Assembly: GCA_035650455.1 (NCBI GenBank)
Contig: DASRHQ010000070.1
Coordinates: 60-64,059, forward strand
From: Solirubrobacteraceae bacterium
GTDB lineage: Bacteria > Actinomycetota > Thermoleophilia > Solirubrobacterales > Solirubrobacteraceae
DNA length: 64,000 bases
Direction: 5' to 3'
Part shown: piece by piece, positions 1-64,000 of the stretch
How the letters are laid out: each line of letters opens with the position of its first letter
How positions within the stretch are numbered: the first letter of the stretch is position 1
Position numbers and translations under genes: made by a program
Notes under the pieces: model-generated
The model's database searches: none
Seen by the model: the letters and a program-made list of their open reading frames with translations, nothing else
What the model was told of the DNA's origin: nothing

Positions 1-878
1 ACGACGGCGCAGATCTGCTGGTGGGCGCGCACGAGCGAGCAGGGGCGATGCTCGAGGGCCTTATCGGCGGGACCGAGGAGACCGCGACCGGACTGGTGCG
101 CTTGCGGCGCCTCGAGCAGCAGGAGAGGCTCGCCTGCCCGGTCTTCGCCGTCAACGAAGCCCGCACCGAGCGCTCGCTCAACGACCGTCATGGCACGGGC
201 CAGTCCGCCCTGGACGGAATCGTCCGGGCTAGCCACGTGTTGCTCGCGGGACACACCCTGGTGGTGGTGGGATACGGCTGGGCGGGCAGGGGTATCGCCG
301 AACGCGCGCGGGGCGCGGGCGCCCACGTGGTGGTCTGTGAAATCGACCCGCTGGCGGCGCTGGAAGCGCGAATGGCGGGCTACGAGGTGATGCCGGCCCT
401 CAGCGCGGCGGAGCGAGGGGATGTGTTCGTGACCGTGACAGGCTCGCGCCGCGTGCTGCGGGGCGAGCACTTTGAGCGTATGAAGGACGGGGCGCTTCTG
501 GCCAACGCCGGGCACTTCGACGTGGAGATCGATCTCAATGAGCTGGGCGCGCTTGCACGCAATGTCCGTCAGGTGCGACCGCTGGTCGAGCAGTACGTCC
601 TCGATGACGGGCGGCGGCTGAACCTGCTGGCTTCAGGCCGCGTCGTCAATCTCGCGGCCGGCGAGGGACATCCCGCTGCCGTGATGGATGTTTCGTTCGC
701 CCTACAGGCACTGTGCGTGCAGGAGCTGGTGCGGCTGCGCGGCGAGCTGGAGCGCGGAGTGCTGCCCGTCCCCGCCGCCATTGACCGCGAGGTGGGAAGG
801 CTCAAGCTGCAGGCGCTCGATGTGGCGATCGACGAGGCCACCGCAGACCAATCCGGGTACCGTGAGTCCTGGGCGTGA
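1..878 (+). CDS. ahcY: Adenosylhomocysteinase, 5'-partial (frame open from base 3)
   Basis: GGTEETATG, NDRHGTGQSALDGI, VVGYGWAGRG NAD-binding motif, NAGHFDVEID, GRVVNLAAGEGHPAAVMDVSFA. Confidence 0.93.
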   Translation, partial: DGADLLVGAHERAGAMLEGLIGGTEETATGLVRLRRLEQQERLACPVFAVNEARTERSLNDRHGTGQSALDGIVRASHVLLAGHTLVVVGYGWAGRGIAERARGAGAHVVVCEIDPLAALEARMAGYEVMPALSAAERGDVFVTVTGSRRVLRGEHFERMKDGALLANAGHFDVEIDLNELGALARNVRQVRPLVEQYVLDDGRRLNLLASGRVVNLAAGEGHPAAVMDVSFALQALCVQELVRLRGELERGVLPVPAAIDREVGRLKLQALDVAIDEATADQSGYRESWA

Positions 879-1945
879 GCATGAGCACCAACACGACAGG
901 GCGGGTGGCGAGTGGGGCAACCGATAGGGCCCGGCGCGTTCAGGGACCTGTCCGGGGTGGCCTCGACCTCGGCGGCACCAAGATCGAGGCGATCGCGGTC
1001 GATCGCCGCAATCGCGTGCTGGGCTCGGCGCGGCGGCCCACTCCGACTTCCGGCGGACCCGCCGATGTAGCCGCGGAGCTCGCCCGGGCGGTGTCCGAGG
1101 CCTGCGCCGAGGCCGGGATAGAGCCGCACGCGCTCAGTGGGGTGGGGGTGGGCTCGCCGGGATCCGTCGATCCGCAGACCGGAGCGGTCGCGAACGCGCG
1201 CAACCTCCCGGGATGGCAGGACTCGTTCCCGCTGGCGGAAACGCTGAGCTCCGAGCTCGGTACCTCCGTGCGCGTCGGCAATGACGTCCAAGTGGCCACC
1301 GACGCGGAGTTCAAGCTCGGTGCCGGCAAGCCCTACCGCTCGATACTCGGAGTCTTCTGGGGGACGGGAGTTGGAGGGGGGCTGATCCTGGACCGCAGAC
1401 CGTGGCTGGGGCGCGGTGCCGCGGGCGAAATCGGTCACACGGTGGTCAAGTCCGGCGGCAGGCGTTGTCCGTGCGGACGGCGCGGATGCCTCGAGGCGTA
1501 CGCCGGGCGCGGGGCCATGGAGGCCCGCGCTCGTAAGCTCGCCAAGAAAGGCAAGCACACCGACCTTTTTCATTTGATGGAAGAGCGGGGACGTACACGG
1601 ATGACCAGCTCGATCTGGGGCCACGCACTTGAGCTTGGCGACAAGCTCGCCACGGAGCTCATCGACGAGGCGATCGAGGCCCTGGGGACGGGCATCGCCT
1701 CCGCCGTCAACCTGCTCGACATCGAGGCGGTGGTCATCGGCGGTGGACTCGGCGTCCGTTTCGGCGCCCCGATGGTGAAGCGGATCGCGGAAGCCATGAC
1801 TCCCCACTTGTTCAATGACTGGAGACCTCCCGCCGTGCACGTGGCGGCGCTGGGCGACTTGGGGGGCGCGCTTGGGGCGGCGCTGTTGGTGCCTCGAGGT
1901 GCAAGGAAAACAGTTGACGCCGGCTCCACTCGCCGCGATGATTGA
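875..1945 (+). CDS. ROK-family sugar kinase (glucokinase-like)
   Basis: GLDLGGTKI, GNDVQVA, GTGVGGG, GEIGH, CPCGRRGCLEAYAG zinc motif; start may be ATG 881. Confidence 0.9.
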   Translation: MSMSTNTTGRVASGATDRARRVQGPVRGGLDLGGTKIEAIAVDRRNRVLGSARRPTPTSGGPADVAAELARAVSEACAEAGIEPHALSGVGVGSPGSVDPQTGAVANARNLPGWQDSFPLAETLSSELGTSVRVGNDVQVATDAEFKLGAGKPYRSILGVFWGTGVGGGLILDRRPWLGRGAAGEIGHTVVKSGGRRCPCGRRGCLEAYAGRGAMEARARKLAKKGKHTDLFHLMEERGRTRMTSSIWGHALELGDKLATELIDEAIEALGTGIASAVNLLDIEAVVIGGGLGVRFGAPMVKRIAEAMTPHLFNDWRPPAVHVAALGDLGGALGAALLVPRGARKTVDAGSTRRDD

Positions 1946-1975
1946 GTTCACCGCACAAGGATCAAGGAGATCGAT

Positions 1976-2575
1976 ATGTCTTGGAAGCTCCAGGGTTCTT
2001 ACTTTGAGTCCTGCTCCTGCGACGTCGTTTGTCCTTGCACCGCGTCGTTCTCGCTCGGTGCCACCAAGGACTACTGCCGGGTCGTGCTGGTCTTTCACGT
2101 CGAACGGGGCGAGATTGAGGGCGTAGATGTAGGCGATCTGTCGGTGGCGGCGGTCGCGGATACGCCGAAGGTGATGAGCGAGGGCAACTGGAAGCTGGGC
2201 GTCTTTATCGACGCGGCGGCCTCGGACGAGCAGGCGCAAAAGCTCGGGGCGGTGTTCTCGGGCTCGCTCGGGGGGCCGATGTCGGCGCTCGGCCCGCTGG
2301 TGTCAGAGAACCTCGGGGTGCAGCGCGAGCCGATCGAATTCCGCGACGACGGTCTGCGCCATTCGGTCAAGATCGGCGACGCGGTCGAGCTCGAGGTCGA
2401 GGACGTCGTTCCGTTCGGCGCCCAGGACGGGCAGCCGGTCAAGCTCGTGGGCGTCTTTCATCCCGCCGGCCGCGAGCTGACGGTGGCGCGTGCGACCAGC
2501 TCGAAGGTCGACGCGTTCGGCGTCCAGTACGAGGGCAAATCGGCGTTCTCGTCGGCATTCTCCTGGGCGGCGTGA
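1976..2575 (+). CDS. DUF1326-family protein
   Basis: MSWKLQGSYFESCSCDVVCPC N-terminus typical of the family; AAGGAG RBS; GTGA overlap with next gene. Confidence 0.85.
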   Translation: MSWKLQGSYFESCSCDVVCPCTASFSLGATKDYCRVVLVFHVERGEIEGVDVGDLSVAAVADTPKVMSEGNWKLGVFIDAAASDEQAQKLGAVFSGSLGGPMSALGPLVSENLGVQREPIEFRDDGLRHSVKIGDAVELEVEDVVPFGAQDGQPVKLVGVFHPAGRELTVARATSSKVDAFGVQYEGKSAFSSAFSWAA

Positions 2576-3471
2576 GCTTCGCCTCGGCCCAGTCCCTCAG
2601 CGTCGAGAGGCGCCCGGAGCGTGAGCGGCGCGAGCTCGCCATGGCCCTGGCCGCGATGCGCGGTCGCCTCGTGCTCGTCGCGCTGCTGTTCGCATTAGCC
2701 GGCACCGCATGGTGGATATCCGCGGTGCGGATGGGGGGCATGACCACGATGGGGGGCTCGGGCACGGCGACCATGCACGGCATGGGCTCGATGAGTGGCC
2801 ATGGCAGCTCGATGGGCGGGCATGCCATGGGCTCAGCCGGCGCCAAGACGATGGCTCAAAACGCGGGTAGCGAACTCGGGACGCTGGGCTGGTTCGTCAT
2901 CACCTGGATCGTGATGATGGCCGCGATGATGTTTCCCTCTCTGGCGCCGACCGTGGCTCTCTACGCGCGCGTCACGCGCGGGCGCGGGACCGACAGGGCG
3001 GTCATCTTCGCGGGTGGTTACCTGCTCGTCTGGGGCATCGCCGGCGCCCTGGCTTATGGCCTGTTTGAGGCGGGGAGAAGCCTCTTCGGGCAGGAGCTCG
3101 CGTGGAACCGGGCGGGAAGCGCAGTGGCGGCGGGGGTGGTCGCGCTGGCGGCGCTGTATCAGCTGACTCCGTTCAAAAACGCGTGCTTGGCCAGGTGCCG
3201 CGGGCCGCTGGGGTTCATCCTCGGCTCATGGCGCGAGGGCCGTGTGGGCGCGCTCCAGATGGGCGCGCGCCACGCGCTCTGGTGCCTTGGCTGCTGCTGG
3301 GCGCTGATGGCGGCCCTGTTCGCGCTGGGGATCATGAGCCTCGGCTGGATGGCCGCTGTGGCCGCCCTGATCGCGCTCGAGAAGACCCTTCCCTGGCGCC
3401 GCATCGCCACGGGCGGAACATCGCTTGTGTTGATCGGCCTAGCCGGAGCGTTGCTCGCGGGAGCGGTGTAG
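2572..3471 (+). CDS. DUF2182-family metal-binding integral membrane protein
   Basis: MMAAMMFPS, YQLTPFKNACLARCRGP, WCLGCCWALMA, GIMSLGWM, LEKTLP; usual partner of DUF1326. Confidence 0.88.
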   Translation: MSFASAQSLSVERRPERERRELAMALAAMRGRLVLVALLFALAGTAWWISAVRMGGMTTMGGSGTATMHGMGSMSGHGSSMGGHAMGSAGAKTMAQNAGSELGTLGWFVITWIVMMAAMMFPSLAPTVALYARVTRGRGTDRAVIFAGGYLLVWGIAGALAYGLFEAGRSLFGQELAWNRAGSAVAAGVVALAALYQLTPFKNACLARCRGPLGFILGSWREGRVGALQMGARHALWCLGCCWALMAALFALGIMSLGWMAAVAALIALEKTLPWRRIATGGTSLVLIGLAGALLAGAV

Positions 3472-3511
3472 GGGCTCTCGAGGCCCGTATCAGCGCCGGC
3501 TGGCAAGCAGC

Positions 3512-4303
3512 TTGTTAGCTTTGGGGTGGTTGACCCGGTTGATCCGCCGAGCTGCGCTTTTGATCGTCATGCTGGCTGTCGCCGGCTGCGGGGCCACCAC
3601 CGTCGAGCATGTGACCGCGACCCGCGCTTCGCGCACCACGGCGACCACCTCAACGTCCGCGTCCATTTCTGGCGTTCGCGTGCGGCCGCATGCCGTCGAG
3701 CCGAACGCCGGATCGGTGCAGACATTCAGCCCCTCCAGCCCGGGCCCAACTTCCGGGCCCTCCGGCACTCCGGTCGGCGATCCCAATGCCCACGCGCCAC
3801 CCCTGTCGGACGTGAGGCACGAGCTGCGCCTGGAGCTGGTGTCTGTGAAGAAGACCAACGCCACCTACATCAACCCACTGCACTATGTGACCTGTTGCGG
3901 CGTGTGGGAGCGGACCGACCAGGGGGTCGACGCGACGATGCCGACGGGAGCGCCGATCCTCGCGCCCTGCAGGGTCAAGATCCTCGACATCGAGCCCAAC
4001 TGGTACGCGGGGCAGCCGCTGATCTATTTCGAGCTGCTGGAAGGTCCCGACGCCGGCAAGGTGCAGTACGTGGCCGAGGAGATCACCCAGCTCGCACGAC
4101 CCGGCAGCACCCTCCAGCAGGGCCAACCGATCGCCCGCTTTGCAGCCAGCGGCACGGGGATCGAATACGGGTGGTCGACCATCAACGGGATCACGCTTGC
4201 GATGGCGACGACGGGGTACGAAGAGGGCCAGGAGACGCCGGCCGGCAAGTCGATGCGGGCATGGCTGAACAGCCTCGGCGCGCACGCGGGCCCGAACACT
4301 TAG
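3512..4303 (+). CDS. Secreted lipoprotein with M23/LytM-like domain (degenerate metal ligands)
   Basis: Lipobox LAVAGC, Thr/Ser/Pro linker, DQGVDATMPTGAPILAP, GSTLQQGQPIA; start uncertain. Confidence 0.55.
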   Translation: MLALGWLTRLIRRAALLIVMLAVAGCGATTVEHVTATRASRTTATTSTSASISGVRVRPHAVEPNAGSVQTFSPSSPGPTSGPSGTPVGDPNAHAPPLSDVRHELRLELVSVKKTNATYINPLHYVTCCGVWERTDQGVDATMPTGAPILAPCRVKILDIEPNWYAGQPLIYFELLEGPDAGKVQYVAEEITQLARPGSTLQQGQPIARFAASGTGIEYGWSTINGITLAMATTGYEEGQETPAGKSMRAWLNSLGAHAGPNT

Positions 4304-4391
4304 TCACGCGTCGCCGGGGGCCGTGACAAAAGCTCCGGGCGGCATTAAGCTCAGCTCCCCACAAGCACCGTTCCTTTTAGGAGGTCGGCCG

Positions 4392-4769
4392 ATGCGTATC
4401 GAGGTCAAGGGCCGCAACGTGACCGTCACCGACGAACTGAAGGAGCACGTGCAAAAGCGCTTCAGGAAGATCGCGCGCCAGGTCTCTGAGCTGGCCCTGG
4501 CGGAGGTAGAACTCTCCGAGGAGCGCAACCCGGCGATCGCCGACGCGCAGGTCGCCGAGTGCACGCTGCACCTCAAGGGGGTCACTTTGCGCGCGTGCGA
4601 CAGGTCTCCGGACCTCATGCATTCGATCAACCTTGTCGCCGATGAGCTCGCCGTCCAGGTCAAACGCCACCGCGACAAGCGGCGCAAGCGGCGGGAGTCG
4701 CGGGCGGCGGCCCAGCCACCCTCTGCCGCCGCGCCGGGGGTCTCCGGGGGGATCTCGCCGGCCTCGTAG
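4392..4769 (+). CDS. hpf: Ribosome hibernation factor HPF/RaiA, short form (125 aa)
   Basis: MRIEVKGRNVTVTDELKEHVQKRF...DLMHSINLVADELAVQVKRHRDK; TAGGAGG RBS upstream. Confidence 0.9.
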   Translation: MRIEVKGRNVTVTDELKEHVQKRFRKIARQVSELALAEVELSEERNPAIADAQVAECTLHLKGVTLRACDRSPDLMHSINLVADELAVQVKRHRDKRRKRRESRAAAQPPSAAAPGVSGGISPAS

Positions 4770-4816
4770 CCTGCCTCCGTGGTCTACGGTAAGGGCCCTT
4801 CGTTCCTCCCTGCTAA

Positions 4817-4890
4817 GGACCCTGGGCTCCGCAGCGGGACCACTCGCGTGAGCAGCCGGGGTACCGCTGGGGAGCCCAGTGGTCCGCTGC
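4817..4890. repeat. Long imperfect inverted repeat between hpf and secA
   Basis: GGACC-CTGGGCTCC-G-CAGCGG (4817-4837) pairs with CCGCTG-G-GGAGCCCAG-T-GGTCC (4864-4885). Confidence 0.6.
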
Positions 4891-4896
4891 TAGATT
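4889..4896 (+). promoter_or_regulatory. Candidate -10 element (GCTAGATT), probably leaderless secA transcript
   Basis: TAGATT 4891-4896 lies 8 nt before ATG 4905; no SD present. Confidence 0.45.
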
Positions 4897-4904
4897 GACG
4901 CAAG

Positions 4905-7790
4905 ATGTCATTCCTTGACCGCGCGCTTCGTATCGGCGAGGCCAAGAAATACAAGGTCTATGAGCAGCGCGTCGAGCGGATCAACGCCTACGAGCCCGAG
5001 CTAGAGCTCTACTCGGACGAGGAGGTGCGCGAGTCCGTCGACGAGCTTCGCGAGCGGGCACGCAACGGCGAGCCACTCGACGACCTTCTCAATGAGTGCT
5101 TCGCGCTGGTCCGCGAAGCGGGCAGGCGCACTCTGGGCATGCGCCATTTCGATGTCCAGCTGGTCGGCGGCATGGTGCTTCATGACGGGGCCATCGCGGA
5201 GATGAAGACGGGCGAGGGCAAGACCTTGGTGGCGACGCTGCCGGTGACCCTCAATTCCCTGGGCGGTCGGGGCGTGCACGTCGTCACGGTGAACGATTAC
5301 CTGGCTCGCCGCGACGCCTTGTGGATGAAGCCGATCTATGACCTCCTCGGGGTGACGATCGGGGTGCTCCAGAACATGCAGCCCTACGAGGAGAAGCGAG
5401 ACGCATACGCGGCTGACGTCACCTATGGCACCAACTCCGAGTTTGGCTTTGACTATCTCCGCGACAACATGGCCAAGTCGCTCGAGGAGAAGGTCCAGAA
5501 CGGCGGAAGGCCAAAGCCCGAGGGGGGCGGCTCGCCGTACCACACCTACGCGATCGTCGACGAAGTCGACAACATCCTCATCGACGAGGCCCGCACACCG
5601 CTGATCATCTCCGGCGCGCCGGAGCAGGCGGCCGACCTGTACGGGAAGTTCTCCCGGCTGGCTCCCACGATGGAGGCCGGGAAGACTCCCGAGGGTCTTG
5701 ACCCGCGCACCAAGCGGGAGTTCGTGGCCGATTTCGATTACGAGTTCGATGAGAAGCACAAGACGGTCTCGATCACCGAACGGGGCGTGGGCAAGGCAGA
5801 GCGTTTTCTGGCGATCGATCACCTCTACCGCGCCGAGAACGGCCATCTCGTCAACCACCTCATCCAGTCGCTCAAGGCGGAGTCGCTGTACAAGCGCGAC
5901 GTCGACTACGCGGTGGTCGACGGCGAGGTCAAGATCATCGACGAGTTCACCGGCCGCATTCTGGAAGGGCGGCGCTGGTCGGAAGGGCTCCACCAGGCGG
6001 TCGAGGCCAAGGAGGGCGTGCGCGTCCAGGAGGAGAACCAGACCCTCGCGACGATCACGCTTCAGAACTACTTCCGCATGTACGACAAGCTCGCCGGCAT
6101 GACGGGCACGGCTCTGACCGAGGCCACCGAGTTCATGAAGATCTACGAGCTGCCCGTCGTGGAGGTCCCCACCAACAAGCCGATGGTCCGCGAGGACTAC
6201 AACGACCAGGTCTACAAGACCAAGGACGGCAAGTGGGCGGCGGTGCTCAAGGAGATAGAGGAGCGCCACGAGCGCGGTCAGCCCGTACTCGTCGGGACCA
6301 TCTCGGTCGAGGTATCGGAGCTGCTCGGGGGCCGGCTGTCTCGCAAGGGGATCAAGCACACGGTCCTCAACGCCAAGCCCGAGCATGCGGAGCGTGAGGG
6401 CGAAACGATCGCCGAAGCCGGCGCGCCCGGCGCGGTGACGATCGCCACCAACATGGCCGGCCGCGGCGTCGACATCAAGCTCGGGGGCAACCCCGAACAC
6501 CTCGCGCGCCTCGAGGTGGCAAAGCTGGGCCTTTCGCCGGGCGACCCCGACTACGAGCAGCACTACGCCAAGGTGTTGCCTACGATCGAGGAGCGCGTGG
6601 ATGACCTGCGCGAGCAGGTGCTCGACGAGGGCGGCCTGTTCATCCTCGGCACCGAGCGCCACGAGGCTCGGCGGATCGACAACCAGCTGCGGGGCCGCTC
6701 GGGCCGGCAGGGCGATCCGGGCGAGTCGCGGTTCTTCTTGAGCGCCCAGGACGACCTCGTGCGCCTGTTCGCCGGCGACCGCATCTACAAGATTCTCGAA
6801 AAGATGGGCACGGTCGACGACGAGGGCAACGAGGAGCCGATTGAGGCGAAGATCCTCTCGAAGCAGATCGAGAAGGCGCAGCGCAAGGTGGAGGAGCAGC
6901 ACTTCCTCATGCGCAAGCACACGCTCGAGTACGACGACGTCGCCAACCAGCAGCGCGAGGTGATCTACCGCTACCGCGACGACGTGCTCGAGGGCCGTGA
7001 CATGAGCGACGCGGCCCGCGAGCAGATCACGGAGCTGCTCGAGCGGCTGGTGGAGGAGTACACCGCCTCGGACTTCGTCGAGGACTGGGACGTCGAGGGC
7101 CTTTTGAACCGCGTGCGCGAGATCTTCGAGCCGAGCGATGAGCTGATGCAGGCGGCTCCCGATCGCTCCGACCGCGAGGACCTCACAAGCGGTCTCCAGG
7201 AAGAGGCCATGGCTTTCTACGATCAGCGCGAAGAGGAGTTCGGCGACGAGCTCATGCGCGAGCTCGAGCGCTACCTGCTGCTGGAGATCATCGACCAGCG
7301 CTGGCGCGAGCACCTCTACGACCTCGACTACCTGCAACAGGGAATCGGGCTGCGGGCCGCGGCCCAGGAGGAGCCGCTGGTCGCCTACAAGAACGACGCC
7401 TTCCGGCTGTTCGGCGACCTCATGAACAACATTTGGGGTGACTTCGCCCGCATGATCTTCCACGTCCAGGTGGTGATCGAGGGGCCCGACGGCGGCAACG
7501 GCGTCCCGCCGCCCGCCGTCCCTTCGCGACCTGCTGCGAGCTCGAGCTCATCGACCCGGGGCGGGAGCGTGTCCTACTCCGGCGGCGTTGCGCCTGCCGG
7601 CGCGATGGCCATGGCGGCCGCCGCGGGGTCACCCGCCGAGGCCGGCATGGCCGCCGAAGACGGGTACGAGGAGCCGATGCTGCCCGCACCTGTCGAGCAG
7701 CGGCGCGTCGACCACGAGCACCAGCTCGGGCGCAACGACCCCTGCTGGTGCGGCTCGGGCAAGAAGTTCAAGAAGTGCCACGGGGCGTGA
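4905..7790 (+). CDS. secA: Preprotein translocase ATPase SecA
   Basis: MKTGEGKT, VDEVD, ATNMAGRGVDI, GRSGRQGDPG, C-terminal SEC-C motif GRNDPCWCGSGKKFKKCHG. Confidence 0.99.
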   Translation: MSFLDRALRIGEAKKYKVYEQRVERINAYEPELELYSDEEVRESVDELRERARNGEPLDDLLNECFALVREAGRRTLGMRHFDVQLVGGMVLHDGAIAEMKTGEGKTLVATLPVTLNSLGGRGVHVVTVNDYLARRDALWMKPIYDLLGVTIGVLQNMQPYEEKRDAYAADVTYGTNSEFGFDYLRDNMAKSLEEKVQNGGRPKPEGGGSPYHTYAIVDEVDNILIDEARTPLIISGAPEQAADLYGKFSRLAPTMEAGKTPEGLDPRTKREFVADFDYEFDEKHKTVSITERGVGKAERFLAIDHLYRAENGHLVNHLIQSLKAESLYKRDVDYAVVDGEVKIIDEFTGRILEGRRWSEGLHQAVEAKEGVRVQEENQTLATITLQNYFRMYDKLAGMTGTALTEATEFMKIYELPVVEVPTNKPMVREDYNDQVYKTKDGKWAAVLKEIEERHERGQPVLVGTISVEVSELLGGRLSRKGIKHTVLNAKPEHAEREGETIAEAGAPGAVTIATNMAGRGVDIKLGGNPEHLARLEVAKLGLSPGDPDYEQHYAKVLPTIEERVDDLREQVLDEGGLFILGTERHEARRIDNQLRGRSGRQGDPGESRFFLSAQDDLVRLFAGDRIYKILEKMGTVDDEGNEEPIEAKILSKQIEKAQRKVEEQHFLMRKHTLEYDDVANQQREVIYRYRDDVLEGRDMSDAAREQITELLERLVEEYTASDFVEDWDVEGLLNRVREIFEPSDELMQAAPDRSDREDLTSGLQEEAMAFYDQREEEFGDELMRELERYLLLEIIDQRWREHLYDLDYLQQGIGLRAAAQEEPLVAYKNDAFRLFGDLMNNIWGDFARMIFHVQVVIEGPDGGNGVPPPAVPSRPAASSSSSTRGGSVSYSGGVAPAGAMAMAAAAGSPAEAGMAAEDGYEEPMLPAPVEQRRVDHEHQLGRNDPCWCGSGKKFKKCHGA

Positions 7791-7989
7791 CAGGGCTGGC
7801 GCGGAGACCTCGCCTCTCTGTCAAATAACGCTGCATTCCCCCAACGGAGCGGGATTGCGTGTCACTTTGCTCAGCGTGAGCAGCACGCTGGCGGGCAAGA
7901 TTCGCACCACCTCGGCCTCGCCGAAGGGCGTTTGCGAATCCGTCTCGCCAGGCGAGCACGATTCGCAAAGGCTCGTAAAGGCGCTCGGG

Positions 7990-8952
7990 GTGAAGCGACT
8001 TTTGCCCGTGTCCGGCACCGCGTTGGAGCGGACGGCAGCGATCGCACAGCTACAACGGGGCCGGGCCGCGCGCCGGCAGTTGCTCGTCGCGGGGGTGAGC
8101 AAGGCCGCGATCGGTCGAATGATCGCGCAAGGGTTGCTCCACCCTGAGCACGCGGGGGTGTACGCGGTGGTCCACAACTCGCCCGTGCCGCTCGCCCGCG
8201 AGACGGCGGCGCTGCTTGCCTGCGGGGACCAGGCCTGCTTGAGTCACGGCTCGGCGGCCGCCGTCTGGAGAATCCTCGAGGCAGAAGATGCGGACGTGGA
8301 GGTGACGATCGTTGCTTCGAACAGCGGCCGGCGGCGTCCCGGCGTCCGGATTCACCACTCGCGCGACCTGCGTCCCCGCGACGTGCGCATTCACCAGGGG
8401 CTGCCGCTCACGTCTCCAGCGCGGACGCTTCTCGACCTCGCCGGCCGCTTGGATAGGCGCTCGCTGGAGCGGACGCTCGATGAGGCGCTGGTGGTTCGCA
8501 AGCTTGTCTCCCGATCGCAAATCCTTGATGTCCTCGGCCGCGCCATTGGGCACGGCGGGGCGTCGCTGCTCAGGACGCTGATGGCGCGGCGCAGCGGTTC
8601 GTCGATCACCCACTCGGAAGCCGAGCGCAGGTGCCTCGAGCTGATCCGCGAGGCGCGACTCCCAGAACCGAAAACGCAAGTCAGGATCGCCGGTTATACC
8701 GTCGATCTGCTGTGGCCCGAGCACCGCGTCGTCTTCGAGATCGACGGCTACGACTTTCACACCAGCCGCTCAGCCTTCGATCGCGACCGGCGTAAGGACG
8801 CGGTGCTGAAGTCGGCGGGCTATGACCCGAATCGGTTGTCGCGCGACCAGGTGGTCTTCGAGCCATACCTCGCCATCGCGGCGATTTCGGAGGCACTGGC
8901 CCGCGCGAGACAACCCGAGCCGCTGGTCCGCGCGAGCGGTCGCCAGACGTAG
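7990..8952 (+). CDS. AbiEi-type N-domain + DUF559 (Vsr-like PD-(D/E)XK) protein
   Basis: RRQLLVAGVS...GLLHPEHAGVYAV, LSHGSAA, TSPARTLLDL, YTVDLLW...VFEIDGYDFH...DRRKDAVL; start GTG 7990 is my choice, the ORF-track start at 7588 overlaps secA. Confidence 0.75.
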   Translation: MKRLLPVSGTALERTAAIAQLQRGRAARRQLLVAGVSKAAIGRMIAQGLLHPEHAGVYAVVHNSPVPLARETAALLACGDQACLSHGSAAAVWRILEAEDADVEVTIVASNSGRRRPGVRIHHSRDLRPRDVRIHQGLPLTSPARTLLDLAGRLDRRSLERTLDEALVVRKLVSRSQILDVLGRAIGHGGASLLRTLMARRSGSSITHSEAERRCLELIREARLPEPKTQVRIAGYTVDLLWPEHRVVFEIDGYDFHTSRSAFDRDRRKDAVLKSAGYDPNRLSRDQVVFEPYLAIAAISEALARARQPEPLVRASGRQT

Positions 8953-8996
8953 CGCCCGCCGCAAGCGCCTGTCGCTCCGCTAGCCTTGACCACGCG

Positions 8997-10119
8997 ATGC
9001 CGACCGCCTCCTCAGAGACGCTTCCCCAGCGACTCGCGGCGATCCGTGAGCAGCTCAAGCTACTCGCGGACTATCTTTGACCCGGATGGTCTAGCCGAGC
9101 GCGTGGGCGCGCTCGAGCAGCAGATGGGCGAACCGGGATTTTGGGAGGACCAGGAGCGTGCTGCGCGGATTTCCGCTGAACACGCACGCGCCGGCCGGCG
9201 CCTGGCGACCTACAAGGAGCTTGAGCGCGATATCGATGACCTGGGGCCGCTTGCGGAGCTTGCCGAGGAGGATCCTGACATCGCTGGCGAGCTCGACGAG
9301 CAGGTCGCATCGATCGAGAGCCGCCTGGCCCGGCTCGAGGAACAGCGCCTCTTCTCGGGGCGCTATGACTCCGGTGACGCACTCGTCACCGTGAACGCCG
9401 GCGCCGGCGGTACCGACGCACAGGACTGGGCCGAGATGGTCCTGCGCATGGAGATGCGCTGGGCCGAGCGCAGGGGGTTCGGCGTGGAGCTGCTGGAGGT
9501 CTCCCCCGGTGAGGAAGCAGGAGTTAAGTCCGCGACCTTTCTGGTCAGAGGAGAGAACGCCTATGGCCTTTATGCCAGCGAGAAGGGGGTCCACCGCCTC
9601 GTGCGCCTGTCGCCGTTCGATGCCGCCCATCGGCGCCACACCAGCTTTGCCGGCGTCGAGGTCTCGCCGGTGGTGGACGAGATAGCGGACATCGAGATCA
9701 GCGATGACGATCTTCAAATCGACACCTACCGGGCCAGCGGCGCGGGCGGCCAGCACGTCAACAAGACCGACTCGGCGGTACGCATCACGCACCGGCCCAC
9801 CGGCATCGTCGTGCAGTGCCAGAACGAGCGCTCGCAGTCGTCGAACAGGGCCGAGGCGATGACGATGCTGCGCTCCAAGCTGCTCGAGCTAGAGGAACGC
9901 AAGCGGCGAGAGGAGATCGCGCGGGAGAAGGGCGATGCCGACGATGTCAACTTCGGTTCTCAGATCCGGTCATACGTCCTTCACCCGTACTCGATGGTCA
10001 AGGACCACCGCACGGATCACGAGATGGGTGATACTGCGCGCGTGTTGGGTGGCGATCTGGACGGGTTCGTGCGCGCGTACCTGCTGAGGAACGCTCGTCG
10101 CCAACCGGATGCCCATTAG
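8997..10119 (+). CDS. prfB: Peptide chain release factor 2 with +1 programmed frameshift at CTT TGA C (9075-9081)
   Basis: ATG 8997 frame MPTASSETLPQRLAAIREQLKLLADYL stops at TGA 9078; +1 frame continues DPDG... with SPF motif (RLSPFD) and GAGGQHVNKT. Confidence 0.95.
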
Positions 10120-10128
10120 GCGGCCTCG

Positions 10129-11646
10129 ATGAGCGAACGCGTGCCGATCCCCCCGTCCCAACAGCCGACCGCTCCCTATCTCGACGCCGTCAGCGCCTAC
10201 GGCTTCCGCGGCTCGACCCGCTTCCACGTGCCGGGTCACAAGGGGGGCGAGGGAGCCGATCCTGGGCTGCGGGCTGCGCTCGGCAATCGGGCCCTGTTGC
10301 TCGATGTCCCGCTGGACATCGAGGGCATCGATCTCGGCCCGTCACCGACCCCGTACGAGCGAGCCGAGCAACTCGCGGCCGAGGCATACGGCGCGCAGCG
10401 GACGTGGTTCCTCACAAATGGCGCCACTCAGGGAAACCATGCCCTGTGCCTGGCGCTGGCCGGGCCCGATGAGCGCGTGCTCGTCCAACGTAACAGTCAC
10501 GCCAGCCTGATTGACGGGCTTATCCTCAGCGGTGGCCGACCGACCTACGTCGCCTCCGAGTACAACGCCGAGCTGGGGATGGCGCTCGGCGTCACCCCGG
10601 AGGCCCTGGCCCGATGCCTGCAAAAGGTCCCCGAGGCGCGGGCGGTTTTCATCGTCTCGCCGACCTACTACGGGATGGCGGCCGATGTGGGCGCCTGCGC
10701 TGAGGTCGCCCACGCGGCGGGGGTCGCGCTCGTGGTCGACAACTCCTGGGGCGCGCATTTCGGCTTTCACGCCGCGTTGCCGCCCTCGCCGCTCATGCTT
10801 GGCGCGGACGCGATGCTCACCTCGACCCACAAGATCGTGGGCAGCCTCACCCAGTCAGCAATGCTCCACGTCGCCCCCGGGGCTCTGATCGATCCGCCCG
10901 CGCTCGAACGAGCTGTGCGCCTGGTCCGCTCGACCAGCCCGAGCTCGCTGCTGTTCGCCTCTCTCGACGCCGCCCGCCGTCAGCTTGCCGTCCACGGCGA
11001 CGCGCAGCTCGGACGGACGCTTGAGGCGGCGCAGCGGACGAGCGCGGCGATTGACGCGATCGAGGGTTGCAAGGTCCTGGGAGGCACCCTGGTGGGGCGG
11101 CCCGGCGTTTCCGGCTGGGATCCGCTGCGCCTGGTGGTCGATGTCCGCGGCACCGGGTGCACCGGATACGAGATAGCCGAGGGGCTTCGCGCCTCGTACG
11201 ACACCTATACCGAGCTGGCCACCCACGCCACCGTGGTTTTCGTGTTGGGGTTGGCGCAGGCCGTCGAGCCACTGGACCGGCTCGCCCACGATTTCAGCGA
11301 AACCGTGCGGCGGATGGGCAGGCCGGGACGGGCGTTGGGATTGCCGCGCGCCCCTTCGGGGATGGACTTCGACACGGTGATGACGCCGCGTGAGGCTTTT
11401 CTGGGTTCGGGCGTTGCGGTGCCGGTCGAGGATGCGATCGGCCGTGTCTCGTGCGAGTCAATCGCCGGCTATCCGCCCGGTGTCCCCGCGCTCCTCCCTG
11501 GCGAACGGGTCACGGTCGAGGTCGTCGAATATCTCCGTGAGCTGACCACGGCCGGTGCGCGGTTGCATGGCGCCGCGGATCCAACCTTTGCCACCGTCCG
11601 GGTCCTGGTATCGACTCCGACGGCTGTCGAAGCGGCTGCTCTCTGA
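10129..11646 (+). CDS. PLP-dependent Orn/Lys/Arg decarboxylase
   Basis: FHVPGHKGG, TNGATQGN, QRNSHAS, VSPTYYG, STHK PLP-lysine, YPPGVPALLPGE. Confidence 0.9.
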   Translation: MSERVPIPPSQQPTAPYLDAVSAYGFRGSTRFHVPGHKGGEGADPGLRAALGNRALLLDVPLDIEGIDLGPSPTPYERAEQLAAEAYGAQRTWFLTNGATQGNHALCLALAGPDERVLVQRNSHASLIDGLILSGGRPTYVASEYNAELGMALGVTPEALARCLQKVPEARAVFIVSPTYYGMAADVGACAEVAHAAGVALVVDNSWGAHFGFHAALPPSPLMLGADAMLTSTHKIVGSLTQSAMLHVAPGALIDPPALERAVRLVRSTSPSSLLFASLDAARRQLAVHGDAQLGRTLEAAQRTSAAIDAIEGCKVLGGTLVGRPGVSGWDPLRLVVDVRGTGCTGYEIAEGLRASYDTYTELATHATVVFVLGLAQAVEPLDRLAHDFSETVRRMGRPGRALGLPRAPSGMDFDTVMTPREAFLGSGVAVPVEDAIGRVSCESIAGYPPGVPALLPGERVTVEVVEYLRELTTAGARLHGAADPTFATVRVLVSTPTAVEAAAL

Positions 11647-11650
11647 TCCG

Positions 11651-12514
11651 GTGGTTTCGACGAGCCTCCAAGCGCTGGACGGTGCGGTGATCCGCGATGC
11701 CGTCACCCGCGCCCTACGCGAGGACTTGGGAGACGGCGATGTCACTACGACGGCGACAGTCTCTGCGGACGCCCGGGCTCGGGCCGTGGTCGAGCAGAAA
11801 GCGCCCGGCGTGGTGTTCGGACTCGATGTGGCCGAGGCGACCTTCCGCGCGCTCGACCCGGAGATCGGATTTGAGCCGCTGTGCGCCGAGGGCCGCTGGC
11901 GCGAACGCGGAGACGTCGTGCGACTAGAAGGATCCGCGCGCGCGATCCTGAGCGGCGAGCGCACGGCATTGAATTTTCTGGGCCGGCTCTCGGGGGTGGC
12001 GACGTTGACCGCCCGCTTCGTCGATCAGCTCCAGGGGACCGGCGCCCGAATCCTCGATACGCGCAAGACCACGCCCGGATTGCGGGTACTTGAGAAGGCG
12101 GCCGTCGCGGCGGGCGGAGGCACCAACCATCGCCGCGGCCTCTACGACGCGATCCTGATCAAGGAGAACCACGCCGCGCTGGCCGGCGGCGTGGGCGCCG
12201 CGGTCGCCAGGGCCCGGGCGGATCCGGCAGGCTCGGCACTACCGCTTGAGGTGGAGTGCAGAAATCTTGAGGAGGTCGATCAGGCGCTGGACGCCGGCGC
12301 GCCGTGGATCTTGCTGGACAACTTCTCAGTGGAGGGATTGCGTCGAGCGGTGGCCCGCGTGTCGGGCCGAGCCGAGCTCGAGGCCAGCGGTGGAATCACC
12401 CTTGAAGGCGTCCGGGAAATAGCCAGCACCGGCGTAGACTTTGTCTCAGTAGGTGCACTGACTCACAGCGCACCCTCGTTGGATCTCTCCCTAATTCTGG
12501 AACCACTGCCGTGA
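11651..12514 (+). CDS. nadC: Quinolinate phosphoribosyltransferase
   Basis: ALREDLGDGDVTT, LDTRKTTPG, NHRRGLYD, LIKENH, LLDN, EASGGI, ISVGALTHS equivalent; start GTG 11651 chosen. Confidence 0.97.
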   Translation: MVSTSLQALDGAVIRDAVTRALREDLGDGDVTTTATVSADARARAVVEQKAPGVVFGLDVAEATFRALDPEIGFEPLCAEGRWRERGDVVRLEGSARAILSGERTALNFLGRLSGVATLTARFVDQLQGTGARILDTRKTTPGLRVLEKAAVAAGGGTNHRRGLYDAILIKENHAALAGGVGAAVARARADPAGSALPLEVECRNLEEVDQALDAGAPWILLDNFSVEGLRRAVARVSGRAELEASGGITLEGVREIASTGVDFVSVGALTHSAPSLDLSLILEPLP

Positions 12515-13557
12515 TGAACCTTCCTCTTATTACTGACCCTCCGGTGCCTCTCGCCTCCGGCGCCACGCCCCTCACGCTCGAGAACATTCCTGCCCTCCAA
12601 GAGGAGGTGCGGGCGCTGGCAAGCCAGCGAGACGCACTGATACTCGCCCACAACTACCAACTGCCCGAGATCCAGGATGTGGCCGACTACGTCGGCGACT
12701 CGCTCGGCTTATCGCAACAGGCGGCCAGAGCGCAGCACGAGACCATCGCCTTCTGCGGTGTCCACTTCATGGCCGAGACAGCCTCGATCCTGTGTCCGGA
12801 CAAGACAGTGCTGCTACCCGACCTAGACGCCGGATGCTCGCTCGCCGAATCGATCACGGCGGAGCAGTTGCGGGCCTGGAAAGCCAGTCATCCTGGCGCA
12901 ATCGTCGTCATGTACGTCAACACCACCGCTGACGTCAAGGCCGAGACCGACTACTGCTGCACGTCCGCAAATGCCGTCAAGGTGGTCGAGCACATCTACC
13001 GCGAGCACGGTGAGGACGCCGAGATCCTCTTCGGACCCGACATGTTCCTGGGCGCCTACGTCGAGCGCGTCACGGGCCGGCGCATGCATGTGTGGGACGG
13101 CGAGTGCCACGTGCACGCGGGCATCCGTCCAGACGACATCGCCGCGGTCAGGGCGGCCCATCCCGGTGCGGACTTCCTCATCCACCCGGAGTGTGGGTGC
13201 TCGACAAGCGTCATGGAGTACGTCGCCTCCGGCGACATCAGTCCCGAGGGCGTGCACATGCTCTCCACCGGAGGGATGCTCGATTATGCCCACGCGCATG
13301 CCTCCGCCGGAGGTGAGGCTAAGCCCTCGGCCGCGGTGGTGGCGACCGAGACCGGCATGCTTCACGGCCTTCGCGTCGCTGCACCAGAGATGGAGTTCGT
13401 CGCCGCCAACGAGGCGGCCCATTGCCGCTACATGAAGAAGATCACGCTGCCGAAGCTGCGTGACTCGCTGCGCGACGGCGTCCATCTGGTCAAGGTGGCC
13501 GACAAACTCGCCGAGCGCGCTCGCGTGCCGATCGAGCGAATGGTCGCTATAGGCTGA
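12511..13557 (+). CDS. nadA: Quinolinate synthase A
   Basis: ILAHNYQ, GDSLGLS, FCGVHFMAE, AGCSLA, YVNTTA, GECHVH, HPEC, CRYMK. Confidence 0.97.
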   Translation: MMNLPLITDPPVPLASGATPLTLENIPALQEEVRALASQRDALILAHNYQLPEIQDVADYVGDSLGLSQQAARAQHETIAFCGVHFMAETASILCPDKTVLLPDLDAGCSLAESITAEQLRAWKASHPGAIVVMYVNTTADVKAETDYCCTSANAVKVVEHIYREHGEDAEILFGPDMFLGAYVERVTGRRMHVWDGECHVHAGIRPDDIAAVRAAHPGADFLIHPECGCSTSVMEYVASGDISPEGVHMLSTGGMLDYAHAHASAGGEAKPSAAVVATETGMLHGLRVAAPEMEFVAANEAAHCRYMKKITLPKLRDSLRDGVHLVKVADKLAERARVPIERMVAIG

Positions 13558-13912
13558 GCAGGTCCAGCCCCTGCTCGCCGGCCTCCCGGACCGCCCGCAG
13601 CGTCCCGCGCCTGCGCTCGAATTCAGCCGGGGTGTAGCAGTGCAGGTCTGCGGCGGCGCCTAACTCGAGCGCGTCCCAGAGGTTGCCCGCGTGGTAGACG
13701 CGTTCCAGCCACGGCATGCCCTCGAAGGCGGGGGAAACGAGTACGACCACGAACTCAGGGCCGCGTTCACGCTGCGGCGGCGCGCCCCGCTCGTCCGCCA
13801 CCCGGGCGCCGCCGAGCAGCGCCACCTCAACTGGCCAGCGGTCACGGATGCGTGCCAGGTACGCCGCGAGCTCACGGCGGTTGACGGCTGGTCCGCGTTC
13901 ACGTACGGACAT
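13547..13912 (-). CDS. Minimal nucleotidyltransferase-fold-like protein (degenerate)
   Basis: 121 aa; ALLGGAR / EFVVVLVSPAF / DLHCYTPAEF resemble MNT LFGSRA / DxDxxVVS / DxxxYTxxEF. Confidence 0.5.
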   Translation of the reverse strand: MSVRERGPAVNRRELAAYLARIRDRWPVEVALLGGARVADERGAPPQRERGPEFVVVLVSPAFEGMPWLERVYHAGNLWDALELGAAADLHCYTPAEFERRRGTLRAVREAGEQGLDLLSL

Positions 13913-13946
13913 CGAGGCTCAGGCGCCGCCCTCGGTCCGCTCCGCC

Positions 13947-15251
13947 TCAGAGGCGCGCGATCGCCGCGACCATCGCGCTCTCGAGCTGCAGTGCGCGCGA
14001 ATTCGGCGGTCCGTCGATGAACAGTGCAAACGCCAGTCGTTTGGCGCCACGGCTGTGACAGTACCCGGCCAGGTTGGTCACATCCGTCAGCGTGCCGGTC
14101 TTGGCCACGCATCTGCCTCTGGCCGGCGTGTGGACCGCGATCGTCTGTACGGTGCCGTTGACCCCGACCACCGGCATCGAGGAGTACACCTCGGCGCCGG
14201 GCGCGGTGCCCCAGAGCTCCCGCAGCAGTTCGACGACCTGCCATGGGGAAGTGCGGTCTTCGCGCGAGAGCCCCGAGCCGTCGACGATATGCGGCTGCAG
14301 TCCGTAATCATGCGAGATGACCTCGCCGATGACCCGCGCGCCCGCGGCGGTGGTGCCGGCACCGCCGAAGCGCACGCCCAACTGTTTGGTCAGCATCTCG
14401 GCGAAGAAGTCGTCAGACGGCACGTTCATCAGCCGAAGCAGGACTGACATCGGGGGTGAGGTGACGGTTGCGAGCGTGCGAGCGGAGCGCGGCGCCGTAC
14501 CGGTCCGGCGCGTCGTCCGCACCTCGATCCCGGAACCGCGCATCGTTTGCCCCAGTTCGCGCGCGGCAAATGCGGACGGGGTCCACTTGCCCATGGTCGA
14601 GCCGTGATCGTAGGTGAGGGCGCTCAGCTTGCCTCCAAGATCTGGGATGTCGGGGGCATAGTGGGTCGACGGCGGTCCGGTCCGGTTGTCGAATAGTGCA
14701 CCGTCTCCGATCAGCTGGCCGGTCACACGGTGGATCCCATCGGCCCGCAGCTTGTGGGCCACCTCGGTGGCGGTTGGGCCGAAGCCGTGTTCCCAGACGC
14801 GGTTGAAGCTCCCGTCCCCGAACGTCGGGTCGCCGCCGCCACGCAGGTAGAGATTCCCGTGCCAAACGCCGCGAGCGAGGTGGCCGGCACCTAGGACCTC
14901 GGTGTGCAGCGTCGCATGCGGGCCCAGATCGCGCAGGACCGCGGCCGACGTGTACAGCTTCTCGACGGAGGCCGGCCACCGGGCGGCCCGAGGACGCAGG
15001 TCGAAAAGCGGGGCGTGGTCGGTGAGGTCGTAGACCACGGCGCCCGACGTTGGTCCGGCCTTCTTGAAGGTCCGCGCGAGCGCGGCGCGAAGCGCGGCGG
15101 TGCCGTGTGGAAAGTGCGGCTTCGGGGGCGGAGTCCGCACGGTCCGGGCCGGGCGCGAATCAGCCGCGGCGTCCGTTGTGCGAACGTGGCGCGGCCCGGT
15201 ACCTCCGCATCCGGCGAGCAGGCCCACCGCCACGGCGGCGAGCGCGAACAC
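13947..15251 (-). CDS. dacB: D-Ala-D-Ala carboxypeptidase/endopeptidase (PBP4, S13), lipoprotein
   Basis: PASVEK (SxxK), GGGDPT, SDD/N loop, DGSGLS, KTGTL; lipobox LAGC. Confidence 0.9.
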   Translation of the reverse strand: MFALAAVAVGLLAGCGGTGPRHVRTTDAAADSRPARTVRTPPPKPHFPHGTAALRAALARTFKKAGPTSGAVVYDLTDHAPLFDLRPRAARWPASVEKLYTSAAVLRDLGPHATLHTEVLGAGHLARGVWHGNLYLRGGGDPTFGDGSFNRVWEHGFGPTATEVAHKLRADGIHRVTGQLIGDGALFDNRTGPPSTHYAPDIPDLGGKLSALTYDHGSTMGKWTPSAFAARELGQTMRGSGIEVRTTRRTGTAPRSARTLATVTSPPMSVLLRLMNVPSDDFFAEMLTKQLGVRFGGAGTTAAGARVIGEVISHDYGLQPHIVDGSGLSREDRTSPWQVVELLRELWGTAPGAEVYSSMPVVGVNGTVQTIAVHTPARGRCVAKTGTLTDVTNLAGYCHSRGAKRLAFALFIDGPPNSRALQLESAMVAAIARL

Positions 15252-15341
15252 GGCGACAGCGCGCGGTGCGGCTCGAGCGCGTGGTGCGGCTCGTCCGTGG
15301 GGTACCAGGCGGATCGCGGCTCCTTCAGGCTTGAACGGGCA

Positions 15342-16601
15342 CTAGGCGGCTTGTAGCTCCTGCACGGTGTGCGGCCCGACGCAGGCGAGCGAGAGCTCCT
15401 CGGGGATCGCTGCCGCCACCTCCCGCACCTCTTCAAAGGTCACGCGGTCGAGCAGCTCGATGACGGCGTCGGGATCCGGGTCTTCGCTGTAGACGACCGC
15501 CTGCTGGGCGGCTTGGCGGGCGACCGCCCCGGTGTTCTCGAACGCGATCGCGCGCGCCCCGGCCGCGTAGGCGCGCGCCCGCTGCACCTCCGCCTCAGTA
15601 GGACCTTGCTCACGCAGTTCGGTGACGATTTCCTTCATCCGCCGAAGGGCCTCGACGGTCTTGCTCGATTGAAGACCAGCGGCCAGCGCCAGCACCGGCG
15701 TGTCTGCGTGGGCGTGGGCGGCGGAATAAACCGAGTAGGCAAGTCCTCGCTGCTCGCGAATCTCGTCGAACAGGCGCGACCCCATCGATCCCCCCAGAAC
15801 TGTGGAGTACACCTGCAGCGCGGCCCGCCTACGTGGATCGCGGATGTCAACCGATGGGCGATAGGAGACCCGCAGATGAGACTGGTTTGAGTCGCGCTCG
15901 CGCACCAGTTCGCGCTGGTGAAACGGGGGCGCGGGGTCGTAAGGCTCGGACGAGGGCCGGGACTCCAGTCGGCCAAAGAGCTCGTCGAGCTCATCCTCGG
16001 CCGGCAGGGCCCGCAGGTTCCCAACCACCAGCGCCGCACCGTCGGGTGGAGCCCACTGGCGAGAGCGGAAGGACAGGATCGCCTCGCGCGTGAACGTGTC
16101 CCGGATGTGCTCCACCGTCCCCAGCACCGGACGCCCCAGGGGGTGCTCGCCGAACGTGGCCTCGTCGATCAGGTGCTCGGCCAGAGCAGCCGGCTGGTCG
16201 TTGGCTCGCGCGATCTCCTGCACCACGACCCCGCGCTCCCGATCGAGCTCGTCGGAGTCGATGCGCGGCCGGTTCACGAAATCGGTCAGGAGGTCGATCG
16301 CTCGGGGAGCCTGCTCTGCGCGGGCGGTGATGTGGAAGGCCACAAGATCGTGGCTGGTATAGGCGTTCAGCACGCCGCCGATGCGTTCGGCCGCCTCATT
16401 TACATCGCGGTACGTGGCGTACTTCTCGCCGCCTTTGAACACCAGGTGCTCAAGGAAATGGGCCATGCCGTTCTCGTCGGCGGACTCGGTCCGCGCGCCC
16501 GCGTCGAACGCGAGCAGGATCGTGAGCGCGCGCGTCCCCTCCACGGAGATCCGGTACAGGGGCAGGCCGTTGCGCAGTGTGGTCTGGGTGATCTCGGGCA
16601 T
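15342..16601 (-). CDS. M16 (pitrilysin) zinc peptidase
   Basis: GMAHFLEHLVFKG inverted zinc motif, LNAYTS, SRLFDEIREQRGLAYSV. Confidence 0.95.
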   Translation of the reverse strand: MPEITQTTLRNGLPLYRISVEGTRALTILLAFDAGARTESADENGMAHFLEHLVFKGGEKYATYRDVNEAAERIGGVLNAYTSHDLVAFHITARAEQAPRAIDLLTDFVNRPRIDSDELDRERGVVVQEIARANDQPAALAEHLIDEATFGEHPLGRPVLGTVEHIRDTFTREAILSFRSRQWAPPDGAALVVGNLRALPAEDELDELFGRLESRPSSEPYDPAPPFHQRELVRERDSNQSHLRVSYRPSVDIRDPRRRAALQVYSTVLGGSMGSRLFDEIREQRGLAYSVYSAAHAHADTPVLALAAGLQSSKTVEALRRMKEIVTELREQGPTEAEVQRARAYAAGARAIAFENTGAVARQAAQQAVVYSEDPDPDAVIELLDRVTFEEVREVAAAIPEELSLACVGPHTVQELQAA

Positions 16602-16747
16602 GCCCAGGCGTAAAGGTAACGGTCAGAGGTAGCGAGCCCGTCACACCCCACCCGTGCCTGCGCCGGCCGTTCCCTGCAAACCCAATTGCATAGGCCTTCT
16701 GCCGGAAGTCTGGGGCCGGAAACTCGCTAGTCTCGCTGAGCATCGCG

Positions 16748-17554
16748 ATGGCCACTGGAACGACCAAGGTTGCGCCAAGGAGCGGCGGTGCACGGTCCCG
16801 ACGGGCCGGCGCTCCCGTTATCGAGTTTCGCGTCGTCAGCATGCGCTACGAGGGCGGCGACGTGGGTTTGGACCGCGCCAACTTTTCCGTGCAGCGCGGG
16901 GATTTCGTCTTTTTGGTGGGCGCGACCGGATCCGGCAAGTCGACCGTGATTCGGCTGCTGATCAAGGAGATCGAGCCCACCGAGGGGTCGATCCGGGTAG
17001 CCGGCCGAGAACTCCGAAATATCGCTCGGGGACGCGTTCCCATCTACCGGCGCAACGTGGGAGTGGTCTTTCAGGACTTCAAGCTGTTGCCGAACCGGAC
17101 CGTCCACGACAACGTCGCGTACGCCCTCCAGGTCACCGGCGGGACACGCCGCGAGATACGCCAGAAGGTTCCAGACATCCTGCGCATGACGGGACTCTCG
17201 ACGAAGCTGCACAGCTACCCCGACCAGCTCTCGGGCGGCGAGCAGCAGCGCGTTTCGATCGCCCGAGCCTTCGTCAATCACCCGCCGCTGCTGCTGGCCG
17301 ACGAACCGACAGGAAACATCGATCCGGAGACGAGCATCGACATCATGCGCCTGCTCTACCGGATCAACCGCACCGGAACGACGGTCCTCGTCGCCACGCA
17401 CGACCAGGCCATGGTCGACAAGATGCGTCGTCGCGTAATCGAGCTCTCGCACGGCCGAATCGTGCGCGACGAGGCGAGCGGCCTGTACGCGTCTGACCAG
17501 AGCACGCGGGACTTCGCACAGTTGATGCGATCTGACGCCGTCCCCGCCGAATGA
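16748..17554 (+). CDS. ftsE: Cell division ABC ATPase FtsE
   Basis: GATGSGKST, VFQDFKLL, LSGGEQQRV, LADEPTGN; ATGA overlap with ftsX. Confidence 0.95.
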   Translation: MATGTTKVAPRSGGARSRRAGAPVIEFRVVSMRYEGGDVGLDRANFSVQRGDFVFLVGATGSGKSTVIRLLIKEIEPTEGSIRVAGRELRNIARGRVPIYRRNVGVVFQDFKLLPNRTVHDNVAYALQVTGGTRREIRQKVPDILRMTGLSTKLHSYPDQLSGGEQQRVSIARAFVNHPPLLLADEPTGNIDPETSIDIMRLLYRINRTGTTVLVATHDQAMVDKMRRRVIELSHGRIVRDEASGLYASDQSTRDFAQLMRSDAVPAE

Positions 17555-18429
17555 GGCTGGGCTTCTTCCTCCGCGAGGCGCTTCGCGCCATGAGGCGCAA
17601 TGCCGCCCCCTGCTTCGCGGCCCTGGCGACAGTGCTCGTGACGATGCTCGTGGTCGGGGTCTTCATTCCCGCCGTTGAGGTCACCAGCGACGCAGCCAAC
17701 AGCGTGCGCGGACGGCTCTATGTCGAGGTGTTCATGAAGACCAAGGCCACGCCTTCAGACAACGCGCGCGTCGAGCGCAAGCTCCGGGCGCTACCCAACG
17801 TCAAGTCGGTTGTGTTCGTCTCCAAGGCCAAGGCGCTCGCCCAACAAAAGCGCCAGAACCCGACGGCCTTCGCGCTGCTGAAGTACAACCCCCTGCCTGA
17901 CGCCTTTCACGTGTTCCCCAACAACCCGGCCAATGTGCTCGCGATCCATACCGCTCTGACCCCCAGCGGCGGCACGATCGACCACTCGATCGCCACCGTG
18001 ATCGACAAGAAGTCCTACACCAAGAAGGCGCTGCAGTTGACCTCCGCGGTGAAGTGGGGCGGGATCGCGTTCGCCGCGCTGCTGACGCTCGCCTCGATCC
18101 TGCTTGTGGCCAACACCATTCGCCTTTCGCTGTTCGCGCGACGTCGCGAGGTCGAGGTCATGCGGCTTGTGGGCGCCACCAACTGGTTTATCCGATGGCC
18201 GTTCGTGATCGAGGGGGTCCTGGTCGGCGCGGTCGGCGCGGTGCTCGCGATCATCGTGCTCGCGGTTGCCAAGGTCGCTCTGCTCGACCCGCTCTTCTCG
18301 GGCTGGGCCCTGGTGGGCGGGGTCCGCACGATCGCGTTCCCTGCACTGCTGGCGATCATGATGGGAGCCGGGGTCCTCGTGTCGGCGGTAGGGTCAGGCG
18401 TATCGCTGCGCCGCTACTTACGGATCTGA
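17551..18429 (+). CDS. ftsX: Cell division permease FtsX
   Basis: RRNAAP N-terminal TM, NPLPDAF, NTIRLSLFARRREVEVMRLVGATNWFIRWPFVIEG. Confidence 0.95.
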   Translation: MRLGFFLREALRAMRRNAAPCFAALATVLVTMLVVGVFIPAVEVTSDAANSVRGRLYVEVFMKTKATPSDNARVERKLRALPNVKSVVFVSKAKALAQQKRQNPTAFALLKYNPLPDAFHVFPNNPANVLAIHTALTPSGGTIDHSIATVIDKKSYTKKALQLTSAVKWGGIAFAALLTLASILLVANTIRLSLFARRREVEVMRLVGATNWFIRWPFVIEGVLVGAVGAVLAIIVLAVAKVALLDPLFSGWALVGGVRTIAFPALLAIMMGAGVLVSAVGSGVSLRRYLRI

Positions 18430-18510
18430 TCGGCGGGTTTTCGGTGGCGGGGCGGCTACCCTGAGTGGCCGTGGCGGCCCACGACCGGCCGCTCAACGGA
18501 GTTCCTCACG

Positions 18511-19728
18511 ATGAGAAGAGACCTGTTCCGTCGGCGGCCGCTGTCAGCGGTCAGGGTCGCGGTGATCACCGTGGCCGTTCTGCTGCTGCTCGCGATCGGC
18601 ATGTGGCTGGGAGGACACCCCAGTTGGATGCCCTCCGGGCTACGCAGTGCCTTTGTCAACGACTCGGGCAGTCGCCTGATGCAGGACGTGGTGTCCCTGC
18701 TCCAGCGCGACTACTACCGGCCGGTGAACGCCGACCAGCTGGTGAACAAGGGTATCTCCGGCGCCGTCGCCAGCCTCAACGATCCCTACTCCCACTACTT
18801 CAATCCCGCCGACTACCACACCTTCATGAACCAGTCGAACCCGCACCTGAGCGGCATAGGGGTGGACGTCCTGCCCGACTCACAAGGGCTGCGGATCGTG
18901 GGCGTCTTCCCCGGTTCGCCGGCCGCCCGGGCCGGACTGACACCTGGGACGGTGATCGTGAAGGTTGGTTCGCGACCGCTTGGTGGCCACTCCGCCGACT
19001 TCGACTCGAGCCTGATCCGGGGACCGGCCGGAACCTCGGTAACGCTCACGGTCGTAAACGGCGGCAAGCGACGCAGGGTCACCCTGAAGCGGGCAAATAT
19101 CGTCGTTCCCGTGGCCAGCGGACGCGTGATCACCTACCACGGAGTGAAGATCGGCTATGTGCAGCTGACCAGCTTCACGGAGGGCGCCGGGTCCGAAGTG
19201 CAGGCACAAGTCAAGCGGGTGCTCCACGCCGGCGCGCGCGGCCTGATCCTCGACCTCCGCGAAAACGGTGGTGGGCTGCTCGATCAGGCCGTTGCCGTCG
19301 CCAGCATCTTCATTCCAGACGGAACGATCGTCTCCACCGACGGTCGCAGCCAGCCGCGGCAGGTCTACCTCGCCAAGGGTGGTGCGATCGCCGTCCACCA
19401 GCCCATGGTGGTCCTGGTGGACCACGGCACCGCCTCCGCCGCAGAGATCGTGACGGCCGCGCTCAAGGATCGCCATCGCGCGCTCGTGGTCGGAACCCGG
19501 ACCTACGGCAAGGGCGTCTTCCAGGAGATCGACCCGCTGCCCAACGGCGGAGCGCTTGACTTCACCGTCGGCGAGTACTTCACGCCGAATGGGCAGAACC
19601 TCGGAGGTGGCGGAGTGCGGCGCGGGAAAGGCGTCCAGCCCAACATCTACGCGGTCGACAATCCGAGCACGCACGTCGACGAGGCGCTTCAGAAGGCCGA
19701 GCAGACCGTTGCGCACAAGGTTCAGTGA
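18511..19728 (+). CDS. S41 C-terminal processing protease with PDZ domain
   Basis: LNDPYSHY, GIG, SPAARAGL, LDLRENGGG, TASAAE, TYGKG. Confidence 0.93.
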   Translation: MRRDLFRRRPLSAVRVAVITVAVLLLLAIGMWLGGHPSWMPSGLRSAFVNDSGSRLMQDVVSLLQRDYYRPVNADQLVNKGISGAVASLNDPYSHYFNPADYHTFMNQSNPHLSGIGVDVLPDSQGLRIVGVFPGSPAARAGLTPGTVIVKVGSRPLGGHSADFDSSLIRGPAGTSVTLTVVNGGKRRRVTLKRANIVVPVASGRVITYHGVKIGYVQLTSFTEGAGSEVQAQVKRVLHAGARGLILDLRENGGGLLDQAVAVASIFIPDGTIVSTDGRSQPRQVYLAKGGAIAVHQPMVVLVDHGTASAAEIVTAALKDRHRALVVGTRTYGKGVFQEIDPLPNGGALDFTVGEYFTPNGQNLGGGGVRRGKGVQPNIYAVDNPSTHVDEALQKAEQTVAHKVQ

Positions 19729-21554
19729 GCCCGACCCGACGTGCCCCAGCGCGCTCGACGGCGGGCCCACGGCGCGCGACGCCCCCGCGCGGGGACGGCG
19801 AGCACCGTGCGGGCGGGCTCCGGGTCGGGGTGCTGAGGCGGCGGGGGAAGTTCGTCGTCGCCGAGCCGTTCTTTGAGGCGGGGCCGCGAGTCGCCGTGAG
19901 TCGCGACGGCAGGGCCGCTCTGGGTGACCTCGTGGCGCTGCGCACCCGCCCCCACCGCGACGGTCGCGGTGGGCGGGCGGTGATCGCCTCGCGACTGGGC
20001 CGCCCCGAAATCGCGCGCGATGTGATCGAGGCGTTCATGATCGACCGCGGACTGAAGCGCTCCTTTTCGGACTCCGTCGAGCGCGCAGCCATCGCCACAG
20101 TCACCCCGGATTCGGATCGGCGCCCGCGGCGTGACCTGCGCTCGCTTGAGACCTTCACGATCGACCCCGTCAGCGCGCGCGACTTCGATGACGCCATCTC
20201 GGCCGCCCCGGCCGAGGATGGAGGTCGGCGCGTGTGGGTACATATCGCTGACGTCGGCGCACACGTTGCACCTGGTTCACCGCTCGACCGCGAGGCCTAT
20301 CGCCGTGGGTGCAGCGTTTACGTTCCGGGCGCGGTCGAACCGATGCTCCCCGCCGCTCTCTCCAGCGGCGCCTGCTCGCTGGTACCGGACCAGGACCGGC
20401 TCGCGTTCACTGTGGAGCTCCTGGTGCGCGATGCAGGCGTCCACACAGCGGCCTTCTACCGCTCGGTGATCCGCTCTGACGCGCGCCTTGATTACGGCCA
20501 GGTCGACAGCATTTTCGCCGGCACCGAGCGCGCGCCTGAGCGATGCGGCGAAGCGCTCCTGGCCGCGCGCCAGGTTGCCGCCGCGCTGCAGGGGCGGCGC
20601 GAGCAGCGCGGCGCGCTGGCGATCTCCAGCGAGGAGCCCGAATTCCGCTTCGACCGAGACGGAAACGTCGTGGAGGCGGTGGCGACCGTGCAGACCGAAT
20701 CTCATCGGCTGATCGAGCACCTCATGATCGCGGCGAATGAGCAGGTCGCCAAGGTTCTCTCCGGCCGTGACATCCCCTCGCTTTACCGAGTCCACGAGCG
20801 GCCCGACGGCCTCGCCGTCGAGCGCCTGGTGGCACAACTCGCGTCGCTGGGCGTGCCCACTCCACCGCTGCCCAAGGGACCACTCAGCCCACAGCAAGCA
20901 GCGGCCGCGGTCGCTGAGGCTTCGCAGCTCGTGACCGACTACGCGGTGCGAACCGGTCGCGGGAAAAGGGCCTTCGCCAGTTTGCTGCTGCGGTCGCTCA
21001 AGCAGGCTTACTACGACCATCGCAACCTTGGTCACGCCGGTCTGCAGTCGCCGACGTACTGCCATTTCACCTCACCGATCCGCCGCTACCCCGACCTCAT
21101 CTGCCACCGGGCGCTGCTCGCCGCGGTGGCGGGCGAGCCGGCTCCGGATAGCCGGTGGGTGGCGACGGCCGGACCCTGGACATCGGCTCGCGAACGCGAG
21201 GCGATGATGATCGAGAGGGACGCGGACGACGTTGCTCGCTGCTTCCTGCTCGATCGCCTGATGACCGACGCCGGCCATGAGGCTGTGTTCGAGGGCGAGG
21301 TGACCGGACTGCACTCCTCGGGAGCGTTCGTGGCGTTTGGGCCGGACCGAATGTTTGAAGGCATGCTCCCGGTTCGCAGGCTGATCGGCGACTGGTGGGA
21401 GCTAAACGAGCTTGGGACCATGCTGCATGGAACGAGAACGGGGCGGACTATCCGCCTCGGCGATCCCATCCAGGTACGGGTTGGGACGATCGACGCCCCC
21501 CGCGGCAGAGTCGATCTTCATCCCGTGACTGCAAGCGAACACTCCGGCGGCTGA
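19725..21554 (+). CDS. rnr: RNase R / RNB-domain exoribonuclease (short N-terminus)
   Basis: FTIDPVSARDFDDAIS, HIADV, SHRLIEHLMIAAN, HFTSPIRRYPDL, C-terminal S1; adjacent to smpB. Confidence 0.88.
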   Translation: MSPTRRAPARSTAGPRRATPPRGDGEHRAGGLRVGVLRRRGKFVVAEPFFEAGPRVAVSRDGRAALGDLVALRTRPHRDGRGGRAVIASRLGRPEIARDVIEAFMIDRGLKRSFSDSVERAAIATVTPDSDRRPRRDLRSLETFTIDPVSARDFDDAISAAPAEDGGRRVWVHIADVGAHVAPGSPLDREAYRRGCSVYVPGAVEPMLPAALSSGACSLVPDQDRLAFTVELLVRDAGVHTAAFYRSVIRSDARLDYGQVDSIFAGTERAPERCGEALLAARQVAAALQGRREQRGALAISSEEPEFRFDRDGNVVEAVATVQTESHRLIEHLMIAANEQVAKVLSGRDIPSLYRVHERPDGLAVERLVAQLASLGVPTPPLPKGPLSPQQAAAAVAEASQLVTDYAVRTGRGKRAFASLLLRSLKQAYYDHRNLGHAGLQSPTYCHFTSPIRRYPDLICHRALLAAVAGEPAPDSRWVATAGPWTSAREREAMMIERDADDVARCFLLDRLMTDAGHEAVFEGEVTGLHSSGAFVAFGPDRMFEGMLPVRRLIGDWWELNELGTMLHGTRTGRTIRLGDPIQVRVGTIDAPRGRVDLHPVTASEHSGG

Positions 21555-21558
21555 TTCC

Positions 21559-22032
21559 ATGGCACGTCCACGCAGACGCAAGGCCCAGCCCGGTGACGTG
21601 GCTACCAACCGTCAGGCCTCCTGGCGCTACCACCTGCTCGAGCGCTATGAGGCCGGGCTGGTCCTGACCGGGACCGAGGTTAAGGCCCTGCGCGCATCGG
21701 GCGCCCAGCTAAAAGACTCCTACGCGGTGATCCGCGACGGCGAGGCGTGGCTGATCGGCTGCTACATCGCACCGTACGGACCCGCCAACCGCGCCAATCA
21801 CGATCCGGAACGTGAGCGCAAGTTGTTGCTGCACCGATCGGAGATAGAGCGGCTGATCGGCAAGACGCAGGAAAGGGGACTGACCCTGATCCCGACGCGG
21901 GTCTACTTCTCGGGTGCACACGCCAAGGTCGAGCTCGCCCTGGCCCGCGGCAAGGACCGCTACGACAAGCGCGAATCGATCCGCAGGCGCGAGGTCCAGC
22001 GCGAGATCGAGCGCGAGCTCCACGCGCATTAG
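21559..22032 (+). CDS. smpB: SsrA-binding protein SmpB
   Basis: ATNRQA, EAGLVLTGTEVKALR, RKLLLHRSEI, ELALARGK, DKRESI. Confidence 0.98.
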   Translation: MARPRRRKAQPGDVATNRQASWRYHLLERYEAGLVLTGTEVKALRASGAQLKDSYAVIRDGEAWLIGCYIAPYGPANRANHDPERERKLLLHRSEIERLIGKTQERGLTLIPTRVYFSGAHAKVELALARGKDRYDKRESIRRREVQREIERELHAH

Positions 22033-22085
22033 GTAGAGGGGGTCCTCGTTGGCCGTTGAGCGGCGGCTACACCCCCGGTTTGAAT

Positions 22086-22155
22086 GGGACCGGCACATGT
22101 GCCGGTCCCCCGGCCGCGCATGCGCGGCCGGGGCGCGGGCGCATGCGCCCGCGCC
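22086..22155. repeat. Array of three tandem perfect palindromes (core GCRCATGYGC, 23-bp period)
   Basis: GGGACCGGCACATGTGCCGGTCCC (22086-109), CCGGCCGCGCATGCGCGGCCGG (22110-131), GGCGCGGGCGCATGCGCCCGCGCC (22132-155). Confidence 0.9.
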
Positions 22156-22171
22156 TGCCCAGATCGTTTCT

Positions 22172-22265
22172 GACCAAAGCCGTCGCGCGGAATCGGACTT
22201 TGATGGCTTTCGGTCGCTCGGCGGTTTATTCCGACCAAACCGCAAACTTCCGGGTGAGTCTGGTC
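22172..22265. repeat. Cluster of GACCAAA-containing imperfect hairpins
   Basis: GACCAAAGCCGTC (22172-184)/GATGGCTTTCGGTC (22202-215); GCGGTTT/AAACCGC (22221-243); second GACCAAA copy. Confidence 0.55.
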
Positions 22266-22318
22266 ATTTTTTCCCGCCTCTTCGACTGACGGCGAGCCGA
22301 CCCCTCAGAGCCGGCGAT

Positions 22319-23221
22319 CTAAAGCGTGCGCGGCAGATGCGTCGCGTTCATACCCACCACGAGTGCCGCGATCAACGCCAGATAGAGCGCTGCGACGAAA
22401 GCCCGGTCGATGGGGCGGACGCGGTAGTAGTCGCGCTGGCGCGCGTCTCCACTACGCCGCAGCTTCCACCGCTTGTAGGTCTCGTAGCCCCCGATCACCA
22501 GGATCAGGAACATGATCGGGTTGGGAAAGATGATCGCGAGGGGGACAAGTGCCGCGAACCCGACGAACCACATCCATGGCGCCATTGCGGCCATGGCGCG
22601 TCCGCCGTCGAGCGGAACGACGGGCAACAGATTGAAGAGGTTCAAGAAGAACCCGGTGAACGCGAGCGCCCGCCAGATGTCGTTGCCGGTGAGATGCCAG
22701 ATCACGATGCACGCGGCTGACCCAACGCTTCCCAGGATCGGCCCTGCCAGGCCCACCCGGGCCTCGGCGAGAGCATTGTCACCAAGCGAGCGGGCGCTGA
22801 TCACCGCCCCCATGAAGGGGATGAACATAGGCAGGCTCGCCTTTAGTCCCTCGCGCCGGAGCTGGATCACATGCCCGAGCTCGTGGACCAGCAACAGGGC
22901 GACAAAGCCGAGCGCGAAGGGCCAGCCGAAGACGAAGCTGTAGGCCGCGATCGAGACGAGCATCGTGCCCGCGCTCGCCAACAACTTGACCTTGGGCAGG
23001 AGCAAGAGGATCGCCTTGAGCTTCGCGAGCAACGCCACGAGCGCGGCACCGATCGGCGCCAGTTTGCGCTTGACGAATGACTCTTTCGCGGGCAGTCGCG
23101 CACCTGGCGTGTGCCGCCGGGGGACGACGTTGTCCGTGCCGGGCGCAAAGCCCTCGGTGGTCGGCTCCGGAGCCGCGGGTGGCGGCTTTGGAACCAGCCA
23201 TTGGTTCTGCTGAGCCATCAC
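22319..23221 (-). CDS. Site-2 protease (M50) intramembrane metalloprotease
   Basis: VHELGH, FIPFMGA, LAGP, NLFNLLPVVPLDGGR. Confidence 0.93.
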   Translation of the reverse strand: MMAQQNQWLVPKPPPAAPEPTTEGFAPGTDNVVPRRHTPGARLPAKESFVKRKLAPIGAALVALLAKLKAILLLLPKVKLLASAGTMLVSIAAYSFVFGWPFALGFVALLLVHELGHVIQLRREGLKASLPMFIPFMGAVISARSLGDNALAEARVGLAGPILGSVGSAACIVIWHLTGNDIWRALAFTGFFLNLFNLLPVVPLDGGRAMAAMAPWMWFVGFAALVPLAIIFPNPIMFLILVIGGYETYKRWKLRRSGDARQRDYYRVRPIDRAFVAALYLALIAALVVGMNATHLPRTL

Positions 23222-23326
23222 CTTGATTCTGGCACCAGGCGGACCCCTGCCACGGCGTCAATCGGCGCTCTCAGGAAGCTCCCAGGATCCCGCGGCGCGC
23301 ATCTGACGAGCCCGTGTCAGCTCATC

Positions 23327-23332
23327 TAGAAT
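23327..23332 (+). promoter_or_regulatory. Candidate -10 (TAGAAT) for ssrA
   Basis: TAGAAT followed by an AT-rich stretch, 23 nt before the mature tmRNA 5' end. Confidence 0.5.
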
Positions 23333-23355
23333 GAAATAAAGCACCAATATCCCCA

Positions 23356-23723
23356 GGGGACGACAGGCTTCGACGTGGTTGGCTCGTGGGGGTGGTTGCG
23401 AGCCGAGGTTCCGGGCGGCCTCGTAAAACACCCGGAAGAAAATAAGTGCGGACTCGCACAGTTTCGATCTCGGTTACGCGGCTGCTTAGTCGGTAACTGA
23501 CGTTCGTCTCGGCCATTGCTCGCCTGCGGCGGTGAGCCGGGATCAATTAGCAGGCTCGCCCGGAGTGGATTTGCTCCCTCCGCCCCGGGGACATCTAGGG
23601 AGCTAGCCCCCGACAACCCGGCCGGCGAGGCGAGTCGGGGGCGAGAGTTAGAGCGCCGGCTACGCTCGTAGACGCCACATCCACACGACCGCGGACCCGG
23701 GTTCGATTCCCGGCGTCTCCACC
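23356..23723 (+). ncRNA. ssrA: tmRNA (one-piece)
   Basis: 5' GGGGACGACAGGCTTCGAC; 3' T-arm CCGGGTTCGATTCCCGG; acceptor CGTCTCC-A-CC; tag after AAATAAGT: GCG..TAG 23448-23489 = ADSHSFDLGYAAA; smpB nearby. Confidence 0.97.
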
Positions 23724-23730
23724 TTTACAG

Positions 23731-23766
23731 AGAATCGCCCCTCGCTCCGGCTGGGGGCGGTTCTTC
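23731..23766 (+). terminator. Probable intrinsic terminator after ssrA
   Basis: AGAATCGCCCCT...GGGGGCGGTTCT stem followed by T-rich TCTATT. Confidence 0.6.
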
Positions 23767-23874
23767 TATTAGGGCGAACGCATCCAGGCTTTGCGGTCAG
23801 CGAGCCGTTCTGGCACGCGTCGATCCCGGCGCGGCCTCCGTCGAGGGACACGCCGTCCAGCGCGCGCTGGTGGG

Positions 23875-25353
23875 CTAGCCGGCCTTGACTTTCGCCTTGG
23901 CTTCGTCCTGTCTGGTGGGGGCGTGGTTTGAGCTGGCGGTCACGGCGCAGGCGTCGATCGTGCCGGCGCTGGCGGTGGATGAGACCGCGATCTTCAGTTT
24001 CAGCACTTGGCTGGCGTCGGAGGTGAGGGTGCCGGTCTTATAGGTGCCCGCGGTTACGTTGCCCGTGACGTTGGTGCTGCCCTTGAAGTATTTGACCGTG
24101 AAGCCGGTTGAGCTCTTGCACCCGTGGACTGCGATCGCGTCGGAGTGGGTTCCGGCGTTGACGAATCTCAGGTCGAAGGTTTTGCTCTTGCCCGGTGCGG
24201 TGGTGGTGGTGCGGGTCTGGCGCGCGCCGGTGGTGTTGATGATCCCGACCCCTAGGTAGCTGGTGTCCCTGGCCAGCTTGATCTGGGCGTCGGGCTGGTA
24301 GGCCGGTGGCGTGCTGTAGGTGATCGTCACCTGACCGTTGCCAGAAGCGCCCGGAACGCTCACGCCGGTGGTGAACAAGACGCCAGATGCTGTCGATGCG
24401 GCGTAGCTCGAGCCCCCGCCGCCGCCACCCCCGCCACCACGCATAACACAGGGGCTCTCGTGCGCAGAGCTGCCGCCGCCTCCTCCGCCGACGTATCCGC
24501 CGCCACCGCCGCCGCCGCTGCCCTCGGCGGTCGAGCCGTTCCCGGTCGCGCCATTGCCACCGGTGGAACCTGACGCCGAGCCTCCTTGAGCACCGCCGCT
24601 AAAACCAGCACCTGAGCCACACGAATCGTTGGCGGAGCCATCGGGCTCCCCGGCCGTGCCACCGCCACCTGGGACAAGGGGGGATTGGTCGCCGCCCGCG
24701 TCGCCGCCTCCGCCACCCCCGAGGGTCTCGGACACGCAGGTGTACGCGTCGCCCGGGCTGCCATCGACCCCGAACTGACCGCCCGCGCCGCCCGCGCCGC
24801 TCTTTGTGGTGACAGGCCCAGTGCAGGCGTTATCCGCGACATCCTCAGCGCCCCCGCCACCACCACCTGCAACAAGCTCGGCGGTCGATCCCAGGCTGAC
24901 CGAACTAGAACCGCCGCCGCCGCCAGCACCATCCCCGCCACCGTTGCCGCCGCCATTGAACCCGCCCCCACTCACGGAGCCCGTCCCGCCGACCTCGATC
25001 GTGAACACCTGGCCCGCCTTCAAGGATCCTAATTTCGCGGAGACCTGCCCACCCCCGCCGCCGGCCTCACTGCTATCCATACTCGCGCCGCCGGATGCCC
25101 CGTCGACCACTAACGAGGCCGAAGTGACCCCCGCCGGAACCGTCCACGACTGCGGCCCGCCCGTCTCAGAAAACGTGCACGCCACCGTGCTCCCCGACTG
25201 CACACACCCCAGTGGCAACGCTGCCCACGCCGAACCAGCCGGCTCGACCGCCCACAACCCACACAGACCGACCACCGCGGCCAAGACCCCGACAGCATGA
25301 CCACGCCCGCCCAGCAACAAAAAGCCAAACCTACGCGCCCCACCAAAATCCAT
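23875..25353 (-). CDS. Secreted glycine-rich-domain protein with C-terminal beta-rich (Ig-like) module
   Basis: Signal peptide; FSETGGPQSWTVPAGVTS...GASGG start motif of bacterial Gly-rich domain; GGGGGGGGSSY...GNGQVTITY end motif; C-terminal YQPDAQIK module. Confidence 0.75.
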   Translation of the reverse strand: MDFGGARRFGFLLLGGRGHAVGVLAAVVGLCGLWAVEPAGSAWAALPLGCVQSGSTVACTFSETGGPQSWTVPAGVTSASLVVDGASGGASMDSSEAGGGGGQVSAKLGSLKAGQVFTIEVGGTGSVSGGGFNGGGNGGGDGAGGGGGSSSVSLGSTAELVAGGGGGGAEDVADNACTGPVTTKSGAGGAGGQFGVDGSPGDAYTCVSETLGGGGGGDAGGDQSPLVPGGGGTAGEPDGSANDSCGSGAGFSGGAQGGSASGSTGGNGATGNGSTAEGSGGGGGGGYVGGGGGGSSAHESPCVMRGGGGGGGGGSSYAASTASGVLFTTGVSVPGASGNGQVTITYSTPPAYQPDAQIKLARDTSYLGVGIINTTGARQTRTTTTAPGKSKTFDLRFVNAGTHSDAIAVHGCKSSTGFTVKYFKGSTNVTGNVTAGTYKTGTLTSDASQVLKLKIAVSSTASAGTIDACAVTASSNHAPTRQDEAKAKVKAG

Positions 25354-25484
25354 CTCTGACCACTCCCAATCTAAATGCCCCGCGCGGCCGGCCCTGGCCG
25401 CCTCAATAACAACCCGAATCTACCTCACCGACACCACGTACGACAACCAGAACGCGTCAACTAACGCGGTCCATAGCGTTGTCT

Positions 25485-25520
25485 CAACGCCGACGCAACG
25501 ATTCGGCAACGCGTTCAACG
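25485..25520. promoter_or_regulatory. Phased CAACG direct repeats upstream of the Gly-rich gene
   Basis: CAACG at 25485, 25496, 25507, 25516 (11, 11, 9 bp); AACGCG at 25451 and 25463. Confidence 0.35.
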
Positions 25521-25659
25521 ATCGGCACTCGACGACCGCCGGCACGAGGTAGCGCATCTGTCCTCCAAGCGCGTCAACATTGCTTTTCGCTCCGATCACG
25601 AAGATCGATGGCGTGCTCAAATCCTCCCTTGGCCCGAAGCACGTAGGATCGCCAGAGTC

Positions 25660-25880
25660 TTTCAATCCGCCGTGTGCGCGTCTCAGGCTTCGTCGCGCTC
25701 TCGATGGCGCGCACGTGCTGGCGTTTCTGACCATCGGCAGGCGGTCGTAGGCGGTGCGGGCGACGGAATCGGAGTCCACGGCGCGCGCGAGATCGGGGGC
25801 TCGACTACCGCGGGTCGGGATCAAACTCCAGCTCGATCTCGACTTCGTCGCCGGTCGCGACGGCGACAGATCTGCGAGGT
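25660..25880 (-). pseudogene. YdeI/OmpD-associated (DUF1905-OmdA) gene remnant
   Basis: ATGDEVEIELEFDPDPR-stop, DLARAVDSDSVARTAYDRLP, frameshift near 25733, then GQKRQHVRAIESATKPETRTRRIE. Confidence 0.7.
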
Positions 25881-26209
25881 CGCCTGCCTCGTGGCCAGCG
25901 AGCATCTCTACAACCTCGACGACATCTCGCTGGGCATCGGCGTGGATGGCATCTGCAAGGTGCCGACGACGTCGACGAGGGCGGCATGAGTGATGTCTTG
26001 ATTGGGATCGTCGCCGCGGTTCGAATTCTTTGCATAAAAGCAGACGATCGCAACCACGCGAATGCGATCGCCAGCCAGATGCTCGCTTTGCTCGCGAAAC
26101 GGGTCGCTTGTCGGGTGGGGCTCCGTGCGCGTCGCGCTGTCAAAGCGGGGCTTGGCGCCATGCCGCGAGCGCGCGCGATGATCAACCGCCAGCGAACGGG
26201 ACCCAGCCA

Positions 26210-26885
26210 ATCACTCAGCACTCACGCCACGACCCGTCGCTCGCGTTCGAGCAAGCCGAGCGTCGGCTGTTTGCAGCGTGTGGTGTGGAAGTCGAGGCCC
26301 GGCGGGTGCGCCTGGCGGATCCGCCGCTTGCTGTGTGGGTTATCGAGGCCGGCGACGGCCCACCGCTCGTGCTCGTGCACGGAAGCGGCATGAGCGCGTC
26401 GACGTGGGCGCCCTTGAAGCCCTACCTGGGGCGCCTATCGGCTGATCGCGTTCGACCTGCCCTGGTTCGGCCTCAGTGGCGCCTTCGATTACAGCGGTTG
26501 GCCGCTGCGCTCACACGCGGTCGTCCAGCTCACCTCGCTGCTCGATGCGCTCGAGCTCGAGCGTGTGCCGATCGTCGGCACCTCGCTTGCGGGATGTGGG
26601 CGGTCTGCCTGGCCGTCGAGGCGCCGAATCGTGTCGCCGCCGTAGGGCCACTCGGTGTCCCGGCCGTCGCGCTGCCCGGCATGCACGGCGATCCTGCTTT
26701 CACCGCGCTGTCGACTCCCGTCGTGCGCCAGATCGTCGCGCGGATCGGTTCGCCCAGCGTGGCGATGACACCCCGGACGATGGCTGGCGGCGTCATCGGA
26801 TCTCGGGCGGCCGAGAAAGCGCCCGAAGGATTCTTCGAGGTCGTCCACGAGGGCTTCCGCCAGCCCGGCTTTCGGACCAGGGACG
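26210..26885 (+). pseudogene. Alpha/beta hydrolase pseudogene (2 frameshifts, 3' truncated)
   Basis: GDGPPLVLVHGSG | shift ~26435 | YRLIAFDLPWFGLS...VPIVGTSLAG | shift ~26593 | MWAVCLAVEAPNRV; C-terminal catalytic His region missing. Confidence 0.8.
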
Positions 26886-26906
26886 GCAGCACTACGATCG
26901 CCGATC

Positions 26907-27725
26907 GTGGAGCCGATCGAGGTGGATCTGTCTGGAGTGCCGGAGACCCTGCTGGGGAATCTCGGTCGGCGCGCCGCCGCGACACGCATCGGAGCTCTAA
27001 ACGATCCGGTGGCCGTTCGGGTCGTTAGCCGACTCGATTACGACTTCGCGGGCTTCGCCCGCGGGGCGCGGTGGCATGCGGTTCGGGTGGCAACGTTCGA
27101 TCGGGCGGTCCGCCGCTTCCTGGACTCGCATCCGACTGGAATGGTCGTTGCGCTCGGAGAGGGGCTGGAGACCCAGTTCTGGCGGCTGGACAACGGTCGG
27201 ATGCGGTGGCTGACCGTGGACGTGCCGGAGACCATGGTGCTCCGCCACCGGCTGTTGCCAGATGGCGTACGGCAGTCAAGCCATTGGGGATCGGCACTCG
27301 ATCTGAGTTGGGTTGATGGATTGGATCCCGCCGACCCGATCCTCGTTACCGCGCAAGGTCTGCTTCCATACTTCCAGCGCGATCAGGTCCACGGGTTGAT
27401 CGCGGGAATCGCCGAACGACTGCCCGGCTCTCTGCTGGTCTTCGACGTCGTTCCGAAGGTGATGCTTGACATGGTCCGGCGAGCCTCTGGTCGGGAGCGT
27501 GACCTTGCGGTTGAGTTGTGGACGTGGCTCTTCAATCCCGCCGAGCGCGCTGCCATCAGGGCGATCCCTGGCGTCGTGGAGCTTCGCGACCTCGCTCCGC
27601 CCCTGACACGCGACGCTGCATCGATGGGGATCGCCGCCATCCGCTACCTCCCGCGTCGTCTGCGCTATGCGCTGCCTGTGCTCCCCGTGTTGCAGGCCAC
27701 ATTCCGTGGGCCCTCTGCGCACTGA
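26907..27725 (+). CDS. SAM-dependent methyltransferase, LCM/TcmP-like family
   Basis: GVPETLL, VALGEGLETQFWRLD, WLTVDVPE, GSALDLSW, VTAQGLLPYF; TACGAT 8 nt before GTG. Confidence 0.88.
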   Translation: MEPIEVDLSGVPETLLGNLGRRAAATRIGALNDPVAVRVVSRLDYDFAGFARGARWHAVRVATFDRAVRRFLDSHPTGMVVALGEGLETQFWRLDNGRMRWLTVDVPETMVLRHRLLPDGVRQSSHWGSALDLSWVDGLDPADPILVTAQGLLPYFQRDQVHGLIAGIAERLPGSLLVFDVVPKVMLDMVRRASGRERDLAVELWTWLFNPAERAAIRAIPGVVELRDLAPPLTRDAASMGIAAIRYLPRRLRYALPVLPVLQATFRGPSAH

Positions 27726-28030
27726 AGTCGTGTCAACGTCGTCGCTGCTCGGATCGTCGCTCAGATCGCTGAGGCCGCTGCCGTCGGTCGTGATCGAGTA
27801 AATCTCGCGGTCTCCCCGCCAGCCGGCTGTCGTACAAATGCGATCCATTGCCATTTGGCGACCACGCCAACTCGCTCTTGCCCGCGTTGTCGTGAGTGAT
27901 CTGGCGAACGTCTGTGCCGTCCACGCGCATGATGAAGATCTGCGGCACTTCGTTGTCGCGCTCAGAGATGAACGCCAACTGGGTCCCGTCCGGCGACCAC
28001 GTCGGATCGCTGTTGCCCTGTCGGGTCTCT
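27726..28030 (-). pseudogene. PD40/TolB-like beta-propeller fragment
   Basis: NSDPTWSPDGTQLAFISERD...QIFIMRVDGTDVRQIT...AWSP, frameshift ~27845, GDREIYSITTDGSGLSDLS; no start, cut at both ends. Confidence 0.8.
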
Positions 28031-29443
28031 GATCCTCGCCGCCTGGACCGCGTCTGACAGCGCACGGACCCCCGCGCGGATTGCGGGCTCCTTCATCTGC
28101 GCGTAGCCGAGCATGAGCGTGGGGGTGTGCGCCAGCCCCTCGGAGCTGAAATCGCTCATCGTCTCGATGGCGATCCGCCGGCGTTCGGCCTGCTCGCGGA
28201 TGGCCTGCTCATCGTCGGTGTCGGGCAGGCAGACGGTCAGGTGCAGACCGGCGGCCACGCCGCGGATGGTCGCCTCCGGGAGTGAGTCGGCGAGCCCGTC
28301 GATGAGCGCGTCGCGACGAGCGCGATAGCGGGCGCGCATCCGACGCAGGTGGCGGTCGAGTTCTCCGCGAGCGAGGAAGTCTGCGAAGGCGTGCTGCTCG
28401 ATCCTGGCGGTGCCCCGGTCGGCGAGCAGCTTCTCATCGCAGACGGCGGTCACGAGCCGGGAGGGGACCACCAGCCATCCGAGGCGAAGCGCCGGGGCGA
28501 GCGTCTTGCTCGCCGACCCGGCGTAAATGACCCGGTCGGGATCAAGGCCTTGAAGCGCGCCGATCGCCGCCCGGTCGTAGCGGTACTCGGCGTCGTAGTC
28601 GTCCTCGATTGCGATCGCCGGGCGCTCGCGCAGCCAGGCCAGCAGCGCGGCTCGTCGCTCGCCGGTCATGACGACGCCGGTCGGGTGCTGGTGGGCGGGG
28701 GTCACGACGACCGCGTCCACACTCGCCCGCTGGAGCTCGTCGACCCGGGCTCCGGCGTCGTCGACGGTGATCGGCACGGGTGCAAGGCCGGCGCGGTGAG
28801 CGATGTGGCGGTCCTCGGGGTTGCTGGGGTCCTCGTACCCGATGCGTTCACAGCCGGCTGCCGCGAGTGCGCGGCAGACCAGTCCGAGGCTCTGGGTGTA
28901 GCCATTGGTGATGACGACGCGTTCGGGTTCGGCTACGACTCCGCGCACGCGACCCAGGTAGTCCGCCAGGGCGACGCGTAGCGCTGTGACGCCACGCGGG
29001 TCGCCGTAACCAAGATCGGCATCGACGGCGGTGGCGAGCGCGTGGCGCAGCGATCGCAGCCACGCTCGCCGCGGGAAGCCAGAGACGTCGGGCACGCTGG
29101 GGCGAAAATCAAACCTGGGTGCCGCCTGAGCGCGCACCACCTCCCCCGGGTGCGGACGCACAGTCGACGTGGAATCTGACACTCGGGGACGTGCGCCCTG
29201 ACGCAGGCTCAGATACCCCTCGGCGGCCAGCTGGGCGTATGCGTCGACAACGACACGGCGCGACACGCCCAGCTGTCGCGAGAGGTCTCGGGTCGAAGGA
29301 ATCTGCCCGTCGGGCCGCAACGAGCCGTTTCGAATCGAGGTCCGCAGCTGATCCTCGATTTGAGCTCCGAGCGTGCGCGGGTCATCCCGTCGGACCGACA
29401 GCAGCAGATCGATCGGCTGACTGGTCTCGTTTATCGGTCGCAT
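27962..29443 (-). CDS. MocR/PdxR-family regulator (GntR HTH + PLP aminotransferase domain)
   Basis: IPSTRDLSRQLGVSRRVVVDAYAQLAAEGY, YGDPRG, VTPAHQHPTG, EDDYDAEYRYD, GSASKTLAPALRLGW; start ATG 29443. Confidence 0.95.
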   Translation of the reverse strand: MRPINETSQPIDLLLSVRRDDPRTLGAQIEDQLRTSIRNGSLRPDGQIPSTRDLSRQLGVSRRVVVDAYAQLAAEGYLSLRQGARPRVSDSTSTVRPHPGEVVRAQAAPRFDFRPSVPDVSGFPRRAWLRSLRHALATAVDADLGYGDPRGVTALRVALADYLGRVRGVVAEPERVVITNGYTQSLGLVCRALAAAGCERIGYEDPSNPEDRHIAHRAGLAPVPITVDDAGARVDELQRASVDAVVVTPAHQHPTGVVMTGERRAALLAWLRERPAIAIEDDYDAEYRYDRAAIGALQGLDPDRVIYAGSASKTLAPALRLGWLVVPSRLVTAVCDEKLLADRGTARIEQHAFADFLARGELDRHLRRMRARYRARRDALIDGLADSLPEATIRGVAAGLHLTVCLPDTDDEQAIREQAERRRIAIETMSDFSSEGLAHTPTLMLGYAQMKEPAIRAGVRALSDAVQAARIRDPTGQQRSDVVAGRDPVGVHL

Positions 29444-29486
29444 TGTGGATCTTCCATCTACACCAGCTTGACCGTAGCGTAGGGGC

Positions 29487-30749
29487 ATGCACTCGATCTT
29501 GAAAGCCCCCGCGACGCGACGGTTGTTCGTGTTCTCGATCGTGGCGCGGCTGCCGCTGGCGATGCTGAGCATCGGCCTCGTAGTCCATGTCCAGCGGCTG
29601 ACGGGCTCGTTCGCGGCGGCGGGATTGACGACGGCCGCCTACGCGGTCTGCGAGGCGATCGGCGGTCCGGTGCTCGGACGGCTGGTTGATCGCGGCGCAC
29701 AGAAGCCGGTGCTGCTGGCAAGCGCCACGGCCTCGGGGGCACTCCTGTTCGTCATCGCCGTCGTGCCGGCCACGACGCCGCTGGAGCTGCTCGTTGCGCT
29801 CGCGGCCGGCATCGGTCTCGCGACCCCGCCGGTGGGCGCATGCCTGCGAGGCCGGCTGCCGGCGCTGCTGCACGACCGCGACGACCTGGAGGCGGGCTAC
29901 GCGTTGGAGACCTCGCTGACCGAGCTGACGTGGGTATGCGGGCCGCCGCTGGTACTCGGTGTCGGCGCGCTGTGGTCAACCGCTGCTGCGCTGTCGCTCG
30001 CCGGCATGGTGATGTTCATCGCGACCGTGGCATTCGCCATTCAACCGGCAGCTCTAGGTCGGCGGCCCCCGCAGGCGACCAAGCGGGGCCGTGGAGGAGC
30101 GCTACGCAGCCCGGCGATGCGCACGCTGACGATCGTCTTGTTCTGTTTCGGCCTGCTGCTCGGCGCCGATGAGGTCGCGGTCACCGCGAGCGCAAAGATG
30201 CTCGAGGGCAGCGCCGCCGCCGCGGCCCCGCTGTTCGCGCTGTGGGGCGCCGGATCGTTTGTCGGTGGCATGATCGTGACCCGGCTGGGAGGCGGAGCCC
30301 GCACCGCTCTGGGACTGGTGGTCTGGCTGGCGGCCCTCACGGTGGGACATCTGGCGCTGATCCCGGGGGCCGGCAGGGTGATCACGCTCGCCCCGCTTCT
30401 GCTGATCGCCGGCGCAACACTCGCACCGACCGAGGCCAGCGTTTACGGAATGGTCGACGCTGCCGCGCCCGAAGGAATGGCCACAGAGGCGTTTGCCTGG
30501 CTGGCCACCGCAATCGCGGTCGGAAGCGCACTCGGAGCCGCGGGGGCCGGCGGGCTCGCGGACCACGCCGGGCCAATCGGGGCATATCTGCTCGGCGGTG
30601 GCGCAGGCACGCTCGCGGCGCTGGTGGCCCTCGCCCGCACCCTTTCGCCGGCTCGAGGTAGATCGCGGGTCAGCACCCGGCCCTCCACCGCACGCCCGCC
30701 AATTCTTCGGTGCACCGAACCCCTTACGCAGGCAGCAGACCCTCAGTGA
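29487..30749 (+). CDS. MFS transporter
   Basis: ARLPLAM, GRLVDRGAQ motif A, about 12 hydrophobic segments; divergent from MocR. Confidence 0.88.
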   Translation: MHSILKAPATRRLFVFSIVARLPLAMLSIGLVVHVQRLTGSFAAAGLTTAAYAVCEAIGGPVLGRLVDRGAQKPVLLASATASGALLFVIAVVPATTPLELLVALAAGIGLATPPVGACLRGRLPALLHDRDDLEAGYALETSLTELTWVCGPPLVLGVGALWSTAAALSLAGMVMFIATVAFAIQPAALGRRPPQATKRGRGGALRSPAMRTLTIVLFCFGLLLGADEVAVTASAKMLEGSAAAAAPLFALWGAGSFVGGMIVTRLGGGARTALGLVVWLAALTVGHLALIPGAGRVITLAPLLLIAGATLAPTEASVYGMVDAAAPEGMATEAFAWLATAIAVGSALGAAGAGGLADHAGPIGAYLLGGGAGTLAALVALARTLSPARGRSRVSTRPSTARPPILRCTEPLTQAADPQ

Positions 30750-30753
30750 CCAT

Positions 30754-31347
30754 TCAGTCGGTGATCTGCACGTGACCGGGCTGGATTGCGACTCGCGCAA
30801 GCCAGGACCGGATCGCAGGGTATGGCCCGAGTTCAAAGCCCCCCTCATCGGCAACGTGGGTGTACGCGTAGAGGCTGATGTCTGCGATCGAGTAGTGCTC
30901 GGCGACCAGGAAGGCTCGGCTTGTCAGGTGGCCCTCCAACGTCGCCAGCGCGGCGACGCCCCCGCGGTGCTTGGCCTCGCGCTCGGATCGCGGCGGGGTG
31001 ATCCGGGCGTGCGCCCAAAATCGGCTCACGGCGATGAAGGGCTCGTGGCTGTACTGCTCGAAGAACATCCATTGCAGCACCTGCGCCCGCTCGAAACGAC
31101 CCGCGGGCAGGTAATCGCTGCCCTCGGCGAAGTAGAACAGGATCGCGTTTGACTCGGCCAGCACGCGGCCGTCGTCGAGGACCAATGTTGGGACACGGAG
31201 CGCCGGGTTCAGGGCGCCGAGTACCTCGCGACGATCCGAGCGGTCGATCACGTCCAACTCCCGGCGCTCGTAATAGAGATCAAGGTGGGCAAACAAAAGC
31301 CTGACCTTGTAGCAGTTGCCGGAGATGGGGTTGTCGTAGAGGAGCAT
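30754..31347 (-). CDS. Glutathione S-transferase family protein
   Basis: SGNCYKVR, LNPALRVPTL, LAESNAIL, YSIADISLYAYTH; start ATG 31347 chosen. Confidence 0.9.
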   Translation of the reverse strand: MLLYDNPISGNCYKVRLLFAHLDLYYERRELDVIDRSDRREVLGALNPALRVPTLVLDDGRVLAESNAILFYFAEGSDYLPAGRFERAQVLQWMFFEQYSHEPFIAVSRFWAHARITPPRSEREAKHRGGVAALATLEGHLTSRAFLVAEHYSIADISLYAYTHVADEGGFELGPYPAIRSWLARVAIQPGHVQITD

Positions 31348-31536
31348 TCGGATCGCGAGCAGTGGGGACGCGCCCGGGAGGGGAGAGGGTGTCATAGATG
31401 GGAGGCCGTCAGGCAGGGCTCCGACGCCGATCCCGCACGGACTAGCGATCGCACGGCTCGATGTTCGCGGGAAGGAATCGAGGCTCGGTGCGTCGGTTTA
31501 AGTGAAGGCTCTGTTCTTGACCTAACGGAGATCGAT

Positions 31537-31659
31537 ATGCAAGACCTCATTCGAAATCACCGAGCAATAGTCGTCGCAGCGGTCGCAATCCTGGTCGCCG
31601 CGGCGATAGCGCTGCTCATCGTTTACAGCGGTGGCGGCCACGGCGGCGGCATCTATTAA
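31537..31659 (+). CDS. Small 40-aa single-pass membrane peptide
   Basis: GGAG RBS 6 nt before ATG; MQDLIRNHRAIVVAAVAILVAAAIALLIVYSGGGHGGGIY-TAA. Confidence 0.6.
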   Translation: MQDLIRNHRAIVVAAVAILVAAAIALLIVYSGGGHGGGIY

Positions 31660-31713
31660 GTCTCGTGCCGGCCTAGGCGGGGCGGCCTAGGCCTACCGCT
31701 TGCTCACAGAGCG

Positions 31714-32925
31714 TTGCATTACGGAGCGCGTCGCGCACAGGCCCTGCGCTTGACGGTCGCCCATCGTCGGGGTAGCTTCGCGTCGGTGTCAGCTCAGGGC
31801 GAGTCTGCGCCGGGCGGCTCGTTTGAATCCTCTGATGCGAGTCACCTGGGCCGGTACGGAAAGCGCGCGGACCTGATCGTCCACGAGCAGGAACCGTTGA
31901 ATGCCGAGACCGGCCCCGCTGCCCTGGCCGAGGGACCGCTGACCGCCACGGACGCGTTCTACGTGCGGGGCCACGGGCCGGTACCGAGGTCGGATAGCTC
32001 CGCCTGGCGGCTGCGCGTCCACGGGCTTGTCGAGCGGGACCTGGGGCTTTCACTTTCCACGTTGCGCGAGGCATTTCCAGAGCGTCACGTGACCGCGACG
32101 CTGCAGTGCGCGGGCAATCGACGCGCCGGCCTGATGGCGATCCGCGACATACCGGGCGAGGCGTCCTGGGGTCCCGGCGCGACCGGGACCGCCAGGTGGA
32201 CCGGTGTCGCGCTGGCCGACGTGCTTGCGCTGGCCAACCCGCTGCGCGACGCCATGCACGTCGGCTTCGAGGGCACGGACCTCTGCTCGCAGGGTGACTC
32301 CGCCGAGCGGTTCGGCGGGTCGATCCCGTTGGACAAGGCCTGCCGTCCCGAAGTCCTGCTCGCCTGGGGGATGAATGACGAGCCGCTCCCACTCGTCCAC
32401 GGTGCACCGCTACGCGTGGTCGTGCCAGGCTACATCGGGGCGCGCAGCGTGAAGTGGCTCGAGCGGATCGAGGTTCGTCGCACCCCATGGCCCGGGTATT
32501 TCCAGCACGTCGCCTATCGGCTGTTGCCAGAAGACGCCATCCCGGGCCCGGGCGTGGGGATGCCGCTCGGCCTGATCGCGCTCAACGCCGATGTGCTCTC
32601 ACCGGCGGACGGCGAAACGGTCGCATCCGGCCCTGTCGAGGTACGGGGTTATGCGTTCGCGGGTGGCGAACGGCACGTCGCGCGGGTCGACGTCTCCGTC
32701 GACGGCAGCCCCAACTGGTCGCAGGCTGAGTTGCTCGAGGACCTCGGCCCCTGGGCCTGGCGGCACTGGCGGACCACTGTCGTTCTCGCGCCGGGGGAGC
32801 ACGAGATCCTGGTCCGCGCCTGGGACTCCTCGGCGGCCACGCAGCCGGAGAATGAGGAGGCGCTGTGGAACCCCAAGGGCTACGTGAACAACGCCCGGCC
32901 ACGGGTACGGGTACGGGCCGTTTAG
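31714..32925 (+). CDS. Sulfite oxidase-family molybdoenzyme
   Basis: FYVRGHG, LQCAGNRR (Mo-ligand Cys), HGAPLRVVVPGYIGARSVKWL, dimerisation domain WAWRHW; true start may be ~31785. Confidence 0.92.
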   Translation: MHYGARRAQALRLTVAHRRGSFASVSAQGESAPGGSFESSDASHLGRYGKRADLIVHEQEPLNAETGPAALAEGPLTATDAFYVRGHGPVPRSDSSAWRLRVHGLVERDLGLSLSTLREAFPERHVTATLQCAGNRRAGLMAIRDIPGEASWGPGATGTARWTGVALADVLALANPLRDAMHVGFEGTDLCSQGDSAERFGGSIPLDKACRPEVLLAWGMNDEPLPLVHGAPLRVVVPGYIGARSVKWLERIEVRRTPWPGYFQHVAYRLLPEDAIPGPGVGMPLGLIALNADVLSPADGETVASGPVEVRGYAFAGGERHVARVDVSVDGSPNWSQAELLEDLGPWAWRHWRTTVVLAPGEHEILVRAWDSSAATQPENEEALWNPKGYVNNARPRVRVRAV

Positions 32926-33018
32926 CTCCGAGCAGCGCGGTCGCCAGACTTGCCTCTGCCACGAGCGGCGCCATATGATCGGCGGGCGGGGGGCGCCGCC
33001 GACTAAGAGGAGACAGCC

Positions 33019-33441
33019 ATGTCTGAGGACGTCAGAAAGATGGTCGCTCGTTTCTACGACGAGATCAACGCGGGCAATCTGGGTGTGATTGACGAGTTGA
33101 TCGCCGACGATTTCGTCGACCGGGAGGAATTTCCGGGGATCCCACCGGATAAGGAAGGGACGAGGCAGTTCTTCACGACCTTCCGCGCGGCCTTCCCGGA
33201 CATGCGCATGGACGCCCACGATGTGTTGGTCGACGGTGATCTGGTGTGCGTCCGGTCAACGATGTCCGGCACCCACGAAGGCAACTTCATGGGGATGCCA
33301 CCAAGCGGGAAGCGCTTCGAGGTGACCGGCATTGATCTGATCCGTGTGAGGGATGGGCAGGTCACTGAGCATTGGGGCGTCATGGATGCGATGAAGATGA
33401 TGCAACAGCTCGGCGCGATACCGGAGCAGGCGCCGGGCTAA
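33019..33441 (+). CDS. SnoaL-like ester cyclase
   Basis: AAFPDMR, GTHEGNFMGMPPSGK, GQVTEHWGVMD; GAGGAG RBS. Confidence 0.92.
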   Translation: MSEDVRKMVARFYDEINAGNLGVIDELIADDFVDREEFPGIPPDKEGTRQFFTTFRAAFPDMRMDAHDVLVDGDLVCVRSTMSGTHEGNFMGMPPSGKRFEVTGIDLIRVRDGQVTEHWGVMDAMKMMQQLGAIPEQAPG

Positions 33442-33538
33442 CGCTTCAGCTGCTGCTCGCCTAAACGCGGCCTCGAGTGCTCCCGCGCGCCGCCCGAGGC
33501 GCGAGCTAGGTGAGGCCGAGATCGCTACGGTCCGTGCG

Positions 33539-34117
33539 GTGCCAGACCAGGCCGTGCTACCGGAGCTTTTGACGGGGCCGGGGGATGTCGTATTGCGACG
33601 GTGGGTCCCGATCGATGCCGAGCTCCTTGGCCGCGCGGTCGGGCAAAGCCTTGAGCACGTTCGCCCTTGGCTGCCGTGGGCGTCGCAGGAACCGCTGTCG
33701 GTGCAGCGGCGAAGGGAGACGATTCTGGACTGGGAACGGGAGTGGCTGAAGGGCGGAGACGTCGTGATGGGGATCTTCTTGGCGGGGCAGGTGGTCGGCG
33801 GCTGCGGCTTGCACCGCCGGCTAGATCCTGGAGGCTTGGAGATCGGTTATTGGACTCACCCCGCCTTTGTCCGCAGAGGGATCGCAACGACTGCGGCCGG
33901 CCTCCTAACTGATGCCGCCTTTCACGTGCGCGGGATCAGCCATGTCGAGATTCATGTCGATAAGAGCAATGACGTGAGCCTCGCGATTCCGCGCAAGCTT
34001 GGCTATCGCCTGATCGCTGAGGAATCCGTTGAGCCAGTGGCCCCCAATGAGCTCGGCCTCCGCTGCATCTGGCGACTGACGCGCGAAGAGTGGCGATCGC
34101 GCGGGGGTATGCCGTAG
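33539..34117 (+). CDS. RimJ/RimL-type GNAT acetyltransferase
   Basis: PWLPWA, GGCGLH, EIGYW, RRGIATTAA, NDVSLAIPRKLGY. Confidence 0.9.
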   Translation: MPDQAVLPELLTGPGDVVLRRWVPIDAELLGRAVGQSLEHVRPWLPWASQEPLSVQRRRETILDWEREWLKGGDVVMGIFLAGQVVGGCGLHRRLDPGGLEIGYWTHPAFVRRGIATTAAGLLTDAAFHVRGISHVEIHVDKSNDVSLAIPRKLGYRLIAEESVEPVAPNELGLRCIWRLTREEWRSRGGMP

Positions 34118-34219
34118 CTGGTACTCCGCGGGCTGCCTGGTTCCGTGCGGATGATCGCTCGAATAGATTCCGGTGTTCGCCGTTTGATTCTCGATTGCGC
34201 AAGGGCCAAAGGAGAAGGG

Positions 34220-35182
34220 GTGCGAACCAGAAAGATCACGATCGAAGAAGCAGTGACGACGGATGAGTTCGAGCACTTCGACGAGGCGTTCATCCCGTCG
34301 ATCAAGCAATCGATGGGTGAGTACCTGACGAACCGGCTGCATGTGAAGCACCTCGAGCAGCGCCTGCAGGACATGGATGACGAGGGCATCGACGTTCAGG
34401 TTCTGTCGCTCACCTCACCCGGGGTCCAGAGCATCGATGATCCGGATCACGCCACGAGGTCTGCGAGGGAGTCCAACGACACATTGGCCGAGATGGTGAG
34501 CAAGGCGCCTACACGGTTTAAAGCCATGGCGGCTCTGCCCTGGATCGATCCTTCAGCCGCGGTCGGCGAGCTTCAACGGGCGGTGACGGAGCTCGGTGCA
34601 GTCGGCGTGATGCTGAATGGACACACCAGAGGTGCCTACATGGATGACAAGGCCTACTGGCCGGTGTGGGAGAAGGCGGCTGAGCTCGATGTGCCCGTCT
34701 ACCTGCATCCGATTCAGGGACAACATTGGGACAACTGCGCGGGCTACCCCGAGCTCGAGCAGGCTGCTTGGGGCTGGGCGTTTGAAACCGGCACCCACTT
34801 CTTGCGCCTGGTGCTGTCCGGACTGTTCGACTCCTACCCAGACCTCACCGTGATCCTTGGCCATATGGGTGAGTTCATTCCCTTTAACCTCTGGCGCTTC
34901 GACGACCGTTACTCGTGGGTCAGACAAGGCCGCAGCCTCGCGCACCCGCCCTCGTATTACGCCAAAACCAACATGATGGTCACGACCTCGGGGGTCTGCT
35001 CGAGCGAGGCACTCCTGTGCACCCTGCTCACGTTGGGCGCAGCCAACATCATGTTTGCCGTCGACTACCCCTACCAGTTGCAAAAGCAGGCAGTGGACTG
35101 GATCGAGAGCGCCCCGATCAGTGACTACGACCGGGACGCGATCTGTCACGGCAATTCCGAACGCATCTTCAAGCTGGCGTGA
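34220..35182 (+). CDS. Amidohydrolase_2 aromatic-acid decarboxylase, LigW/2,3-DHBD-like
   Basis: ITIEEAVT, VLSLTSPGVQ, NGHT, YLHP, WGWAFETG, SGLFD..P.L..ILGHMGE, TTSG, FAVDYPY; AAGGAG RBS before GTG 34220. Confidence 0.85.
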   Translation: MRTRKITIEEAVTTDEFEHFDEAFIPSIKQSMGEYLTNRLHVKHLEQRLQDMDDEGIDVQVLSLTSPGVQSIDDPDHATRSARESNDTLAEMVSKAPTRFKAMAALPWIDPSAAVGELQRAVTELGAVGVMLNGHTRGAYMDDKAYWPVWEKAAELDVPVYLHPIQGQHWDNCAGYPELEQAAWGWAFETGTHFLRLVLSGLFDSYPDLTVILGHMGEFIPFNLWRFDDRYSWVRQGRSLAHPPSYYAKTNMMVTTSGVCSSEALLCTLLTLGAANIMFAVDYPYQLQKQAVDWIESAPISDYDRDAICHGNSERIFKLA

Positions 35183-35189
35183 CGCAACC

Positions 35190-35789
35190 TCACGCCGCGG
35201 GGACGATCGTCTTCACCAGGCCGGTGACGACGTCATAGACGTGCCCAGAGACCGTGACGCGCGGGGAGATGGCGTCAGCGGAGCGCAGGCGCTCGACGTC
35301 GTGTGCCACGGTCACTCCGGGGTCAAGAATTGCGTGCTCGCGAAGAGTCGTTTCGTCAGCTCCGATCCGCTGCGCGTATCGGCGGCGGAAGGTTCGATCG
35401 GCGAGCACGCCGCTGCCGCACTGGGTGTGATGGATCACAGCGACCTGGAACAGCGGACCGTCGGGCAGGACGTTCTCGGTGATCTGACCGATGAAAGCCA
35501 CGTCGTTGATCACCTCCGGGGTGACGCGGCCGCCGACATTGCGAACCACCACTGCATCGCTGAGTTCGAGGCCCAGGAAATGCGCAGGGTCGACGCGAGG
35601 ATCAAGGCAGGTGATCACGAACAGGCGCAGTTTCGGGAAGACGACCGCGCCCTCGTGTCGGCCGGCTGCGGCGAAGGAGCGATTGCGCTCGATCGCCGTG
35701 TCCAGGCTGCCCCCGTTTAGTGGCCCGCTCGCGGTGAGCTCAAAACGAGACGGCTGGTCAAGTTTGGACTTGGGGGTGGTGCTGTTCAT
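35190..35789 (-). CDS. Beta-class carbonic anhydrase
   Basis: TCLDPR, RNVGG, HHTQCG zinc ligands, SGHVYDVVTG. Confidence 0.9.
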   Translation of the reverse strand: MNSTTPKSKLDQPSRFELTASGPLNGGSLDTAIERNRSFAAAGRHEGAVVFPKLRLFVITCLDPRVDPAHFLGLELSDAVVVRNVGGRVTPEVINDVAFIGQITENVLPDGPLFQVAVIHHTQCGSGVLADRTFRRRYAQRIGADETTLREHAILDPGVTVAHDVERLRSADAISPRVTVSGHVYDVVTGLVKTIVPAA

Positions 35790-35837
35790 GGGTTCCTCTC
35801 TGGTTGATTTACGCAGCGGGAGTTGGTTTCGCGCCAG

Positions 35838-37970
35838 TCACGCAGCCTGGGTCGCGCCCTCCCGGAGGCCAATCCGCTCGTGCAGGCGTCGTAGCGGGCG
35901 GGGCGCCCACCAGTTGGCCGATCCCAGCAGTTGCATCAGCGACGGGACCAGCAACGCTCGGATGATCGACGCGTCCAGCAGAACGGCCAGCGCGGTGCCG
36001 ATTCCGAGCTCCTTGATGAATACGATCTGCGAAGTCGCGAAGGCGCCGACGGCGACGGCGAAGAGCAATGCGGCCGCGGTGACGATGCGCCCGGTCCTCT
36101 CGAGTCCGAGAGCCACGGCCTCGGAGTTGGGTACGCCGGCGTCGTGTGCCTCCTTTATACGCGCCAGGAGGAACACGCCATAGTCGGTGGCCAGCCCGAA
36201 GCCGATCGCAAACAGCAGGATCGGCTGCGTGGCGTCGAGCGCGCCGAGGCTGTGGTAGCCGAGCAGACCCCGAAGGTTGCCGTGCTGGAAGATCAGGACG
36301 AGGATCCCGAACACGGCGCATAGATTGAGCGCGTTCATCAAGACGGCCTTGATCGGCAACACGACTGAGCCAGTCATCACGAACAGAACGATCAGCGCGG
36401 CGGCGATGACTACGCCGAGCACCGCGGGGAGGTGGGCGCCGAGGCTATGCTCGAGATCGAGGTAGGACGCCGTTTGCCCGGCGACGCCCAGGTAGTAGGG
36501 CGTATGGATCGAGCGCACCTCGCGCACGAGCCGCTCGGTGCTGGCGGTGAGCGGACCGTGGACCGGCGCGACATCGAGCAGCGACGTCCCGCGACCGGCG
36601 GACCGAGCGGGCCCGACCGCCGATACATCCGGCAGGCGGGCAATCCGCTCGGTGAGCTTCCGAACTTCCGGCGAGGACACGGGGACCCCCACAACCACCT
36701 CGAGCGGAGTGGTGCGATTGGGCGGGAATTCAGTGTTAAGCGAATCTTGGACTTGGTGGGCGCTTGCGCTCTGGGGAAGAACCCGGGCGTCCGCGGTGAT
36801 GAACCGGGTCTGCGTGAACGGGATGCCGAGTGCGATGAGCACCGCGGCGCTCGCGACGGCGACCTGCGCCGGCCGCCTACTCACGAACTGCGCGAGGCGG
36901 TACCACCCGCCGCTCCGCGCGGGCCGCGCGTCGCGTTCGGCGGCCTGCCGTAGCCGCCGGGGTGAGAGCGCGTTGATGCGCGGGCCGAGCACAGCCACCA
37001 GCGCAGGAAGCACAGTCAGCGCCAGCGTCGCCGCCAGGAGCGCGACGATCGCGCCCGCGATCCCCATCGAGTACAAGAACCGCTGCGGGAATATCGCGAG
37101 TGCGGCCACTGAGACCGCGACCGTCACCGAGCTGAACAGTACGGTGCGTCCGGCGGTCCGCAGGGTGCGGCGCAGTGCTTGTGGGCCGAAGCCGTTCCGT
37201 GCGGCTTCCTCGCGGTAGCGCGAGACGACGAACAGGCTGTAGTCAATCGCCAAGCCGAGTCCCAGTCCGGTCGTCAGGTTCAGGGCGAAGACCGACAGGT
37301 CGGCGAACGTCGAGACGACCCGCAGGAGGAAAAAGGTGCCGAGAATCGCGAGCCCACCGAGCAGCGGCGGCAGCAGCGCCGCGACGACCGAGCGAAAGAA
37401 CAGCAGCGAGAGCAGGAAGATGAACGGGAAGGCGAGCAGTTCGGCGTGCGCCAGGTCGTTGCCGACTTGCGTGTTCACCTGCGCGTTGGCGATCGCGTCG
37501 CCGCCCAGCTTGACGTCATGCTGGGACGAGAAGCGGCTCTCGATCAGGCTGGCGTCGTCGGATAGGCGCTTGTCAGACACCGCCCTGAAGTACGCGACCA
37601 CGTATGTCGAGCGTCCGTCGCGCGCCACCATCGCGGGGCTGTGCGTGCTGTAGAAGCTCTGAACGCTCGCCACGTCGGGCTGCGCCCTGAGCTTCGCCGC
37701 GACCTGTCCGACTCGCAGTCGGGCCGTTTGACCGCGCACATCACCGCTCGAAACCAGCGCCACGACGCCGGGATCGATCTGGCGCCCGGTCGCGGCCTGG
37801 AAGCGGTTGGTCGCCTGGACGCTCTGCGTGGCCGGGTCGTTCGCGCCGTACGGGCTCAGACCGCTGGACACGCCGGCGCCGAACACACCGGCGATCGCCG
37901 TGGCCACCACCGCCACGGACAGCACGCGGCGGCGGTTTGTATAGACAAATGTCGCGAGCTTTTCGAACAT
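35838..37970 (-). CDS. MMPL/RND-family transporter
   Basis: GLAIDYSLFVVSRYREE, TAGRTVLFS, GLATDYGVFLLARIKE, TGRIVTAAA; start ATG 37970. Confidence 0.93.
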   Translation of the reverse strand: MFEKLATFVYTNRRRVLSVAVVATAIAGVFGAGVSSGLSPYGANDPATQSVQATNRFQAATGRQIDPGVVALVSSGDVRGQTARLRVGQVAAKLRAQPDVASVQSFYSTHSPAMVARDGRSTYVVAYFRAVSDKRLSDDASLIESRFSSQHDVKLGGDAIANAQVNTQVGNDLAHAELLAFPFIFLLSLLFFRSVVAALLPPLLGGLAILGTFFLLRVVSTFADLSVFALNLTTGLGLGLAIDYSLFVVSRYREEAARNGFGPQALRRTLRTAGRTVLFSSVTVAVSVAALAIFPQRFLYSMGIAGAIVALLAATLALTVLPALVAVLGPRINALSPRRLRQAAERDARPARSGGWYRLAQFVSRRPAQVAVASAAVLIALGIPFTQTRFITADARVLPQSASAHQVQDSLNTEFPPNRTTPLEVVVGVPVSSPEVRKLTERIARLPDVSAVGPARSAGRGTSLLDVAPVHGPLTASTERLVREVRSIHTPYYLGVAGQTASYLDLEHSLGAHLPAVLGVVIAAALIVLFVMTGSVVLPIKAVLMNALNLCAVFGILVLIFQHGNLRGLLGYHSLGALDATQPILLFAIGFGLATDYGVFLLARIKEAHDAGVPNSEAVALGLERTGRIVTAAALLFAVAVGAFATSQIVFIKELGIGTALAVLLDASIIRALLVPSLMQLLGSANWWAPRPLRRLHERIGLREGATQAA

Positions 37971-38027
37971 GGGTATGCCTCTTCTCTCGTGTCGGGTCAT
38001 CCGCCGACCACGAGGATGCGGAAGGGT

Positions 38028-38088
38028 GGGGTGAGTTCGCATCACCCCACGCAGAGTCACCCCACGCACAGTCACCCGACCGAGGTGA
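38028..38088. promoter_or_regulatory. TCACCC box array (15-bp direct repeats plus inverted copies) upstream of MMPL
   Basis: GGGGTGA 38028-34; TCACCC at 38042, 38057, 38072; GGTGA 38084-88. Confidence 0.6.
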
Positions 38089-38096
38089 CGCCCGGG

Positions 38097-40343
38097 CTAG
38101 AGCAGTCCCAGCTCTCGGCCCCGGGAGACAGCGCCGGGCCTGCTTGACACACCGAGCTTCTGGTAGATCCGCTTGGTGTGAGTCTTGACCGTGTCGCGGG
38201 AGATGCCCAGCTCGGCGGCGATCTCCTTGGCCGACATGCCGGTGGGGAGAAGGTCAAGCACAGTCTGCTCCCGTGCTGTCAGCTCGTCGGTGACCACCGG
38301 CCTCGAGCCGGATAGATCGACGACGAGTCGCAGCGCGGTTTCCGACCGCTCCAGCAGTCGTGGTGCGAGCGTGCCCGGCTCGGGAGCGCCCGAGATCAGC
38401 TCACGTGCTTCGCGCACCAGGTCGCGTGCCGCGCGGCGATCGCCTCGCTCGCGGCGGAGCTCGGCGAGCGTCGTCAGGGCATAGGACAACTCGACCGGGC
38501 CGGCGCCACGACGAGCGAGGCTGACCGCGCGCTCCAGCTCGGCGTGTGCCTCCGTCGGCCGACGGTCGTGACGAAACAGCCGCCCCCGCGCGATGTGGGC
38601 CGAACTGCAGATCCAGTATTCCTCAAGCCCATTCGCGCGAACGACGCCAAACGCGGCTTGCACCTTGGCGGTGCATTCCAGCCAGTCCCCGCGATCGGCG
38701 GCGATGAGTGCCAGTCGTCCGAGCGCGAGCATCGAGACGATGAAGTTCTGGCGGCCGCTCCCGAGCTTGATCGCCGTCTCAAACAACACTTGGGCGTCGT
38801 CGTTGGCGTCAAACGATCGCGCCGAGGTGCCCAGGAGACACGCCGCGAGCGAGTGCCAGATCGAGCTCCCGTCCAGAGGCGCGAGTCGTTGTGCCAACTG
38901 CTCTGCCTGACGCATGTCTCCCAGCAGCTGGCAGGCCGCAGCACGAATGACCGTTACCTCATGCCCCAACTCCACGTCGTCGCCCGGGTTGTTTCTCGGA
39001 GCCTGTGTGGCCAGATCCACCCACCGCGATACCTCGCCACGCTCGCCGACTGCCAGTGCAGTCCTTGCCTGGGTCAGACACAAGCGGCCATCGCCCGCGA
39101 TGTAGCCGCCGGGGAGGTTGTCCAGCCAACGCGCGACTGTGTCGCGCTGGCCCGCGTTCGTGAAGGCCAGCCAGTGATTGTCGATCAGCTCGGACGCTGC
39201 GTCGAACTCCCCAGCTGCTGTGAGGTGCCCGATTGCCTCGGACACCATCCCGGTATCCAGAAACCAACTCCCGGCTCGATGATGCAGCTCCGCAACGTAT
39301 TCCGGCTGTCGGCGCTCGAGCTCGTGGCGCAGCAGCTCGCTGAACAGGTGGTGATAGCGGTACCAGTCATGCCGTGGGTCGAGAGGGATCAGGAAGTAAT
39401 TTGTGCGCTCGATGCGGTCAAGCATCGCCCTGCTGTCTCGCCTGCCCGTGACCGCATCGCACAGAGGCGCACAGAAGCTGTCGAGCACACCCGTGTGAAG
39501 CAGGAAGTCGAGCTCGGACTCACGCTGCTCTTCCAGTAACTCCGCGGCGAGATAGTCGACCACCCGTCGATCGCTACCGGTAAACGACGCGACGAAGCCG
39601 GTCGCGTCCTCGCGCCCACGCATCGACAGGACCGCCAGATACAGCCCCGCTGCCCAGCCCTCGGTGCGATCGTGCAAGCGCTTGACCGTCTGGGGGGTCA
39701 GGTCGAGGCCGTGTACGTCGTTGAGCATCGACTCCGCTTCCGAAAGCGAGAAGCGCAGCTGCACCGCATCGATCTCATTGAGCTGGCCCCGCGCGCGCAG
39801 CGTTCCGATTCGGAGCGGCGGCTCCGCGCGTGACGTCATCACAAGGCGCAGAGTTGCCGGGAGATGCTCGATGAGCGAAGCCATGCCTTCGTGGATCCGC
39901 TGGTCCTCGATCGCCTGGTAGTCGTCCAGCACAAGGACGAACTGTTCCGAGGCGTCCGCAAGCTCGTTGACCAGCGGCGGGAGAGCTTCGTCGTTGAGGT
40001 TGACGCCGGGCGCGCGCAGCATTGCCAGCGAGGCTTCGCCGATCCCGGGCAGCACCGACCGCAGCGCCTCGATGACGTATATCCAGAATCTCGCCGGATC
40101 GTTGTCGCCCGCCTCCAACGAGAGCCAGGCCACCGGACGCTCTTCTCTCGTGGACCCCTCCCACTGCGCCACGAGCATCGTCTTTCCACTTCCGGCGGGA
40201 CCGTAGACCAGCGTCAGCGGTCGCCAAAGGCCCGCAGAGATAGCGTCGATCAGGCTCTCGCGGACGACGAGGCGAGGAAAGCTGGGGACTGCAAGCTTGG
40301 TCCTCAGCAGCGGACCAACGAGATCACTGCCTGGGACCGCCAC
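38097..40343 (-). CDS. MalT-like ATP-dependent LuxR regulator
   Basis: LRTKL, GPAGSGKT, LDDYQ, TEGWAAGL, WYRYHHLF, C-terminal LTAREQTVL...TVKTHTKRIYQKLGVSSR. Confidence 0.93.
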   Translation of the reverse strand: MAVPGSDLVGPLLRTKLAVPSFPRLVVRESLIDAISAGLWRPLTLVYGPAGSGKTMLVAQWEGSTREERPVAWLSLEAGDNDPARFWIYVIEALRSVLPGIGEASLAMLRAPGVNLNDEALPPLVNELADASEQFVLVLDDYQAIEDQRIHEGMASLIEHLPATLRLVMTSRAEPPLRIGTLRARGQLNEIDAVQLRFSLSEAESMLNDVHGLDLTPQTVKRLHDRTEGWAAGLYLAVLSMRGREDATGFVASFTGSDRRVVDYLAAELLEEQRESELDFLLHTGVLDSFCAPLCDAVTGRRDSRAMLDRIERTNYFLIPLDPRHDWYRYHHLFSELLRHELERRQPEYVAELHHRAGSWFLDTGMVSEAIGHLTAAGEFDAASELIDNHWLAFTNAGQRDTVARWLDNLPGGYIAGDGRLCLTQARTALAVGERGEVSRWVDLATQAPRNNPGDDVELGHEVTVIRAAACQLLGDMRQAEQLAQRLAPLDGSSIWHSLAACLLGTSARSFDANDDAQVLFETAIKLGSGRQNFIVSMLALGRLALIAADRGDWLECTAKVQAAFGVVRANGLEEYWICSSAHIARGRLFRHDRRPTEAHAELERAVSLARRGAGPVELSYALTTLAELRRERGDRRAARDLVREARELISGAPEPGTLAPRLLERSETALRLVVDLSGSRPVVTDELTAREQTVLDLLPTGMSAKEIAAELGISRDTVKTHTKRIYQKLGVSSRPGAVSRGRELGLL

Positions 40344-40376
40344 AGCTCAGTTACCGCCGAGGATCAGAGAGGTGGG

Positions 40377-42041
40377 TTACTTGGGTCCGCCCACTTCCTT
40401 GGCGCACCGGTAGCCGCTTCGGAGCGCTCCTTCGATGTAGCCCTGGAAGTTCAAGGATGTCTGCTCACCGGCGAAGTGCAGCTTGCCTTCCTGCTTGCCC
40501 TGGACCCCGTTGAACGCCGTGAACTGGCCGACCGCTAGATACGAGTAGGCGCCGCGAATGTGGGGGTCACCCGGCGACCACACGAAGTATGAGCGCCCAT
40601 TGAAGGCCTTTGAGACGTGCGGAAACAGTAAGTCGAAGCCGCGCAGGTATGCGTGGATCATCTTCTCGGGCGGCCTGCCGGAATAGGTCTTCAGGCCGTA
40701 CCGCCGTCCCCACGCCGCCGCGTTATGGCCGCCGGGCAGCGCGACAAGGATGCCCTGCTTGCCCGGCTGGTAGGACGTGGCATCCCACCCGCCCTGGACG
40801 ACCCCACCGTCGAAGCAGTTGCCGGTTTCTCCTTCTGCATTCCACACCCGCGACGAGAACTGCAGGAACACCTTTGAGTTGGTTCCCAAGGGCTCCTCCT
40901 TGATGGCCTTCGCATGCAGCGGTGAGATGGAGACGCGACTCAGGTCCACCGACCGCAGCAAGGTGAAGGGGAGGGCCAGAACGACGTGGTCCGCGCTCAC
41001 CTCGTGGGTGGTCCCTGCGTGGTCGAAGCTGCATCGGTATCGGCCCGCTCGTGGACGGATAGCGACAAGCCGTTGTCCAAGGTGAAGGGTCCCGGCGGGC
41101 AGCCGCGCCAGCAGGCCCCTGATCAGCTGGTCATTCCCGCCGTGAACGTGCCACTTCTCGTTCGCACCGGCCAGCTGCGGGGCACGATGGGGCTGGGAGC
41201 CGCTGGCGGTACTGGCGTCTTGACCAAGCAGGTAGACAAGGTTGAGGGCCGACGTCTCAGCCGGAGGGCCGCCGTACTCGTCTTCGATGGCGGCGATGCA
41301 TACGCCGCCAAAGTCAGATGCGACGCCGCCCGGTATGTAGGTGTCGATCCACTCGGTCACCGACATATGGTCGAAGCGGCGGCCACCTGGCGTGCTGTGG
41401 TGGTAGAGCTGCGGCCAGGGTGCTGTCACATAGGCGGCGTGATGAAACAGCTTCCACCCCCACTCGTGCCAGTCGCGGTTGAGCGAGGCCTGCGGCCACC
41501 TCTGTCCGTGAAAGCGCATGGTTTCGCGACCAGGATGAGTGCCGGGCCGGTATCTGTCGGCGTTGTCGAGTCTCAGGCCAAAGCTCTTCGCGAGCGCCAG
41601 CGTCGCCATGTGCTCCGGATTGATGAACTCGGCGTGCTCTTCGACGATCTGCCCGTCTTCGAAGGATCCACGCAGCGTCCTGATCCGGCCGCCGGGAACC
41701 GTGTTGTACTCGTAGACCTCCGCCTTGATGCCGTACTTGGACCAAAGCCGGTGAGCACAGCCCAGCCCGGCGATTCCCGAGCCCACGATCACCACTCGCG
41801 GCGGGGCCGGGGCACGCCGCGCCAGTACCGGGCCCGCCGTCAGGCCTGCGCCAGCGACCGCCCCGGCGGTGGCGCCCAGAAACGCCCGCCGGCTTACCGG
41901 GCGCGCCAGCAACTCCTCCGCCTCGTCCAGCCCACACCCGGTCTGGCGGGCGAGGCGAGAGACCGCTTGTGCCCGGCCAATCGCCGCCGCCGCGCCGGAG
42001 CGCCCCCGGGCTCGCCACGTCGGTCCTAGATCAACTCGCAC
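40377..42041 (-). CDS. Flavin monoamine/amino-acid oxidase family with twin-arginine motif
   Basis: SRRAFLG, VVIVGSGIAGL, PGGRIRT, GAYS, LHFAGEQT, GYIEGALRSG; GTG 42041 is 8 nt after TAGATT. Confidence 0.88.
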   Translation of the reverse strand: MRVDLGPTWRARGRSGAAAAIGRAQAVSRLARQTGCGLDEAEELLARPVSRRAFLGATAGAVAGAGLTAGPVLARRAPAPPRVVIVGSGIAGLGCAHRLWSKYGIKAEVYEYNTVPGGRIRTLRGSFEDGQIVEEHAEFINPEHMATLALAKSFGLRLDNADRYRPGTHPGRETMRFHGQRWPQASLNRDWHEWGWKLFHHAAYVTAPWPQLYHHSTPGGRRFDHMSVTEWIDTYIPGGVASDFGGVCIAAIEDEYGGPPAETSALNLVYLLGQDASTASGSQPHRAPQLAGANEKWHVHGGNDQLIRGLLARLPAGTLHLGQRLVAIRPRAGRYRCSFDHAGTTHEVSADHVVLALPFTLLRSVDLSRVSISPLHAKAIKEEPLGTNSKVFLQFSSRVWNAEGETGNCFDGGVVQGGWDATSYQPGKQGILVALPGGHNAAAWGRRYGLKTYSGRPPEKMIHAYLRGFDLLFPHVSKAFNGRSYFVWSPGDPHIRGAYSYLAVGQFTAFNGVQGKQEGKLHFAGEQTSLNFQGYIEGALRSGYRCAKEVGGPK

Positions 42042-42107
42042 CCTCAGCAAATCTAGCCCCGCAGGCGGAGGTGGGCAACATTGAGGGCGCGCAGGTGGTT
42101 AGCCCCA

Positions 42108-42608
42108 CTAACCGGGCATGCGCAGATCGAAGCGCTCCACCAACCCGGGAATGCTGCTGGGATCCATTTCCAGCTCATAACGGGCGCACAGCTCGCCGAG
42201 GCGCTCGGGCTCGATCTGGGTGACGCCACCGAGCTCGACCAGTTCGTCGAAGAAGCGTTCAAAGCCCGCCGGGGAGATGATCTCGAGGATTCGCGCCGGC
42301 TGTTCCCCCGCGTTCCAGAAGGTGTGCCACTGGCCTCTTGGTTTGAAAATCAGATCGCCCGGCTGGCCGAGCAGCACCTCGTCGCCCAGTAGCGCGCCCA
42401 TCTTTCCTTCCAGCACGTAGCTGTACTCGTCCTCGTGGGTGTGGCGATGAAGCGGCGCGGCCAGCGTGAGCGCCGGCATCGGGTGCTCAACAAGCGAGAA
42501 GCGCTCGCCGGCCTCGTCGCCTCCGATCATGAAGCGCACGCCAATGGTTCCCAGAGAACCGGCCTTGCCGTCCTGCGGACCGACCACCTTCGCCGTTGTG
42601 ACTTCCAT
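42108..42608 (-). CDS. Cupin-domain protein
   Basis: PLHRHTHEDEYSYVLEG, KPRGQWHTFWN, SPAGFERFF. Confidence 0.88.
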   Translation of the reverse strand: MEVTTAKVVGPQDGKAGSLGTIGVRFMIGGDEAGERFSLVEHPMPALTLAAPLHRHTHEDEYSYVLEGKMGALLGDEVLLGQPGDLIFKPRGQWHTFWNAGEQPARILEIISPAGFERFFDELVELGGVTQIEPERLGELCARYELEMDPSSIPGLVERFDLRMPG

Positions 42609-42694
42609 CTCTGACGTTCCTTTCGTAGGGCAGTACTGTCGCATGGAATCTTTATCAGACGATTGCCGGACCTGTCAATATTGAGTGGACACCA

Positions 42695-43321
42695 ATGACT
42701 GACCAAAAGCGGACATACCGCAAGAAGCGCCGCGCCGAGCTCGAGGAGCAAACGCGCCTGCGCATCACCGAGAGCACGGTGCAGCTTCACGGCACGGTCG
42801 GCCCGGCACGTACGTCGATAAGCGCCGTGGCCGAGCGCGCTGGTGTGCGTCGCTCGACCGTGTATCGCCACTTCCCCGACGAGGCGGCGCTGTTCGCCGC
42901 CTGCAGCGCCCACTGGATGGCGGCCAATCCACCCCCCGACCTCGCCGCCTGGACGACGATCAAGGATCTCGACGAGCGTCTCGCGACAGCACTCGCTCAG
43001 TTGTATGCCTACTACAGGGCGACCGCGCCCATGATGGTCAACCTCCACCGGGACGAGGCGATCATGCCGATCGTCGAGCGATTGTTTGCGTCCTTCCGCG
43101 GTTACCTCGTGGCCGCTCGCGACGCACTCATGCTTGGAAGGCAGCTACGGGGTCGCCGTCGCCAACAGGTCCAGGCTGCGATCGGCCACGCGCTGTCGTT
43201 CCCCACCTGGTATTCGCTGACTCAAGAGCAGGGACTCAACGACCGCGAAGCCGCCGATTTGATGCGCCGCCTCGCCGATAGGCGCGGCGCACAGCCCCAA
43301 CTGGAGAGGAGAAGTACATGA
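42695..43321 (+). CDS. TetR-family regulator
   Basis: TSISAVAERAGVRRSTVYRHFPD. Confidence 0.93.
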   Translation: MTDQKRTYRKKRRAELEEQTRLRITESTVQLHGTVGPARTSISAVAERAGVRRSTVYRHFPDEAALFAACSAHWMAANPPPDLAAWTTIKDLDERLATALAQLYAYYRATAPMMVNLHRDEAIMPIVERLFASFRGYLVAARDALMLGRQLRGRRRQQVQAAIGHALSFPTWYSLTQEQGLNDREAADLMRRLADRRGAQPQLERRST

Positions 43322-44049
43322 GCATCACGTTTCCCGGGGAGACTCCGGAGTACCGGGCTGCGCGCGATCGGCTGTTGGAGCGAGAGACCGAGCTGCGCCG
43401 CGCGACGGAAGCGGTCGCCGGCGCTAGGCGCGAGCTACCGCCCGGCGGGCGGGTGAAGATGGACTACGTCTTTGAAGGGGCGGGAGCCGATGGAGAGCCG
43501 ACGGACGTAAGGCTGTCCGAGCTGTTCGAGTCGGGCAAGAACTCGCTCGTGATCTACAGCTTCATGTTTCCGCGCGACCCTGACGATCAGGTGCCGGGAC
43601 CCCGCGACGGCCAGACTGCACGGCTTCCCCTCGCGGAAGGCCCGTGCCCGTCATGCACGGCATTCCTGGACCAGCTCGATGGAGCGGCCGATCACGCCAG
43701 CCAGCACCTCAACCTTGTGATCGTCGCCAAGGCCCCGCTCAGTCGCGTGCTGGCGTTTGCACGCGAAAGGGGATGGGGCCGGCTGCGGCTCCTGTCGTCG
43801 GCTGCCAACTCCTTCAACTCGGACTACTTCGCCGAGACGCCCGATGGGATACAGCGTCCGATGCTGACCGTGTTTCACCGCGACGGAGGGGTGATTCGGC
43901 ACTTCTGGAGCTCAGAGCTCTTATACGCGCCCTCGGATCCGGGGCAGGAGCCTCGCCATGTCGGCACCCTCGAGCCGCTTTGGAACCTGTTCGATCTGAC
44001 TCCGGAGGGTCGCCCCACGGACTGGGCTGAGCAGTTCACGTATGCCTGA
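43318..44049 (+). CDS. DUF899 family (thioredoxin-like) protein
   Basis: RRELPPG, CPSCT, GWGRLRLLSS, LWNLFDLTPEGR; ATGA coupled to TetR. Confidence 0.85.
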   Translation: MSITFPGETPEYRAARDRLLERETELRRATEAVAGARRELPPGGRVKMDYVFEGAGADGEPTDVRLSELFESGKNSLVIYSFMFPRDPDDQVPGPRDGQTARLPLAEGPCPSCTAFLDQLDGAADHASQHLNLVIVAKAPLSRVLAFARERGWGRLRLLSSAANSFNSDYFAETPDGIQRPMLTVFHRDGGVIRHFWSSELLYAPSDPGQEPRHVGTLEPLWNLFDLTPEGRPTDWAEQFTYA

Positions 44050-44144
44050 GGGGAGGGCGGACTCGCCCCGCCGGGGGAATCCGGGATGTCCGCCCGGGGC
44101 CATCGCTTGACTATTCCGGCGCCGATGTATCGTAAGTTGTAATA

Positions 44145-44450
44145 GTGGCCGGCGATCTGCCACAGCGTTCGGTACTCGTGCTCACCAGCCTGGCGGACGG
44201 GCCTAAGCATGGCTACGCCCTCATCAAGGACATCGACCGGTTCGCAGGCGTGACCCTCGGGCCGGGAACGCTGTATGGCGTTTTGGCGCGCCTCGAAGAG
44301 GCGGGCCTGGTCAAGGCGCTACCGCCGGAGCAACGGCGCCACCCCTACGAGATCACCGTGCAAGGGGTCGCCGCCCTCACCGACCAGCTCAGACGCAACG
44401 AGGCGATCGCGCGCGTCGGCCTCGCGCGTGTAGGAGTCCAGAGCGCATGA
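44145..44450 (+). CDS. PadR-family regulator
   Basis: LTSLADGPKHGYAL, LGPGTLYGVLARLE, RRHPYEIT..G. Confidence 0.92.
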   Translation: MAGDLPQRSVLVLTSLADGPKHGYALIKDIDRFAGVTLGPGTLYGVLARLEEAGLVKALPPEQRRHPYEITVQGVAALTDQLRRNEAIARVGLARVGVQSA

Positions 44451-45013
44451 GCTCCCGGCTGACGCGCACGCTCCTCAAGCTCTATCCGCGGCGGATCCGT
44501 GACCGGTATGGCGATGAGCTGCTCGAGCTTCAGGACGAGCTCAGGGCGCAGGGTGAATTCTCGCGTTTGCGCCTGGTCCGGGACATGCTGGTCGGAGCGC
44601 TCGTCATTCGGCCTGCCCGCGGGACGTACCTCGCGACCGGAGCGGTCCTCGTCGTCGGCGGGCTCGCAATCGCCGGCATCTTCATCGGCGGGGTGCCGGG
44701 CTCGCCCGCGCGGGCACCGGGCTCGCCCGCGCGGGCATTCCGCCACAGCGTTCGGCTCGAGGTCCCAACCGTTACCGCCAACCCATACGGGTCATGTCTT
44801 GTCGCGGGCGGCTCATCCTGCTCGCGAGCCCCCTGCGTTCAATACACCGGCCAGCCATCATCCGAAGGTGCCGTGGCATACGCCTGGCTGCCGGCCAAGC
44901 GAAGCCGGCGGCGCGCGCCGCGGCGGCGCGCGACCGCCGGGCCCGCGACTGCCGGGCGGTGCGCTGCGTATCCCCAAACCCGTCCTAACCGCCCGGTCTT
45001 CGTCGGCGGATAG
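44447..45013 (+). CDS. PadR-associated membrane protein
   Basis: LLKLYPRRIRDRYGDEL N-terminus typical of PadR partners; one TM; 21-bp tandem duplication 44696-44737. Confidence 0.65.
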   Translation: MSSRLTRTLLKLYPRRIRDRYGDELLELQDELRAQGEFSRLRLVRDMLVGALVIRPARGTYLATGAVLVVGGLAIAGIFIGGVPGSPARAPGSPARAFRHSVRLEVPTVTANPYGSCLVAGGSSCSRAPCVQYTGQPSSEGAVAYAWLPAKRSRRRAPRRRATAGPATAGRCAAYPQTRPNRPVFVGG

Positions 45014-45033
45014 CCGCTCCTCGTCGGCGCGAG

Positions 45034-45828
45034 CTATTCGCCTCGCCAGATGGGGTCGCGTTTTTCAAGAAAGGCGGTCATGCCCTCCTGCGCGTCGTGC
45101 GCGAGCGCATTGTCGGTCATGACCAGCTCGCATCGTGCATACGCTTCGTCCTCGGCACGGTCGACCTGGGAGTAGAAGGCCTGCTTTCCCGTGGCGACCG
45201 TATAGGCACTGGACCGGGCGATCGCCTCAACCAGCTCAGCGACCGCGGCTTCGAGCACCTCCAGCGGCACGACGCGATTTAACAGTCCCCAGTCAAGCGC
45301 GGTGGGTGCATCGATCGGCTCGCCCGTGAGCAACATCTGCATCGCGCGCTTACGACCTACCGCTCGCGATACGGGGACCATTGGAGTAGAGCAGAACAGG
45401 CCGATCTTGACGCCGGGCGTCGCGAAGCGAGTGCCCTCGGCTGCGACCGCCAAATCACACGCCGCCACCAGCTGACAGCCTGCGGCGGTGGCGATGCCGT
45501 GGACCTTTGCGATCACGGGCTGGGGCACCTCGTGCAGCGTCTCCATCATCACGCTGCAACGGTCGAATAGATGAGCGAAGAACTCTCGTTCCCGGCCGAT
45601 CATCTCCGACAGGTCGTGTCCAGCCGAGAAGGCTGGGCCGGCACCCTCGATCACGATGACCCGAGCGTCCGGCCCCGCGGACACCTCGTGCAGCGCCGCG
45701 ATCATCTCTTCCATCAGCTCGAGCGACAGGGCGTTGCGTTTCTCGGGTCGGTTAAGCACGATCCGCGCCGCGGGCCCTTCGCGTGTTACGCGCAAATTTC
45801 GATACTCGATGTCCGGCAGTGAGCTCAC
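45034..45828 (-). CDS. Enoyl-CoA hydratase/crotonase
   Basis: LNRPEKRNAL, FSAGHDL, ATAAGCQLVAACD, FATPGVKIGLFCSTP; GTG 45828 is 6 nt after TACGTT. Confidence 0.93.
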   Translation of the reverse strand: MSSLPDIEYRNLRVTREGPAARIVLNRPEKRNALSLELMEEMIAALHEVSAGPDARVIVIEGAGPAFSAGHDLSEMIGREREFFAHLFDRCSVMMETLHEVPQPVIAKVHGIATAAGCQLVAACDLAVAAEGTRFATPGVKIGLFCSTPMVPVSRAVGRKRAMQMLLTGEPIDAPTALDWGLLNRVVPLEVLEAAVAELVEAIARSSAYTVATGKQAFYSQVDRAEDEAYARCELVMTDNALAHDAQEGMTAFLEKRDPIWRGE

Positions 45829-45933
45829 AAAGACAACGTACTCCCGCGTTGCGCGCGGCACAAGCGAGATAATGGACCCGAGGGCGCTGATGCCGCGGGA
45901 TAGCGGACGACATTCGACTAAAGGGGGCACGGC

Positions 45934-47562
45934 ATGACCGACGCGCCGGTTGCGAGCGAAGGTGCGTCCACGCCGTCTGCAATCGGGAAGGCGGTGTTTC
46001 GCACCGAGCTGAACCCCGTTGATTTCCTCGACAGGGCGGCCTACGTGTACCCGGAGAAGACCGCGATGGTCGACGGAGAGCGACGCTATTCATACCGCGA
46101 GCTGGCGGAGCGCTCGTGGAGGTTGGCCAATGCACTGAGGTCGGCGGGGCTGAGCAAGGGCGACCGCGTCGCCACGCTGCTGTTCAACTCCGCCCCGATG
46201 CTCGAAGCGCATTTCGGGGTTCCGGCGGCGGGCGGGATCCTTGTGGCGATCAACAACCGGCTGGCCGGCGCGGAGGTTGAGTACATCCTCGAGCACAGCG
46301 GTGCTCGCTTCCTGCTTCTCGACGCCGAGCTCCAGCCCCTCGTTGCCTCGCCGGAGCGCCCTGACCTGACCGTGATCCGATGTGGCTGTAGCGGTGGGGT
46401 GGACCAGTACGAGGAGTTCCTGGCGACCGCGTCCGATCGGATCCCGGATAGCTGGCTCGAAGACGAGGAGGAGACGATCTCGATCAACTACACCTCGGGC
46501 ACGACCGGCCGGCCTAAGGGGGTGCAGTACACCTATCGCGGCGCTTATCTCAACGCTCTGAGCGAGGTGATCGTCGCCGGGATGAGCCCCGACTCGGTGT
46601 ACCTGTGGACGCTGCCGATGTTCCACTGCAATGGTTGGTGCTTTCCGTGGGCGGTAACCGCGGTCGGGGCAACCCACGTGGCCCTGCGGGCCGTCGATGG
46701 CGACCTCATCTGGACGCTTTTCGACCGAGAGGGTGTGACGCACTACTGCGGTGCGCCGGCGGTTCACCTGATGATCATCAACCACCCCGAAGCGCACCGC
46801 TTGGAGCAACAAGTGACCGCGATGGTTGCCGCGTCGCCACCGTCGCCCACCCTGTTGGAACGAATGGCCGAGCTCAACTTCCACATCGTGCACGTCTACG
46901 GTTTGACCGAGACCTATGGCCCGATCACGGTGTCTCCTTCCCAACATGGATGGCAGGAGTTGCCGGTGCAGCAACGGGCAAGGTTGCTTGCGCGCCAGGG
47001 TCAGGCCTATCCCTCGTCCGACCTGGTACGGGTCGTCGACACGGACATGCACGACGTCCCCCGGGACGCCGAGACGATGGGCGAGGTGGTCATGCGCGGG
47101 AACAACGTGATGAGCGGCTATTTCGCAGACCCCGCGGCCACCGAGAAGGCGTTTCGCGGGGGCTGGTTTCACTCCGGCGATCTAGCTGTCTGGCACCCCG
47201 ATGGCAACATCGAACTGCGGGACCGCAGTAAGGACATCATCATCTCCGGCGGCGAGAACATCTCGAGCATCGAGGTCGAGCAGACCATCTGTGCTCACCC
47301 GGCCGTGCTCGAGTGCGCGGTGATCGCGATCCCTCACGAGCGCTGGGGAGAGCGACCGAAGGCGTTCGTCACGCTTAACGCCGGAGCCGGCGCAGATGCG
47401 GACGAGATCATCGGGTTCTGTCGCCAGCGACTCGCCCACTACAAGTGCCCCGACGCGATCGAGTTTGGCCCGCTGCCGAAAACCTCCACCGGCAAGGTCC
47501 AAAAATTCGCCCTGCGCGAGCGCGAGTGGACCGGACACAAGACTCGAGTCGGCGCGACCTAG
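45934..47562 (+). CDS. Acyl-CoA synthetase (AMP-binding)
   Basis: NYTSGTTGRPKG, YGLTE, WFHSGD, DRSKDIIISGGENI, TSTGK. Confidence 0.95.
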   Translation: MTDAPVASEGASTPSAIGKAVFRTELNPVDFLDRAAYVYPEKTAMVDGERRYSYRELAERSWRLANALRSAGLSKGDRVATLLFNSAPMLEAHFGVPAAGGILVAINNRLAGAEVEYILEHSGARFLLLDAELQPLVASPERPDLTVIRCGCSGGVDQYEEFLATASDRIPDSWLEDEEETISINYTSGTTGRPKGVQYTYRGAYLNALSEVIVAGMSPDSVYLWTLPMFHCNGWCFPWAVTAVGATHVALRAVDGDLIWTLFDREGVTHYCGAPAVHLMIINHPEAHRLEQQVTAMVAASPPSPTLLERMAELNFHIVHVYGLTETYGPITVSPSQHGWQELPVQQRARLLARQGQAYPSSDLVRVVDTDMHDVPRDAETMGEVVMRGNNVMSGYFADPAATEKAFRGGWFHSGDLAVWHPDGNIELRDRSKDIIISGGENISSIEVEQTICAHPAVLECAVIAIPHERWGERPKAFVTLNAGAGADADEIIGFCRQRLAHYKCPDAIEFGPLPKTSTGKVQKFALREREWTGHKTRVGAT

Positions 47563-49076
47563 CCGCGGGTCAGATCGCCATTCGCTTCGGCGAACGGACG
47601 CTGACCTACCGCGAGCTGGAGTCGAAAGCGAGCCGGCTGGCCGGGGGCCTGCTTGCAGCGGGTATCGCGCCCGGCGATCGGGTCGCGTTGTTCATGCCCA
47701 ACTGTCCGGAGCTGGTGATCGCTTATCTAGCCTGCTTTGCGGCAGGGGTGATCGCAGTTCCTCTCAACACCCGCTACCGCGCGCCCGAAGTCGCGTACGC
47801 GCTGGAGCGCTCGGGGGCCGGAACTGTGATCGTCCACCGCGACCTCCTCGGCGAGGTGGACACCCACACCTCACCACAGCGGATGTTGATCGTCGGCGAC
47901 GGCGATCGGAGCTGGCACGCGGCACTTGACGCGCAGCCCGTGCAAACTCGAGCCGCGGACGGCGATGCAGCGGCGATCATCCTGTTTACCTCCGGGAGCA
48001 CCTCGAGACCAAAGGGCGTGACGCACACACACGCAAGCATGAATCACACGGTGAGCACCCAGGCGCGGGTCCAAGACCTCGGACCAGGCGATGTAAATCT
48101 GATCACGCTCGCCGTGTGCCATGTGGCTGGCCTGTTCGGTCAGCTGTTGGCGACGTTGCATACCGGGGGTTGCTGCCTCCTTCACTCGCGGTATGACCCC
48201 GGGGCGGCTGCACTGGAGATCGAACGCTCGCGGGTGACACGGATCCAGTTGCTGCCAGCTCAACTTGCGACGCTTCTCGATGCGGCCGAGGCGGATAGCC
48301 GAGATCTCAGCTCGCTGCGGTGCGCGATCGTGGGCGGAGACGCGCTCACGATCGACCTGCACGACCGGTTCCGCGAACCGGCCGGACTTGAGGCCACCGA
48401 GGTGTGCGGAATGACTGAATGTTTCAACTATTCGATGAACCCGCCCTTTGCTGCCAAGCGCCTCGGTTCGATCGGACGTCCACCCCCCGGGACCGAGCTG
48501 CGCCTCGAGGGCGTCTCCGGAGAGGAGCCGCCGCCCGGAGAATCGGGCGAAATACTCGTTCGCAGCCGCGGGGTCATGGGCGGCTACTGGGGAGATCCGG
48601 AGCACACGGCGGAGGCCCTGCGGGATGGCTGGCTGCGTACGGGTGACCTCGCGCGGCGCGACGCCGACGGCTGGTACTGGTTCGTCGGCCGCTCCAAGGA
48701 TCTGATCATCCGTGGTGGATCAAACGTGGCGCCGGGAGAGGTAGAGGCCGTTCTGCACGAGCATCCGGCGGTGAGCGCCGCCGTGGTCGTCGGTGTTCCA
48801 GACGACCGGCTCGGACAACGGATCGCCGCGTGGGTGGCGCCCCGGGCCGGCGCCCGCTTCACAGCGCAGGAACTCGACGAGTTCGTGCGCGAGCGAATAG
48901 CCGCCTACAAGGCTCCCGAGTGGGTCTGGATTGAGCAGACGCTGCCGACCACCTCGGTCGGCAAGCTGGACAGGCACCTCTTGCAGCAACGTGCCGCCCA
49001 ACGGGCCTTGACAAGTGACCCCGGCGGAGGAGACGATGGCGGCACGCAATGGTCCGAGGCGTCCGATGAGAATTAG
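47563..49076 (+). pseudogene. Second AMP-binding ligase lacking an evident start codon
   Basis: FTSGSTSRPKG, GMTE, WLRTGD, GRSKD, TSVGK; homology begins right after the upstream stop with no in-frame ATG/GTG/TTG before the N-terminal motif; 3' end overlaps the next gene. Confidence 0.55.
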
Positions 49077-50313
49077 CGCTTTCGACTCTTCCAATCGCCG
49101 CCCGACCCGACTGCTGCGATTGGCGGCTGTGGCCGTCGCCGCGCTAGCGCTCAGTGCCGTTACGTTCGCAGGCCGTGCCAATGCTTTCGTGTATTGGACG
49201 TCGCCGGGGTTGTCGAACAACGCGTCGGGCTTGCTCGGCCGGGCCAACCTCGACGGCACGAATGCGAACGACACCTTTGAGAGCAGCGTCAATTACCCCC
49301 AGGCGGTCGCGGTGGATCCCGCCGACGGCTACATGTACTGGACGACCAACCTCCTGGGCGGCACGATTGCGCGGGCCAAACTCGACGGCACCGACGTCAA
49401 CGAGGAGTTCATCACGGGCATCTCCAATCCCGCAGGCGTGGCGGTCGATAGCACCGACGGCTACATCTACTGGAGCAATTCGGTTCCGCATGGCGCGAGC
49501 ACCATCGGCAGGGCCAACCTCGACGGCACCGGCATCAATCGCAGCCTCATCACCACGCTTCTTCCCGCCAGCGGAGTGGCGGTCGACAGTGCCAACAAGT
49601 ACGTGTACTGGACGACGCCGGGTTCGCCGACCAACGCCTCGGGCCTGATCGGCCGGGCCAAGCTCGACGGCTCGGGTGTGAACAACACGTTTGAGAGCAG
49701 CCTTCATTACCCCCAAGGGATCGCGGTTGACAGCACTGACGGCTACATCTACTGGACGACCAATCTTCTGGGGGGCACGATTGCGCGGGCCCAGCTCAAT
49801 GGCACCAACAAGAACGAGGAGTTCATCCCGGATGTCTCCAGTCCCGCAGGGGTGGCGGTCGACAGCACCGACGGCTACATCTACTGGAGCAATTCGGTTC
49901 CGCACGGCGCGAGCACCATTGGGAGGGCCAAGCTCGACGGCAGCGGCGCCAATCCGAGGTTCATCAATGTCTTCCTTCCCGCCGGTGGCTTGGCAACCGA
50001 CAACCTGTCCAGCGTCGGTGGGCCGCCCCCAACGCCGACGATCGCTGCGCTAATCGCGGACGTCAAGAAGCTCGGGCGCTCGCACCGGATAGAGCGCAGC
50101 CTGATTGCGAAGCTCCACGCCGCGCAGCGAAGCCTCGACTCCATTCACATCGGAAAGGCCCGCGGCCACTTGGGCGCGTTCATGGATGAAGTCCGCGCCG
50201 ACCGCGGCAAGAAGATCCACGCGGCGAAAGCAAAGAAGCTGATCAACACGGCAGTTGCGATACGCAAAGCTCTCGGCTGTCGCGCCCACCATTGTCGTAG
50301 GCCCGGCCCCTAG
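49036..50313 (+). CDS. Secreted YWTD/LDLR-class-B-like six-bladed beta-propeller with C-terminal helical (FIMAH-like) domain
   Basis: GGAGGAG RBS; signal peptide ending AxA; six YWT/YWS...IGRAxLDG...PxGVAVD repeats; C-terminus LIAKLHAA...HLGAFMDEVRADRGKKI. Confidence 0.8.
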   Translation: MAARNGPRRPMRISAFDSSNRRPTRLLRLAAVAVAALALSAVTFAGRANAFVYWTSPGLSNNASGLLGRANLDGTNANDTFESSVNYPQAVAVDPADGYMYWTTNLLGGTIARAKLDGTDVNEEFITGISNPAGVAVDSTDGYIYWSNSVPHGASTIGRANLDGTGINRSLITTLLPASGVAVDSANKYVYWTTPGSPTNASGLIGRAKLDGSGVNNTFESSLHYPQGIAVDSTDGYIYWTTNLLGGTIARAQLNGTNKNEEFIPDVSSPAGVAVDSTDGYIYWSNSVPHGASTIGRAKLDGSGANPRFINVFLPAGGLATDNLSSVGGPPPTPTIAALIADVKKLGRSHRIERSLIAKLHAAQRSLDSIHIGKARGHLGAFMDEVRADRGKKIHAAKAKKLINTAVAIRKALGCRAHHCRRPGP

Positions 50314-50316
50314 CGC

Positions 50317-50337
50317 TTCGCGCGGCGCGCGCGAAGG
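50317..50337. terminator. Hairpin between convergent genes
   Basis: CTTCGCGCG-GCG-CGCGCGAAG. Confidence 0.5.
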
Positions 50338-50349
50338 ACAGCCCCGCCT

Positions 50350-50805
50350 CTATTGAAGCTTGCCCTCGATCTCGGACTTGTTCTGAGGGAACGCGATCGC
50401 GAGATTTCGACCGGCCTGCTGGTACGTGGACCGCTTGGAGGTCGGGGTGTTGAGCCAGGACTGAAGAGCCTCGCGGCCCTGAATCGTGTATTGGATGCCG
50501 CGCAGGCTGAGGCGCTGCGGTCCGGAAATCATCTCGTAGCCACCGGGCCCACGGCTTGTGGGCTGCTCCAACTGATGCAGAAGGTCCTGACTTGTGATGT
50601 TGGGGATGTTGAAGTTCGAGGTTGGGTTTGTGGCCGTTCCGCATCCGCCCGCGGTCAACGCGGCGACCGCGATGATCGCGGCGACCGCCGCGCGCCTGCG
50701 GTTGCGGCCGCTGCCGCGAGCGCCCGTGGCGGGCGCTGGAACGGCCGCGGCAAACGGAGTGGCTCGCGGCGGGGCCAACTCTGCGCTCCTGGCCATCGGA
50801 TCCAC
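50350..50805 (-). CDS. Hypothetical lipoprotein
   Basis: RRR + hydrophobic stretch + AGGC lipobox-like. Confidence 0.55.
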   Translation of the reverse strand: MDPMARSAELAPPRATPFAAAVPAPATGARGSGRNRRRAAVAAIIAVAALTAGGCGTATNPTSNFNIPNITSQDLLHQLEQPTSRGPGGYEMISGPQRLSLRGIQYTIQGREALQSWLNTPTSKRSTYQQAGRNLAIAFPQNKSEIEGKLQ

Positions 50806-50810
50806 CTTAC

Positions 50811-51470
50811 CTAGCCCCCGAGCCCGCCGAATACCGCGAACGGATTGTTATACGGAGTGACGTAGGGCGAGTCCTGCGCGATCTCCTGCACACTTCCTTC
50901 CACCGTCACGCTGGTGCCGGCGGGCGACTGGTCGCTGATCCGCGCGGCCAGAGATTTGGCGCTGTCTTCGTCGCTTGCCCCGGCAACCACGAAGTGCCAG
51001 CGGTGTGCCGTTGGGACTCCTTCCGTGCGGAGCCTCTGCACCAGTTGCTCGGCATCTCGATGCGAAGCGCATTTGACTCTTACTTCGAACATGGGGAAGC
51101 CTTGGTCGCGCGACTCCTCGCGCTCGCTCTGGATCAGCTCGTCGTGTTCCCGGCTGCGTTGCGCCGGAGAATCAGGCAATTCGGCATCGGGTGGTTCCCA
51201 TTGTTCGGCGATCGGATGCCAGTGCTCGAGCACGACCTCCATGCTCCATCCACCGTCATTGGAGCTTTCAATCGCCCGCTTGACCGCCTGTGCCTGTGAG
51301 CGGTCGTTGGCATAACAGAACACGATCGGCCCGTCGCGCGACACGACGATTCGCTCATGAAAGGACGTCTCGAGGTCGTGCTCGAGATCCTGTGCCTGGA
51401 GGCGTTTCGCGAGCGCCCGCGCCTGCGCTTCGTCCTCGAACTGCACCCTGAGACGCCAGTCTTCCGCCAT
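50811..51470 (-). CDS. Hypothetical protein
   Basis: Protein-like composition, GC3-rich codons; no motif recognised. Confidence 0.7.
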   Translation of the reverse strand: MAEDWRLRVQFEDEAQARALAKRLQAQDLEHDLETSFHERIVVSRDGPIVFCYANDRSQAQAVKRAIESSNDGGWSMEVVLEHWHPIAEQWEPPDAELPDSPAQRSREHDELIQSEREESRDQGFPMFEVRVKCASHRDAEQLVQRLRTEGVPTAHRWHFVVAGASDEDSAKSLAARISDQSPAGTSVTVEGSVQEIAQDSPYVTPYNNPFAVFGGLGG

Positions 51471-51530
51471 CGCAGCCGAGCGTACTTGATCGCCTATCCG
51501 GGCAGCCGCGCGTCGCCATGCGCGAACTCC

Positions 51531-52247
51531 TCATTTGGTGCCGACGATGAGCCTTTCGCGGTCGAACAGGGCTGAGGTGACCCGCCAACCCAGTCGGCCG
51601 AGGATCAGCAGCACGGCACCGAACACGATGGCGAGGCGAAGGCTTGGGGAGATCACGTTGAACGCGATCAGCGACGTCAGCGCCACGGAGGGAAGACTCG
51701 CCAGCAAGCTCAGCTGCTGGGCCACGCGGACATCGCTTGCCCTGGTCGAGATCCCGATTCCAAGCCAGATCGACCAGGTCGCGAGGAGCGGCGTGAAGAT
51801 GACCTGGGCGACGATATCCGGCACGCGGATCAGCGCGGGGGCGACCCCCGGGCTGGCGAACAGTGCGGTGCAGGCCAGGAACAATCCGTAGACGGCGTAC
51901 GAGACCGCCAGGGAAGGAAGGAGGACCGCCAGCGCCTTTCCAAGCAGGAGCTCCTCGCGGCGGATCGGCGTCGTGAGCAACGGCTCGAGGGTGGCCTGTT
52001 GGCGCTCGCCCACCACCGAGTAAGCGGCCAACAGCCCAGGGACGAGGGCAGGGATCGCCAGCATATAGAGCAGTTCGTGCCGGTGAGCGAGCTGCGCCGA
52101 TGCCGACGAGGGCAGCACAAAGATGCTCACCAGCGGCTGCACGAGGAAGGCCAACGGGATCACTGCCATGCCGAAAATGACCGAGCGGTTACGCCGATAT
52201 TCGCGCTGCTCCTTGATGAAAATCGCGCGGATGCGTCTGCGGCTCAT
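51531..52247 (-). CDS. ABC-2 type permease
   Basis: AIFIKEQREYRRN, VVGERQQATLEPLLTTPIRREELLLGK; ATG 52247 overlaps ATPase stop. Confidence 0.9.
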   Translation of the reverse strand: MSRRRIRAIFIKEQREYRRNRSVIFGMAVIPLAFLVQPLVSIFVLPSSASAQLAHRHELLYMLAIPALVPGLLAAYSVVGERQQATLEPLLTTPIRREELLLGKALAVLLPSLAVSYAVYGLFLACTALFASPGVAPALIRVPDIVAQVIFTPLLATWSIWLGIGISTRASDVRVAQQLSLLASLPSVALTSLIAFNVISPSLRLAIVFGAVLLILGRLGWRVTSALFDRERLIVGTK

Positions 52248-53236
52248 TGCTCCCTCCTGCCGGCCTCGACGTCCTCGTCGATCAGCTCCAGGTAGATGTC
52301 CTCCAGCGAGTGTCGCGACTCGGCGATTGACAGCACGTCGGCGTCCGCCTGCACCAGGGCGCGGGTGACCGCCGGCGCGGCGGTCTCCGCGTCCGAGACC
52401 GCAACCACGTAGGCCTGGGTGCCGTTGCGACTCCAGCCCTCCACCGCAGGTAGCCCTTCGAAGACCCGTCCCGGATCCGCAAGCGGAGCGCGTGTCCTGA
52501 CCGTGAGTGCCTTTGAAAAGAGCCGGTCGCGCAGATCCTCGGGCCGCCCGACCGTGCGGAGTGTGGTGTTGAGGATCGCCACGCGGTCGCACAGACGCTC
52601 CGCTTCCTCCAGTCGGTGCGTCGTGAGGAAGATGGTCACCCCGCTTGAGCCCAGCTCCGAGATCAGCTCGTGGACGTCGCGCGTGGCCATCGGATCCAGT
52701 CCGGAGGTCGGCTCATCCAGAAACAGCACCTCGGGGTCAGACAGCAGAGCTCGTGCCAGGGCCACCCGCTGCCGAAGCCCCTTAGACAACTTCCCGCAGT
52801 CCTCGTCGGCGCGCTCTATGAGGTTGACGGACCGCAGCGAGCGCTCGATGCGATTGCGCGCGTCGGGCACGCCGTAGAGATCGGCGAAGCACTGGAGGTT
52901 CTCGAGCACGCTCAGGCGCATGTAGAGCCCCGGCACCTCCGGCATGACCGAGATTCGGCGGCGAATCTCGACCCCGTTCTCCGGCGTCAACGGGATGCCC
53001 GCGACGGTCGCCGAGCCCGAGGTGGGCGCTATGAGGGTCCCCAGAGTGCGTACGGTCGTCGTCTTGCCGGCCCCGTTTGGGCCCAGGAAGCCGAACACTT
53101 CTCCGTAGCCGAGTTCGAACGAGACGTCCTCGAATGCGGTTCGGTTGCCAAACCGCTTGCTGAGCCGGTCGGCCGTCAGCGCCGAACCGCTCTTTACACC
53201 GCCGGCGGTAGCTGTTGGGCCGGAGACGCTTGTCAC
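52244..53236 (-). CDS. ABC exporter ATP-binding protein
   Basis: GPNGAGKTT, LSKGLRQR, LDEPTSGLD, TTHRLEEAE. Confidence 0.95.
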   Translation of the reverse strand: MTSVSGPTATAGGVKSGSALTADRLSKRFGNRTAFEDVSFELGYGEVFGFLGPNGAGKTTTVRTLGTLIAPTSGSATVAGIPLTPENGVEIRRRISVMPEVPGLYMRLSVLENLQCFADLYGVPDARNRIERSLRSVNLIERADEDCGKLSKGLRQRVALARALLSDPEVLFLDEPTSGLDPMATRDVHELISELGSSGVTIFLTTHRLEEAERLCDRVAILNTTLRTVGRPEDLRDRLFSKALTVRTRAPLADPGRVFEGLPAVEGWSRNGTQAYVVAVSDAETAAPAVTRALVQADADVLSIAESRHSLEDIYLELIDEDVEAGRREQ

Positions 53237-53353
53237 ATCAAAATGATATCACCGCAATAGCGGGGGCGATTGGCTCGGAGGGCGGGGTCAGCCGGTCAAT
53301 AGCAATACACATTACGACCGGCCGACGCGACGACCGGGGAAGATGATCGTTCA

Positions 53354-54196
53354 ATGAATGCAGAAACGGCCACCGCGATCGGCCTCGCGGCCGCTTCCAC
53401 GACGCTGACCAACCTGGCATACCAGCGCGAGCACGACGCTGCCGCGTCGCTGCCGGTCCTCTCGGCGCGGCGCCCTCTGCATTCCCTTCACCTGCTGCTC
53501 ACCAGCCGGGGATGGCTCGTGGGCTTCGCCATGGAGACGAGCGGTTTTTTGCTGTACGCCGCCGCACTGGCGCTGGCCTCTCTGGCCCTGGTTCAGAGCA
53601 TCGCGGCCGGCGGGATCGGCGTCCTTGCCTACGTCGGGGAGCGGGTCAGCGGACGGCGGCTAAAGCCGCGCCAGCTGATCGGCGTCGCCCTCTCGGTTGG
53701 GGGCCTCGTCGCGCTTGGCGTCACCCTCGCCAAGAGCAGCGGCCAGGGTGGCCACGGCTCGACCGTCGCCGTCATGCTGTGGCTGGGGGGTACGGCGGCG
53801 CTGGCGGGCGTAGCGCTTCTGATCGGTCGGCAGACCGGCGCGATCGCGGTTTCCGAAGGCGTTGCGGGTGGCCTGTTCTTTTCGATCGGCGATTTCTCGA
53901 CCAAACTGGCGACCCAGGGCGGAGCGCGCACCGCTTTCATCGTCACGCTGATTGCCGGCTACACGCTCGGGACCTCGCTGCTACAGCTGGGCTACCAGCG
54001 CGGCGGGGCGCTGACGGTCGCCGGACTCGCCACGCTGATCACCAACGCGGTGCCGATCGCCGCAGGCACGATCGTCTTGCGTGAACCGATACCGGCCGGC
54101 GTCTGGGGGGTCCTGCGCATCATCGCGTTCGCCGCCGTCACGGCCGGTGCGATCCTGCTGGCCCGCCCGGAAGCTGGGCGCGGCGCGAGCCCTTAG
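53354..54196 (+). CDS. DMT-superfamily membrane protein
   Basis: About 9 TM segments; ALALASLALVQSI, LQLGYQRG motifs. Confidence 0.7.
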   Translation: MNAETATAIGLAAASTTLTNLAYQREHDAAASLPVLSARRPLHSLHLLLTSRGWLVGFAMETSGFLLYAAALALASLALVQSIAAGGIGVLAYVGERVSGRRLKPRQLIGVALSVGGLVALGVTLAKSSGQGGHGSTVAVMLWLGGTAALAGVALLIGRQTGAIAVSEGVAGGLFFSIGDFSTKLATQGGARTAFIVTLIAGYTLGTSLLQLGYQRGGALTVAGLATLITNAVPIAAGTIVLREPIPAGVWGVLRIIAFAAVTAGAILLARPEAGRGASP

Positions 54197-54693
54197 GCCA
54201 GCGCCAGGTCGGCCAGAGCGCGCAGGGCGTGGCGCTCGAGGCTCGCCTGGTTGGCCGAGTTGTAGAGGGGACCCGTGCCGTCGGTCAACAGCAGAGACGC
54301 TTGCGCTGCACCGCGCGCGGCCACGGGGCCGGGCTGCGCCAGCGCATCAGCGAGACGGCTGAGCGCTGGACTTGCGGCCACCACCCGCTCTCGGCGGGGT
54401 GTGATCCGCGCGCACGACCTGGACACCTCCTCGCTGGCCTCACGCAGCACGCGCCTATACGTCGCAGCTTTCGCGCGACGGTCCGATAGAGCCGTCAGCC
54501 GGCGCGCGCGCAATGCCAGCGCAGGCGTCGACTCAGCCGGGGCGCCGGACGCAAGTGCCCGGTCGAGCTCATGCGAGCGCAGGCGAGCCTTCAAACGGTC
54601 GGCTAGCCGAGCACATCCGGCGACGATCACGTCGTCGCCATATTCGCGTCGCCACCACGAGTCATTTCGGCGGTTGTCGTTTTCGATTGCCAT
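54193..54693 (-). CDS. Hypothetical protein
   Basis: LDRALASGAPAES, ARGAAQASLLLTDGTGPLY; start ATG 54693 or GTG 54720. Confidence 0.65.
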   Translation of the reverse strand: MAIENDNRRNDSWWRREYGDDVIVAGCARLADRLKARLRSHELDRALASGAPAESTPALALRARRLTALSDRRAKAATYRRVLREASEEVSRSCARITPRRERVVAASPALSRLADALAQPGPVAARGAAQASLLLTDGTGPLYNSANQASLERHALRALADLALA

Positions 54694-54753
54694 GACCTCC
54701 AAAGATGATACGCCGGTCACGGTGACCTGTCAAGCCTCTACACTGGTCATGGC

Positions 54754-55332
54754 ATGGATAAGCAGATGGACTCACTTCCGGGCTGGTCTCACGAGGAGGA
54801 GAAGCCGGCGCCGATGCCGCTACTGCTCGTGCAGGGGTTCGTGAACACGCTCGATCTCGAGACCGGAACCGATGTCCTGACGGACGCCGAAGAGGCCCGG
54901 TCGTGGCTGATCTCCGCCGGGCTGCTGAACCGGCGCGCTGAAATCGCCCCCGCCGATCTGACGTTCGCTCGCGAAGTTCGGGAGAGCATCCGCTCCGTGC
55001 TCGCAGCGGATGGGGACGTTGACCCAGGTGAGCTGCGTTCCCTGCGCGCGTTGGCAAACGCCCATCGGGCACGTCTCAGCGTCACCGAACGGGGCGTCTT
55101 GGCGCTTGAGAATCCCCGCCGTGAGGACGTGGGTGACGCGCTCTTCGAGCTTTTGCTCATCGTTCACGCGGCCCAGCGGGACGGCACGTGGAAGCGGTTG
55201 AAGACGTGCGCCAACCCCGAGTGCGCGTGGGCCTTCTACGACCGCTCGCGCAACCAGCAGGGCAGCTGGTGCGAGATGGCCGTTTGCGGCAACCGCCTCA
55301 AGAACCGCCAGTTCCGGGCGCGACGACGGTAG
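54754..55332 (+). CDS. ABATE/CGNR zinc-finger regulator
   Basis: [40 protein letters not shown]. Confidence 0.95.
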
Positions 55333-55430
55333 CGCTCACAGTCCGACGGGTAGCTTCGGTCGCGAGCGAGGGCCCGATGGAGCCCTCTGTATAGTTGACC
55401 CGTCAAACAATCCATGGAAAGGGGAACGCG

Positions 55431-56003
55431 ATGAAGCTTGGACGTCTCATACTGCGGGCCGGCATCGGGGGAGTCTTCGTGGGTCACGGTGCCCAAAAGC
55501 TGTTCGGCTGGTTCGGAGGCCACGGCCTTCAGGCCACGTCGCAGGCCTTCGAGAGCATGGGAATGCGCCCCGGTCGGGTCCATGCGACCGCTGCCGCGGT
55601 CGCCGAGTTCGGGAGTGGAGCGCTGGAACTGCTTGGTTTGGCGACGCCGCTGGCGGCCTCGGGCATTACCGGCGTGATGCTGACCGCGATCCATCGCGTG
55701 CACAAAAAGAATGGGTTCTTCGTTACCGACGGCGGATACGAGTTCAACCTCGTGTTGATCGGCGCGGCGCTAGCGCTTGCCGAGGTCGGGCCTGGCCAGC
55801 CGTCGCTCGACTCGGCGCTGGGGATGGACATGCACGGCCCGGGGTGGGCGCTCGCGGCGCTCGCTGCCGGCGCTGCCGGAGCGGCCGGCGCTCACCTGTA
55901 CGCAGAGAGCCAGGCGCAGCCCCCCGCGCCGACGCCCCCTGCGGCGGCCGAACAGACCGTGACCGAGCAGGCGCCCGCCGAGGCCGCGCAGCCGAGCGCA
56001 TAG
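55431..56003 (+). CDS. DoxX-family membrane protein
   Basis: [35 protein letters not shown]; GGGGA RBS. Confidence 0.92.
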
Positions 56004-56016
56004 ATCACCTGTGGAC

Positions 56017-56088
56017 GGCCGCCGCACATGTGCGGCGGCCCGGCCGCGCACATGTGCCCGGCCGCCGGCCGGCGCATGCGCCGGCCGG
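56017..56088. repeat. Second array of three tandem 24-bp palindromes (core GCRCATGYGC)
   Basis: GGCCGCCGCACATGTGCGGCGGCC (56017-40), CGGCCGCGCACATGTGCCCGGCCG (56041-64, 1 mismatch), CCGGCCGGCGCATGCGCCGGCCGG (56065-88). Confidence 0.9.
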
Positions 56089-56089
56089 G

Positions 56090-56737
56090 TTAGATTGGGG
56101 GCATGAGCGGGCTTTCGATCCCAGATGCCATGCCCCGAACGGCCGCGAGTCGCTCGAGCATCACAGCCGTGTCGGCGATCTTGACACCGGTGAGGTGACT
56201 TTCTCGCTGCTCGAAGTCGCGGACCACGTCGCCGATCGCGGCGGTGTACGCACGTCCGTCGCGGAGAGCCAGCGCGGTCAGCGCCCGGGCGGTGCGCTCG
56301 AAGGCGTCCCCACCCCGGGCCATCTCCTGGCTCCACCTGCGCGCGTCGGGGTCGTCGCCCGCTACCAGCGCGGAGAGCGCGCGCGCATACGAGGCAGTCG
56401 GCGAGCCGGCGACCGCCTCCTCGTCGTCGAGAGCATCGCGGGCAAACGCGGCCGCGTCAGTCGCGTCGCCGGCGAGAATCGAGGACTTGAGCATGCCGAC
56501 GAGGCGCCCATAGCTGCGCGGCGGCGATGTCTCCCAGGAGGCGCGGTACAGATCTGCGGCCGAGTGGAACGCGGCGAGCGCGCCGTCGCGGTCGCCCGCC
56601 AAGAGGGCCCCCTGAGCTTCGGCATCGCGCTCGATCGCGGCCCTCATCAGGTCGCGGTGAGGGGGTGCGGGCACGGACGTCAGAGTACGCGCCGCGACTG
56701 TCGACATCCAGACCGCCGAAGGAGTACGGTGAGCCAC
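56090..56737 (-). CDS. Hypothetical all-helical protein divergent from coxS
   Basis: Ala-rich helical [22 protein letters not shown]; start may be ATG ~56648. Confidence 0.65.
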
Positions 56738-56761
56738 GGTCCAGGAACATCAGGAGGAGAG

Positions 56762-57277
56762 ATGAGCACCACTGTCTCTGTGCGCTTCAGCGTGAACGGC
56801 GTCGATCATGAGTTTGCGGTGGAGCCCCGCCTGCTGCTGGTTCACGCGCTGCGCGATCACCTGGGCCTGACGGGCACCCATGTGGGTTGTGATACCTCCA
56901 ACTGCGGCGCGTGCACCGTTCACCTGGACGGCCGCGCGGTCAAATCGTGCACCGTCCTCGCCGTCCAGGCCGATCGTGCGGAGGTGACCACGATCGAGGG
57001 ATTGGCCCGCGACGGCGACCTGCACCCGTTGCAGGAGGCATTCTGGAACGACCACGCGCTCCAGTGCGGCTACTGCACACCGGGCATGATCATGGCGGCC
57101 GCCGCCCTGCTGCAGGAGAACCCCAACCCCTCAGAAGAAGAGGTCCGTCACACGCTCGAGGGAAACCTCTGCCGCTGCACCGGCTACCACAACATCGTAC
57201 GGGCGGTGCTCGACGCCGCCAAGTCGAAGGGAGCAACCATCGAAGAGGGGACCGAAGCGCAGAAGGTGACGACATGA
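56762..57277 (+). CDS. coxS: (2Fe-2S) small subunit of Mo-hydroxylase
   Basis: [29 protein letters not shown]; AGGAGGAG RBS. Confidence 0.93.
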
Positions 57278-59661
57278 GCGCCGGCAACGGAGCGCACGGG
57301 AACGGCGGCCACGTCGGTCGCGCGATGCGGCGCAAAGAGGACCCGCGCATGATCACCGGGACCGGCCGGTACATCGACGACATCTCGGTCCCCGGAATGC
57401 TGTACGCGACGATCGTTCGCTCACCGGAGGCCCACGCAGCCATCACCTCGATCGACGCCTCGGCCGCCGCGGCGCATCCCGATGTGGTGGCCGTGTTCAC
57501 CGGCGAGGACCTTGCGCCGGACTTCAAGAGCGGAATGGCGATGGTGTGGGCCCCACCCGGCGTCGAGATGAGGACCCCTGACAACTGGCCGCTCAAGCGC
57601 GGCGAAGTCAAGCACGTCGGCGACCCGGTGGCCGTGGTGGTAGGGCGCGATCGCTACTCCGTGGTCGACGCCGCCGAGCAGGTGGTGGTGGAGTACGAGC
57701 TCAGGCCGGTTGTCACCGACCCCGAGCGTGCACTCCAAGAAGACTCTCCGCTCGTCTGGGAGCAGTTCGGCACCAATAGGACGCACGAATGGAAGATCTC
57801 AGGGGGCGACGTCGATGCCGCGCTGGCCGATGCAGAAGTAGCCGTCGAGCAGCGGTTCGTCAACCACCGCACCGCCGGCGCCGCGATCGAAATGCGAGGG
57901 GCGCTGGCCGATCCACACGGCGACAGCGTCACGCTGTACTCCTCCACGCAGGTTCCCCACATCGCCCGCTTCGTCCTCTCCGGGATCCTCGGAATTCCCG
58001 AGGACAAGCTGCGGGTGATCGCTCCCGATGTCGGTGGCGGTTTCGGCTCGAAGCTCCAGGTGTACCCCGAGGAGGCGCTCGTAGTGGCGCTCGCGAGGCG
58101 CCTGAACCGGCCGGTCAAGTGGATCGAGACCCGCTCGGAGAACATGACAAATGCCCACCACGGGCGCGACCAGGTCAACTACGTCACGCTGGCTGCCAAG
58201 CGCGATGGCACAGTCACCGGCCTCCGAGTCAGGATCATCGCCGACCTCGGCGCCTATCAGCTGCTGCTGACGCCGTTCATTCCCGAGCTGGGCTTCCCGG
58301 TCATGGGAGGCTGTTACAAGTTCCCCGCGATCGACCTGACGTTCGAGGGCGTATTCACGAACAAGATGTGCACCGACGCGATCAGGGGGGCCGGCCGGCC
58401 CGAGGGGACGTATTGGATCGAGTTGACGATGGACAAGCTCGCGGCGGAGCTCGGCATGGACCCGCTCGAGTTGCGGCGCAAGAACTTCATCCCCGCCGAG
58501 GAGTTTCCCTACACGACCGCGCTCGGGATCGTTTACGACTCCGGCAACTACCATGGAACGCTGGACCGGCTGCTAGAGCGCTTCGACCTGGACGAATTCA
58601 GGCGCGAGCAGCGCGAGCTCCGCGAGCGCGGCATCTACCGCGGAGTGGGCTTCTCGACCTACGTCGAGGTGTGTGGGCTGGCGCCGTCGCGTGCCGTGGG
58701 CCCGCAGGGCGTGGGGCTCCAGGCGGCCTACTGGGAGTCGGCGATGGTCAGAGTGCATCCGTCTGGTTCGGCCACGGTCTTCAGCGGCGCTTCACCTCAC
58801 GGTCAGGGCCATGACACCACCTTCGCCCAGATCGCTGCCGATCGCCTGGGCATCGACCCCGACCGAATCGAGGTCATCCATGGCGACACCGATCAGGGAC
58901 CGTGGGGTTGGGGCACGTACGGTTCACGAACCCTCGCGGTCGGTGGAGAAGCCGTCGCGCGGGCGGCTGCAAGGGTTCAGGACAAGGCCAAGCAGATCTG
59001 CGCCGCCCTGCTCGAGGCCGACCCGCAGGACATCGAGCTGTCCGATGGGAAGTTCCGCGTGCGCGGCTCGCCGGACAAGTTCAAGACCATGGCCGAGATC
59101 GCGGGCGCCGCTCACATTCCGCCGCAGGAGCTGCCGACCGACATCGAGCCGGGACTCGAGGCGACGGCGACCTTCGACCCTGAGAACTTCGTGTATCCGT
59201 TCGGCGCCCACGCCTGCGTGGTCGATGTCGACGCCGAGACCGGCAAGGTCCGGGTGGTGCGCTACGTGGCGGTCGACGACTGCGGACCCGCGATCAACCC
59301 AACGCTGATCGACGGACAGATCCATGGCGGTGTGGCGCACGCAATCGGGCAGGCGCTCTATGAGCAGATCCATTACGACGAGGCGGGCCAGCTCGTGACC
59401 GGGACGTTCGTCGACTACGCCTTGCCAACGGCGGCGGAGCTGCCGAGCTTCGAGACCGACCGGACCGAGACCCCCTCGCCCGTGAACTCGCTCGGGGTCA
59501 AGGGTGTCGGCGAGGCGGGGACGATCGGGGCGACGCCGGCCATCACCGCCGCGGTCATCGACGCGCTCGATCCGTTCGGGGTCAAATCGCTGGACATGCC
59601 GCTCACGCCCGTACGCGTGTGGCAAGCGATCGAGGAAGCGAAGGGGGGTGTGGCCGCGTGA
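57274..59661 (+). CDS. coxL: Molybdopterin large subunit, form II CoxL-like / xanthine dehydrogenase family
   Basis: [25 protein letters not shown] active-site loop, HGQGHDT, GTYGSR, GQIHGG, GVKGVGE. Confidence 0.85.
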
Positions 59662-60503
59662 TTCCGACGCAGTTCGACTATGTCGCCCCCGACACGCTCG
59701 ATGAAGCGGTCCGGGTGCTGTCGGACGGTGGCGAAGAGGCCAAGCTGCTCGCCGGGGGCCACTCGCTGCTGCCGCTCATGAAGTTGCGTCTAGCGGCCCC
59801 CTCGCTGCTCGTCGACCTGCGCAGAGTCCCCGGATTGCGCGGCATCCGGCGCGAGGACGGCCAGTGGCGTGTGGGGGCGATGACTCCGCACCGCGAGCTC
59901 GAACTGAAGCCCGAGCTCGGCATCGTCTCCTGCGCCGCGGGCACTATCGCCGACCCTCAGGTGCGCAACCGCGGCACGGTGGGCGGCTCACTGGCTCACG
60001 GCGACCCCGCCTCTGATCTGCCGGCAATACTGCTCGCGACGGAGGGAAGCGTCAGCGTTCAGGGTCCGGCGGGGCAGCGCATAGTGCAGGGCGCCGACCT
60101 CTTTGACGGCTACCTGGAGACAGCGCTGGGGCCCGCTGAGGTTTTGACCGAAGTGCGCTTCCCGGCGCTCGACGGCTACGGCTTCGGTTATCAGAAGTTC
60201 AACCGCCGGAGCGAGGATTGGGCGATGGTGGCGGTGTCCGCGGTCGTCAAGCAGACCGACGGCACATGCACGGACGTTCGCGTCGGCCTCACGCACATGG
60301 GCGTGGTGCCTCTTCGCGCTCGCGCGGTCGAGGAGGCATTGCGAGGCCAGTCGCTGAGCAGGGAGTCGATCGTGCGTGCCGCCGAGCAGGCGGCCGACGG
60401 GACCGAGCCGCCGGCCGATCTGAACGCGTCAGCCGACTACAAGCGCCATCTCGCCCGGGTGCTGTGCCGGCGCGCGTTGGAGGAGGCGGCGAGGCTCGCG
60501 TGA
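59658..60503 (+). CDS. coxM: FAD-binding medium subunit
   Basis: LAGGHSLLPLMKLR, VRNRGTVGGSLAHGDPASD, DLNASADYKR. Confidence 0.92.
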   Translation: MIPTQFDYVAPDTLDEAVRVLSDGGEEAKLLAGGHSLLPLMKLRLAAPSLLVDLRRVPGLRGIRREDGQWRVGAMTPHRELELKPELGIVSCAAGTIADPQVRNRGTVGGSLAHGDPASDLPAILLATEGSVSVQGPAGQRIVQGADLFDGYLETALGPAEVLTEVRFPALDGYGFGYQKFNRRSEDWAMVAVSAVVKQTDGTCTDVRVGLTHMGVVPLRARAVEEALRGQSLSRESIVRAAEQAADGTEPPADLNASADYKRHLARVLCRRALEEAARLA

Positions 60504-60537
60504 GACTTCAGCAGCCATACCGGGTCCAGAGCGCGGC

Positions 60538-61395
60538 GTGAGTCCACAGGCCATCGCGTCTGCGGATGCCGCGCGGGCCGCGCTGGCCTCTCAGGGTTAC
60601 CTGGCCGACCGGCCACTGGCGCTCGCGGTCTACCTAGCTGAGGCGCTCGGGCAACCGCTGTTGCTCGAGGGGGAGGCGGGGGTCGGCAAGACGGAGGTCG
60701 CGCGCGCGTTGGCGGCGGCGACCGAAGCTCGCTTGATCCGCTTGCAGTGCCACGAGGGCATCGACGTTCACCACGCTCTCTATGACTGGGACTACTCGCG
60801 CCAGCTGCTGGCGCTGCGCGCGGCTGAAGGCGGTCTCGACGAGGGAGAGCTGTTTTCGCGTCGGTTTCTGCTGCGCAGGCCGTTGCTCGAGGCGCTCGAG
60901 GCCGGGCCGGACGCACCGGTGGTCGTGCTGATAGACGAGATCGACCGCGCCGACGACGAGTTCGAGGCGTTCCTGCTGGAACTGCTCTCGGACTTTCAGG
61001 TGACCATTCCCGAGCTTGGCACGATCGCCGCAGCCCGCCCTCCGCTGGTGTTTTTGACCTCCAACCGCACGCGCGAGCTGCATGATGCGCTCAAGCGGCG
61101 CTGTCTGTACCACTGGATCGAATACCCCAGCGCCGAGCGCGAGCGCGAGATCGTCCGCGTTCGGGTGCCGGGCGTTCCCGAGCAGATCGCCGCGCGCGTT
61201 GTCGAGGCCGTCGGCAGGTTGCGCGATCAGCGCGACCTGTACAAGATGCCGGGGGTGGGCGAGACGATCGTGTGGGCGCGTGCGCTGCTCGCCCTGGACT
61301 CCTCGGCACCGCTCGATGAAACGCTTGGCGCCGTTCTCAAGGTCCACGAGGACCTGGTCCGGGTACGCGAGCGAGGGGTGCTGGAGGGTGTCTGA
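60538..61395 (+). CDS. coxD: MoxR-type AAA+ ATPase
   Basis: LLEGEAGVGKTE, RLQCHEG, LIDEIDRAD, TSNRTRELHDALKRRC. Confidence 0.92.
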   Translation: MSPQAIASADAARAALASQGYLADRPLALAVYLAEALGQPLLLEGEAGVGKTEVARALAAATEARLIRLQCHEGIDVHHALYDWDYSRQLLALRAAEGGLDEGELFSRRFLLRRPLLEALEAGPDAPVVVLIDEIDRADDEFEAFLLELLSDFQVTIPELGTIAAARPPLVFLTSNRTRELHDALKRRCLYHWIEYPSAEREREIVRVRVPGVPEQIAARVVEAVGRLRDQRDLYKMPGVGETIVWARALLALDSSAPLDETLGAVLKVHEDLVRVRERGVLEGV

Positions 61396-62521
61396 GACCG
61401 CTACGCCCGCCGGCGAGGCGGTCGTCTGCGCGCTCGGCGAGCTGGTCAGGGCGTTTCGCGATCTTGGGGGTCGGGCCGGAGTGGGAGAGCTGCTGGCGTC
61501 GGTACGCGCGCTTGCGGCGGTCGACTGCGCCTCGCGCGAGGACGCTCGCCTTGCGCTGCGGGCCGTCCTGTGTTCGACGCGGAGCGATATCGAGCGCTTC
61601 GAAGTGGCCTTCAGCGCCGTCTTTGGGGATGGCCTGGTCCCGTCGGAGGACCCGATGCAGGAGCTCGGCGGGATCGAGCGCGCTGCGCTTCCCCGCGTGG
61701 CGGTCCCGGGGTCAGGTCAAACGGACGTTCCGCGGGAGGGGGAGGTCGTGCCGGCAGCCTGGAGCGAGGTGGAGCTTCTCCGGCAAAAAGACTTCGCGCA
61801 CTACAGCGAGAACGAGGTGGCGCTCGCCCGCGAGTTGATCGCGCGGCTGGCTCGCCGCGGCCCCATGCGGGTGTCGCGCCGCACCCGAGTGGCGCGCCGG
61901 CGCAGCCACGCGCCTGACCTGCGGCGCATCCTTCGTGCGTCGTTGCGCACCGGTGGTGAGCCGCTTGAGCGCACCTGGCGAGCGCCGTCCCTGCGGCCGC
62001 GACAGCTGGTTCTGGTCTGCGACGTTTCGGGATCGATGGAGCCCTACGCACGCATGCTGCTCCAGTACCTTCACGCCTGCGTTGTGGCGCGTAGGCGCGT
62101 CGAAGCGTTCGCCTTCGGCACGAGGCTTACGCGGATCACCCCCGAGCTGGCCGGCCGCGATCCCGACCGTGCGCTGGACCGCGCCAGCGCCGCGGTACTC
62201 GACATCGCAGGCGGGACTCGGATCGGCGCCGCCCTGGCGGAACTCAACCGCGCCCACGGGCGCCGGCTGGGCCGTGGCTCGCTGGTGGTGATTCTGTCCG
62301 ACGGGTGGGATCGCGGAGATCCCGAGCTGCTGGGGGCCGAGATGGCGCGGTTGCGCCGCACCGCGCACCGACTCGTGTGGCTGAATCCACTCGCCGCTCA
62401 GCCCTCGTACGAGCCGCTCACACGTGGGATGCTCGCTGCGATCCCGCATACCGATCGGCTTTTGCCCGGCAACTCTCTAGGCTCCCTGGAAGAGTTGGCC
62501 GGCATGCTGGAGGAGACGTGA
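61388..62521 (+). CDS. coxE: VWA-domain protein
   Basis: CDVSGSM MIDAS, FAFGTRLT, GGTRIG, LSDGWD, WLNP. Confidence 0.92.
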   Translation: MSETATPAGEAVVCALGELVRAFRDLGGRAGVGELLASVRALAAVDCASREDARLALRAVLCSTRSDIERFEVAFSAVFGDGLVPSEDPMQELGGIERAALPRVAVPGSGQTDVPREGEVVPAAWSEVELLRQKDFAHYSENEVALARELIARLARRGPMRVSRRTRVARRRSHAPDLRRILRASLRTGGEPLERTWRAPSLRPRQLVLVCDVSGSMEPYARMLLQYLHACVVARRRVEAFAFGTRLTRITPELAGRDPDRALDRASAAVLDIAGGTRIGAALAELNRAHGRRLGRGSLVVILSDGWDRGDPELLGAEMARLRRTAHRLVWLNPLAAQPSYEPLTRGMLAAIPHTDRLLPGNSLGSLEELAGMLEET

Positions 62522-63570
62522 AAGAGGTTTTGGGCGAGCTGACGCAGTGGTCGGACCGCGGGGAGCGGATCGCGCTGGCGACTGTGGTTGCCGCCAGGCG
62601 GTCGGCGCCGCGACCGCCCGGCGCCAAGCTGGCTGTCAATGAGAGTGGTGAGATCGCGGGCGGCGTCTCAGGCGGGTGCGTTGAGGGCGCGGTTGTCGAA
62701 ATCGCCCACCAGGTGATCGACGGCGCCCCGCCGGCGCTTCAGAGCTTCGGGATCGCGGACGCCGAGGCCTGGGAGGTGGGCCTGCCGTGCGGAGGCGAGA
62801 TCGACGTGTGGGTCCAGGCGTATGAGCCGGGCCGCTTCGGAGAAATAGCGGCGGCGGGCGGGCGCGCCACCGAGGTCACCTTGCTCGAAGGCTCCCGTCC
62901 CGGCGCGAAGCTGTTGGTCGAGGCCGACGGCGCGCGGTCGGGAACGCTCGGATCCCCCGAGCTCGACGACGAGGCGGCGCGGATCGCGACGGAGCTGCTG
63001 TGGAGCGAGGAGTGTCAGCGGCGCGGTGCTCTTTTCTTCGACGTCACTGCCCCGGCACCGAGGCTGATCGTGTTCGGCGCGGTGGACATCGCGGTCCCTC
63101 TGTGCGCGCTCGCGCGCACGTCGGGGTTGCGTCCCTATGTCGTCGACCCCCGGGCGCGGTTTGCGCGGCCCGACCGGTTCCCCGACGCCGAGCAGGTGAT
63201 CGCCGCCTGGCCGGAGGAGGCGTTCGCGGCTCTGGGCGGCATCGATCCGGCAACCTCGATCGCCGTTCTCACGCACGACCCAAAGCTCGATGACGCGGCG
63301 TTGAAAATCGCGCTGCGCTCTCCGGCGCGGTTCGTTGGTGCGATGGGATCCCGTCGCGCTCAGACGGCTAGGCGGGAACGGCTTCTGGCCGCCGGTTTGA
63401 CCGAGGAGGAGCTTGCGCGGCTGTCGGCGCCGCTCGGTCTCGATCTCGGCGGCGTGACCGCCGGGGAGACCGCGCTGTCGGTTTTGTCGGAGGTGATCGC
63501 CACGCGTCACGGCCACGAGGGCGGACGGCTGTCGCAGGCACGCGGCCGAATCCACGAGGTCGCCGCGTGA
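62518..63570 (+). CDS. xdhC: XdhC/CoxF molybdenum cofactor chaperone
   Basis: SAPRPPGA, GGVSGGCVE, VGLPCGG, THDPKLD, GAMGSR, LSAPLGLDLG. Confidence 0.93.
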   Translation: MKEVLGELTQWSDRGERIALATVVAARRSAPRPPGAKLAVNESGEIAGGVSGGCVEGAVVEIAHQVIDGAPPALQSFGIADAEAWEVGLPCGGEIDVWVQAYEPGRFGEIAAAGGRATEVTLLEGSRPGAKLLVEADGARSGTLGSPELDDEAARIATELLWSEECQRRGALFFDVTAPAPRLIVFGAVDIAVPLCALARTSGLRPYVVDPRARFARPDRFPDAEQVIAAWPEEAFAALGGIDPATSIAVLTHDPKLDDAALKIALRSPARFVGAMGSRRAQTARRERLLAAGLTEEELARLSAPLGLDLGGVTAGETALSVLSEVIATRHGHEGGRLSQARGRIHEVAA

Positions 63571-63613
63571 TCACTCTGCTCGCGGTCGGGCCGCTCCTTC
63601 CGGGTGACTCGCG

Positions 63614-64000
63614 GTGAACTTTGAGAACACCTTCACCGTCCCGGTCTCTGCGGGAGATGTCTGGGACGCGATGATGGACTTCGAGCGCGTTGCGCCCTGC
63701 ATGCCCGGGGCGGAGGTCACCGAGCGGACCGGCGAGGACGCGTTCAAGGTCCAGGTGCGAGTCAAACTCGGGCCGATGTCGATGACGTACAGGGGGCAGG
63801 CCGAGATCACAGATCGCGACGACGCAGCCCGGACTGCGGCGATGCGGGTGCAGGCACGCGAGACTCGCGGGCAAGGATCCGCCAACGCAACCGTGCAGAT
63901 GAAGGTGGGCGAGGAGGGGGCCGGGACCCGCGCGACCATGACCACCGAGCTCAAGCTGAGCGGTCGCGCGGCAGCGATGGGTCGAGGCGTGATCACCGAT
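63614..64000 (+). CDS. coxG: CoxG/SRPBCC-family protein, 3'-partial
   Basis: MNFENTFTVPVSAGDVWDAMMDFERVAPCMPGA...VRVKLGPMSMTYRG; runs off the window. Confidence 0.88.
   Translation, partial: MNFENTFTVPVSAGDVWDAMMDFERVAPCMPGAEVTERTGEDAFKVQVRVKLGPMSMTYRGQAEITDRDDAARTAAMRVQARETRGQGSANATVQMKVGEEGAGTRATMTTELKLSGRAAAMGRGVITD

What the first reader, a model, noticed from the sequence alone, without database searches (positions are those of the whole stretch)
22086..22155. Triple-palindrome element, copy 1: head-to-tail GCRCATGYGC dyads with self-complementary variable arms
Seen: three abutting perfect palindromes (24, 22, 24 bp) with centres exactly 23 bp apart (22097.5, 22120.5, 22143.5). Each has core GC-R-CATG-Y-GC. 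The R/Y positions covary (A..T vs G..C), and the outer arms differ between units (GGACCG, CCGGCC, GCGCGG) yet each unit stays self-complementary. The array sits between convergent genes (smpB and the S2P gene), and a second array with the same design lies 34 kb away. Known: intrinsic terminators are usually single looped stems, REP/BIME units are imperfect palindromes with linkers, and CRISPR needs spacers; none fits a loopless, spacerless trimer. Inference: a dispersed element family, such as a phased binding array for a dimeric protein, a cruciform or RNA-stem module, or the product of a palindrome-generating or mobilising enzyme. Best candidate for an undescribed system in this window.
Basis: partly seen in the sequence, partly recalled or inferred. 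Interest (0 to 1): 0.78.

Follow-up and report, generated by a model that had tools for sequence, protein, structure and literature searches.

The report
Stop-codon hairpin triplets, CATG loop
The three back-to-back palindromes are real and belong to a family of about 65 hairpin stacks sitting just after gene ends in some soil Solirubrobacterales; it resembles E. coli REP/BIME repeats, and I found no description of it in the papers or RNA libraries I searched.

Summary
Units lie at 22086-22109, 22110-22131 and 22132-22155, and a second triplet lies at 56017-56088.

- **Family size:** The 3.76-Mb genome is a Solirubrobacterales MAG. It has 183 CATG-centred perfect palindromes of 20 bp or more, against at most 8 for any other centre. 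They group into about 67 loci, mostly triplets with 23- or 24-bp spacing.
- **Unit build:** Each unit is a 10-bp G+C stem with a CATG loop. The core G-[C/A]-N-CATG-N-[G/T]-C is conserved and the arms are free but complementary (97% paired).
- **Position:** 44 of 67 loci start within 20 bp of a stop codon, against 3.4% for random placement. Divergent promoter gaps are avoided.
- **Evolution:** Copy 2's site holds a triplet in relatives with only 68-74% flank identity, and every arm differs. Against a 93%-identical relative, 32 stem pairs changed on both sides and 4 on one side, and unit number varies from 1 to 4. Copy 1 lies in a 270-bp insert that this relative lacks.
- **Excluded:** No RAYT gene, GTAG tag, U-tract, Rfam match or paper was found.

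Best reading (0.5): REP/BIME/TRIT-like hairpin modules at transcript 3' ends, kept perfect by DNA-level template switching or conversion. I class it as a new variant of a known kind.

The parts
22086..22109 (.). Unit 1 of copy 1: 24-bp perfect palindrome GGGACCGGCACATGTGCCGGTCCC
   Evidence: I3; folds as a 10-bp stem with a CAUG loop on both strands
22110..22131 (.). Unit 2 of copy 1: 22-bp perfect palindrome CCGGCCGCGCATGCGCGGCCGG. It has the CCGGCCG arms typical of the family's middle unit.
   Evidence: this array is the 23/23-spacing subtype
22132..22155 (.). Unit 3 of copy 1: 24-bp perfect palindrome GGCGCGGGCGCATGCGCCCGCGCC
   Evidence: I2
22040..22310 (.). Lineage-specific intergenic insert of about 270 bp that carries copy 1. 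It is absent from the 93%-identical relative G041 and from other relatives, where the smpB and M50 stop codons lie about 10-90 bp apart. Its non-array part has no other copy in the genome.
21559..22032 (+). smpB, the upstream gene of copy 1. Its stop codon lies 54 bp before the array.
   Evidence: Pfam PF01668, E=1e-56
22319..23221 (-). Convergent M50 (S2P-type) peptidase gene
   Evidence: Pfam PF02163
56017..56040 (.). Unit 1 of copy 2: GGCCGCCGCACATGTGCGGCGGCC
56041..56064 (.). Unit 2 of copy 2: CGGCCGCGCACATGTGCCCGGCCG, with one mismatched pair
56065..56088 (.). Unit 3 of copy 2: CCGGCCGGCGCATGCGCCGGCCGG. The array fills the gap between the DoxX gene (stop at 56003) and a convergent ORF (stop at 56090).
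   Evidence: A triplet sits at the orthologous site in G042, G043, G044 and G049, and one unit at a contig end in G193, all with different arms.

Best explanation
This is a lineage-restricted family of extragenic hairpin modules that work like REP/BIME or mycobacterial TRIT elements.

Each unit is a 22-24-bp perfect palindrome. In RNA, or in single-stranded DNA, it folds into a 10-bp G+C stem closed by conserved G-C, C-G (or A-T) and R-Y pairs around a CATG tetraloop. Units are stacked without spacers, usually three at a time, and begin a median of 11 bp after a stop codon.

Transcribed from either side, an array gives three consecutive, very stable stem-loops. I infer that these mark and protect transcript 3' ends. 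They would block 3'-to-5' exonucleases and insulate convergent or tandem neighbours, possibly with the help of a factor that reads the conserved CAUG loop and closing pairs. They would not act as canonical U-tract terminators.

The perfect symmetry and the fast, concerted turnover of the arms are best explained at the DNA level. Intrastrand template switching would copy a change from one arm to the other, and gene conversion or slippage among units would replace, add or delete whole units.

Shown here: the family, the covariation, the position after stop codons, the persistence of array sites across relatives, the concerted arm changes, and the absence of a RAYT gene and of a U-tract. Inferred: transcription, the 3'-end function, the loop-reading factor and the conversion mechanism.
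For: - **Enrichment and size:** 183 CATG-centred palindromes against at most 8 for any other centre, with a sharp 12-nt arm length.
- **Array form:** 50 triplets, 4 quadruplets and 8 doublets, with spacing of 24 (67 cases) or 23 (46 cases).
- **Covariation:** across 116 distinct units, 97% of cells are paired and 449 cells show a change on both sides. None of 500 shuffles reaches this, and slid controls give 32-48% pairing.
- **Folding:** three CAUG-looped hairpins form on both strands, with z-scores of -4.5 and -6.0.
- **Position:** 44 of 67 loci lie within 20 bp of a gene's 3' end, against 3.4% for random intergenic placement. Contexts are 22 convergent, 35 tandem and 3 divergent, against a background of 248, 753 and 376.
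- **Site persistence:** copy 2's site holds a triplet in genomes with 68-74% flank identity, with entirely different arms. Most related arrays sit at orthologous sites in this genome.
- **Concerted change:** against a roughly 93%-identical relative, 207 stem pairs are unchanged, 32 changed on both sides and 4 on one side. The changes cluster in a few units, and unit number varies from 1 to 4.
- **Loop conservation:** CATG in 180 units, CGTG or CACG in 10, and every other centre at background.
- **Neighbours:** diverse housekeeping genes, with no recurrent transposase.
Against: - Transcription and 3' ends are therefore untested.
- The hairpins are followed by A-rich rather than T-rich sequence. 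Mycobacterial RNA polymerase needs a U-tract for intrinsic termination (PMC3993855), and TRIT motifs overlap few mapped termini in M. tuberculosis (bioRxiv 10.1101/2022.06.01.494293). Simple termination is therefore doubtful.
- Only 2 of 15 stem mismatches are G-T. There is no RNA-specific wobble signature.
- Only about 2% of genes carry an array, and many genomes of the same genus have none. Any function is dispensable.
- Copy 1 is a recent gain inside an unexplained 270-bp insert.
Confidence: 0.5

Rival explanations
1. A selfish, non-autonomous mobile element of the REP/MITE kind. An unidentified enzyme would recognise the conserved GCRCATGYGC hairpin in single-stranded DNA and copy units or arrays to new sites next to stop codons. 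The position would then reflect target choice and tolerance, not function.
For: - The distribution is patchy. Genomes of one genus carry 108, 77 or 58 hits while others carry 10 or fewer, and a second genus is also positive.
- Copy 1 is a gain relative to a 93%-identical relative.
- Unit number and identity differ between close relatives.
- Arrays occur in either orientation relative to the neighbouring gene.
- In two cases the array lies in frame at or inside ORFs.
- The invariant core is what a recognition site would look like.
Against: - No Y1/RAYT gene (PF01797) is present in G000, G011 or G015.
- No transposase recurs beside the arrays.
- There are no target-site duplications or terminal inverted repeats, and flank complementarity is no better than chance.
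- Most arrays are at orthologous sites across 70-93% flank identity.
- There was no hit in viral contigs.
- The non-array part of the copy 1 insert is single-copy.
Confidence: 0.25
2. A DNA-level structural or binding site. The 10-bp palindromic core, or an extruded cruciform, would be bound by a dimeric protein such as a nucleoid-associated protein, gyrase or an insulator, as reported for some BIMEs. The three phased units would give cooperative binding.
For: - The units are perfectly symmetric with no G-T wobble.
- The 10-bp palindromic core is conserved.
- The 23/24-bp phasing is fixed.
- The only A/T pairs lie at the centre, which would favour cruciform nucleation (sequence).
Against: - A double-stranded binding site does not need its variable outer arms to stay complementary, yet they do in 97% of cells.
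- The tight coupling to stop codons points to transcripts or translation.
- CATG is neither avoided nor enriched elsewhere, with O/E 1.01, so there is no restriction-modification signature.
Confidence: 0.12
3. A translation-coupled regulator. A hairpin within about 15 nt of the stop codon would stall the terminating ribosome. This would lower protein output through trans-translation, as reported for E. coli REPs (Liang, Rudd and Deutscher 2015, recalled from memory and not held in the library), or would set the end of translation.
For: The median distance to the stop codon is 11 bp, and 44 of 67 loci lie within 20 bp. In one case the array has replaced the stop codon and extends the ORF by 27 residues.
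Against: - Copy 1 itself lies 54 bp from the smpB stop codon.
- Three hairpins are more than stalling needs.
- There are no expression data.
Confidence: 0.08
4. Chance, or an assembly or fold-back artefact.
For: None, beyond the general GC-richness of the genome.
Against: - None of 100 shuffles reaches the observed count in the window.
- The excess over other palindrome centres is about 20-fold.
- The same architecture occurs at orthologous sites in independently assembled MAGs, including long-read chromosomes.
- Only 1 of about 67 loci is near a contig end.
Confidence: 0.01

Closest known systems
REP (palindromic unit) sequences and their clusters (BIMEs, REPINs) of Proteobacteria
   Same: - Short extragenic palindromes in tens to hundreds of copies, often clustered.
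- Located at gene 3' ends and between convergent genes.
- Stems covary.
- Content differs between close relatives.
- Occasional in-frame insertions at gene ends are also reported for REPs (PMC3733652).
- Proposed roles are mRNA 3'-end protection, termination and effects on translation.
   Different: - Units here are perfect palindromes with no bulge.
- The conserved part is the loop plus three closing pairs, not the stem or a terminal GTAG/CGTC tag.
- Arms are almost free G/C strings.
- Units abut head to tail with no linker, in a preferred number of three.
- No RAYT gene is present in the genome.
- The host is an actinobacterial order, for which I found no REP report.
TRIT (Tuberculosis Rho-independent terminator) motif of Mycobacterium (RNIE paper, PMC3152330)
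   Same: - An actinobacterial, clade-restricted, conserved palindromic hairpin.
- 147 copies in M. tuberculosis, mostly bidirectional.
- A very narrow position relative to stop codons and no good U-tract.
- Function unproven, with a double-stranded-RNA-binding factor suggested.
   Different: - TRIT is a single hairpin with strong stem-sequence conservation, centred around position -8 (inside the ORF end).
- Here the stems are hypervariable, the loop is conserved, units come in triplets, and they start about 11 bp after the stop codon.
- No sequence relation was seen.
Canonical intrinsic (Rho-independent) terminators
   Same: G+C-rich hairpin downstream of genes. A symmetric hairpin can serve convergent genes.
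   Different: - No U-tract follows on either strand. Flanks are T-rich upstream and A-rich downstream, the reverse of a bidirectional terminator.
- The loop is invariant and the units are tripled.
- Only about 2% of genes carry one.
Quasipalindrome correction by intrastrand template switching (Ripley 1982; work on E. coli from the Lovett laboratory; recalled from memory)
   Same: It would explain why a change in one arm appears in the other, why pairs swap G-C to C-G without wobble intermediates, and why units stay perfect.
   Different: It is a mutational process, not an element family. It does not explain the conserved loop, the triplet build or the position after stop codons.

Membership tests
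REP/BIME (RAYT-associated) | Short (20-40 nt) palindromic extragenic repeat in high copy number | tested here: met
   About 180 units of 22-24 nt in about 67 loci, and the clear arrays are intergenic
REP/BIME (RAYT-associated) | Conserved terminal tetranucleotide tag (GTAG or CGTC) beside the stem (PMC3733652) | tested here: not met
   Unit ends are variable G/C. The flank profile shows only a weak GTT|..|AAC preference.
REP/BIME (RAYT-associated) | A cognate RAYT / Y1 HUH transposase gene (PF01797) in the genome | tested here: not met
   No match in G000 (91.5% complete), G011 or G015. The search found the family in control genomes.
REP/BIME (RAYT-associated) | Clusters of units in alternating orientation separated by linker motifs | tested here: not met
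   Units abut or overlap by 1 nt, with spacing of 23 or 24. Each unit is symmetric, so its orientation is undefined.
Intrinsic terminator | G+C-rich hairpin followed at once by a 7-9-nt U-tract | tested here: not met
   The hairpin is present, but the first downstream bases are A-rich on both strands. The terminator scan finds nothing at the array.
TRIT (Mycobacterium) | Match to the conserved TRIT stem sequence and structure, restricted to Mycobacterium | not tested
   No TRIT model was on hand. The Rfam scan of 21900-22400 gave only sub-threshold chance hits. The host and the variable stems argue against membership.
CRISPR array | Identical repeats separated by unique spacers of similar length | tested here: not met
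   There are no spacers, and the units themselves differ
MITE | Terminal inverted repeats with a target-site duplication and multiple near-identical copies | tested here: not met
   No duplication was seen. Flank pairing is no better than shuffled partners. Copies share architecture, not sequence.

The most novel reading that the evidence does not exclude
The invariant G-C-R-CATG-Y-G-C hairpin head is the recognition site of a dedicated, still unidentified protein. This could be a hairpin-loop-reading termination or RNA-processing factor, or a non-RAYT enzyme acting on single-stranded-DNA hairpins. Its patchy presence would explain why only some lineages in two genera carry the arrays. The arms would be actively rewritten in a palindrome-preserving way rather than drifting. 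If so, this is a new factor-plus-site system for punctuating genes in high-G+C Actinomycetota that lack canonical terminators.
Probability: 0.18. Interest if true: 0.8.

Novelty: new variant of a known kind. Interest (0 to 1): 0.55.

Why it matters
How transcripts end in high-G+C Actinomycetota, which have few canonical terminators, is still an open question. Lineage-specific conserved hairpins such as TRIT have been proposed as part of the answer, but without proof.

This family offers a clean natural experiment. About 65 sites per genome carry the same loop with nearly random but perfectly paired stems. They are stacked in threes right after stop codons and are maintained at the same sites over deep divergence while the stems are replaced.

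It would let one ask whether the loop is read by a factor, and how short perfect palindromes are kept perfect, for example by template switching or gene conversion. It also matters for annotation, because the arrays create false ORF extensions and can be read through in frame.

Tried and rejected
- **Four-way junction closed by the flanks (GUU...AAC):** rejected. Flank complementarity is no better than with shuffled partners.
- **Restriction-modification signature at CATG or RCATGY:** rejected. O/E is 0.90-1.03 outside the arrays.
- **RAYT:** absent.
- **Recurrent neighbouring gene or transposase:** none.
- **Phage origin:** the middle-unit pattern has no hit in viral contigs.
- **Array polarity tied to transcription direction:** none. 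The GGCC-type and YGGG-type outer units occur in either order.
- **Assembly artefact:** only 1 locus is near a contig end.
- **Rfam:** only sub-threshold chance hits.
- **Literature:** searches for Solirubrobacterales or Thermoleophilia palindromic repeats found nothing relevant.
- **Empty-site boundaries:** three sites where relatives have an array and G000 does not were too diverged (73-83% identity) to define exact junctions.

Full report
**Observation**

Their centres are 23 bp apart. A second triplet lies at 56017-56088. The core GCRCATGYGC occurs 6 times in the window against 1.23 expected, and no shuffle of 100 reaches 6. Copy 1 lies between smpB (PF01668, stop at 22032) and a convergent M50/S2P peptidase gene (PF02163, stop at 22319). 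Copy 2 fills the gap between a DoxX gene and a convergent ORF.

**A genome-wide family**

- The window is contig C70 of a 3.76-Mb, 66.9% G+C assembly. SmpB relatives place it in Solirubrobacterales.
- Perfect palindromes with arms of at least 10 nt number 183 when centred on CATG, and at most 8 for any other tetranucleotide centre.
- The perfect arm length peaks at 12 nt, in 143 of 226 units.
- The consensus is S7-G-[C/A]-N-CATG-N-[G/T]-C-S7. There are 80 different outer 7-mers among 183 units.
- Units form 50 triplets, 4 quadruplets, 8 doublets and 44 singles. Many of the weak singles are chance matches inside genes. Spacing is 24 (67 times) or 23 (46 times).
- Triplets come in two builds, 24/24 and 23/23. 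The difference depends on whether the middle unit has 24 or 22 bp, and that unit is most often CCGGCCG(G)RRCATGYY(C)CGGCCGG. Copy 1 is the 23/23 build and copy 2 the 24/24 build.

**The stem is what is conserved**

- On 116 distinct units, a 10-pair stem with a 4-nt loop is paired in 97% of cells. It has 449 cells changed on both sides, and none of 500 shuffles reaches this. Slid controls give 32-48% pairing. The units were ascertained as near-palindromes, so this number is partly circular. The independent evidence is the 20-fold excess over other centres and the sharp arm length.
- As RNA, copy 1 folds into three CAUG-looped hairpins on both strands, with z-scores of -4.5 and -6.0.
- Only 15 of 1638 stem pairs are mismatched, and only 2 of those are G-T. 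Most pair swaps are G-C to C-G. There is therefore no RNA-type wobble signature.
- The loop is strongly constrained. CATG occurs in 180 units and CGTG or CACG in 10, while all other centres are at background.

**Position**

I used a crude GC3-based gene caller.

- Array loci lie in 22 convergent, 35 tandem and 3 divergent gaps. The background for gaps of at least 70 bp is 248, 753 and 376.
- 44 of 67 loci begin within 20 bp of a gene's 3' end, with a median of 11 bp. Random placement in intergenic gaps gives 3.4%.
- In tandem gene pairs the array hugs the upstream stop codon, whatever the distance to the next start codon.
- Immediate flanks are T-rich upstream and A-rich downstream (GTT|array|AAC). 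This is the reverse of a bidirectional terminator. The flanks do not pair with each other beyond chance.
- No terminator-like site is called at the array.
- Neighbouring genes are diverse housekeeping genes, and no transposase recurs.

**Relatives**

- The middle-unit pattern finds the same triplet architecture in several Solirubrobacterales MAGs. Some of these are labelled only 'Actinomycetes' or 'Actinomycetota'.
- In 301 genomes of the order, counts far above control occur only in one family. They are found in two genera and patchily within them: G000 108, G193 77, G011 58, and G202 49, G235 33, G316 30, G265 27.
- Most arrays of relatives lie at orthologous sites in this genome, with flanks 72-93% identical.
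- Copy 2's site holds a triplet in G042, G043, G044 and G049, and one unit survives at a contig end in G193. Flank identity there is 68-74%, and every arm differs.
- Copy 1 is different. G041 is 93% identical, yet it and the other relatives have the smpB and M50 stop codons about 10-90 bp apart and no array. This genome has a roughly 270-bp insert (about 22040-22310) that contains the array, and its non-array part is single-copy.

**Mode of change**

- At 17 further orthologous sites compared with G041, unit number differs (1, 2, 3 or 4 units), while the immediate flanks stay nearly identical.
- Over 27 unit pairs at sites with equal unit number, 207 stem pairs are unchanged, 32 changed on both sides and 4 on one side.
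- The changes are clustered. Fourteen units are identical, several differ by one pair, and several differ by 3-6 pairs.
- This pattern fits two DNA-level processes: copying of a change from one arm to the other by intrastrand template switching, and replacement, gain or loss of whole units by conversion or slippage among arrays. That mechanism is inferred, not shown.

**What it is not**

- No Y1/RAYT gene is present in this genome or in two other array-bearing genomes, and there is no GTAG or CGTC tag. It is therefore not a member of the RAYT-REP system (PMC3733652).
- There is no U-tract, so it is not a canonical intrinsic terminator. Mycobacterial RNA polymerase requires a U-tract (PMC3993855).
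- It has no spacers, no terminal inverted repeats and no target-site duplications.
- CATG is not avoided elsewhere, with O/E 1.01.
- There was no Rfam family, no hit in viral contigs, and no paper found.

**Closest known kinds**

The closest known kinds are REP/BIME and the mycobacterial TRIT motif. TRIT has 147 palindromic copies with a narrow position at stop codons, and its authors suggested a factor that binds it (PMC3152330). Term-seq later found little overlap between TRIT and mapped termini (bioRxiv 10.1101/2022.06.01.494293).

**Best explanation**

I put 0.5 on hairpin modules at the 3' ends of transcripts that protect or delimit those transcripts, possibly read by a factor through the CAUG loop, and kept perfect by DNA-level processes. 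Persistence of arrays at a site while the stems turn over argues for a function. The dispensability of the family in many relatives, the recent gain of copy 1 and the invariant core keep a mobile-element reading alive at 0.25. A double-stranded binding array (0.12) does not explain the arm complementarity.

**Earlier notes of this scan**

Earlier notes describe the same CATG-palindrome family in other Solirubrobacterales windows, and related stop-codon hairpin families. I saw them after my own analysis and they agree with it. I partly checked their remark about in-frame copies. One array extends a TrpF-like ORF by 27 residues, up to a stop codon that overlaps the trpB start. Another lies in frame, with no stop codon, between an EPSP-synthase-like ORF and an AMP-ligase ORF.

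Noticed in passing
genome contigs C80:18118-18175, C79:2728-2782, C67:12918-12961, C29:36968-36994, C3:79496-79543; also locus L154: A second, roughly 65-nt imperfect hairpin repeat (CTCGGGCTTGCCGCGCGCTCGGCATCCGGCCTCGC...GCGCGGCGCCCGAGTCGTCCGGCT) occurs only inside or at the edge of CATG arrays, next to the CCGGCCGG unit. It looks like an element that targets the arrays.
   Followed up: partly
genome contig C3:98418-98489: No stop codon precedes this array. The TrpF-like ORF reads through all three units, adding 27 residues, and stops at a TGA that overlaps the trpB ATG. The same arrangement is present in the 93%-identical relative.
   Followed up: partly
genome contig C56:17795-17866: This array lies in frame, with no stop codon on either side, between an EPSP-synthase-like ORF and an AMP-dependent ligase ORF. 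The result is one 996-codon open frame.
   Followed up: no
window 22040-22310: The 270-bp insert that carries copy 1 also holds a direct repeat TTCYGACCAAA (22168 and 22229) and a weak terminator-like hairpin with a T-run at 22250-22272. Its origin is unknown.
   Followed up: partly
window 19725-22032: An RNase R/II-family gene (RNB plus S1 domains) sits directly upstream of smpB, so the array follows an rnr-smpB pair. RNase R is the exonuclease that degrades structured 3' ends in E. coli. This may be coincidence.
   Followed up: no
genome contigs C29 (end, about 36871-37030) and C25 (start, 50-120): The two contig ends are the same locus assembled twice with different array versions, one of which carries the 65-nt nested element. 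This suggests strain-level polymorphism of arrays in the sampled population.
   Followed up: no
genome-wide, e.g. C3:79467, C15:14858, C24:55524, C47:22604: Ten otherwise perfect units have CGTG or CACG instead of CATG. This single A-to-G transition is the only recurrent loop variant.
   Followed up: partly

What the first reader, a model, noticed from the sequence alone, without database searches (positions are those of the whole stretch)
56017..56088. Triple-palindrome element, copy 2, again between convergent genes
Seen: three abutting 24-bp palindromes (centres 56028.5, 56052.5, 56076.5; one mismatch in the middle unit) with cores GCACATGTGC, GCACATGTGC, GCGCATGCGC, 13 bp after the DoxX stop and abutting the stop of the opposing gene. 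The arms are not simple copies of those at 22086, but unit number, unit length, core and genomic context match. Inference: symmetry and spacing are being conserved rather than primary sequence, which argues for function or a shared generating mechanism.
Basis: partly seen in the sequence, partly recalled or inferred. Interest (0 to 1): 0.7.

Follow-up and report, generated by a model that had tools for sequence, protein, structure and literature searches.

The report
Dispersed triple-hairpin repeat after stop codons
The three back-to-back palindromes are real and are one of about 64 copies of an apparently undescribed repeat in soil Solirubrobacterales bacteria: stacks of 24-base hairpin modules just after gene ends that change sequence fast yet always change both arms together.

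Summary
Observation confirmed. 56017-56088 holds three abutting 24-bp palindromes centred on CATG, with one C/C mismatch at 56047/56058. They lie 13 nt after the DoxX stop and 1 nt before the stop of the opposing ORF.

This is not a two-copy oddity. The 3.76-Mb genome has 146 perfect and 47 one-mismatch CATG-centred 24-bp palindromes, against 0-3 for any other 4-nt core. They form 64 arrays, 53 of them exact triplets.

Arrays sit a median of 8 nt after stop codons, are enriched between convergent genes, and lack a U-tract. The family is confined to one GTDB family of uncultured Solirubrobacterales, with large expansions in this clade. No RAYT/Y1 transposase was found in 13 array-rich genomes, and there is no Rfam match.

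The same DoxX locus carries a triplet in four other species whose genes are about 71% identical. There, 17 of 30 base pairs changed on both sides, none on one side only, and there is no G-U pair. Against a sister species, 46 pair positions changed symmetrically and 9 one-sidedly. Whole 24-nt units are also gained, lost or swapped.

Best reading: a REP/BIME-like but RAYT-less hairpin-module repeat. Its symmetry is probably kept by intra-hairpin template switching, and it probably acts as a 3'-end hairpin stack. The function is inferred, not shown.

The parts
55395..56003 (+). DoxX-family gene (202 aa); its TAG stop at 56001-56003 lies 13 nt before the array
   Evidence: ORF list; Pfam PF07681, E=4e-19; homologues in relatives
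56004..56016 (.). 13-nt spacer (ATCACCTGTGGAC) between the DoxX stop and the array
   Evidence: Across the family the flanks are AT-richer, with a weak ..tGTT|array|AACa.. consensus
56017..56040 (.). Unit 1: perfect 24-bp palindrome GGCCGCC-GCA-CATG-TGC-GGCGGCC ('GGCC-type' outer unit)
   Evidence: The orthologous unit in four other species is GGCCGGG-.., still perfect
56041..56064 (.). Unit 2: 24-bp palindrome CGGCCGC-GCA-CATG-TGC-CCGGCCG with one C/C mismatch (56047/56058)
56065..56088 (.). Unit 3: perfect 24-bp palindrome CCGGCCG-GCG-CATG-CGC-CGGCCGG
56090..56737 (-). Convergent ORF (215 aa, no Pfam domain); its stop at 56090-56092 is 1 nt from the array
   Evidence: (GC by codon position 0.73/0.58/0.81). 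Conserved next to DoxX in G198, G302, G068, G237 and G021
22086..22155 (.). The other family member in the window (units of 24+22+24 bp), between smpB and an M50 peptidase gene
   Evidence: Absent at this site in G264, and the gap between the two genes is only 25-46 nt in G198, G302 and G142

Best explanation
The element is one copy of a dispersed, lineage-restricted family of hairpin-module arrays.

Anatomy. Each module is a 22-24-bp perfect palindrome. It has seven nearly free G/C pairs, then G-C, M-K and R-Y pairs, closing on an invariant CATG. As single-stranded RNA or DNA it folds into a 10-bp stem with a CAUG/CATG tetraloop. Modules abut without linkers, usually three per array, in the typical order [GGCC-type][CCGG-type][YGGG-type].

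Shown:
- The family spread within one clade of uncultured Solirubrobacterales and is then inherited vertically at fixed loci.
- Its sequence turns over about as fast as the flanking genes, but almost only by changes that hit both arms of a stem.
- Whole modules are gained, lost or replaced.

Inferred, on maintenance: the symmetry is kept mainly by a DNA-level process. The likely one is template switching or gene conversion within the hairpin during replication, which copies a change from one arm to the other. Exchange of modules between arrays adds to this. Selection, or recognition by an unknown factor, keeps the CATG centre, the module length and the number of modules.

Inferred, on function: in transcripts the array acts as a stack of very stable 3' hairpins right after the stop codon. 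It would block 3' exonucleases and hinder read-through between tightly packed, often convergent genes, without the U-tract of a canonical intrinsic terminator. In that sense it works like REP/BIME elements, but without their RAYT transposase.
For: Family size and form:
- 193 CATG-centred palindromes in 78 clusters, 53 of them exact triplets, with centre spacing of 23 or 24.
- Unit arms form a master-plus-cloud population: the top arms occur 17, 13 and 8 times, against 3.1 expected for the commonest arm.
- No array has two identical units.

Position:
- 54 of 64 arrays have a stop codon on at least one side, at a median of 8 nt; 23 have one on both sides.
- Array-bearing convergent pairs keep only 20 nt of other intergenic DNA, against 54 nt in 573 array-free pairs (p=0.009).

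Fold: three 10-bp stems with CAUG loops on either strand.

Vertical persistence:
- The DoxX locus carries a triplet in G198, G302, G068 and G237, whose genes are about 71% identical.
- G021 has the same gene pair abutting without an array.
- 7 of 7 triplets found in G264 are also triplets in this genome.

Symmetric change:
- At this locus 17 of 30 pairs changed on both sides, 0 on one side, 0 G-U, and 0 of 500 shuffles reach the score.
- Across 14 orthologous arrays versus G264: 46 pair positions changed on both sides and stayed paired, 2 changed on both sides and ended unpaired, 9 changed on one side. Array divergence is 10.4% against 9.7% in the flanks.
- In 23 arrays of this genome there is 1 G-U among 690 cells.

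Module turnover: clean 24-nt presence/absence, 1 versus 3 units, fused half-units and swapped units.

Distribution:
- 61 of 301 species of the genus have at least one triplet, with expansions to 20-51 copies in a few.
- Outside the genus it is seen only in the same GTDB family.
- None in 400 other Actinomycetota genomes.

Literature:
- Template switching is documented to create and maintain perfect hairpins (PMC8794818, PMC7202029).
- Clustered hairpins after stop codons are proposed as terminators in GC-rich bacteria (PMC8355165).
Against: - No transcript data exist for this organism, so any RNA-level role is inference.
- Only 10 of 114 array ends have at least 4 T in the next 8 nt, and the flanks are A-rich instead. 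No terminator-like site is called at this locus. A cited mycobacterial study reports that RNA polymerase there needs a U-tract (Czyz et al. 2014, listed in PMC8355165).
- 7-9 arrays lie between divergent genes, and several lie 3-25 nt before a start codon. Not every copy can therefore be a 3'-end device.
- Only about 4% of convergent gene pairs carry an array.
- The absence of G-U pairs fits a DNA-level constraint better than selection on a single RNA.
- No mobilising enzyme, target-site duplication or terminal inverted repeat was found, so the way new copies arise is unknown.
- Gene calls genome-wide come from a crude GC3-based caller.
Confidence: 0.55

Rival explanations
1. Selfish or purely mutational by-product. 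GC-rich palindromic modules arise and multiply by replication template switching and slippage. They accumulate where insertions are tolerated, meaning short AT-richer stretches just past stop codons, and have no host function.
For: - Patchy, lineage-specific expansions from 0 to 51 copies within one genus.
- Unit-number polymorphism and module swapping between 90-97%-identical loci.
- A master-plus-cloud population structure.
- Only about 2-4% of gene ends carry an array.
- Some copies lie in divergent promoter regions.
- Decayed copies exist, with CGTG centres or deleted centres.
Against: - The invariant CATG centre, the fixed 22-24-bp length and the sharp mode of three units (53 arrays, against 7 with two and 4 with four) are not explained by arm-to-arm conversion alone.
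- The triplet has persisted at the DoxX locus across species with about 71% identical genes.
- Arrays sit in otherwise unusually short convergent spacers.
Confidence: 0.25
2. DNA-level site. The modules extrude as cruciforms, or form hairpins on single-stranded DNA, and are bound by a structure-specific protein that reads the CATG tip. Candidates are a nucleoid or topology factor such as the gyrase that binds BIMEs, a recombinase, or a replication or repair protein.
For: - Strict Watson-Crick symmetry with essentially no G-U.
- Perfect palindromes without a spacer, whose only A/T-containing bases are at the centre.
- A conserved 10-bp core G-M-R-CATG-Y-K-C beside free arms, as expected for recognition of a hairpin tip.
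- Orientation relative to genes is not significantly biased: 12 versus 5.
Against: - No candidate protein was identified.
- The strong association with stop codons, at a median of 8 nt, is not predicted by a purely chromosomal role.
- Between convergent genes both strands are transcribed, which alone could enforce Watson-Crick pairing on both strands.
Confidence: 0.15
3. An ordinary bidirectional intrinsic terminator that evolved in place at this gene pair.
For: GC-rich hairpins lie between two convergent stop codons.
Against: - No U-tract on either strand.
- The same architecture, with shared unit sequences, recurs at 64 loci and in other genomes, so it is a repeat family and not a local invention.
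- Units of this array recur elsewhere: GGCCGCCGCACATGTGCGGCGGCC is also at C63:30877 and in G023.
Confidence: 0.05

Closest known systems
REP (palindromic unit) sequences and their clusters (BIMEs, REPINs) of Proteobacteria, mobilised by RAYT/TnpA-REP (PMC3733652, PMC3116915, PMC8266576)
   Same: - Short GC-rich extragenic palindromes in tens to hundreds of copies.
- Clustered, lying after gene ends and between convergent genes.
- Vertically persistent.
- A master-plus-variants population.
- Proposed roles in mRNA 3'-end stabilisation and termination.
   Different: - No GTAG or CGTC tag.
- No RAYT/Y1 transposase in 13 array-rich genomes.
- Units are perfect palindromes that abut without linkers.
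- What is conserved is the hairpin tip (CATG and three closing pairs), while the stems are almost free.
- Arrays have a modal size of three different units, rather than inverted REP pairs.
Hairpin clusters / U-tract-less ('I-shaped', tandem) terminators proposed for GC-rich Actinobacteria (PMC8355165 and work cited there)
   Same: Several stable hairpins directly downstream of a stop codon in a high-GC actinobacterium, without a U-tract.
   Different: Those are heterogeneous local structures, not a sequence family with an invariant loop, a fixed 24-bp module and dispersal. Termination activity is untested here.
Quasipalindrome correction by replication template switching (PMC7202029, PMC8794818)
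   Same: It explains one-step symmetric changes and the maintenance of perfect stems without G-U intermediates.
   Different: It is a mutational mechanism, not an element. It explains neither the conserved CATG centre nor the dispersal to new loci.
MITEs (for example Correia elements, IS630-derived MITEs)
   Same: Small, non-coding, multi-copy, with presence/absence polymorphism between relatives.
   Different: No terminal inverted repeats spanning the element, no target-site duplication, and no related autonomous IS identified.

Membership tests
REP/BIME-REPIN-RAYT system | Short GC-rich palindromic units, high copy number, extragenic | tested here: met
   193 units in 64 arrays. None is convincingly in frame inside a gene.
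REP/BIME-REPIN-RAYT system | Conserved terminal tetranucleotide tag (GTAG or CGTC) at one end of each REP | tested here: not met
   The unit logo shows S at the outer positions and no GTAG/CGTC. The conserved part is the central G-M-R-CATG-Y-K-C.
REP/BIME-REPIN-RAYT system | A cognate RAYT (Y1/HUH transposase, PF01797) in the genome | tested here: not met
   No match in this genome or in 12 other array-rich genomes. The control rings in 6 of 14 reference genomes. The MAGs are 65-94% complete.
REP/BIME-REPIN-RAYT system | REPs paired in inverted orientation with spacer or linker motifs (REPIN/BIME architecture) | tested here: not met
   Units abut at a centre spacing of 23-24 nt with no linker. 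Orientation is undefined for perfect palindromes.
Canonical intrinsic (Rho-independent) terminator | GC-rich hairpin downstream of the stop codon | tested here: met
Canonical intrinsic (Rho-independent) terminator | U-tract directly 3' of the hairpin | tested here: not met
   10 of 114 array ends have at least 4 T in 8 nt; the mean is 1.8 T against 3.2 A. No site is called at 55700-56400.
Canonical intrinsic (Rho-independent) terminator | Transcript 3' ends map at the element | not testable with these tools
   Only DNA metagenome runs hold the sequence; no RNA run is listed.
MITE | Terminal inverted repeats and target-site duplication | tested here: not met
   The outer units differ from one another. 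Flank direct repeats and flank complementarity are no higher than in shuffled pairings.
MITE | Presence/absence polymorphism at orthologous sites | tested here: met
   Sites without an array: G021 at the DoxX locus, G264 at smpB, G198 at k44 and G302 at k42.
Any Rfam RNA family | Match at the gathering score | tested here: not met
   Only tmRNA in the window. At the locus only chance-level hits, E>=0.07.

The most novel reading that the evidence does not exclude
The 24-bp hairpin modules are a transposase-free class of replicator. Units copy, replace and correct one another by hairpin-templated strand switching, both within a stem and between arrays. An as yet unknown host factor reads the CATG/CAUG tip and fixes module length and number. 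This would be a new mode of repeat propagation and of stem maintenance in bacteria, with the stack co-opted as a U-tract-independent 3'-end signal.
Probability: 0.2. Interest if true: 0.8.

Novelty: new variant of a known kind. Interest (0 to 1): 0.6.

Why it matters
If it holds, this is a clean natural case of a repeat family that evolves by symmetric (both-arm) changes at about the rate of the neighbouring genes, without the transposase that defines REP systems.

- It offers a tractable system for three questions: how perfect hairpins are maintained (selection or template switching), how small repeats spread without a dedicated enzyme, and how high-GC Actinobacteria end or protect transcripts without U-tracts.
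- For annotation, about 64 intergenic sites per genome in this very common group of uncultured soil bacteria can be labelled.
- These arrays are also places where assemblies break: contigs of independent runs end inside this array.

Tried and rejected
- Rfam, at gathering score and at permissive E-value: nothing but tmRNA and chance hits.
- RAYT/Y1 transposase: absent in 13 genomes.
- Target-site duplication, and a closing stem formed by the two flanks: no better than shuffled flank pairings. The weak tGTT/AACa flank consensus is therefore composition, not pairing within a copy.
- U-tract or canonical terminator: absent.
- Fixed orientation relative to the upstream gene: 12 versus 5, not significant.
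- RNA evidence: no RNA runs.
- Hits to the triple pattern outside Solirubrobacterales:
  - Those in Planctomycetaceae and Agromyces are different structures.
  - One contig of a MAG labelled Chloroflexota has a look-alike triplet whose binning I could not check.
- Literature searches for a description of this family found none.
- A REPtron-like gene flanked by arrays: none seen in the array list.
- A restriction-ligation origin (inverted ligation at CATG ends) was considered and rejected, because the arms are a fixed 12 bp and made of G/C only.
- The extra 163 nt beside copy 1 is unique in the genome, so copy 1 is not part of a larger repeat.
- The G080 orthologue of this locus (L024) was read at the wrong offset and is not used.

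Full report
**1. The observation**

Window 56017-56088 reads GGCCGCCGCACATGTGCGGCGGCC | CGGCCGCGCACATGTGCCCGGCCG | CCGGCCGGCGCATGCGCCGGCCGG.
- The repeat finder reports the first and third units as 100% self-complementary with no spacer.
- The middle unit has a single C/C mismatch at 56047/56058.
- The DoxX-family ORF 55395-56003 (PF07681, E=4e-19) stops 13 nt upstream.
- The conserved minus-strand ORF 56090-56737 stops 1 nt downstream.
- A 7.3-kb contig from run X1 spans the region without a difference. Contigs from a different study (X3) agree up to 56070 and from 56086. The array is therefore not an assembly artefact, although assemblers do break inside it.

**2. It is a genome-wide family**

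The window lies in a 3.76-Mb, 66.9% GC, 114-contig genome.
- Of its 11,276 CATG sites, 146 are centres of perfect 24-bp palindromes and 47 of one-mismatch ones. Eleven other 4-nt palindromic cores, each with up to 62,939 sites, give 0-3.
- Arm length peaks sharply at 12.
- The units form 78 clusters: 53 exact triplets, 4 quadruplets and 7 pairs. Centre-to-centre spacing is 24 (67 cases) or 23 (46 cases).
- Unit logo: seven positions that are almost only G or C, then G (92%), C/A, G/A, then an invariant CATG.
- The 187 units have 103 different arms, but a few arms are frequent: CCGGCCGGAA 17 times, GGCCGGCGCA 13 times and CGGGCGCGCG 8 times. A composition-matched null gives a commonest arm of 3.1 copies. 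94 of the 103 arms are one step from another arm. This is a master-plus-cloud population.
- Arrays have a typical polarity of [GGCC-type][CCGG-type][YGGG-type].
- No array holds two identical units, and units within an array are more different from each other than random pairs (5.69 versus 4.88 differences).

**3. Context**

I used a crude caller based on GC by codon position.
- 54 of 64 arrays have a stop codon on at least one side, at a median of 8 nt. 23 have one on both sides.
- 21-23 of 64 arrays are convergent, against 19% of all intergenic regions.
- 7-9 arrays lie between divergent genes, and several lie 3-25 nt before a start codon.
- Array-bearing convergent pairs have only 20 nt (median) of other intergenic DNA. 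The 573 array-free pairs have 54 nt (p=0.009).
- The flanks are AT-richer, with a weak tGTT|array|AACa consensus.
- The two flanks of a copy are neither more complementary nor more alike than flanks taken from different copies, so there is no closing stem and no target-site duplication.
- What follows the last hairpin in the RNA sense is A-rich, not U-rich. Only 10 of 114 array ends have at least 4 T in 8 nt, and no terminator-like site is called at the locus.
- Either strand folds into three 10-bp stems with CAUG tetraloops.

**4. Distribution**

- A strict triple pattern has 29 matches in this genome. It matches at least once in 61 of 301 species of the same very large, uncultured GTDB genus. 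There are expansions in a few: 51, 29, 20, 20, 12, 11 and 10 matches. The reversed-pattern control gave none.
- In an order-wide sample of 301 genomes and 81 genera it occurs only in the same GTDB family, in three genera. It is absent from 210 genomes of five other families.
- A scan of one genome per species across all prokaryotes returns almost only 'uncultured Solirubrobacterales/Solirubrobacteraceae' soil MAGs. The strays I inspected in Planctomycetaceae and Agromyces are different structures. One contig labelled Chloroflexota is a look-alike.
- A covariance model built from 23 triplets found nothing in 400 other Actinomycetota genomes of 248 genera, and only the two arrays in this window.
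- Rfam has no match.
- No Y1/RAYT transposase (PF01797) is present in this or 12 other array-rich genomes, while the control genomes ring.

**5. Evolution at this locus**

- The DoxX and opposing-ORF pair is syntenic in G198, G302, G068 and G237, with genes about 71% identical. Each carries a triplet of CATG-centred palindromes at the same place, with different stems.
- These four loci were found through the flanking genes, not through palindromy, so the comparison is unbiased. Aligned with this window's array, 99.3% of cells are paired. 17 of 30 pairs changed on both sides and none on one side only. There is no G-U, and 0 of 500 shuffles reach any of the measures. Sliding the partners by 1-3 columns drops pairing to 32-47%.
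- The more distant G021 has the same two genes abutting, with no array.
- The array is therefore old. It dates to the ancestor of the clade that also shows the expansions, and it has been kept as a structure while its sequence changed.

**6. Evolution genome-wide**

The sister species G264 has flanks 90-97% identical to this genome.
- All seven of its strict triplets are triplets at the orthologous site here.
- Over 14 orthologous triplets (504 pair positions):
  - 46 positions changed on both sides and stayed complementary in both genomes;
  - 2 changed on both sides and ended unpaired;
  - 9 changed on one side, four of them at the outermost position.
- Site divergence is 10.4% in arrays and 9.7% in flanks.
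- Some differences are single compensated pairs. Examples are T..A versus C..G in unit 3 of C71:40052 and GCTGCCG..CGGCAGC versus GCCGCCG..CGGCGGC.
- Others replace a whole unit by one that occurs elsewhere in the genome.
- Of 30 arrays of this genome with an informative G264 counterpart, 13 are shorter there. Forms seen:
  - clean 24-nt presence/absence of one unit (k28, k18, k25);
  - one unit against three (k58, k9, k22);
  - fused half-units (k34, k58);
  - a centre deletion (k11).
- Outgroups show that k28 and k34 are deletions in G264.
- Many arrays are also kept in G198 and G302, again with changed but symmetric stems.
- Copy 1 of this window (22086) is absent in G264. The gap between the two genes is only 25-46 nt in G198, G302 and G142.

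**7. Interpretation**

Shown:
- a dispersed family;
- restriction to one lineage;
- persistence at orthologous loci;
- almost purely symmetric sequence change, at roughly the rate of the neighbouring genes;
- module-level gain, loss and replacement;
- no RAYT, no U-tract, no TIR and no TSD.

Inferred:
(a) Symmetry is maintained by a DNA-level process. With 1 G-U in 690 cells and none in 148, selection on one RNA strand alone is an unlikely cause. Intra-hairpin template switching gives both-arm changes in one step and is documented (PMC7202029, PMC8794818). Transcription from both sides at convergent sites could add to the constraint.
(b) Arm-to-arm copying cannot explain the invariant CATG, the fixed module length or the mode of three. 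These call for selection, for recognition by an unknown factor, or for continual re-seeding from master units.
(c) The tight placement after stop codons, in otherwise minimal spacers, suggests a 3'-end hairpin stack that gives exonuclease protection or a read-through barrier. This resembles REP/BIME elements and the 'hairpin clusters' proposed for GC-rich bacteria (PMC8355165).

The copies in divergent regions, the low share of gene ends that carry an array, and the missing U-tract keep a selfish or by-product reading alive. A cited mycobacterial study reports that RNA polymerase there needs a U-tract (Czyz et al. 2014, listed in PMC8355165).

**8. Comparison with known systems**

The closest are REP/BIME/REPIN elements. 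The family fails three of their defining features: the tag, the RAYT and the inverted-pair architecture. I therefore file it as working like them, not as a member.

I found no description of it in the papers searched. Earlier notes of this scan describe the same family in other Solirubrobacterales genomes. They agree with this reading but are not independent evidence.

**9. Limits**

- All genomes are MAGs, 56-100% complete.
- Gene calls outside the window are heuristic.
- The own-genome covariation set was chosen for palindromy. The orthologue tests do not share that bias.
- There are no expression data.
- The mechanism of dispersal is unknown.

Noticed in passing
window 23356-23724 (+), with smpB at 21559-22032: A full-length tmRNA gene (RF00023, 164 bits) lies about 1.3 kb downstream of smpB. 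The copy-1 hairpin array and an M50 peptidase gene on the opposite strand lie between them.
   Followed up: no
window 22033-22318: The smpB-to-M50 spacer is 286 nt here but only about 17 nt in the 95%-identical sister species G264, and 25-46 nt in G198, G302 and G142. Besides the 70-nt array it holds about 200 nt that are unique in the genome, including 163 nt with internal 'gaccaaa' repeats. Their nature is unknown.
   Followed up: partly
genome contigs C25:50-120 and C29:36871-36941: Two contigs share the same left flank (one mismatch in 40 nt) but carry different arrays: a different unit set, plus paired changes in the shared units. This is either a recent duplication or strain heterogeneity within the MAG.
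   Followed up: no
genome C24:55500-55535, C47:22590-22616, C3:79454-79480 (flanks of arrays): Decayed units sit next to intact arrays. Their centres are mutated to CGTG or deleted (for example GGGCGGGCGCACGCGCCCGCCC, where G264 still has GCGCATGCGC). This is the pattern expected from palindrome-centre instability.
   Followed up: partly
L133 3940-4010 and 6565-6640 (Planctomycetaceae MAG): Two copies of an unrelated repeat of about 70 nt (GGGTGGCATGCTCACGG..GTGAGCATGCTCATCC..GATGARCATGCCACCC) built from nested CATG-containing inverted repeats. It is a different dispersed element in another phylum.
   Followed up: no
L078 2175-2245 (MAG labelled Chloroflexota): A look-alike triplet: CCAGGCGAACATGTTCGCCTGG, CCACCGTGGCGCATGCGCCACGGTG, CGGAACCGCGCATGCCGGTTCCG. 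This is either mis-binning of a Solirubrobacterales contig or a second lineage with the family.
   Followed up: no
L194 (G302:C9:36808-37118), the site orthologous to genome C63:80964: Where this genome has a triplet, G302 has three tandem copies of GACCTAAGC after the stop codon and no hairpin array.
   Followed up: no
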